Below are positions 1 to 33,381 of a stretch of DNA of 33,381 nt, piece by piece. Numbering within the stretch: position 1 is the stretch's first letter; each line of letters starts with the position of its first letter. The translations under genes and the position numbers were made by a program. The notes under the pieces were generated by a model. That model made no database searches, was not told the origin of the DNA, and worked only from the letters and a program-made list of their open reading frames with translations. The DNA comes from a virus (Duplodnaviria > Caudoviricetes), in IMG/VR virus record IMGVR_UViG_3300009703_000064, positions 1 to 33,381 of that record; one strand, 5' to 3'.

Positions 1-54
1 ACGTAGGAGTCGAGGTCGAAGTCGCTGTTAACGTAGGAGTCGAGGTCGAAGTCG
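1..54. repeat. 30-bp-period coding tandem repeat (Thr/Ser/Pro linker)
   Basis: acgtaggagtcgaggtcgaagtcg is identical at 1-24 and 31-54; it encodes TSTSTPT units on the minus strand. Confidence 0.9.
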
Positions 55-805
55 GTGTTGCAGTAAGAGTTGGAGTAGGAGTCGGGGTTGGAGTAGCGCA
101 ACAATGATCTCCGTTTACTGCTCTCACCCAGTAACTTGAATCTGTACCGGGCTCGACCGCACCGCTAGGTTCGGCTCCTGTATTATGGGATTGAATGCAC
201 CTATAAGCAGAACCACCATGACAAACGACTGCATCGCTTCCGGTGGTTGCGTCATAAGTAGTCCCGTTATCCCAAGCCTCTACCGGGCCACCTGATACGC
301 CATCACTAGAGCAATCAACAGTAGGTTCAGTAGTAGTTGGCGTCGGAGTTAGAGTTGACGTCGGGGTTGGTGTCGGGGTTGGTGTCGACGTTGAACTGCT
401 AGTAACAGTAGGCGTACTGGTTGGCGTACTTGTGGAGGTAGGAGTAGAATATAAACTGACCGTTGGTGTTGGGGTCGCGCAAGAGGTAGCTAAATCGCAG
501 TTCTCTCCAAACAACTCTTGACATACATCGTCACAATCTTCAAATACAGCACCAACACTTATTAAATCGAAATCAGTTCCACCTGCACCTGAAAAAATTT
601 CATAGTCTAACTCAACTGGAAAATCAGCACCATTGCTAATGTTAGGGGATGAGCAGCCGCTGCTATTTGTGCAACGAGCTATATGATAAGTAGCGGCGGC
701 GATCTCGCTTTCATCGCCAGTGTAATTGGCGGTATCAACGTTAACTGTTGTACCAGCAGGAAGTCCTCCTACACACCTACACAGGGTTGCACTCCAAATA
801 GCCAC
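1..805 (-). CDS. Truncated (runs off the left edge) Cys-rich protein with Thr/Pro/Ser mucin-like linkers and a CBM5/12 (ChiC-BD)-like carbohydrate-binding module; probable virion fibre or decoration protein
   Basis: Not in the ORF track because it has no stop in the window. Manual translation from GTG at 805 (SD-like AAGGAG upstream) is open to base 1: MAIWSATLCRCVGG...CDDVCQELFGENCDLATSCATPTPT...EAWDNGTTYDATTGSDAVVCHGGSAYRCIQSH...EPGTDSSYW...CCATPTPTPT. Confidence 0.85.
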   Translation of the reverse strand, partial: MAIWSATLCRCVGGLPAGTTVNVDTANYTGDESEIAAATYHIARCTNSSGCSSPNISNGADFPVELDYEIFSGAGGTDFDLISVGAVFEDCDDVCQELFGENCDLATSCATPTPTVSLYSTPTSTSTPTSTPTVTSSSTSTPTPTPTPTSTLTPTPTTTEPTVDCSSDGVSGGPVEAWDNGTTYDATTGSDAVVCHGGSAYRCIQSHNTGAEPSGAVEPGTDSSYWVRAVNGDHCCATPTPTPTPTLTATPTSTSTPTLTATSTSTPT

Positions 806-979
806 CTAAAAGGCTCTCCTTTGACTATTTAAAGTTTTATATTTAACCATCCCCAATGCCATAACAAATTTATAGAACTTATTAAATTAAAATAATTCTT
901 TTTTTCGTAAAATCAAAAGAAAAAGGCGTATTATCCGAATGGGAATACACCTCAAAACAATAGCAAATGTATAATATAA

Positions 980-1396
980 TTAAAGAATCACATCGAATTT
1001 ATCTTCAAAAAAGGATTTTGACAGCTTGTCGGCCTCGGTATCTAAAATCTCCACAACTTTAAACTCGTTTTTCTCAAGCCAGTTGTATTTTTTATGATCC
1101 CTTTTAATTGATCTCAGATAATTTGATCTAGAGTTTTTATGAAAAAATGGAACAAATTTGTCATGCTGGGCTCCATTCACTTCTATAGCCACTTTTAAAG
1201 TAGCATTTAGTATGTCTACGTGCATTTTTGAACCATAAACGGGAAACTCTTCAAAAACTACGTGGGTAGACCAATATTTTTTTAAAAATTGTTTAACCTT
1301 AAATTGAGCTTTAGACCTAGACTTTCCGTCCCAATCTATGCGGTATCTACCAACACTTTTGTTAGATAGCTTGCCATATATGTTATAAAGCCTCAT
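980..1396 (-). CDS. PD-(D/E)xK endonuclease, DUF559/Vsr-like
   Basis: Motifs EEFPV...VDILNATLKVAIEVNGAQH and RDxxKxxWLEKNEFKVVEI are typical of the DUF559/Vsr family. Confidence 0.75.
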   Translation of the reverse strand: MRLYNIYGKLSNKSVGRYRIDWDGKSRSKAQFKVKQFLKKYWSTHVVFEEFPVYGSKMHVDILNATLKVAIEVNGAQHDKFVPFFHKNSRSNYLRSIKRDHKKYNWLEKNEFKVVEILDTEADKLSKSFFEDKFDVIL

Positions 1397-2510
1397 AAGC
1401 TGAGTCGGATTCTTTCAGAATGTCCTTAAACTTATTTACAGTATACTCTACTATTTTGGGATTATCTTCTAAGTATTTATAGAAGTTTTCTTCTCCTTGA
1501 TGTTGCTTTTCGCAATCTATATCAGCAGCTTTTAGCTCTTCTATAAACTCGTCTGACACAGTTATCCAAGCTCCTTTTGCTACAGCCATATCCCACATTA
1601 GCATCATATCCTTGATTTCTCTTTCAATCCAAACGCTATTGCCACCAGTTCTGCCATGTTTTACTGGGTATTCTATCAAGTCGTTAACTTTTTCATTAGG
1701 AGTCTTTCTGAAAAAGATTTTACAATTATGTCCTAGAACTTGATCTTTTCCCTTGATGGTCTTTGTAAAATAGTCCGACTTATTTGGTTTTTGAAACTCA
1801 AGAATCCAGTCGCTGTAATGCAAAGCTGCGTTTCCGCCTGAAGCATTTGTTAGCTTTGGGTCTACTTTCTGATAGGGATTAATTGTAACCGTACTTCTTA
1901 CCTGACTGATCATTATGCAAACATGGCCCTTTTTAACTAAAGATAATGCCATTCTTTGCAAAAACTGGGACGTTAATAGGGCATTTCCTGCAACTTTAGT
2001 GTTATCCCCAAAATCCTTCTTGTAGTCTTCGTCTCTAACTAAAGCGTCCATAGAGTCAATAATGAACATATATCTTCTGTCTTCATCATTTTTAAAAACT
2101 AAATGCCTAATAAACTCGATTACCTTTTCAAAAATATGACAATCAAAACATAGCCACTTTTTCTTGTCGGTATTTATTCCAGACCTTAAAAGTATTTCTT
2201 TAGAGAGTCTACCTTCAGACCTGATGTATACCACTTTAGACTTTTCAACCGATTCTTGAAAATTTTTAGCGAATGAAAGCGTACATGAGGTTTTTCCTGC
2301 TCCCGAAGCTCCTGAAAATCTACTAATTCCCGGACCTATTCCTCCGCCCATTTCTAAATCTAAAATTAGACTGCCGCTAGAAACAGTGTAATCCCTCTCT
2401 TCTTCAAAGTTATAGTGATAATCTTTATTCTGATCTAGAAAAGACTCAATCTGCTCCTCTGAAGTGATTAGTGTGCTGCTTCCGCTATCTACCTTCTTTT
2501 TCCTTGGCAT
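1383..2510 (-). CDS. recA: RecA/UvsX-like recombinase
   Basis: SSGSLILDLEMGGG, Walker A GASGAGKT, Walker B FIIDSMDAL, ISQVR and SGGNAALHY. Confidence 0.9.
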   Translation of the reverse strand: MPRKKKVDSGSSTLITSEEQIESFLDQNKDYHYNFEEERDYTVSSGSLILDLEMGGGIGPGISRFSGASGAGKTSCTLSFAKNFQESVEKSKVVYIRSEGRLSKEILLRSGINTDKKKWLCFDCHIFEKVIEFIRHLVFKNDEDRRYMFIIDSMDALVRDEDYKKDFGDNTKVAGNALLTSQFLQRMALSLVKKGHVCIMISQVRSTVTINPYQKVDPKLTNASGGNAALHYSDWILEFQKPNKSDYFTKTIKGKDQVLGHNCKIFFRKTPNEKVNDLIEYPVKHGRTGGNSVWIEREIKDMMLMWDMAVAKGAWITVSDEFIEELKAADIDCEKQHQGEENFYKYLEDNPKIVEYTVNKFKDILKESDSAYEAL

Positions 2511-3714
2511 AATTTTTTATATCGTGTTTTACCATCTTATTAATTAAGTCATCAATGGTGGAAGATGGCTTCCAACCTAACTCATCTCTTATTGGGGTAG
2601 AATCTCCTACCAACAACTCTACTTCTGCGGGTCTGTAAAATTTAGTATTTATTCTAACCATTACTAATTTATTGTGCGGGCCAGATGTACAGCAGTACTC
2701 TTCGAAAGTTCCTTCTCCTTCCCAGTGGCAGCCTTGAAATCCAGCAGCATTAAAAGCTTTTTCTACGAACTCTTTGATTGTGTGAGTTTCGCCACTCGAC
2801 AAAACATAATCTTTGAGTCGAGAAAGAACTATGTCTCTTGAGATTGAATGAACATCACTGCTGCCTAAAGCACATCCAGACTGCTCAAAAGCATTCCAAG
2901 TACTTTCAAACTCTTTATTAAAATCAGGAGTTGCCTCTATGTAATCCTCTTGATTTAGCATCATCCAAACCCCTTTGACGAAATCTTCAGAGTCAGACCA
3001 ATCTCTTTTAGTATATATATTGCCAAGTTCGATTGGGTCAAATTTTGGAGCTTCACTGCGTCTGCTTCTCCAGTTTTGTATGTCTCTGATAAAGTGATGA
3101 ATCCTAGCAACGCCTTTAGTAATTTTTCTAGTTACAAACTCTTCTCCTCTCCTGACTCCTTCATGATTAAAAAGGATTCCGTGAACTGCGTAAATTCCAT
3201 AAGACTCTCTATAGACTTTAACCAAATGTCTGGCCGCACATTTGGAAGCTCCGTAGGGACTTCTAGGTTTTAGCGGATGCTTAAAATCTTGGGGAGAATA
3301 GTCTACATTTCCGAACTCTTCACTTGAACCAGCGGAATAAAATTTACACTTAGGTGCGAAATTTTTAATAGCCTCTAAACATCTTAATACGCCATTTGCG
3401 TTTACATCAAAAACATGAGAAGGAGTATCCCAGCTTGCCGCAACAAAAGAATTAGCTCCAAAATTTATAAAGTAATCGGGTTTAATTTTTTTTACTAAAG
3501 ATATAATACTGTACTCATCAGTAAGGTCTCCGTGAACAACCTCGAATCTTGGGTTATCTTTAAAATCGATATAGTTGTCTTCTCTTTTTGTAGAAGTTCG
3601 CCTTACCATTCCGTACAGCTTGGTGTTTACATGTTCTTTCAGTAAATACTGAACCATGTTAGCACCATCTTGGCCAGAGACTCCCGTTATTATTACCTTT
3701 TGTACTTGTTTCAT
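2485..3714 (-). CDS. gmd: GDP-mannose 4,6-dehydratase
   Basis: ITGVSGQDG Rossmann motif, SSEEFG, PRSPYGASK (YxxxK), GILFNHE, FVTRKIT, KRDW and YRPAEVELLVGD. Confidence 0.92.
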   Translation of the reverse strand: MKQVQKVIITGVSGQDGANMVQYLLKEHVNTKLYGMVRRTSTKREDNYIDFKDNPRFEVVHGDLTDEYSIISLVKKIKPDYFINFGANSFVAASWDTPSHVFDVNANGVLRCLEAIKNFAPKCKFYSAGSSEEFGNVDYSPQDFKHPLKPRSPYGASKCAARHLVKVYRESYGIYAVHGILFNHEGVRRGEEFVTRKITKGVARIHHFIRDIQNWRSRRSEAPKFDPIELGNIYTKRDWSDSEDFVKGVWMMLNQEDYIEATPDFNKEFESTWNAFEQSGCALGSSDVHSISRDIVLSRLKDYVLSSGETHTIKEFVEKAFNAAGFQGCHWEGEGTFEEYCCTSGPHNKLVMVRINTKFYRPAEVELLVGDSTPIRDELGWKPSSTIDDLINKMVKHDIKNYAKEKEGR

Positions 3715-3753
3715 GTAATCCTAGTACATCTTTCTAAGCGATTTCGTTTTTTT

Positions 3754-3763
3754 AGTGTAATTA
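3754..3763 (+). promoter_or_regulatory. AGTGTAATTA motif, candidate phage (late) promoter
   Basis: An identical 10-mer occurs at 4291-4300; the GTGTAA core lies 8 nt before ATG 3769. Confidence 0.5.
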
Positions 3764-3768
3764 AGGCA

Positions 3769-4281
3769 ATGCAGCTAAACAAGAATATAATTAGAATATG
3801 TGCGCTTTATTTGGTTTTTTCTTTGTGTTTTCACATCGGATATAAGCCATTTGTAGTTAAAGGAGATAGCATGCATCCGACTTTAATTGACGGGCAAAAA
3901 ATATTTATAAATAAAATATACTTCTCGGTAATAAGCCCGGACAGGTTTGATGGAATAATAGTAAAGGATAAAAAAGACGGAGGCTTTTTGGCGAAAAGAA
4001 TAATCGGGATGCCGGGGGAATCTATTGAAATCATAGATGGGGACATATTTATTAATGGTTCAATGCTAAAAGATAAGTTTAGTGATTTAAAAATAAATTT
4101 TTTATTAGTGGAATCAGGGGGAAAACCATTAAGGAACTGGGAGACTGGAGAAATTATAACTGAAAACGAAAACACTAAACGGATAACTTTAAAAGAAGAT
4201 GAGTACTGGGTTATAGGTGATAATCGAGAGGTTTCTTGGTACGGAATAGTAAAACTAAAAGATATTATAGGAAAAATTTAG
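3769..4281 (+). CDS. lepB: Signal peptidase I (S26 family)
   Basis: N-terminal hydrophobic segment, catalytic Ser box GDSMHPT, Lys box AKRIIGMPGE, and GDNR. Start moved to ATG 3769 because the track start (3670) overlaps the start of gmd on the other strand. Confidence 0.88.
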   Translation: MQLNKNIIRICALYLVFSLCFHIGYKPFVVKGDSMHPTLIDGQKIFINKIYFSVISPDRFDGIIVKDKKDGGFLAKRIIGMPGESIEIIDGDIFINGSMLKDKFSDLKINFLLVESGGKPLRNWETGEIITENENTKRITLKEDEYWVIGDNREVSWYGIVKLKDIIGKI

Positions 4282-4290
4282 GCCCGTTCT

Positions 4291-4300
4291 AGTGTAATTA
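4291..4300 (+). promoter_or_regulatory. AGTGTAATTA motif, candidate phage (late) promoter
   Basis: Second exact copy, in the short intergenic gap just upstream of ATG 4307. Confidence 0.5.
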
Positions 4301-4306
4301 ATATTG

Positions 4307-4522
4307 ATGGAATTAGTATTGGGCGAATATCCAATTAAAGTTTTTTTGTGCGAGGATGGATTCTGGAAGCACGACACTATCTTCATATATAATAATAGTA
4401 AGTGCGTTAGTGAAAGAGAAGTTAATCATATAAAAGATTATCTTTTTTCAGAAGGATTCATAAGAGATAGGAGGACTAAATATTACATCGCTGAAAAAGA
4501 TAAAGAAGGAGGATCAAGATGA
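4307..4522 (+). CDS. Hypothetical protein (71 aa)
   Basis: ORF preceded by the AGTGTAATTA motif, with an ATGA overlap into the next gene. Confidence 0.7.
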   Translation: MELVLGEYPIKVFLCEDGFWKHDTIFIYNNSKCVSEREVNHIKDYLFSEGFIRDRRTKYYIAEKDKEGGSR

Positions 4523-4779
4523 GCGAAATAAAAATTTTAAATTCCGAAAATAAAAAATGGTGGAGTGGGAAAGATGGTCAAATAAAGAAGTGGGCTATAA
4601 AAGACAAGTCTGGGGATTGGTGGTTAGTTAGTGGCTCTGAATTCCCTGAAAAGAATGCTAAAAAAGAACAGGAAATAAAAAAAGACGAAGAATCTGACTT
4701 CGTCTTTTATTTCTTGAGTTGGTTTTTAGGAGCTAGTATAGCATTTAATATTTTTTCGCTTCTAAAAGTCGTCTTCTAG
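4519..4779 (+). CDS. Small membrane protein with a C-terminal transmembrane helix
   Basis: SD AAGGAGG upstream; Trp-rich N-terminus; hydrophobic tail FVFYFLSWFLGASIAFNIFSLL. Confidence 0.7.
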   Translation: MSEIKILNSENKKWWSGKDGQIKKWAIKDKSGDWWLVSGSEFPEKNAKKEQEIKKDEESDFVFYFLSWFLGASIAFNIFSLLKVVF

Positions 4780-5772
4780 TACTCCAGAATTCTGATAGTC
4801 TTTAACCTTTCTTTCGAAAAAGTTGGTCATAGCTCCGGTGTCTACTACTTCGGATAACCAAGGAAAAGGATTGTTGTCACTTTCGAATCTAAAGTCGATG
4901 CCTATTCCTTCTAGCCTTCTGTTTCCAATATACTGCATGTAATCGACAAACATCTCAGCATTAAGTCCAAGTATGCCTCTCGGTAGAACATCATGAGCAT
5001 ATTGAATTTCAAGTTCGACGGCCTTTTTGATATGATCAACAGTTTCTTGCTCAAACTTCTTAGTCCAAACAGATGGGTACTGCTCTTTGATAGTGTTAAT
5101 TAAATACGTACCAAATTGTATATGTAAGCTCTCATCTCTGAGGGTATATCTGATTTGATCAGACAGCCCCGGTAATTTGTTTTGCCTACCTAAAGCCAAT
5201 AGCATTGCAAATCCGCTAAAGAAAAAAGTACCTTCGCAAACTATATAATAAGTAATTAAGTTTCTTAGAAATTCTCTTTTACCTTCTGTAGTCTTTGTTG
5301 AGAAATCAGGCCTATTAACGTCAGACGTTATACTTATCAAAAAGTCATCCTTAGCTTTAATTGATGGAATATTAACGTAAGCCTCATAGACGTCATTAAC
5401 TCTTAAAGAAAAAGAATCGCAACAGGTAACTACCGTCCAGTTGTGAAGGGACTCTTCGTAAGCTTGCCTTAATATATATTGTCTGCACTCAGGATCAGTT
5501 ACCCATTTCGCGACAGTAAGTAATAGGTTATTGCCAACCAAGGACTCACTTCCAGCAAAAAACCCAAGACATCTCTTAACGAGTAATTTTTCATCTTCTA
5601 ATAAAACATCTCCTTTCCATTGGTCTACGTCATCTCCCATTCTGATTTCAGAGGGGGACCAGTTATTGGCTACTCCTTTAAGGAATAAGTCCCAAGCTAA
5701 TTGGTGTTTATGTGGGAGTATTTGGTTTACTCCCGCTATCTCTTCTCCTAGTAACATTCCGCTTTTACTCAT
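4762..5772 (-). CDS. nrdB: Ribonucleotide reductase small subunit, class Ic (R2c, Mn/Fe)-like
   Basis: Ferritin-like ligands E76, E107, H110, E180, E214 and H217; W38; C-terminal NFFERKVKDY. Val114 occupies the radical-Tyr position. Confidence 0.92.
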   Translation of the reverse strand: MSKSGMLLGEEIAGVNQILPHKHQLAWDLFLKGVANNWSPSEIRMGDDVDQWKGDVLLEDEKLLVKRCLGFFAGSESLVGNNLLLTVAKWVTDPECRQYILRQAYEESLHNWTVVTCCDSFSLRVNDVYEAYVNIPSIKAKDDFLISITSDVNRPDFSTKTTEGKREFLRNLITYYIVCEGTFFFSGFAMLLALGRQNKLPGLSDQIRYTLRDESLHIQFGTYLINTIKEQYPSVWTKKFEQETVDHIKKAVELEIQYAHDVLPRGILGLNAEMFVDYMQYIGNRRLEGIGIDFRFESDNNPFPWLSEVVDTGAMTNFFERKVKDYQNSGVLEDDF

Positions 5773-5978
5773 CAGTTATATCCTTTATTTCCTTTGTCTA
5801 TTTGTTTCAATCTTCTTTTTTCTCTTTTTGCAAAACCTTGAACGTGCTTAGAAAGCTCTTTAGTCATTCCTGACTTCTTGGCCCCTAAATAAGTATAAAG
5901 CAGCACAGCGAGGTCATTGTATCCATGATCTTCAACCTCGTTGGCTAATCCTTCTAAAACGCTATCAAAATCTTCCAT
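5772..5978 (-). CDS. Hypothetical 68-aa protein between nrdA and nrdB
   Basis: ATG at 5978 lies 2 nt after the nrdA stop; its stop overlaps the nrdB ATG (TGATG). Acidic N-terminus, basic C-terminus. Confidence 0.7.
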   Translation of the reverse strand: MEDFDSVLEGLANEVEDHGYNDLAVLLYTYLGAKKSGMTKELSKHVQGFAKREKRRLKQIDKGNKGYN

Positions 5979-5980
5979 AA

Positions 5981-8443
5981 CTATTGGCAGCTTTCGCAAG
6001 TGGGGTCTAGTATGCTGCAAGCTTTAACCATATCCCCTATCGCTTCATGTTTACTTTCTATTTCAGCCATTGGCGTATTAGTGGACTTCTCAATTTCGCT
6101 TGCAGCCTTGTTTCTTAAGTAATAAGTGCTTTTTAAGCCGCAGTTTCTAGCGTGAAGATATAAATCATTTAGGTATTTTAATGATGTTTTGTTATTAAAC
6201 AAATTTAATGATTGACCCATATCAATCCATTTTTGTTTGGCTGCTGCTGATTCGACCAACTTAAACTGATCGTGCTCAAAAGCAGTGCGAAATCTAGACT
6301 TTAAATCTTCAGGTATCTCTCCGTTAAGAGAGCTTAATTCGCCATTAACGCTGACTATTAGGTCTACTAAATTTTGATTCCAAATCCCTCGCTCTTTGCA
6401 CTCTTTTATAAACCATTCATTTACAATCATTAAGTTCCCGCTTTTATTTTCATAAACAAAAAGAACTGAAAAGTCTGGCTCAATGCAAGGAGAGCAACCC
6501 TGAATGTAAGATATGGTTGCGGTTGGAGCAATTGCCATAGTATTGCTATTACGCATTCCATGATCTTTAATATGCCCTCTTAGCTCTTTCCAATCAACTT
6601 CTGGGCAAAACTTCTTACCTCTATGGACTATTGGCTTTTCATCAAGGTACTCCATTAAGTTTTTGTAAGTGTCTATAGGCAAAACGTCTTGATCCCATAA
6701 TGATCCTTCATAGGTTGAATACTTGCCCTTTTCTTTCGCTAATTTTGAAGAGTTAAAAATACAGTGATAAGAAATAAACTCATAAAGCTCATCTGAAAAC
6801 TTAACTGCCTCATCGCTGGAGAAGTTGACTTTATAAGAATGAAATACGTCGGCCCATCCCATGCTTCCGCCCCCTACTGGCCTATGCTTTAAATTGGAAT
6901 TTTCAGCCTCTCTGGTTGGGTAAAAATTTAAATCAATTACATTATCGAGCATTCTCATTTGAACCTCGATAGTTTTAGCTAGCTGGTCAAAGTCTAAAGT
7001 ACCATCATCTTTTAAATGCTCTTTAAGATTGACTGAGCTTAGATTACAAACAGCAGTCTCACCGACTTCTGTTTTTTCTCCTTCGTCAAATCTTGAAGGC
7101 TTTGTATGCAGGAAAATCTCAGTGCAAAGATTTGAACTGTGAATAGTACCTTCGTGAGAGTTAGAGTATCTTAAGTTAGAGTTATCCTTAAAAGTAATCC
7201 AAGGGTGTCCTGTCTCGAAAAGCATTCTAAGCATTTTCTTCCAGATATCTTTGGCTTTTACTGTTTTAAAATTCTTAATCTCACCTGAATCTGCCAACTT
7301 ACAATATTTTTTGTACTTCTTATCAAAGTCTTGGCCGTATAATTCATGCAAGTCCCTAGCGTCTGAAGGAGAGAATAAATACCAATCCTCATTATTTTTC
7401 ACCTTCTTAAAAAACAAGTCCGGTATCCAATTAGCAGTATTTAAATCGTGACACCTACGGCGTTCATCTCCAGTGTTTTTCTTGAGGTCTAAGAAGTCTT
7501 CTATATCTAAATGCCAAGGCTCAATGTAAGCGCAACCAGCACCCGGCCTTTTGCCTCCTTGGTTAACCGCAACGAGTAAATCGTTGTATATCTTTAGCCA
7601 AGGAACTAACCCACTAGAAGTTCCATTCGTCCCTTTAATGTGTGAACCAGATGAGCGAAAGTTAGTAACGTCAAAACCTAAGCCTCCAGCATACTTTGAC
7701 TTTCTAGCTTCCTGCCAAGCACCCTCAAAAATTCCATCGATTGAGTCATCAAAAGTATTAAGATAACAACTGGAAAGCTGGCTATGAGAACTGCCACTAT
7801 TAAAAAGGGTAGGAGTAGAGCAGCACAAAAAAAACTGAGACAACGTATTATAAAACTCAATAGCCTTTTCATTTTTATCTTTTTCATTTATAGCTAACCC
7901 CATAGCGACCCGCATCCAAAAAGCTTGTGGAGTCTCAAGCCTTCTTTCATTGATATGATGAAAGTATCTGTCGTGTAAAATTTGCAAACCAAGATATTTG
8001 AACTTTAAGTCTCTATCTAAAACCAAATGTTCCGAAAGACTTTTTATATCAAAGGCTAAAAGCTTATCGCTGAGTATTCCGTTTTTAATTAAAAGCTTAG
8101 TATTTCTAATAAAAGACAGCCTGTACTGATGATCAAACGCGTCCTTGTCTCTGCTTTCCCCAAACACTTCTTTGTGTATATTTCCTAAAAGAAGCCTTGA
8201 GGCTACGTAACTGTAATTTGGCTCTTTCTCTATCTTAGTCCTAGCAGACATGATGAGAGCTTTATCGATTTCTTTTGTAGAAATTTTATCATAAAGCTGA
8301 ACATGAGCATCTAAAACTACTTCGCTAGCTGAAACTCCTTCTAAATTCAAACAGGCTCTTTCCGCGCATAAATTAATTTTATTAATATTGAGTTTTTCAA
8401 GTCTACCATTCCTTTTTTTTACGTTAATTTTTGCAGTGCTCAT
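5981..8443 (-). CDS. nrdA: Ribonucleotide reductase large subunit (class I) with N-terminal ATP cone
   Basis: VKKRNG ATP cone, TPTLFNSG, SSCY, NQGGKRPGA, SNLCTEI, AVCNL, AIAPTATIS, STYYLR and C-terminal CESCQ. Confidence 0.97.
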   Translation of the reverse strand: MSTAKINVKKRNGRLEKLNINKINLCAERACLNLEGVSASEVVLDAHVQLYDKISTKEIDKALIMSARTKIEKEPNYSYVASRLLLGNIHKEVFGESRDKDAFDHQYRLSFIRNTKLLIKNGILSDKLLAFDIKSLSEHLVLDRDLKFKYLGLQILHDRYFHHINERRLETPQAFWMRVAMGLAINEKDKNEKAIEFYNTLSQFFLCCSTPTLFNSGSSHSQLSSCYLNTFDDSIDGIFEGAWQEARKSKYAGGLGFDVTNFRSSGSHIKGTNGTSSGLVPWLKIYNDLLVAVNQGGKRPGAGCAYIEPWHLDIEDFLDLKKNTGDERRRCHDLNTANWIPDLFFKKVKNNEDWYLFSPSDARDLHELYGQDFDKKYKKYCKLADSGEIKNFKTVKAKDIWKKMLRMLFETGHPWITFKDNSNLRYSNSHEGTIHSSNLCTEIFLHTKPSRFDEGEKTEVGETAVCNLSSVNLKEHLKDDGTLDFDQLAKTIEVQMRMLDNVIDLNFYPTREAENSNLKHRPVGGGSMGWADVFHSYKVNFSSDEAVKFSDELYEFISYHCIFNSSKLAKEKGKYSTYEGSLWDQDVLPIDTYKNLMEYLDEKPIVHRGKKFCPEVDWKELRGHIKDHGMRNSNTMAIAPTATISYIQGCSPCIEPDFSVLFVYENKSGNLMIVNEWFIKECKERGIWNQNLVDLIVSVNGELSSLNGEIPEDLKSRFRTAFEHDQFKLVESAAAKQKWIDMGQSLNLFNNKTSLKYLNDLYLHARNCGLKSTYYLRNKAASEIEKSTNTPMAEIESKHEAIGDMVKACSILDPTCESCQ

Positions 8444-8457
8444 GACGGGCGAAATAT

Positions 8458-8474
8458 CTGTAAGTATATTACAG
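8458..8474. promoter_or_regulatory. Perfect 6-5-6 palindrome upstream of nrdA (candidate operator or promoter)
   Basis: CTGTAA-gtata-TTACAG, 14 nt upstream of the nrdA ATG. Confidence 0.4.
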
Positions 8475-8489
8475 CTAGTAAAAAAATAC

Positions 8490-8531
8490 TGAAAGAAAAA
8501 ATCAGTTTAAGAAGAAAAAAATAAAACTGAT
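8490..8531 (-). terminator. Weak intrinsic terminator candidate downstream of the SET gene
   Basis: Inverted repeat ATCAGTTT (8501-8508) / AAACTGAT (8524-8531), followed on the minus strand by TTTTTCTTTC. The stem is AT-rich. Confidence 0.35.
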
Positions 8532-8555
8532 GGTTATAAAGTGTACGAAGTCTGA

Positions 8556-9476
8556 CTATCTATTGTAGAAAACGAACTTATGGTCATTCATTTCTCCGAA
8601 ATTTTCTTTACAATTTAATTCTAAATAAAAGAAATTAGTATTTATTTTAGCTTGATAAAATTTTTCGTAAAAAGAATCAGAAGAAGAAACTGCGTCTACT
8701 TTTAATTCAGCTAGAGCTTCAGAATTAGAGTCATAGAACTTTAAGGAGTTGATTATTACATCTCCTTTTTCGCAGGTGGAATTTATTTCTCCAGCTTGTT
8801 TTTCGGTTATACTTTTTTCATAGCCGATAACTGCTCTTAGGCATAGCTTATTGTTAACATTTCTTTCTGCATATATTCCTAAGTTCTCTCTAGATAAAAC
8901 TTTTTTACCCGTATCAGTTAAGAAATATCCATAATAAGTTCTTATCTCTTCTCCAGCCTTAATATCTTTTTTAGCGTAAAAAACAAAAGAGTCGGTTGTC
9001 GTATACCACTCTGCGTTAGGAGTCGGTGAGCTATTGTATACACATGCGTTACCAAGCGGTATAACTGAGTGCTTGTAGTTAGAGTTTTCTGACCCCCAGT
9101 CGAAAAGATACTCTTCAACGTTTCTTAGTCCCAAAGCTTTAGAAAAGCTGTCTACATTTTTAAAATGAGCACCAAAGATTTCATTAGAAGATAAAAAGTT
9201 AACGTATTCGGAGCCCTCTTTATGGAATGTGATGTTTATAAAAGGAACCTCTTCAAGAATATCACCCATTCTGATATCCTCTTTCGCGAACACTCCTCTT
9301 TCATTAGGGGAGCTTTGGATAAATTTGACCTCAACTTTTCCGCAGTTGTAGAATCTGGGGGATATAGGAGCTCTAGTAGATTGACTAGAAGGATCGTCTT
9401 CTAAAACGTAAGTATTTAGCTGAGAGCTAGTCTCTGATTTGCTTACCGCCTCTAAGATTTCTTGCTTTTGACTCAT
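8556..9476 (-). CDS. SET-domain protein (lysine methyltransferase fold) with C-terminal extension
   Basis: RGVFAKEDIRMGDILEE, YNSSPTPNAEW (variant of NHS) and AKKDIKAGEEIRTYYG. Likely start is ATG 9476. Confidence 0.8.
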   Translation of the reverse strand: MSQKQEILEAVSKSETSSQLNTYVLEDDPSSQSTRAPISPRFYNCGKVEVKFIQSSPNERGVFAKEDIRMGDILEEVPFINITFHKEGSEYVNFLSSNEIFGAHFKNVDSFSKALGLRNVEEYLFDWGSENSNYKHSVIPLGNACVYNSSPTPNAEWYTTTDSFVFYAKKDIKAGEEIRTYYGYFLTDTGKKVLSRENLGIYAERNVNNKLCLRAVIGYEKSITEKQAGEINSTCEKGDVIINSLKFYDSNSEALAELKVDAVSSSDSFYEKFYQAKINTNFFYLELNCKENFGEMNDHKFVFYNR

Positions 9477-9765
9477 AATCTTTTTTAACTGGGTCTTGAC
9501 CTCCAGACTTGTCCGCTCGTTTTTGTGACATTTCTTTAGACTTATCCCACAAGTCTCCAATGGTCATTTTTTTATTGTCGGTAGAGTCTGAAAAAGCTCT
9601 TTCTGAAAAAGGATCAACCTGAGTGTCAATTGAAGCGTGAGGTATAGTCCAGATTCTTTCCCATTTTAAATTATTTTCATCAAAATATACGTGCTCTTCT
9701 TTTGCTTTTTGAAGAACTTCCTTGACCTCTCCGGTTTCAGGGTTTTCGTATAAGTATATTGGCAT
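9427..9765 (-). CDS. FmdB-family-like small protein lacking the Zn-ribbon cysteines
   Basis: N-terminus MPIYLYENPETGEVKEVLQ matches the MPIYEYxCxxCG pattern but with no Cys. Confidence 0.55.
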   Translation of the reverse strand: MPIYLYENPETGEVKEVLQKAKEEHVYFDENNLKWERIWTIPHASIDTQVDPFSERAFSDSTDNKKMTIGDLWDKSKEMSQKRADKSGGQDPVKKDYESKARNLRGGKQIRD

Positions 9766-10866
9766 TTAAATATCCGATATGTTTGAGATTATGGAGTCTA
9801 AAGTTTTAGCTGGAGTAAACTCTTCTTTTAATTTTAGCCCTTCTTCGTTAACTGGGCTAGTTTTATATCTCTCTATAGCTTTTTCACACCCATCAATGAA
9901 TGCATCTTCATCGAAGTCAAAAATCTGACCTTGATTGTAATCAGAATCCTTCTTAAAAAATACATTATCATAAACATCTATTTTTTTATCTGGAGAAACT
10001 AAAACTGAGTTCTGCTCGTTTGCCCAAGATTTGTATCCATGAGCATCCATAATGACAGAGTGCTTACCTATAGCGACCGATTGAAACTCCGGTAGTCCCC
10101 AGCCTTCTCCGCCAGACATCCCAATAATTATGTGACCACCGTTTAAGAACTCATTATATGTAGCGTTCTTGGTCATTGATGGGAAAAAATTAATATTAAT
10201 ATATGTTTTATTTTCTAAAATTCTAGCCACAACACCATTGTTGTCTTCCGGAGAAAGGAATCCATTGTAAATGGAGCAGTGCAAAAAATATCTTTTGTCT
10301 CCACCAAACCTCTTAGCCCAAGCTCGAATTATTTTTTCGTGTCGTTTTCTTTTTTCGACCTTTCCACAAACGGTAAAAACAATTCTATCATCTTCATAAA
10401 AGTCTTTGCCGTTCGGGAGCTTTTCCATTCTTTTGAAGTTGTCAGAATCAAAGGGAAGAGGGATATACTTACTCTCTATTCCATTTTTTCTAAAAGCTTC
10501 TATTGCGAACTTTGAAGTAAAAGCCAAATTATTATTTTTAGCTATATTTAATTCAGTATCAGTAGGAGAATCTAGTTCGTAAAAAGAAAGAAGCAGTTGT
10601 CTTTCGCTCATTGAGGAAAGAGAGTCTTTGAGATGCCAGAGCTTAAACGTGGGATTCGCTCTGCTATGCTTTCTTTCTGAAGAGTCATAGTTCCTTTTTA
10701 TCCAATCAAAAAAACCTTCGTCGTCTTCTTGAGAGGAAAGATCAACTCCGCTGCCTATAGGGAAAATAGGAAAATCCAGTTTTCTTCTATAAGCCTCTCT
10801 CAGCAAGCAAGTAGAAACTTGACCGAAAGAAACGGAGTTAATTGGAACGTTAAACGCTAAGTCCAT
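9766..10866 (-). CDS. Glycosyltransferase, GT-B fold, GT4-like
   Basis: VCGKVEKRKRHEKII and EGWGLPEFQSVAIGK (variant of EGFGLPxxEAxAxG). Confidence 0.8.
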   Translation of the reverse strand: MDLAFNVPINSVSFGQVSTCLLREAYRRKLDFPIFPIGSGVDLSSQEDDEGFFDWIKRNYDSSERKHSRANPTFKLWHLKDSLSSMSERQLLLSFYELDSPTDTELNIAKNNNLAFTSKFAIEAFRKNGIESKYIPLPFDSDNFKRMEKLPNGKDFYEDDRIVFTVCGKVEKRKRHEKIIRAWAKRFGGDKRYFLHCSIYNGFLSPEDNNGVVARILENKTYININFFPSMTKNATYNEFLNGGHIIIGMSGGEGWGLPEFQSVAIGKHSVIMDAHGYKSWANEQNSVLVSPDKKIDVYDNVFFKKDSDYNQGQIFDFDEDAFIDGCEKAIERYKTSPVNEEGLKLKEEFTPAKTLDSIISNISDI

Positions 10867-11162
10867 TAAAGAGTTTCGTCGCCAAATGGATCATTGCTTT
10901 GACTCTGGCTCTTTTGCTGACCGCCACCATTAGAGTCCTTGCTCTTCGGACGATCAATGTAGACTCTCAGTGCTGGATGCTTGTCTTCAGTTTTAAAAAC
11001 ATTTTCCTCGACGTAAACATTATTTATTCCAGCAGCAGCCAACTTCTTAACATCGATTGTTCCGGTGTAGTAAGTTCTCTCTTTGCCATCTCTGGATGTA
11101 AATGTCTTGGACCAAAGAGCCCCAAGCTCTCTTTCTTTTCTGTCAGTTTTCTGATCGCTCAT
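10866..11162 (-). CDS. DUF736-like small protein (possible nucleic-acid-binding protein) with acidic C-terminal tail
   Basis: ELGALWSKT...YYTGTID...KHPALRVY, followed by a G/Q/S linker and DPFGDETL. Confidence 0.55.
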   Translation of the reverse strand: MSDQKTDRKERELGALWSKTFTSRDGKERTYYTGTIDVKKLAAAGINNVYVEENVFKTEDKHPALRVYIDRPKSKDSNGGGQQKSQSQSNDPFGDETL

Positions 11163-11170
11163 AGAGGTGA

Positions 11171-11199
11171 AGAATAATGGACGGAAAAAATTATTGCAA
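11171..11199 (-). promoter_or_regulatory. sigma70-like promoter
   Basis: TTGCAA(11199-11194)-N17-TATTCT(11176-11171)-N8-ATG(11162). Confidence 0.6.
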
Positions 11200-11862
11200 G
11201 TTTATTTTAATACCTTTTGAGCGTATGTCTCTTTTTAAGCAAATAAGGAAATCTGAAACGTGGTAAGATATTGCTTTTTCTATTTCAGCCTCGCTGCTCT
11301 TGTAAACGTGCTCCCAATCAATGATATAATCATACGCTTTTAGAAGCTTGGGATTATTTCTTTCCTCTTCCTCGTTAGCTGGCGGGTCATCAACGACAGA
11401 ACATCCGTCAAGCGAGAATTTGTGCTTTTGGACATAAACAAGAAAACCTTCAAGCTCTTTCTTAATAAAATGAACCTCATCTAGAGGATAATCTGCATAT
11501 CTAACGTCGGTAATACATATATTAGAATTAAGATCACCCTCAGATTTAATTTTATGATATAATTTATTTATAAAATATCTTCCATCCGTAGATTCCCTTT
11601 TTTCCTTTGCGTAAGAAACCAAATAGTCCCTTATTTGACCTTTTTCTGACCTAGAACAATTGGTTGGATCGACTCCAAATTTATCTAGACACTCCTCTTT
11701 GACTTCTTCCTTAAGAATATCGGCAAATGAGTATCTTTTGATCTGAATCTGCCTCTCTAGACACTTGAAAAAAGTATCCTTTCCCGCTCCAGCCACCCCA
11801 GCAATACCAAGCACTAAAGGCTTAATCTTTGACCTGTCTACAAAATTATTAGTGTTAAGCAT
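11191..11862 (-). CDS. Deoxynucleoside monophosphate kinase (T4 gp1/T5 dnk-like)
   Basis: P-loop GIAGVAGAGKDT, SFADILKE and ITDVRY..E. Start moved to ATG 11862, which follows a promoter. Confidence 0.8.
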   Translation of the reverse strand: MLNTNNFVDRSKIKPLVLGIAGVAGAGKDTFFKCLERQIQIKRYSFADILKEEVKEECLDKFGVDPTNCSRSEKGQIRDYLVSYAKEKRESTDGRYFINKLYHKIKSEGDLNSNICITDVRYADYPLDEVHFIKKELEGFLVYVQKHKFSLDGCSVVDDPPANEEEERNNPKLLKAYDYIIDWEHVYKSSEAEIEKAISYHVSDFLICLKRDIRSKGIKINLQ

Positions 11863-11869
11863 CGATTTC

Positions 11870-11898
11870 ACAATATGATAAATAATATTAAATATCAA
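11870..11898 (-). promoter_or_regulatory. sigma70-like promoter
   Basis: TTGATA(11898-11893)-N17-TATTGT(11875-11870)-N7-ATG(11862). Confidence 0.55.
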
Positions 11899-11922
11899 AT
11901 GAAAAACAATATATCCCAAACT

Positions 11923-11993
11923 CTCACCCCTTAAAGTTAATTACGTTCAAAATTTAATTTACTTAAATTTTTTAAAGTTACGTAGAGTGTGAG
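11923..11993. repeat. Long imperfect inverted repeat (hairpin B)
   Basis: CTCAC/GTGAG, TACGT/ACGTA and AAAATTTAA/TTAAATTTT are nested around a 5-nt loop. Confidence 0.65.
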
Positions 11994-12017
11994 CTTTTTT
12001 TAAGAAATATATAAAGA

Positions 12018-12081
12018 CACTCCCCCCATTTAATCCTAAAGATTAATTAAATAATCTTAAAGGACTTTTAGGGGGGAAGTG
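12018..12081. repeat. Long imperfect inverted repeat with C6/G6 clamp (hairpin A); terminator or origin element
   Basis: CACT-CCCCCC...TCCT-AAAGATTA-attaaa-TAATCTT-AAAGGA...GGGGGG-AAGTG, with T-rich sequence following on both strands. Confidence 0.75.
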
Positions 12082-12097
12082 GAATGTTCGCTTTTTT

Positions 12098-12415
12098 TGA
12101 AGCCCTCTATTGTTTTTACTGGTGGGGAACCCAGTTAGACATACCATCGAAAATCGAAATTACTTACCTAATAAGGTCAAGAAATGGTGCTCAAAACTTG
12201 TTACAGTAATTCTCCCTAGCTTGTAGCTACACGCCGGGTAGTGCATCAGTTTTAACTGATCATTTTTTTGATAAAGTCGTATGAAACTTCAGGAGATTTT
12301 TCCCCTTGGATGTGGTACTACTCCAATACCTGACAGTTCAAACGAACCTCGTTATTGTCTCACCTTGGGGCATCTTTAACTGCTGTCAACTCAGTAGATG
12401 AGGGCGTTCAGCCTT
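12098..12415 (-). ncRNA. Candidate large structured non-coding RNA (~320 nt), family not recognised
   Basis: No ORF; about 42% GC by hand count, higher than the AT-rich spacers; 5' and 3' ends pair (UGAAcGCCCUC 12410-12400 with GAGGGCUUCA 12107-12098); about 10 internal helices; upstream promoter and downstream hairpin. Confidence 0.65.
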
Positions 12416-12421
12416 GAGCGG

Positions 12422-12450
12422 AAAATATGCAAAGGAAAACGATTAGTCAA
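12422..12450 (-). promoter_or_regulatory. sigma70-like promoter for the candidate ncRNA
   Basis: TTGACT(12450-12445)-N17-TATTTT(12427-12422); predicted start at about 12415, with no ATG following. Confidence 0.5.
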
Positions 12451-12865
12451 CAGAATTATTTTCTTGGCTTTTATCCTGAACAATTGAATTGCAAATAAAT
12501 ACCATATTAGCCAAGTCTTTATCAGAAATACTTGACGCGTCACAAATATCCTCTTTGTTTTCTAGAACCTCACAAAAAGAGTTTATAATGGCCTCTACGC
12601 CTAGTGCTGTTGTAGGGCTGACCTCAACATCTTGAGTGTAAGCCTGAAAGGGTTTTTTAAGAATCCAGTACTCCTTATCGTGATAATCAATTTTAGAAAT
12701 TATATTTTTTTCAGATAAATCTTGAAGTCCAAACATCACGACTGCCCTGTCTTCATCTTCGTTTTCTGAAAGCGGGACAATTTTCTTAAAATCTCTTTCT
12801 AATAAAAATGTATCATTAGAAGAAAACCATTTAAAAAGAATATTTGTTGACTCTAATCCGTTCAT
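12443..12865 (-). CDS. Hypothetical acidic protein (140 aa)
   Basis: ORF with likely ATG at 12865; the TTG start given in the track is the -35 box. Confidence 0.75.
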   Translation of the reverse strand: MNGLESTNILFKWFSSNDTFLLERDFKKIVPLSENEDEDRAVVMFGLQDLSEKNIISKIDYHDKEYWILKKPFQAYTQDVEVSPTTALGVEAIINSFCEVLENKEDICDASSISDKDLANMVFICNSIVQDKSQENNSVD

Positions 12866-12872
12866 CTTCTTG

Positions 12873-12901
12873 ACTATGCGTCTTGTAGGGCATTTTGTCA
12901 A
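12873..12901 (-). promoter_or_regulatory. sigma70-like promoter (leftward member of a divergent pair)
   Basis: TTGACA(12901-12896)-N17-CATAGT(12878-12873)-N7-ATG(12865). Confidence 0.6.
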
Positions 12902-12908
12902 AAATAAC

Positions 12909-12937
12909 TTGACTATATATTTTTTAATAAATATTAT
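12909..12937 (+). promoter_or_regulatory. sigma70-like promoter (rightward member of a divergent pair)
   Basis: TTGACT(12909-12914)-N17-TATTAT(12932-12937)-N8-ATG(12946). Confidence 0.65.
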
Positions 12938-12945
12938 CGGTTCGT

Positions 12946-13224
12946 ATGAATGAGACTTTTGAACTAGAAGAAAAGCCGACTAAAGTTAATGTATCTTTTA
13001 ATTTTGAAAAGCCCAAAAGAAGGGTTGGCCGACCAAACAAGCAAATCTCTTGGCCTGAAGGAAGCTTCACTTTCGAAGATATAGTAAAGAGCAACGAGGG
13101 AATATCTCAGTCGTCGCTTAGGAATAATATAATCTCAAATTTAAAAAACGGTAAATTAGTAAAAGCTGACAAACTTAAGAGTAAATTTGGAAGACCAAAA
13201 GATGTCTACAGGTGCGCTCAATGA
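12946..13224 (+). CDS. Small basic winged-helix DNA-binding protein
   Basis: FTFEDIV...ISQSSLRNNI..NLKNGKLVK...GRPKDVY fits a wHTH with a GRP wing; an extra RRVGRP AT-hook-like motif is present. Confidence 0.6.
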   Translation: MNETFELEEKPTKVNVSFNFEKPKRRVGRPNKQISWPEGSFTFEDIVKSNEGISQSSLRNNIISNLKNGKLVKADKLKSKFGRPKDVYRCAQ

Positions 13225-13622
13225 GAATTGATTGGGAGAGATACGCTCTAAGTTTAGCGAAAGTAGCAGCCCTCAGAAGCGAAGACCCTTTTGTTAAGGT
13301 TGGAGCATGTGTTTTAAGGCATGATAATTCTGTAGCCTCGTTAGGTTACAACGGAGCACCTCCAAAAGTAAACATAGACTGGTCTGACAGAGATGAAAGA
13401 AGGAGGCGAGTTATACATGCAGAAGCAAACGCTTTGAGGTACGTTAAGCCTCAAGAATGTAGGCTGCTAGCCTGTACGCTTCTGCCATGTAACGATTGCC
13501 TAAAATTGATAAGCTCTTACGGAATAAAAGAAGTTGCGTACATTGAAGAGTACGACAAAGATTGTAGCTCTCTTACTTTAGCTTCAGAGTTTGGAATAAA
13601 TTTAAAAAAGATAAATGTTTGA
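13221..13622 (+). CDS. dCMP deaminase (Zn-dependent cytidine/deoxycytidylate deaminase family)
   Basis: RSEDP..KVGAC, GYNGAP, HAEANAL and PCNDC; ATGA overlap with the upstream gene. Confidence 0.92.
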   Translation: MRIDWERYALSLAKVAALRSEDPFVKVGACVLRHDNSVASLGYNGAPPKVNIDWSDRDERRRRVIHAEANALRYVKPQECRLLACTLLPCNDCLKLISSYGIKEVAYIEEYDKDCSSLTLASEFGINLKKINV

Positions 13623-13956
13623 AATAGTATTAATATCTTGTTCGGTATTCTTGATCTTAGTTATTTGGTTTAAGAGTGACGCCTTCATTGAGTATTCAGG
13701 TATAATTGGAGCATCAAAATTTTTCTTAATTGATGACTTTAAAGAGAAGCAGAAAAACGATTTAACTTTAGACTACTTGGGATACTTGGCTACTTATCAT
13801 TCTAGCTTTTTTATAAAACTTATAACTTGCCCGATCTGCTTGTCTGTATGGGTAACACTCGCGCTCTGCTTAACAATAGACAACCTGATCATCCATCCAG
13901 TATGTAATTCTTTTGCCTTAATTACTTTCTACCTATTCTCAAAAATCTCAGAATAA
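13615..13956 (+). CDS. Small membrane protein, DUF1360-like
   Basis: Several hydrophobic segments and the LITCPICLSVWV motif. Confidence 0.55.
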   Translation: MFEIVLISCSVFLILVIWFKSDAFIEYSGIIGASKFFLIDDFKEKQKNDLTLDYLGYLATYHSSFFIKLITCPICLSVWVTLALCLTIDNLIIHPVCNSFALITFYLFSKISE

Positions 13957-15141
13957 ATGCACTTATTAGAAACATTTGCGCTTTCAACTGGTACAAAAAT
14001 TGATAAGCCTTACATCCTAGAAAAGTTTTTTCCCTTGGGGTTAAAAGGGGACTACATAACCTTTCAGCCATTTGGAAAAATGGAAAGCAGGAAGTACGAG
14101 TATTGGAATGAAGTTACCAATATTTTATACCCAATTTTAAACGCTAATAATATTAACATCGTCCAGCTTGGAGGACCAGAAGAGCAAAATTTAGACAAGT
14201 GTGTTCCGATGAATGGCCAAACGACCTTCAATCAAATGGCCTACATAATTAACAGGGGAGCACTTCATCTTGGAGTCGACAGTCTTGGAGTTCACGTAGC
14301 TTCCGGTTTCGGTAAAAAGATAGTGGGGCTTTACTGCAATATGTACACTCAAAACTCCAGACCTTATTGGAGCGACGATGAAGATGTAATTTTGCTAGAG
14401 GCTGATAGAAAAGGGAACAAGCCCACGTTCTCAGGTCAAGAAAGCCCAAAAACTATTAATACAATTTACCCAGAAACAATAGCAGAATCAGTTTGCAAAT
14501 TACTGGGAATAGAATTCAGCTATCCTTATAAAACTTTATATATAGGAGAAAACTTCTCCCAAAAAACTTTTGAGCTTATACCTAATTATCCAGTTGATCC
14601 AAGTAGCTACGGCTTCTCAAGCGTTATCGTTCGAATGGATTTAGAGTTTAATGAGCAAATGCTTTGGCAACAGTTAATGATTTCGCCATGCTCAATTATG
14701 ACTAACAAGCCAATTGACGTACAAAAACTTTTGCATTTTAAAAAGAATATTAAGGAGTTTGTTTACCTGATAGATAAAAATAGCAATCCAGACTACGTTA
14801 AAGCACTAGGCTCGGCTGGAATAAAACCTTTGTTAATGAGCTTCCTTGATGAAGATGATTTAAATAAATACAAGTTAGATTACATTGACCACGGAAGAAT
14901 ACTTCAAAGGTCAAACTCTAGCAGAGAAGATATAAAAGAAATAAAAAATAAAAAAGACGATAAACTTTTTTATAAAAGTTCTAGGCATTATATTTTAGGC
15001 CAACAGCTTTTTTGGACTAAATCACCTAACTTTGACAGCAAGCCAATAAAAGATGAAAACAGATACATTCCTCAACCATTAAAGGCTGGAGAAAATTTTT
15101 GGAATGATAATTCTGTTTATCATATTTTAGAAAAAGCTTGA
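13957..15141 (+). CDS. Glycosyltransferase, GT9 (heptosyltransferase)-like N-terminal half with C-terminal extension
   Basis: IVQLGGPEE, GQTTFNQMAYII and LHLGVDSLGVHVASGFGKKIVGLY (DSGxxHxAxA-type motif). Confidence 0.75.
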   Translation: MHLLETFALSTGTKIDKPYILEKFFPLGLKGDYITFQPFGKMESRKYEYWNEVTNILYPILNANNINIVQLGGPEEQNLDKCVPMNGQTTFNQMAYIINRGALHLGVDSLGVHVASGFGKKIVGLYCNMYTQNSRPYWSDDEDVILLEADRKGNKPTFSGQESPKTINTIYPETIAESVCKLLGIEFSYPYKTLYIGENFSQKTFELIPNYPVDPSSYGFSSVIVRMDLEFNEQMLWQQLMISPCSIMTNKPIDVQKLLHFKKNIKEFVYLIDKNSNPDYVKALGSAGIKPLLMSFLDEDDLNKYKLDYIDHGRILQRSNSSREDIKEIKNKKDDKLFYKSSRHYILGQQLFWTKSPNFDSKPIKDENRYIPQPLKAGENFWNDNSVYHILEKA

Positions 15142-15166
15142 GCGGTTTTTTTACTTATAGTATAAA
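15138..15166 (+). promoter_or_regulatory. sigma70-like promoter
   Basis: TTGAGC(15138-15143)-N17-TATAAA(15161-15166)-N6-ATG(15173). Confidence 0.55.
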
Positions 15167-15172
15167 ATTTTT

Positions 15173-15922
15173 ATGGCAGCGAAAAAACAAGCTGGTGCTT
15201 CAAAGAAAAAAATCACCAGAGATGTGGATGGGTTAATCAAAGGACTAGAATATCAATTCACCGAGGAGGGATTGATTGATTGGCGTAAAATGCTAGACGA
15301 TAAATGGCTTTACCCAAACCCCGGAAAAAACTTAAAAACACAAGATGTTTCAGAATTAAAAGATTCTGACCTTTGTATTCTGCTTGGCGGAATCAAAGAG
15401 CTTGCCCAAATAAGGGGCTACACAAACGTTAGTTATGATGTGGTTTCTCCTAGCTCAGATTATGTTGTAGCTAACTGCACTATAACTTGGAGGGCCAACT
15501 ACGAAACAGAGGGTGAGGACGTTTCATTTTCATCAATGGGAGACTCATCTCTAAATAATACCGCTCCTATGAATGGAATTTATTATCTAGCCACTACGGC
15601 AGAAAATAGAGCATTCGTGAGATGTGTTAGAAATTTTTTAAAGATTAACATTGTAGGGAAAGAAGAAATGGGCAGCTTCAATGCTCCAGTCAATGTTTCT
15701 TCTGGAGGCCAAGTCTCTTCTGGAAATGCGGGTAGAGGTCAAACAGATGTTAAAACATGTTTGTCGGAATTGATGGAGGAGAAAGGAATTGGTTTCGAAA
15801 AGGTCAAAGGCTTTTTAGTAAAAAGAGGCATTCCTAATGCAGAAAATTTTTCAAGCGTTTCAGATATTCCAAAGCTTGAAGCCTACGCTACTATAAAAGC
15901 GATAGAAAAGAAGTCTGGTTAA
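15173..15922 (+). CDS. Putative single-strand annealing protein (Rad52/RecT-like fold)
   Basis: GIKELAQIRG...VANCTITW...FSSMGDSS...LATTAENRAFVRCVRNFL resembles the beta-sheet plus AExRAxxRxxR helix of SSAPs. Confidence 0.5.
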   Translation: MAAKKQAGASKKKITRDVDGLIKGLEYQFTEEGLIDWRKMLDDKWLYPNPGKNLKTQDVSELKDSDLCILLGGIKELAQIRGYTNVSYDVVSPSSDYVVANCTITWRANYETEGEDVSFSSMGDSSLNNTAPMNGIYYLATTAENRAFVRCVRNFLKINIVGKEEMGSFNAPVNVSSGGQVSSGNAGRGQTDVKTCLSELMEEKGIGFEKVKGFLVKRGIPNAENFSSVSDIPKLEAYATIKAIEKKSG

Positions 15923-15926
15923 GGAC

Positions 15927-16937
15927 TTAAGAAGTAACCGTAAATACGACGTCAGATACCGCCTCTCCAGAGTGAGTAAATATCTTAACTGGGCCAGCGT
16001 ATCCAGCAAAAGTATCACTAGGTACTGTTAGCTTCACAGAATTATCGTCAACTACTTCAATTTCGCACAAGTAATCGTCTATAAAACCTGCTATTGATTC
16101 GCTTAAGTTAGTTCCATTCACGGTAAAAGTGGCCCCAATAGCTCCACTAGAAGCCGAAAGCGAAGTTATTGTTGGGGGCTCCTCTACAATCCCTTGTGAT
16201 ATCTCAAAATTTCTAATTAACTCTTCTCCAACTCCAGCAGAAAAGTCTTCTCCTATCATTTTTCCAGAAATAAAATAAGAACTTCCATTTGAGAATGTGA
16301 TTCTTATCTTATGATCTGGAAGAGACATATCGGTTTGAGGGTCATAATCGTATGTCGTGAACTTACTTTTAATTATTTTATTCGCACTAGAAACCCTTTT
16401 TATAACTGGCAAATCTCCCGATTCTGAAATTTCTATCTGAGGCTCTAGATTATTGCTGTACGAATACTCTACTGAAAGCAGAGAAGTATCTTTAATATTA
16501 GAAACTTCATCAATAGTAACAGACTGCACTGTTACGCATGGTTTTTCGGGAACCGTCTCAAGAGAATGGCTAACCTGACCTTGGGGTTTTTCATAAAAAG
16601 TAAAACTGGCATCTATCCCCACCGCAGAGTACGGCCTAGCTGACATTCTATAAGAAGAAAGATAAGCCTTCTCTATAAGCAGTCCGCCTATTTCGATGGA
16701 AACAGCAGCAGCCTCTTTTTTGCATAAATCATAAATGAAATCGCTATCTGAGTTTAAAATGAAATTTGCCGCTATGCTCCCGCTTCTAACTGACGAGGGG
16801 TTAAATGAACTAGGGGCAGAAGCTCCAACTTCATATCCCGGAGAAATGCTAACGTTTGTTGAAAGGTTAACATTTGGGCTGTATATTAGCTGATCATTAA
16901 TCTTTAGCGTTATATTTGAAAAATTTACACTATTCAT
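15927..16937 (-). CDS. Virion structural protein (tail tube/hub-like beta-rich region) with C-terminal IPT/TIG Ig-like domain
   Basis: C-terminus PTITSLSASSGAIGATFTVNGTNL...SVKLTVP...GPVKIFT..GEAVS...FTV is a typical IPT/TIG domain; the gene is adjacent to the tail genes. Confidence 0.6.
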   Translation of the reverse strand: MNSVNFSNITLKINDQLIYSPNVNLSTNVSISPGYEVGASAPSSFNPSSVRSGSIAANFILNSDSDFIYDLCKKEAAAVSIEIGGLLIEKAYLSSYRMSARPYSAVGIDASFTFYEKPQGQVSHSLETVPEKPCVTVQSVTIDEVSNIKDTSLLSVEYSYSNNLEPQIEISESGDLPVIKRVSSANKIIKSKFTTYDYDPQTDMSLPDHKIRITFSNGSSYFISGKMIGEDFSAGVGEELIRNFEISQGIVEEPPTITSLSASSGAIGATFTVNGTNLSESIAGFIDDYLCEIEVVDDNSVKLTVPSDTFAGYAGPVKIFTHSGEAVSDVVFTVTS

Positions 16938-16965
16938 AATAAACCAAACAAAAATAGTCTTTTTC

Positions 16966-16975
16966 GGTGTAAATA
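16966..16975 (+). promoter_or_regulatory. GTGTAA motif upstream of the tail operon
   Basis: GGTGTAAATA ahead of a purine-rich leader and ATG 17000; an oppositely oriented copy lies at 16925-16930. Confidence 0.45.
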
Positions 16976-16999
16976 CAAGCGGAAAAAGGTAAAGGAAAA

Positions 17000-17524
17000 A
17001 TGGCTTCTATTTACAATACTAAACAGTGGGACAACTCAAAATCCTATGTAGAAAACGACATAGTTTATCATCAGATAAATAGTCAAAATAGGTTTTTTTA
17101 CGCTACCAAATCTTCGTCGAACCAAGCTCCGGCAGAAGGCTCACAATTTTGGAAGGGTATCTTAACTCTCCCTTCATCCTCCAAAGCTCTAGGTCATTTT
17201 TTCTGGAAGCCTTCGTACTCCCTTAATACTAATATAGCACCGAAAGTTAAAACTATAAAACTTGGAAACGGTTACGAACAAAGATTAAAAGATGGCTTTA
17301 ACAATATTCTTTTAAATTATTCTTTGACGTTCAAGAACATAGATGAAAAACAAGCAACAGCGATATCTCATTTTCTTTTTGATAAAGGTGCTGTAGAAGA
17401 ATTTTATTTCATGGCTCCAACCCCAATAGGAATTTTTAAAAAGTTTGTATGTGTTGACTTTCAAGTTAATAATAAATTTTTTAATAACTTTGATGTAAAC
17501 GCTAAATTTCAAGAGAAACCTTAA
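17000..17524 (+). CDS. Lambda gpM-like minor tail protein with N-terminal CBM5/12-like module
   Basis: FFWKPSY...PKVKTIKLGNGYEQRLKDGFN...YSLTF...FLFDKGAVEEFYF...AKFQE. Confidence 0.85.
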   Translation: MASIYNTKQWDNSKSYVENDIVYHQINSQNRFFYATKSSSNQAPAEGSQFWKGILTLPSSSKALGHFFWKPSYSLNTNIAPKVKTIKLGNGYEQRLKDGFNNILLNYSLTFKNIDEKQATAISHFLFDKGAVEEFYFMAPTPIGIFKKFVCVDFQVNNKFFNNFDVNAKFQEKP

Positions 17525-18646
17525 ATGGCCAACACTCAGACAATAAAAGACTCTTTAAGCAAAGTAACAAAAGAGGCCGCCTCCTTACAGCCCTCTACAG
17601 TTATTACTTTATTTGAAATAGATATTTCAGAAATTAAAGAAAACAATATAAGCGGTACGGTTCTTCCTATTAACGATGACGTAGTTCGGTTTCATAATAT
17701 GGATGTTATAGCCAAAAGGACTATCACATTTAACAGTTTAGAATATTTTTCTATCCCTATCCAAACAGATGGATTTGAACTGTCTTCATCTGGTCAAGTA
17801 GCCAGACCTAAGCTAAGTATTACTGCGGTAGAAGGAATGGATGACGAAGGAGTTGCACAACTCGCTTCTCTTAAAAGAGCGTTTATATCTTTAGGAAACT
17901 TGGTAGGAGCAAAAGTTACAAGGATAAGAACTTTTGCTAAATTTTTAGATGCATCAAATAACATAGAAGGAATCGGGCAAAACCCTGACGCTTACGCTGA
18001 ATTCCCAAGAGAAACTTTTTTTATAAACTCTAAAATCCGTGAAGATAAATTTGGAGTGCAATTTGAATTATCTTCAGTTATTGACACTGAAAATTTTAAA
18101 CTTCCGGGTAGATTTGTTTTAGCCAATAGATGCCCTTGGACATACAGAGGGGAAGGCTGTTGTTACGAGTTTAAAGCTTCTACGACAGAAGGTTTAGCTA
18201 AACAAAAAGAAACTTTCGGAAGCACTGACCATTTACCATCTTCTGCACCACCCATAGCTAATACAAACAACGAGTTAATCGCAGATGAAATTTCTCCAGA
18301 GTATGATCCTAACATAGTTTCTTACAGCACTGGAAACATACCTTCTGAATACGACTCAGCCGCCACATACATGTTAGGTAAAGTAGTTTTTGTGGTTAAA
18401 AATAATATAAAATATTACTTTGTATCTAAAGGACATCACTTAAATAAATACGAAGCTGTACCCGCAGGAAAGGCTCCGCCAAACTCAATGTATTGGGAAC
18501 CTGATCAATGCGGCAAGACAATACAGGCTTGCAAGTTAAGGTGGGGTGCTACTGGAGCAGCAAAAAAATCTGACGGAACTCAAGCCAACTCTCTTTTACC
18601 TTTTGGTGGATTTCCGGGAACTAACAGCAGAGTCTCTCAAACATGA
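17525..18646 (+). CDS. Lambda gpL-like minor tail protein (4Fe-4S cysteines)
   Basis: ITLFEID, GAKVTRIRTFAKFLDASN, LPGR, CPWTYRGEGC, DQCGKTIQACKLRW and LPFGGFPG. Confidence 0.92.
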   Translation: MANTQTIKDSLSKVTKEAASLQPSTVITLFEIDISEIKENNISGTVLPINDDVVRFHNMDVIAKRTITFNSLEYFSIPIQTDGFELSSSGQVARPKLSITAVEGMDDEGVAQLASLKRAFISLGNLVGAKVTRIRTFAKFLDASNNIEGIGQNPDAYAEFPRETFFINSKIREDKFGVQFELSSVIDTENFKLPGRFVLANRCPWTYRGEGCCYEFKASTTEGLAKQKETFGSTDHLPSSAPPIANTNNELIADEISPEYDPNIVSYSTGNIPSEYDSAATYMLGKVVFVVKNNIKYYFVSKGHHLNKYEAVPAGKAPPNSMYWEPDQCGKTIQACKLRWGATGAAKKSDGTQANSLLPFGGFPGTNSRVSQT

Positions 18647-18972
18647 TTCTTGGCTCTTCAGTTACTAATAGAATAAAGGAGCACTCAATTAATGAGTCTC
18701 CAAATGAATGCTGTGGTTTAATATTAAAACGCAAGGGGCAAATAGAAACTTTTAAATGTGAAAATATCTCCTTAAAGAAGCGGACAAATTTTTCTATTAA
18801 CCCAAAAGATTACTTGGTCGCGAGTAAGCTTGGAAAAATATTAGCTTACTACCACTCCCATACTGATGAAAACGAAAACTTTTCTGATATGGATAAATTT
18901 TTTAGCAGATTAAATAATCTTCCATTGGTTCTTTACTGCCTTAACAACGATACATTTTCTATATATGACTAA
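18643..18972 (+). CDS. Tail assembly protein K-like, JAB/MPN domain only
   Basis: PNECCGLI...YHSH......SDMD JAMM motif; 109 aa; located between L and I. Confidence 0.85.
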   Translation: MILGSSVTNRIKEHSINESPNECCGLILKRKGQIETFKCENISLKKRTNFSINPKDYLVASKLGKILAYYHSHTDENENFSDMDKFFSRLNNLPLVLYCLNNDTFSIYD

Positions 18973-19588
18973 AATAAAATTTCACGGCGAGTTAGCAAAT
19001 CATTTCAAGGACGAATACGACCTTGAAGTTTCTAGCGTGTCGGAGGCTATTCATGCTATAGATATGATGTCTAAGGGATCAATAAGAAAGTATTTCTTAA
19101 ACCCTCAAAATAAATTTAAAAATTATCATTTAATGGTTAATGGAGAAAAAACTTTTTTTCCGGGATTTAAAAACTTACAAGACAGTGAGGTTACGATCAC
19201 CAGAGGAAACCTTGAGTCTATAGATGTTATTCCATCTCTTGAAGGTGGAAGTGCTTGGGACTGGTTGGGAATAGGACTAGGTACGATTGGAATGTTTAGA
19301 GCGGGAGACGCTTACACCTTTCTTGCTTCTGCCGCCTTAGTGGCTGCTGGAGTATCTAATCTTTTGTCTGAGCCTCCAGAACCCCCAGAGCACCAACAAA
19401 TAGCTAACCCTAGCTCTGATCCAACTCAGCTAGCAAATTCATATCTGTTCTCAGGCCCCACAAACGTGTTAAATGAAGGAGGTCCAGTTCCAATTGGGTA
19501 CGGAAGATTAATGGTGGGAAGTCAGGTGATTATGGCCTCTTATGAAGTTGAGAGAATTTTAACTAAAGACGCTGGAAGGGTAATATAG
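18965..19588 (+). CDS. Lambda gpI-like tail assembly protein (ubiquitin-like N-terminal domain)
   Basis: IKFHGEL...SVSEAIHAI...IDVIPSLEGG, a Gly/Ala hydrophobic stretch, and SYLFSGPTN...GGPVPIGYGRLMVGSQVI. Confidence 0.9.
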   Translation: MTKIKFHGELANHFKDEYDLEVSSVSEAIHAIDMMSKGSIRKYFLNPQNKFKNYHLMVNGEKTFFPGFKNLQDSEVTITRGNLESIDVIPSLEGGSAWDWLGIGLGTIGMFRAGDAYTFLASAALVAAGVSNLLSEPPEPPEHQQIANPSSDPTQLANSYLFSGPTNVLNEGGPVPIGYGRLMVGSQVIMASYEVERILTKDAGRVI

Positions 19589-19589
19589 A

Positions 19590-22500
19590 ATGTCGCAGAA
19601 TTCAAATTACGATTCGACTCCCTCTAGTACTACCAATGTAATATTTGGCAGTGATTACTATGATATATACAGAGATCAGTCAACTTTTGGAGTAGTCAAA
19701 GTAGAACCAAATGCTCAACAGGACACTGAAGGCATCGTTTCTGGAATGCTCACTGCTACGGAAACTGGATTCTATACCTCCAGAACAAATATTAAATGCT
19801 TAGATTTAATATGCGAAGGAGAAATTGAGGGTTTAGTTAGCGGCGAATATATTTTTGTAGGTAGAACCGGAGTCATAGGATATGACAGCTATACCTTAGA
19901 CCCAATTAATCCAACCAACCCAGAAGGCTGGCTCAAGTCTATAAATCTTAATGAAACTCCAGTAGTTTCGGATGGAGGGTTATATAATTTTCAAAGACTC
20001 AAAGCTGCTTGGACTAATGGTACTCCTGAAGGATTAGATACTGCCAATGACTTTTTGGGCGTTAACACTGACTCTTCAATCGAAAAGTCTAGAACTTTAA
20101 ATGAAAGACTCAGAGGTCCAGATGATAACCCAGACTCTTCAACATCTTCAGAGCATCCTCATATTTTTCATCCAAAAATTTATTTTATTTCAAATTCTGA
20201 AATAGATAAAATTAGAGTAAATATTAAGATTCCAGCTTTAAAATTTGTAAAGTATGGATCGAAATATAGCATTGAAGAACAAGGTCAGGTATTTGGTACT
20301 TCCTTAAGTATTAAAACAAGATATAGAGCAAAATACTCAGACGGTACTCACAGTACTTGGAGTGAGCCGCAGCCCACTTTCATAGAAGGCTTGACTTCTA
20401 ACGAGTACCTTCACCCAATAGAGATTTCTCTAAACTCATCTTTAATAAGTAATAACTTAATTGGATGGGAGCTAGAGGTTACTAGAATTACATACGACGC
20501 TATTGAAGGAACTATATCTAACCAAACATTTATAGATTCTATAACAGAAGTTTTTTCCTCTAAATTTTCTTTTCCTAACTCTTCAATGATAGGAATGGAG
20601 TTTAACGCTGAATATTTCAGCCAAGTCCCAACTAGAGCATACGACGTCAGGCTTTTAAAAGTTAAAGTTCCAGTTGGATACGATCCGATACTAAAAACTT
20701 ATCCAGAAACTTGGAACGGTAAATTCCAAGGAGAAGAAGCAAACACTGAAAAGAAATGGACAGATAACCCGGCTTGGATTTTCTATGACCTTTTGCATAA
20801 CAATAGGTACGGCCTTGGAAAATATGTAGATCAAATATCAATAGATAAATGGACTTTATATGAAATTGCAAAATACTGCGACGAACTTGTAGGGGATGGA
20901 GAGGGTGGAGTAGAGCCAAGGTTCACTTGTAACGTATATATAAATACTAGAGAGCAAGCAGAAAAGGTTCTAAAAGATTTTGCTAGTATTTTCAGAGGGA
21001 TGATTTATTTCGGTCTTGGAAATGTTCACGCTATTCAAGACTCACCAAGAGAAACTATATCTCAATTTACCAACTCTAACGTTGTTGAAGGAAACTTCAC
21101 TTATGCAAGCAGCGGCAGAAAAGCTAGAGCTACTGTAGTAATTGTTAGATATAATGACAGATCAAACTTTTATAAACCCTCCGTAGAATACATAGAAGAT
21201 ATTGTAGGAATTAAAAAGTTTGGAATCGTAGAAAAAGAGGTGGCTGCGTTTGGCTGCACAAGTAAAAGTCAGGCTATAAGATTAGCCAGATGGATTTTAT
21301 ATACAGAAGCTTACGAAACTGAAGTCGTTAATTTTAAGTGCGGGCTCGAAGGTATGATGCTGAGACCCGGAGACTTAATTAAAATTGTAGACGAAAACAG
21401 AAGTGAGGAAAAATATAACGGCAAAATTTCTAAGCTATTTACTAGCGGAGCTTTGCTTGATAGAGATTTAGATATTTCCAGTAATAATAAGAGTTACTAT
21501 CTCTCGATAAATACTCCAAGTTATTTTTATGATACTTCAATTACGCAAATTGATAGCAGCATTCATATTGACGACATAAGAAGGTCGCACGTACAAAGCC
21601 ATACTTTCAACCCAACAGTTAGTGAAATAAATATCACCAAAGAAATTGTAAATACTGGCATCAGTGGGTCGAATTATGCGACTAAAATAGAATGGCCTCA
21701 AAGTACTTTCGATACAGCAAATTACGATCTATCAGAAGATGCAACTTGGTCTATTGTTAGTGTAGATGAAGGAGATAAATTATATTCCATCGTAAACGTT
21801 AAAGAGGAAACAAATGATTTTTCTCATAGAATTGAAGCATTAGAGCACGTACCAGAAAAATACTTAGCAATAGAATCTGGTATAACTTATACCCCTTCTG
21901 ACCCATTCGACCCAAATACTACTGCCGTTCCTCCAATCGCAGATAGCTTAAGTTTAAGTTTAGAATATGCACAAAATTCTGACGGAACGACCTCTAATTC
22001 TACTAGGCTCGTAAAGTATATTATAGGTAAACCCACCCCAAGTGCTGGCTCTACATCTGCTTATGTTACTTACGTCAAGAAGGGTTCGGACTTTGTTCAA
22101 TCTGACTATATACAAAATTCAGACGGCAGCTACTCTATACTTCCTAAAAATGATTTCTTAATTGGTTCTACCTCTATAACTTCTTCTAGCACCAATTTTA
22201 TAGACAAATTTTATTTTCCTAACTCAAATGATACGACTTACTATTTTAAAGTCTTCTCAATAAATGAGCTTGGAATTTATTCTAGCGGCAGCAAAGACGG
22301 AAACATAACTGTAAGTAACCACTTTCCAATTCGAGATGTTAAAATACACTCTCTTAGAATTTCTACTGACACTACATCAAATCCTGCTGGACATAAAAAT
22401 ACGTTCTTAGAAACTTCTGGAAAAGACTTTGCTTTTATTTGGAATACTAGCTATGCGAATTCTTTTGTTACTAATTATGAACTTCAATACAGGATTAGAG

Positions 22501-24311
22501 TAACTACGCCTAACGCTGGAAACGTACCTACTGTAACCGCTAGCACATTAATACATCAGGAAACTATTAGTACTGGAGAAAATTTCTATAACTTTACTTT
22601 TGAAACAAATAAAAACTCAAGCCTACCAGACGCTCCATTTAGAAATTTTGATATAGTAGTAGAGGCTTATGATGCGGAAGCGGGATTATACTCATCTAAC
22701 AATTATTCCAACTCTAATGGTTATGACATTTTTGGAGTAAATAACCCTAGGCCTACTGGTTATAACTTAACCCCAAGAAGACAAGACGGTACTGGCCCCG
22801 GAGCTATAGACTCCAGTGAGGTGTTAACTACTGAGCAGTTTATTACTTCTGACGGCAAGCTGCAATTTAGGATAAGGAGGTCTGCCTTTAACGACCTTGC
22901 CGCTGGAGTTCTCTATTTATCAGCGCAACCATTCTCTGGGGCGGACTTTAACTCTAACGGTCAGCCTAAAAACGCAGAGAGAATTGCCGCCTTAAACTCT
23001 GAGCAACTTGATCGATCTGGCCAGTATCAAATTCTTCCAGTTCCTTTTGATTTTGAAAGCGAGGCTACTAGCATAGGTACTGTTACGGTTACTCCCGGAA
23101 ACATTGAGCATGCGTCGTTTGAGTACAATCATACCAACAAGTATTACATGGCAGCTAAAATAGCTGACAGCTTTGATAAAGCTAGAAGAGATGCATCTGT
23201 TGATTTATGGGATAAAGAAGTACCTGTCGGGTTCGCTAGATACAATACTGTTGACGGTACTAGTTCAACCGCGAGAAATCCTAACGGTACTCCTTGCGGA
23301 CTATGTTCTGGAGATCAAGCTGTTGTAGTTCATCCTTACAGATATTACAGTGCTGGCTCAGAAAATTCTTTTAAATACTGGTTGAGGTTAAATGTAAACG
23401 GACAGTGGGAAGGAAACGGTATTGCTGCTGTTAAAATCTTAACAAAAGGCGACGTTGACACTCTTTACGGCTATAAAGGTTTCTATGATTATTCTTGTGC
23501 TATGAGCGAAATATACTCAGCGGGACAAGGCTGGAAGCCAAACCATGCTGACTCGATTACTAGATGCAGGTTTTCTCAATATCAATACACATTAAACAAC
23601 ACCGTTATTAATGATCCAAATGATGCAGCATATGGAGTTCACCAACCTGCTGTAGTCTATAACTCTCTTTCAATGGTAACTGGACTATTAGTTGGAGTTC
23701 CTACTGCAAGTATTTATACAGACGAGTCTATACCTTCTGTTAATGAGCTTGGTACTACAATACCAAACAAAACTAGACCGCTTAAAGGCTTCAGAAGATT
23801 CAGGGTATACCTTGATCCCAATAATCTTCCTCCAGAGTTTGACACTCAGGGCCTTGCATCATATTCCGTTATAGGAATTAATTCTTGGAATGGTGGTTAT
23901 GAAAAGTTTGACCCAAGTGATCCAAATAATTTAATCCTTTCTAGAGAAACTATTTCTCAAGGAAGCACTTCTGATGGTGTTTATGACGCGAATGCATTTA
24001 CTCCTACAGTAAAAAGCTGGCTAAACAAAGATCAGCCTTTTGAAAATATTCCGGGGTTATGGAATCACCACCCAGCGGGATTTGGTGCTGGCTTTGGAGG
24101 ACTAAAGAAAACTAGATACTATTTTGATGTGCATCTAGGAAGGCTTATAGATGATAGTTATTTGAACGAAGCGTTCTTTGGACTAGTAACAACAAATGAC
24201 TACAGTATATTAGCGAATGAAACTGAGTATCCAACTTGGCCCGGAAGCGTTGCTGGAGACTTATCTTACTGGATGCATGACAACAACACTTATGTAACTG
24301 AAACGCTATGA
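19590..24311 (+). CDS. Lambda gpJ-like central tail fibre / host-specificity protein
   Basis: LDLICEGEIEGLV, INLNETPV, WTDNPAWIFYDLL..RYGLG, EPRFTCN, AFGCTSKSQAIRLARW and LRPGDLIKIVD; fibronectin-III-like segments follow. Confidence 0.93.
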   Translation: MSQNSNYDSTPSSTTNVIFGSDYYDIYRDQSTFGVVKVEPNAQQDTEGIVSGMLTATETGFYTSRTNIKCLDLICEGEIEGLVSGEYIFVGRTGVIGYDSYTLDPINPTNPEGWLKSINLNETPVVSDGGLYNFQRLKAAWTNGTPEGLDTANDFLGVNTDSSIEKSRTLNERLRGPDDNPDSSTSSEHPHIFHPKIYFISNSEIDKIRVNIKIPALKFVKYGSKYSIEEQGQVFGTSLSIKTRYRAKYSDGTHSTWSEPQPTFIEGLTSNEYLHPIEISLNSSLISNNLIGWELEVTRITYDAIEGTISNQTFIDSITEVFSSKFSFPNSSMIGMEFNAEYFSQVPTRAYDVRLLKVKVPVGYDPILKTYPETWNGKFQGEEANTEKKWTDNPAWIFYDLLHNNRYGLGKYVDQISIDKWTLYEIAKYCDELVGDGEGGVEPRFTCNVYINTREQAEKVLKDFASIFRGMIYFGLGNVHAIQDSPRETISQFTNSNVVEGNFTYASSGRKARATVVIVRYNDRSNFYKPSVEYIEDIVGIKKFGIVEKEVAAFGCTSKSQAIRLARWILYTEAYETEVVNFKCGLEGMMLRPGDLIKIVDENRSEEKYNGKISKLFTSGALLDRDLDISSNNKSYYLSINTPSYFYDTSITQIDSSIHIDDIRRSHVQSHTFNPTVSEINITKEIVNTGISGSNYATKIEWPQSTFDTANYDLSEDATWSIVSVDEGDKLYSIVNVKEETNDFSHRIEALEHVPEKYLAIESGITYTPSDPFDPNTTAVPPIADSLSLSLEYAQNSDGTTSNSTRLVKYIIGKPTPSAGSTSAYVTYVKKGSDFVQSDYIQNSDGSYSILPKNDFLIGSTSITSSSTNFIDKFYFPNSNDTTYYFKVFSINELGIYSSGSKDGNITVSNHFPIRDVKIHSLRISTDTTSNPAGHKNTFLETSGKDFAFIWNTSYANSFVTNYELQYRIRVTTPNAGNVPTVTASTLIHQETISTGENFYNFTFETNKNSSLPDAPFRNFDIVVEAYDAEAGLYSSNNYSNSNGYDIFGVNNPRPTGYNLTPRRQDGTGPGAIDSSEVLTTEQFITSDGKLQFRIRRSAFNDLAAGVLYLSAQPFSGADFNSNGQPKNAERIAALNSEQLDRSGQYQILPVPFDFESEATSIGTVTVTPGNIEHASFEYNHTNKYYMAAKIADSFDKARRDASVDLWDKEVPVGFARYNTVDGTSSTARNPNGTPCGLCSGDQAVVVHPYRYYSAGSENSFKYWLRLNVNGQWEGNGIAAVKILTKGDVDTLYGYKGFYDYSCAMSEIYSAGQGWKPNHADSITRCRFSQYQYTLNNTVINDPNDAAYGVHQPAVVYNSLSMVTGLLVGVPTASIYTDESIPSVNELGTTIPNKTRPLKGFRRFRVYLDPNNLPPEFDTQGLASYSVIGINSWNGGYEKFDPSDPNNLILSRETISQGSTSDGVYDANAFTPTVKSWLNKDQPFENIPGLWNHHPAGFGAGFGGLKKTRYYFDVHLGRLIDDSYLNEAFFGLVTTNDYSILANETEYPTWPGSVAGDLSYWMHDNNTYVTETL

Positions 24312-25033
24312 TCTCTGAAAAATCTAATAATATTTTAACTTTAGTTTTAAAAAACGGAGAGACAACTTCTCTTTCTTTTCCATCTGGTAAAGATATTGAG
24401 TCTGCACTTGAATTAGCACTTAAGTTTGAAGGAATAAAAAAAGAAGACGTTAAGAAATACTTTTTCTCAATTGATTCAGAAAAGAATCTGGAAGACTTCA
24501 ACTACTTCAACGGAGAAAAAGAAGAGATAGATGAAATAGAACAATCAATAGATTTTAAGGTAGATGAAGTAAGAAGGCAGAGAGATGTGCTATTTAAAAA
24601 GCTCGATTTGCAGTTCATGAGATCGATTGAAGATGATGATAATAAATCAGAAAAAGAGCACATAATTTTAATAAAAAACTTTTTAAGAGATTTACCATCT
24701 GATTTAAATAAAAAGCTCAAAGAGTATGATAACCCAAAAGATATTGTATTTTTTGACCCATATAACAATATATTCGAAATAATGCTAGTACACCCCGGAA
24801 AGGGCTACGAAAAGCCTCCTACGGTCTCTATAGCCCCTCCTAACGGCGATCATAAAGGCTTTCAGATTGAGGCTGTAAGCACCATAAGTGACGGAGAAGT
24901 TAAAGATATAATTGTAACCCAATATGGAAGCGGGTATACTTCAACTCCTGATGTACTTGTGAGTCCTCCAGAGGATACAGAAAACGGGGAATGTGCTATG
25001 GCAGTAATTCTTCTAACCGAAAATAACTTTTAA
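24308..25033 (+). CDS. Tail-associated protein (tail-fibre-assembly-like helical domain plus GxGY beta repeats)
   Basis: VRRQRDVLFKKLDLQF...LRDLP, then two repeats, IMLVHPGKGYEKPPTVSI and IIVTQYGSGYTSTPDVLVS. Confidence 0.6.
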   Translation: MISEKSNNILTLVLKNGETTSLSFPSGKDIESALELALKFEGIKKEDVKKYFFSIDSEKNLEDFNYFNGEKEEIDEIEQSIDFKVDEVRRQRDVLFKKLDLQFMRSIEDDDNKSEKEHIILIKNFLRDLPSDLNKKLKEYDNPKDIVFFDPYNNIFEIMLVHPGKGYEKPPTVSIAPPNGDHKGFQIEAVSTISDGEVKDIIVTQYGSGYTSTPDVLVSPPEDTENGECAMAVILLTENNF

Positions 25034-25034
25034 A

Positions 25035-25904
25035 ATGGCTAAACAAATTACATACAACGGAACAGTTATCAAAGGTAGCAATAAGCTGATTGCATCAAAT
25101 GAGGCCGATTTGTCATTCCTAAGAGACAATAGTTTTGTGACTATCAAGGGACAAGATCATCTTTACAAGATTATCGGAAAAGATAAGACCCTTTATATAA
25201 AAGAGGCAGAAGTAAAAACTGACGACTCTGTCACTCTGTCTGGAGAAGATAGATTTAATTTCTGCGTAAACGACGCCGTAACATTTACCCACAAACAGTA
25301 TCAGATCACTGAAGTAGAAGTTCAGGATGGGGGAAAAAATTTCAATGTAGACGATTTAGTATCTATTGACTCTGGCTTATGCTCAATCAATTCGTATGAC
25401 GGAACAGAATCTATTCCTGTTATAAAAGTTAAAAAGGTTAATAAGTCTGGCTCTATATTAGAAGTTGAGATGCTGAAAAGCTCCGGCGGAGTTTTTAATG
25501 TCGCTCCTGACTTGCTAACTAATGCTAGCTCTGTATCCGGTTCCGAAGCGAAGCTGGCTTTAAAAGTTGAAAAGTTGGAAAAAAGATTGATGGAAGACAG
25601 AGTAATTAAAAATGTTGACCATCAAATGAATCACACGGTTTTAACTTTTAATCACCCACTTCCACAAAGATTTAAATTAGGAAAAATTTCAGTTAATAAA
25701 TGGGAGTTGATTCTTAATATTCCTTATAACGGAGAAACTGAAAGTAACTGTGTTTATACAATTACTAGTGACTTTACTCCTCACTACTCTATGCCTTTGA
25801 TGCATGCAATTTCAGATTTAAACCCTTCTGCATACAACGAGTCATTATCTATTCTTGATGCTAAAATCAAAGAGTTAGAAAACAAAATCGACAACTTAAG
25901 TTAA
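25035..25904 (+). CDS. Putative virion structural protein with C-terminal coiled coil
   Basis: Beta-rich (VEVQDGGKNF repeat-like), ending in LDAKIKELENKIDNLS; last gene of the tail operon. Confidence 0.55.
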   Translation: MAKQITYNGTVIKGSNKLIASNEADLSFLRDNSFVTIKGQDHLYKIIGKDKTLYIKEAEVKTDDSVTLSGEDRFNFCVNDAVTFTHKQYQITEVEVQDGGKNFNVDDLVSIDSGLCSINSYDGTESIPVIKVKKVNKSGSILEVEMLKSSGGVFNVAPDLLTNASSVSGSEAKLALKVEKLEKRLMEDRVIKNVDHQMNHTVLTFNHPLPQRFKLGKISVNKWELILNIPYNGETESNCVYTITSDFTPHYSMPLMHAISDLNPSAYNESLSILDAKIKELENKIDNLS

Positions 25905-25907
25905 CGA

Positions 25908-28900
25908 TTATTTTGCGAGTATTCCGCCCTGTCTAGTTTGTTCTACTAGCGTCGTAACAACGGCGTCCTTGATCATTGTAGCTACCTCTATCTGAGCTTG
26001 CTCATTTAGTGCAGAGCCATTGCTTGATTGAGTGTCTACTGCTACGGAGTCTGAAGCATTTCCGGACTGATCTAAGTTGACCGATATGTTAATATTGTTG
26101 GTCATCTCCCCAGAGGAACTAAAGCTACCTCCGTTATCATCTGGAAGGGTGGTTCCCACATAACCGCCCGCAGCGAATCCAGATAACGTACCACTGTTTA
26201 ACTTGTGGAAGAATGCAGAGCCATATTTGTCAACAGACTCTTTGTTCATTACCATTTCGCCCCCAGTCAACAGGGCGGGAATTCTGTCTCTTGCGACCCC
26301 AGCACCAACAGAACCTCCCGAATTAAATGGCCAAATTTCTTTGAGTCCAGCCTTCGCGCTTCCGAAGAATTTTCCGGGAGCTTCTGCTAAATTCTTTAAT
26401 ACACCTTTGCCTCTTTCACCGGCCTTACCCCAATCTACAAACGCTCTTGCTCCTTCGTTACCTTTCGTCCCTCTGTGAATATGACCCAAGGCTAAAGCTA
26501 AACCAGCAGACACAAGTGCTTTTCTCCACGTTTTCTTCTTTCTATCTTTGTACGCTTCTATCTGCTTTTGATACTCTTCTTCTCTTGCTCTTCTTTGAGC
26601 TAAGAAGTCATGAAGAGTGGTGAACTTTTTGTTTCTTGTAAGATTTCTCTGATTTTCTTGATCAGTTAATGCTAATCTGCTTAGTCTTTTATCCATCTCG
26701 TAGCCACTTGTGGCCATGCTTGGATTCGTATTGCTTCCATAAACAAATGCGTTTCTTAAATTTACATTAGCTCCTCCAGAGCTTGCGCTTCCAAATGCGT
26801 AAAGCATTGAATTAAGTTTAGCTTGAGGATCACGGTCGCCCTTTTCAACACTTTGCCCTATAAAACGTTTAATCTCACCTCCACTGGATGCGCGAGTTAT
26901 AGTACCACTATTTAATTGATGCAATAACTCTTCTCCGTATTTATTAACAGAACCCTTCTTTATAACGAACTCACCCTTTGTAAGCATAGCGGGAACGTCA
27001 TCTCTAACTCCAGAGCCTCCCATTACTTTTCCTCCACCAGCGTAACCAACAGGGCCTCCTTTATTAAGACCGAATGGGGCAAATATAAATCTGTTTACAG
27101 ACATCTCGATGATCTTGTTGGTGATCATGTCTCCAATTGCCGTAAACAAGTCGCCAAATGAATCTTTCAGCTTTTTCGATCCATCTAGTGCAGAAGAGAA
27201 TGCGTCACTAACCCCGGTTTTAAACTTCTTGGTTACGCTAACGCCAAGGTTCATTACGTCTTGCTGCTGATCTGCTTGAGTGTAAACCAAGCTAGCGCGT
27301 ATTCCATTTAAGAAATCATCAAACCCGAACTCTCCCAATGCAATTTTTGCATTGTTTATTTGTGCTTGAACCTGTTCAAATTGAGCTCCAGTAAATAAAG
27401 TAGAATTGCCAAGGTCTTCAACGCTATTAGCCATTGTATCCATCTGAGTGATGGATGTTATTAAGCCTTGTTCGAGTTGAGCCTTTTGCCCCGATAAGAC
27501 AGTTTTTCTCATCGCATCAAATGATTGCTGTCTTTCCTCGGGTTTAGCATCTTGGAATGCCTGATACGTTCGTAACACTGGGTCTTTTTTCTTCGCCTCT
27601 TCCATCGCCTTTTCTGTTGCGACTGCCATAGCAGCGTTTACTCGATCTTTACCAGCAACAGCTTTGCCACCCTTTTTAATATCTGCGAGTTCTGCCTCTA
27701 AACCTTGTTTTCTTTCTACCAATTCTATATCCGAGCTAGCCCCAGTTCCTAAGCGGTTCTTTAATTCTTTTATCTCTTCTGCTAATTGCTTTTCTCTTTT
27801 ATTGCGTTCTTCAGCTAACTTTTTGTTTTCTTGTTCTTGAATTGTTCCTCTTTTTATTCCTGCGGCGGCTTGTCCTTCCACAACGCTACGTCTTTGTGAT
27901 ATTTTTTCAGTTATAAACTCCTGCATGTCCTTGCCTCTAAGCGAGGCTCCGCGTAACTGCTGCACTACACCTGCCGCTTGAACAGTTTGAGCTAATCTGC
28001 CAGCCCTGTTTACTGAGCTTGCGTCTCCTGTTGCAGTTCTTAAACTTCTTATCGCTGATACATGAGTACCAGCGGCCCTCATTCCCTCTTCTCTTCTTCT
28101 ATTTATTTGTTCTTGAGCAAAAGTGGTGCTCAAATTAGCCATTTTGGGATTAAGGTGGCCAGCACTATATCTATCCTTGTGATAAGCTTTTACTGTTGGA
28201 TATTTTTTAATGTCAATTCCATGCTTGATAGTAAAAGCTTGCCAAGCGTCCTTGGTGTCTTGCGACCCAATTCCAGCCATAGATATTTGCGTTGAAGTAT
28301 TTCCGGGTATTTGCAAATTCTTAAGAGACTCATATCTTCTCTGGAAAAACTCTTCTAACTTTTTAAGGTTTTCTTTATCATTATAAGGTATTCTAAAGTC
28401 TCCACCTGTTATCGACTTTATTGTCTTTTCCCCGTCTTTCCCGAGAAGCATCCCGAAGATATTCTTATATTCTCCCTGTAGTTTTTGACCTTGACCCTGA
28501 GATAAATCAATTTGTCTATTTAAACCTACTCCTTGAGTTCCTAAAATATTCCTGCCAGTAATAGCTCGGATTTGGTTCATCCTTGCATTTTCCATAGCCG
28601 TTTTCATGCCACTAACTATTTTCGGCATTGAATAATCTGCGAGCTTATGATCTTCCTTTATTTTTTGTAATGCTTGTGGATTTAAGTAAGAGTCTCTTAT
28701 GTTTTTGTATTCATCCGCAGTAACCTGCGCGGCCTTGGTTAAAGCATCCTCGGCTTTTTTAAAGTTATCGTTTAAGCCTTGAGTTAGATTTGAAGCCGCA
28801 CTACTGCGCTGTTGCCAAGTTGCTAATTCATCAGCCAACTCTTTTCCGCGCTCTGAGACTGCATTAAAAGCTTTAGTTACTTCGTCTCTGTCTTTTGAAT

Positions 28901-31900
28901 TGTAATAACCAAGGCTGCTTATATCTCCGCCTTTAGCACCTGTTATTAATTTTCCTTGAGCGTCGTATTTGTCAGATTGTTCTAGATGAGTTCTAATCCT
29001 CATTGGTCCAGCTAGAGGGCTTCCCGATGTGGTCATTACACTTGGATGACCGGCCACACCGGGCCTGTAAGGACTACTGTCTGAAAGGTCAGATATTGCA
29101 GCTAGACTTGCAGCCGCCATTCTAAGTACCCTGCCCGATATTCCTTCTTCACCCGTCAAACTTGCCTTAAATGCTTTAGTAGCCGTTCCTTTATTAGCTT
29201 TTTCAAAGGTTTTTCGCATCGATATTACCTGATCATGCCCTCCCCCGCCATCACGACTTTGAACATATTTTAATGCACTTTTTGATCCTAGCGCGTCTAA
29301 AAAACCACCTACAACAGCCTGTTCTTGACTTAACGGATTCATGTCCCCCATTCTTCCATGATGCCCAGCTAATTGCCCTAAAGTTCTTTGATTATAGTGT
29401 GTTACAGCTTTTAAAAACTCTCTTTGAGCTACTTGTCTTTGTTCCTTAGTTCCAGTACCGCCCAACAACATGTCCCTCATGCCCTTATCGAAGGTCATTC
29501 CTGTATTCTTGTATGGAGACATCCTGTGTTTTTTATCACGCTCATCTGTAGGATCAAAAAACAATCTGTTAGGTCTAGCTTCTTTAAGGGCAGCATCCAT
29601 AACTTTCTGACCCTCTTTAGTTTTCATGTAACCCTTGAAAGCCTTACTTCCAAATACTACATCTGCGCTTTCCCCAAGAGCTACATCAGTACTAAGCCCA
29701 CTAGATAAAACCGACGTATAACCACCTTGTTTGCCTAAGTCTTTAGCTTTAAAGGTTCCAACTCTAGCACCTTGAAAATCTTTTTGGGCAGCCTTATAAC
29801 GCATAAATTCTGGATTATTTTTAATAGCAGATATTTCTGCGGCTGAACTAGACAATTCGACTTGGTTTGAATCTAGTTTATTTTTTGCGTCTTGAAAGTC
29901 TCTTTCAGCTTTTCTTTCTAAATTTCTTTTTTCTTGTATTGTTTGCTGTCCCAAAAGTATTTGAGCTATTTTATCGAGCTTTAAGCCTTCAAACGATGCA
30001 TGCTTTCCAACTTCAGTTGTTGTTCCTCCTATTGCCTCAATCAGCTTCACTTCTTCCATTGCTTGCTTGAATGCAGTTTTGTTACTGTCTTCAAATTGTT
30101 CAAAGTGAAAATTAGAAATAGCATTTAACTGATCAATTCCATTTTTAACTGCATCCATATTTGCAGCTAAATTTTCTATCTTAAACTCACTAGCAATTTG
30201 CTCTCTAGATATTTGATCAATATCTGATTTATCTAACCCAATTCCCCCTTCTACACCCAAGTCCGATAATAGACTATTTACTCCTCCTAAATTTCTAGAA
30301 ATTTGTGCGCTTCTTCCTTGAACAGCCTGTCCTACCAAAGAAGTTAAGCCAGCAGACGCACCAGTGTTATTGCCCATAATAACCTGATTCATATCTAACT
30401 GAGGCATCATGTTTCTAATCATAGAAAGCGTGTTAAACGCGGCCCTGCCTTGCATTATGTTAGATATTCCTTGCGTACCTAATCCCGCAGATTCTCTTCT
30501 TCCAGCGACTTGAGCCTCTCTGAATTGATTTGCTAACTCTGCGATTGGACCTTCAATTCTCGCAAAATTTCCTAAAGCACCCGCACCTCCAAACGAAGCT
30601 AATCTTTCATCTAAAGCCAACCTTTTTTGAGCAAAGGAATTTTGAATCTCAGCTATCTTTTCTTGATTCTTGTTGCTTTGTATCAAAGCGGCGAGTTGGT
30701 TTTTAGTTTCTGATTCTTGAGACTTTGCTGTTTCTAATAAGTCTTCGAGCAATGGGCTAAGTACAAAATCGCCCCTTCTTATCTCTTCTGTTATTAAAGC
30801 TTGAATTTGCTCAGAGCCCGCTTCTGAATCTCTGTTCAACAAACTAATTACTTGCTGGCTTAAATTTTCTACAGCTTTTTGATTCTGCTTTAACCTGTTA
30901 TTTTCTACACTTTGCTCTCTTCTATCTCTTCCTTCTTGCTGAGATTTAATAAAGTTGTCGCTCAACTTTTGCTGAACTCTTTGGAATTCAGCGGTAGTAG
31001 CTTTTAATAATTCGCTTCTCCCCTTCTCTCTAACTTTATCTAGCTCTTTAACAAAGTCAGACCTTCTGTTGGCAGTGCTAAGACTAAAGTCTGCTTGAGC
31101 TCTTCTTCTCGAACCTAAGAATGGTTCATTTAAATTCAATCCTCCTGCGGCTACTGCACCAAAAGTATCCCTAACACCAGCTTTCCCAGCAGAGATCATT
31201 TTGTCTCTACTTAAAGTCATAGCAATCGCCCTATCCATAGCCCCGCCCAACCTAATAGTGAGCGTATCCATTGCGTCAGCAGCTTTCTGAGCACTTACGC
31301 GCATTTTTTCTGCGAATTTTACGTTAGAGTCTATTATAGCCTGAAACTGATCTGTAAGTTTTCTAAAGTCAGCCATTCCAGCTATTTCTTGAACAAACTT
31401 ATCCAATACTTTTGTTATGTCCGAGAATCCTTCTCCGCCCGCTCTTGATTCTAACGCTTTCCTTAGTTTCTCAAGCACTTCTGGCTGTATATCTTTAAAA
31501 GTTTGAGTCAATCTCTCTATAAATGGCTCGACTGCTTTTGCTGGATCAGTGCTTGTATCTATAGCTCTTAAATCTTTAGTTAAGTCCTCTAAAGATTTTA
31601 CCGGTATGTTTGCAGCATTTTCAGCTAGCTCCATTGAGTCAGAAAAAACATCTACAAACTGCCCTAACAAAGCCTGACCAATTACATTGTCTTTAAATAT
31701 CGCTCCTTGTGCAGTTTTTTGCATTTCAGCAATTAACGCGTCATTCCCTGAAATTACTGCCCCGAGATACCTTGACATAGTCTGAGCTTCTTCGGCTGCT
31801 GCTGAACCCAGAACATTTGTACCAGCAAGACCCTCAATTCCCGCGATACCAAGGCTACCGACAACACCTGTTTTAGCTACGCTTTTAGCCACTCCTCCCG

Positions 31901-33381
31901 CTGCTGTTCTGGCCGTACCAAGCTGATTGACCATTGCAGTTCTACCTCTATCCTTACCAATCTTTCCTGCGCTCCGCAGCTTCCGAACTTTATTCAGTTT
32001 CCTGCCAGCATTTGCGACAGTTAAAGCTCCACTTGCTCCACCTGTAAAAACACTTCCCAACACGCCAACAATTGCAATTTCAGCAGCCTCTTTCGCAATA
32101 GCTCCCTTGACAGTCTCTGTTCCTGAGTAAGCTTTCAGATAATCACCAATACTCAGCCCTCCAGTCATCGACTTTATTGTGCTTTTATTTTTGGACTCTT
32201 GCTCTTGAATTTTTAATAAAAGCCCATCAAGAGCTACTAATTTTGCGGTATTTTTTCTTATCTCTTCTATATCGTCTCCAAGCTTAACAGGGTCAGCCAA
32301 TGACCCAGCTAACTGACCTCTAAATTGCGCTGGAATGTCTTTTAAAGCTTCAGCCAAAGCACTTCTTCTCGTTGCTAATTCTCCACTAGAAATATCTGCA
32401 CTAGATATTCCAGAGCTATATTTTTGAAGAGCCATTTGTAACTTTTGAGCTCCGTCTTGAAAATCTTGAAACGACTCTTTTGTTTTTTCTGCCTCGACCT
32501 TTAATTCATTTAGCTCTCCTTCGGCTACAGCTTTTGTAATTTTTCCTAATGCTGTCATGCCACCAATTGCAGCACCAGCGGCTATCCCCATAGGCCCAAA
32601 CATAGCTCCCATACCAGTATACATAGCGACATCTCCGATCCCTTCTAGATTAGCTCTCTTTCTTGGGTCGGTTTCAGTAGCAGCCATCGCAGAGGTAAGC
32701 ATCGGGGCGGCAAACGAGGCTCCCATCCCAATATTCATAAGTTTGCCGCTCCGAGCGGACTTCGCTTCCTGTATAGCGGCTTGAGCAGCAGCTTTTACTT
32801 GCTGATTCTTTGATTTATTTATTATGCCCTGAAGCCTCATTGATTCATACAAACCTCTAAGTATGCCGTTCGAAGCCGCAGCTTTTCTTTTTTCTATATT
32901 AGCTATTTGATTAGTAATATCCCTTTTTCTTCTTATAGCTTGAATGTCAGATTTTTGTATCGCCGTTTCTTGATTCTTAAGTGATAACTCATCTAATCTC
33001 TTTTGGGCTGTAGCTTGCAGGGTTCCTGCTTGCTGTTGAAGCAAGCCCATTATTTTTTGCTGTTCTGCTGTGCTAATTCCTAATGCATTTAATTCTTTTT
33101 GGAATCCAATATTTATGTCTTTAGTTAGCTTTCCGCCATGAGCTACGTGAGTCATTACGCTACTAAAATGATGATTTAACTTATCTACCTGCTTTTTAGT
33201 TAGCGACATTTTTGCAGCTACAGCTTTGCTTTGCTGACCTATAGCCTCAGAACCTAAAATCATTGGGTTACTTGCCGTTGTTGCTCCAACAGCAGCACCC
33301 ATACCTCTCAACTTGGAAATTGAGCTTTGAGTTGTGTTTCCTGTTTTCCCAGCCACGCCCATAACTTGAGCTACGGTTTGA
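25908..33381 (-). CDS. Tail tape measure protein, very long and probably 5'-truncated by the window
   Basis: At least 2,484 aa, Ala/Gly/Gln/Lys-rich and helical with hydrophobic Gly-rich stretches. C-terminal GGxV..G.G.RDxVPAxLTxGExV motif and NNINISVN...LVEQTRQGGIL terminus. The frame stays open upstream of ATG 33362 to the window edge. Confidence 0.88.
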   Translation of the reverse strand, partial: QTVAQVMGVAGKTGNTTQSSISKLRGMGAAVGATTASNPMILGSEAIGQQSKAVAAKMSLTKKQVDKLNHHFSSVMTHVAHGGKLTKDINIGFQKELNALGISTAEQQKIMGLLQQQAGTLQATAQKRLDELSLKNQETAIQKSDIQAIRRKRDITNQIANIEKRKAAASNGILRGLYESMRLQGIINKSKNQQVKAAAQAAIQEAKSARSGKLMNIGMGASFAAPMLTSAMAATETDPRKRANLEGIGDVAMYTGMGAMFGPMGIAAGAAIGGMTALGKITKAVAEGELNELKVEAEKTKESFQDFQDGAQKLQMALQKYSSGISSADISSGELATRRSALAEALKDIPAQFRGQLAGSLADPVKLGDDIEEIRKNTAKLVALDGLLLKIQEQESKNKSTIKSMTGGLSIGDYLKAYSGTETVKGAIAKEAAEIAIVGVLGSVFTGGASGALTVANAGRKLNKVRKLRSAGKIGKDRGRTAMVNQLGTARTAAGGVAKSVAKTGVVGSLGIAGIEGLAGTNVLGSAAAEEAQTMSRYLGAVISGNDALIAEMQKTAQGAIFKDNVIGQALLGQFVDVFSDSMELAENAANIPVKSLEDLTKDLRAIDTSTDPAKAVEPFIERLTQTFKDIQPEVLEKLRKALESRAGGEGFSDITKVLDKFVQEIAGMADFRKLTDQFQAIIDSNVKFAEKMRVSAQKAADAMDTLTIRLGGAMDRAIAMTLSRDKMISAGKAGVRDTFGAVAAGGLNLNEPFLGSRRRAQADFSLSTANRRSDFVKELDKVREKGRSELLKATTAEFQRVQQKLSDNFIKSQQEGRDRREQSVENNRLKQNQKAVENLSQQVISLLNRDSEAGSEQIQALITEEIRRGDFVLSPLLEDLLETAKSQESETKNQLAALIQSNKNQEKIAEIQNSFAQKRLALDERLASFGGAGALGNFARIEGPIAELANQFREAQVAGRRESAGLGTQGISNIMQGRAAFNTLSMIRNMMPQLDMNQVIMGNNTGASAGLTSLVGQAVQGRSAQISRNLGGVNSLLSDLGVEGGIGLDKSDIDQISREQIASEFKIENLAANMDAVKNGIDQLNAISNFHFEQFEDSNKTAFKQAMEEVKLIEAIGGTTTEVGKHASFEGLKLDKIAQILLGQQTIQEKRNLERKAERDFQDAKNKLDSNQVELSSSAAEISAIKNNPEFMRYKAAQKDFQGARVGTFKAKDLGKQGGYTSVLSSGLSTDVALGESADVVFGSKAFKGYMKTKEGQKVMDAALKEARPNRLFFDPTDERDKKHRMSPYKNTGMTFDKGMRDMLLGGTGTKEQRQVAQREFLKAVTHYNQRTLGQLAGHHGRMGDMNPLSQEQAVVGGFLDALGSKSALKYVQSRDGGGGHDQVISMRKTFEKANKGTATKAFKASLTGEEGISGRVLRMAAASLAAISDLSDSSPYRPGVAGHPSVMTTSGSPLAGPMRIRTHLEQSDKYDAQGKLITGAKGGDISSLGYYNSKDRDEVTKAFNAVSERGKELADELATWQQRSSAASNLTQGLNDNFKKAEDALTKAAQVTADEYKNIRDSYLNPQALQKIKEDHKLADYSMPKIVSGMKTAMENARMNQIRAITGRNILGTQGVGLNRQIDLSQGQGQKLQGEYKNIFGMLLGKDGEKTIKSITGGDFRIPYNDKENLKKLEEFFQRRYESLKNLQIPGNTSTQISMAGIGSQDTKDAWQAFTIKHGIDIKKYPTVKAYHKDRYSAGHLNPKMANLSTTFAQEQINRRREEGMRAAGTHVSAIRSLRTATGDASSVNRAGRLAQTVQAAGVVQQLRGASLRGKDMQEFITEKISQRRSVVEGQAAAGIKRGTIQEQENKKLAEERNKREKQLAEEIKELKNRLGTGASSDIELVERKQGLEAELADIKKGGKAVAGKDRVNAAMAVATEKAMEEAKKKDPVLRTYQAFQDAKPEERQQSFDAMRKTVLSGQKAQLEQGLITSITQMDTMANSVEDLGNSTLFTGAQFEQVQAQINNAKIALGEFGFDDFLNGIRASLVYTQADQQQDVMNLGVSVTKKFKTGVSDAFSSALDGSKKLKDSFGDLFTAIGDMITNKIIEMSVNRFIFAPFGLNKGGPVGYAGGGKVMGGSGVRDDVPAMLTKGEFVIKKGSVNKYGEELLHQLNSGTITRASSGGEIKRFIGQSVEKGDRDPQAKLNSMLYAFGSASSGGANVNLRNAFVYGSNTNPSMATSGYEMDKRLSRLALTDQENQRNLTRNKKFTTLHDFLAQRRAREEEYQKQIEAYKDRKKKTWRKALVSAGLALALGHIHRGTKGNEGARAFVDWGKAGERGKGVLKNLAEAPGKFFGSAKAGLKEIWPFNSGGSVGAGVARDRIPALLTGGEMVMNKESVDKYGSAFFHKLNSGTLSGFAAGGYVGTTLPDDNGGSFSSSGEMTNNINISVNLDQSGNASDSVAVDTQSSNGSALNEQAQIEVATMIKDAVVTTLVEQTRQGGILAK
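26160..27068 (-). repeat. Internal duplication of the tape-measure C-terminal module
   Basis: RDDVPAMLTKGEFVIKKGSVNKYGEELLHQLNSGT (about 26901-27068) and RDRIPALLTGGEMVMNKESVDKYGSAFFHKLNSGT (about 26160-26327). Confidence 0.85.

Follow-up and report, generated by a model that had tools for sequence, protein, structure and literature searches.

Conservation and covariation point to a heavily pseudoknotted non-coding RNA family in large tailed phages

Ornate orphan RNAs of phages are known as a kind from three publications (PMC12286853, PMC5737381, PMC11751092), and RNAs that combine pseudoknots or junctions with several bases conserved at 97% typically carry out demanding biochemistry, according to PMC5737381. 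GOLLD and ROOL are such multi-pseudoknot orphan RNAs of phages (PMC12286853, PMC5737381), and PMC11751092 describes the raiA motif as an orphan non-coding RNA of 200-300 nt from Firmicutes and Actinobacteria chromosomes, which has a compact multi-helix pseudoknotted core, conserved single-stranded bases, an optional periphery, a closing P1 stem and two pseudoknots sharing one pk-loop. The RNA family described here resembles GOLLD and ROOL in being ornate, phage-borne and orphan, but is about half their length or less and not located in tRNA islands. It resembles raiA in its compact knotted core, unpaired conserved bases and optional periphery; however, it occurs in phages, has no conserved closing stem and contains at least four crossing pairings, including a 3´-terminal pseudoknot. 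In contrast to all three it has no Rfam match. The family has 47 near-invariant columns versus 10 at 97% reported for ROOL in a different sample (PMC12286853 and PMC5737381).

The RNA was found in the window, by which we mean the whole stretch of 33,381 nucleotides analysed (IMG/VR record IMGVR_UViG_3300009703_000064, Caudoviricetes). Its gene content, with a RecA-like protein, ribonucleotide reductase, dNMP kinase, dCMP deaminase, glycosyltransferases and lambda-like tail genes, is that of a large tailed phage; related contigs reach up to 110-210 kb, and the metagenome runs containing the window are marine, aquatic-viral and subsurface. A blastn comparison with cultured phages gave chance matches only, and no cultured relative emerged from the proteins: among the matches listed RNR alpha was at most 46% and the RecA-like protein at most 27% identical. 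The names of protein homologs were uninformative about the host; the Atlas cluster at 0.89 carries the label Verrucomicrobiota, which rests on 2 members and gives a weak lead. At the edge of the window an open frame (2-805, minus strand) that has Thr-Pro repeats as well as segments rich in Cys is truncated by the window end.

The protein encoded upstream of the RNA belongs to no Pfam or PHROG family and found no match as a lone query against viral contigs. Its N-terminal part is predicted to form a winged-helix domain (pLDDT 78), and the best structure matches were MarR/BlaI-type winged helices, none of them at E <= 0.001. Between this winged-helix gene and a gene whose small basic product has a GRP motif lies a divergent promoter pair (12901 minus, 12909 plus); the region concerned, 12865-12946, is kept in relatives and is likely an early control region. 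Two genes common in relatives, one of PHROG 1574 (PCYGG motif) and one resembling sigma factors, are missing from the window between 10866-11162 and 12098.

The gap itself (11874-12443) is, at 568 nt, the largest intergenic gap in the window (the next has 112 nt), and no ORF longer than 41 aa lies entirely inside. The first-pass annotation had singled it out for its size, its GC content of about 42% and a minus-strand promoter, and all three observations held: positions 12098-12450 have 41% GC versus 19-36% in seven other spacers, and TTGACT-N17-TATTTT is located at 12450-12422. The further claim that five neighbouring genes have the same promoter could not be substantiated, since 8000-17500 contains 21 promoter-like sites versus 26.3 expected and the strict pattern TTGAC-N-TA..T occurs at only 4 sites in the window. 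The complementarities listed in that annotation can be read in the sequence. The RNA does not fold better than shuffled sequence (z = -1.22; 9/100 shuffles equally good), perfect duplexes of at least 6 bp number 13 versus 11.8 +/- 3.1 in shuffles, and complementarities of 5, 6 and 7 bp number 45, 13 and 1 versus 44.8, 11.8 and 3.2. Across 11 family members the single-sequence folding z ranges from -0.3 to -2.4. Because folding and complementarity are no better than in shuffles, the proposed helices cannot be judged from one sequence; on the comparative evidence it is conservation, not single-sequence folding, that makes the feature real.

Used alone as an nhmmer query, the window gap finds the same gap in 4 loci (E 2e-9 to 2e-5), and a dCMP deaminase search led to 19 viral loci; the flanking proteins in the syntenic loci are 30-47% identical to those of the window. 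Relatives were collected by protein-alignment scans, DNA-pattern scans and iterated nhmmer searches over viral and metagenome contigs. The element is present in 155 of the 280 sequences collected (duplicates counted), with at least 87 non-redundant full-length copies and at least 92 distinct near-full-length sequences. Pattern scanning of genome contigs yielded 29 stretches; one, in a MAG contig, contains the RNA and the same winged-helix gene, and the other 28 were chance matches without RNA. The covariance model R1, built from 46 sequences including the window, matches 80 sources, all preselected carriers, with 150-289 bits over 273-332 nt; the window, being part of the training set, scores 150 bits at 12090-12417. 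Mean pairwise identity within the family is 63%, and the window copy is its most divergent member, at most 61% identical to the others save one 98% relative. Natural deletion variants near 275 nt exist. Each genome among the records searched has a single copy, and one match each was obtained in the carrier genomes G001 and G004. A diverged RNA occupies the slot at L045:1736-2069(-); it scores 22 bits with R1 and retains the 5´ hairpins of the family.

The conserved fold was evaluated on an unfitted MAFFT alignment of 46 sequences (45 sequences poor in insertions, from which two near-duplicates were dropped and to which the window and three more were added). In a 71-pair structure derived from these same sequences, 89.1% of the cells are paired, versus 77.5 +/- 0.4 in shuffled alignments and 36-47% with slid partners. 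Both sides change in 49 of the 71 pairs and the covariation score is 0.381 versus 0.180 (0/500 shuffles as high), counts that are inflated by relatedness. Because of this kinship, events were also counted on a tree of 80 sequences, with a model-fitted alignment and 12,000 unrelated column pairs as background: 38 of 61 pairs show at least two independent compensatory changes (p < 0.01). Judged by these comparisons, the gap holds a real gene for a heavily pseudoknotted non-coding RNA family (Table 1).

Table 1. Coordinates of the RNA, its structural elements and its neighbours in the window
Feature	Position	Strand	Remarks
Upstream gene	12443..12865	-	140 aa; usual, not obligatory, neighbour of the RNA
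Sigma-70-type promoter	12422..12450	-	-35 TTGACT 12450-12445, 17 nt, -10 TATTTT 12427-12422
Non-coding RNA, ~325 nt	12090..12417	-	putative ends, from the R1 match, nhmmer relatives and two RNA-library contigs
P1 hairpin	12413-12403	-	only 3 bp in the window
P2 hairpin	12400-12371	-	conserved purine-rich loop
P3 domain	12302..12370	-	CCCC/GGGG stem closes junction with P4 and P5
P4	within 12302..12370	-	variable; GACA/UGUC and GUUC/GAAC hairpin
P6 hairpin	12272..12291	-	missing in a few relatives
PK-C, long-range pseudoknot	P6 loop CAUAC 12283-12279 / GUAUG 12144-12140	-	partner permutations
Knotted core	12158..12267	-	X, P8, V, Y, Z, W, P12
X	12265-12262/12185-12182	-	8, 2, 0, 2 independent events
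P8	12260-12245	-	core hairpin
V, 2 bp	12244-12243/12234-12233	-	encloses loop with invariant CCC
Y	12232-12230/12189-12187	-	nearly invariant; one double change
Z	12211-12205/12164-12158	-	up to 13 independent events
Invariant GUAA linker	12204-12201	-	core
W	12200-12197/12181-12178	-	7, 4, 0, 0 independent events
Invariant UUUU	12196-12193	-	core, W loop
P12	12177-12166	-	followed by invariant A12165
P13	12157-12147	-	kept in relatives
P14	12135-12118	-	kept in relatives
PK-D, 3´ pseudoknot	P14 loop CCC 12126-12124 / GGG 12105-12103	-	past A-rich linker
Terminator-like hairpin, then T-rich run	12018..12081	-	-31.4 kcal/mol
Downstream deoxynucleoside monophosphate kinase gene	11191..11919	-	PHROG 139, E 1.8e-12

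The fold begins with the hairpins P1 and P2, followed by the P3 junction with its variable branches P4 and P5, by P6 and by the knotted core, and every conserved helix of the family is present in the window. Four pseudoknot helices or crossings are supported. Strand X finds its partner 80 nt downstream; the W loop contains the invariant UUUU as well as the 3´ strands of Y and X, and W leads directly to P12, an invariant A and the 3´ strand of Z. X and Y cross W and Z; X, W and Z all covary, and helix Y rests mainly on conservation. For PK-C, own partners beat swapped ones in 76 sequences, with 0/2000 permutations as high (kinship not corrected). The same count, again not corrected for kinship, was obtained for PK-D, which shows 1, 1 and 2 independent events per pair. 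A fifth pseudoknot between the invariant CCC and an invariant GG could pair in most members but does not covary (1998/2000 permutations as high), and the P2 loop showed no covarying partner among five regions tried and P4. Of the 298 columns, 47 are at least 97% conserved among 80 sequences and 37 of these lie in a core of 103 nt (12267-12165), where many near-invariant columns are unpaired; this invariant core contrasts with a variable periphery.

About half of the fold drawn in the first-pass annotation was wrong. Relatives keep five of its helices, namely AUCU-ACUG/CAGU-AGAU (P2), AUCAGU/ACUGAU (P8), AAUUACU/AGUAAUU (Z), UCGA/UCGA (P13) and ACUGG/CCAGU (P14), and UAGCU/AGCUA occurs in a minority of them, as an insertion. 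The pairing of the two ends, proposed as a closing stem, found no backing: its own partner is no better than swapped ones (338/2000 permutations as high). The same applies to three proposed pseudoknots, UGACAG/CUGUCA (481/2000), UUCCCC/GGGGAA (1215/2000) and ACCAU/AUGGU (58/2000), and to the suggested switch, whose alternative pairings are neither conserved nor covarying. End pairing and these pseudoknots are perfect in the window, yet they occupy bases of P1, P4, P3, PK-D, X/Y and PK-C, and GAACUgUCAGG/CCUGAAGUUUC and UUGGA/UCCAA occupy bases assigned to P3-P6 in the family fold. The covarying pseudoknots of the family are a different set, which had been missed. In the window the end pairing is strong (9 bp) and P1 short, so that this copy could form it; the nested family fold is computed at -69.9 kcal/mol with the pseudoknot helices left out, versus -81.2 for the minimum free energy fold, which pairs both ends. 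The window variant may therefore fold partly differently from the family. The missing covariation of the end pairing, together with a topology different from the one in PMC11751092, led us to reject the raiA motif as an identity for the RNA.

The signals flanking the RNA are conserved as well. The promoter overlaps the stop codon of the upstream gene, TTGAY is found 28-48 nt ahead of the RNA in 67 of 80 family members, and the -10 positions TA...T are conserved at 84/91/75%. A terminator-like site lies at most 90 nt past the RNA in 73 of 78 copies, compared with 1 of 200 random window stretches examined with the same detector. The hairpin in the window is a lengthened version of the C-run/G-run hairpin of the relatives, and a consensus terminator scan of the window did not list it. 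It contains a 40-nt AT-rich inner hairpin where relatives have a loop of 4-8 nt. The RNA lies directly behind the winged-helix gene in 46 of the 67 copies with enough flank and behind dUTPase-like or other genes in the remaining ones, with the promoter kept. Since promoter and terminator are kept behind other genes, the RNA is not a leader of the downstream gene. Taken together, a separately transcribed large phage non-coding RNA, as first suspected, is strongly supported by covariation, the conserved promoter and terminator and the lack of an Rfam match.

Metatranscriptome data give a weak hint of expression. Two contigs of 151 nt (0 and 2 differences) map at 12086-12236 and 12255-12406, both from one run with depth 2 and no strand given, which was chosen for containing this stretch. 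Within the 19.9 kb covered, 17 records were obtained, 15 of them partial fits, and the two whole near-identical ones are both inside the RNA; parts of the window without coverage in that run carry no weight.

The first-pass annotation had suggested, among other roles, a replication primer. A priming or origin RNA, or else a switch controlling in cis the nucleotide-metabolism genes that lie downstream, would fit the location among DNA-metabolism genes near the divergent promoter pair and the 9 bp over which the window ends can pair. We nevertheless consider both roles very improbable: a terminator follows the RNA in nearly all copies, the position is shuffled in relatives, where the gene is found in other neighbourhoods, the alternative pairings do not covary and RVT_1 was found in 0 of 4 phage records. 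In addition, genes for primase, DnaB helicase and PolIII alpha are all present in the carrier genome G004 (96% complete), so a primer RNA is not needed; this genome also encodes sigma-70-region-2 proteins. Other genes of this genome specify a tubulin/FtsZ-family protein (L281:9305-10462), ClpP, PhoH and a long sugar-modification cluster.

Comparison with known families likewise left the RNA without a relative, in line with the first-pass annotation, which did not recognise it. The window has no match in Rfam 15 at the gathering threshold, and 20 relatives' loci yielded tRNAs only. Scanning the window gap and the relative L021 by E-value gave a best hit of 19 bits, with all hits far below the cut-off. 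Family and topology are not in Rfam 15. Our literature search returned no paper on this RNA, and three of its motifs were absent from the readable supplements of Fremin et al. 2023 (PMC10690425), alignments and large tables excepted; an overlap with the 10,006 candidates of that study is possible.

As annotated initially, hallmarks of tRNA, tmRNA and RNase P are absent. Like tmRNA (RF00023), the RNA has a chain of pseudoknots and a similar length, and its helix Y is reminiscent of tmRNA helix 2; unlike tmRNA, it has neither a tRNA-like domain nor a tag frame. ARAGORN detected no tmRNA in the window or the family loci and the alignments show no tRNA-like domain with T arm and CCA end, whether in one piece or two, so this identity was rejected. 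So was a role as a stand-in, since three carriers (G001, G004, G009) each have both the RNA and a canonical tmRNA; R1 finds nothing in the tmRNA of G004, with a best in-gene score below 1 bit. These tmRNAs (L281:1537-1959 in G004, L291:3546-3974 in G001, L295 in G009) were found by Rfam and missed by ARAGORN. In G004 and G009 the tag frame, read by eye, is unusually long with about 35 codons, which would fit Verrucomicrobiota.

RNase P RNA is marked by a P4 pseudoknot with conserved regions; the family consensus lacks these motifs and matches no Rfam model of this class. Group I and group II introns were rejected because the RNA has no Rfam match and stands free between promoter and terminator, and no RT was found in 4 records; retron and DGR RNAs were rejected on the grounds that PF00078 occurs in 0 of 4 records and the end pairing is not conserved. 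GOLLD and ROOL are excluded by length, as model matches span 273-332 nt versus about 580 to >800 nt, and by the lack of an Rfam match.

HDV ribozymes follow the order P1-P2-P3-P1.1 and have a J4/2 with the catalytic C. The RNA shares with them nested pseudoknots and contiguous 3´ strands that run into a hairpin and closing helix, but its 5´ strands are ordered differently (Y5´ precedes Z5´), a single A before Z3´ takes the place of the catalytic-C linker, it is three times longer, and it has no Rfam match; it is thus not an HDV-like ribozyme. It could instead be a new one, with the knotted core as a catalytic centre that cuts or joins the RNA itself or other RNA, for instance phage tRNA or tmRNA precursors or host RNA. 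The dense invariant core, the variable periphery and the contiguous 3´ strands Y-A-X-W-P12-A-Z, a layout reminiscent of nested-pseudoknot ribozymes, speak for catalysis, as do the tRNAs and the tmRNA encoded by the carrier phages. We still regard a new ribozyme, second in rank among our explanations, as unlikely: no Rfam ribozyme matches even at E up to 10, strand order and single-A linker are unlike HDV, neither exons nor a substrate-guide segment are seen, own promoter and terminator make self-processing unnecessary, and the RNA contigs, very thin data, show no joint or loose end.

Another way to explain the ornate fold is self-assembly, with the RNA as a small analogue of GOLLD, ROOL and OLE, in which PK-C, PK-D and the P2 loop would partly pair between copies. 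Covariation is blind to the difference between intra- and intermolecular pairs, and PMC12286853 describes a ROOL kissing loop that covariation had at first suggested to be a tertiary contact and that turned out to form between molecules; the RNA is also phage-borne, ornate and orphan like its larger counterparts. However, ROOL (659 nt) and GOLLD (>800 nt) are twice as large, and no more than 3 of the 155 clade loci, whose flanks are mostly 0.3-3 kb, showed tRNA genes. By analogy, the similarly sized raiA RNA, a monomer according to PMC12286853, would argue for a monomer here as well, and we judge self-assembly improbable.

In G009, short repeat-spacer arrays lie directly behind the tmRNA (L295 and L300, G009:77062-82863), and a 492-aa Cas12f/TnpB-like gene is located near them. 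This combination could be taken to mean that the RNA is a tracrRNA-like scaffold for such a protein and its mini-arrays. G009 is the only carrier in which Cas12f-like gene and repeats were seen: PF07282 is present in 1 of 3 carriers, the gene is missing from G004 and from G001 (66% complete), and no non-coding repeat array was found in either. Moreover, the segment that would have to pair with a repeat is helix Z, whose own two strands covary. A guide-scaffold role is thus highly unlikely, and known tracrRNA or TnpB-Cas12f scaffold RNAs were rejected as an identity.

In sister phages the same locus holds a different structured RNA of 400-450 nt, which has its own promoter, covarying long-range helices, several pseudoknots and an internal, co-evolving direct repeat. 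It was found in 33 loci with 22 distinct sequences (L056:1479-1933(-), L024:3593-4051(+), L030, L001, L057, L116-L125 and others). In 0 loci did both RNAs occur together; the second RNA is absent from G001 and G004, and the first from four incomplete records carrying the second. Short shared words had suggested homology or a circular permutation, which was rejected: the profile-profile score was 14.0 versus 9.8-17.1 in 12 shuffles, and there were no cross-matches between the two. A quick tree of the neighbouring protein places the second type at three positions among first-type carriers, with weak support. Further diverged slot RNAs resembling the second one are present at L046:1686-2180 and L018:4536-4995(-).

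As a candidate function we tentatively propose that the RNA of the window is a binding RNA, either decoy or scaffold, which works in trans during the early phase of infection. The promoter type suggests that host RNA polymerase would transcribe it early, and the transcript would fold into a compact, multiply pseudoknotted molecule. The invariant AAA, UUUU, CCC, GG and GUAA strands might form base triples and thereby a pocket, in which the near-invariant core could hold a host molecule, be it a protein machine or a small nucleotide signal. Binding would be its task rather than catalysis. This explanation, the best we have, is weakened by the fact that an invariant knotted core fits a ribozyme equally well. 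A bolder idea, which we hold to be doubtful, is that the four-way-knotted core of 103 nt is where a new class of ribozyme has its active site, or else forms a ligand pocket that sequesters a host defence signal; as the slot is filled by an unrelated knotted RNA in sister phages, it would then represent a single RNA-based function with two separate solutions.

RNAs that are both large and intricately folded are uncommon, and solving the handful of orphan classes known (raiA, OLE, ROOL, GOLLD) revealed new 3D folds. The family described here has a pseudoknot topology unlike the families tested; with about 300 nt its members are small enough for direct probing, cleavage assays and cryo-EM, and about 90 variants are available to guide mutagenesis. 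That two unrelated ornate RNAs replace each other at the same phage locus suggests a selected, yet undescribed function in infection.
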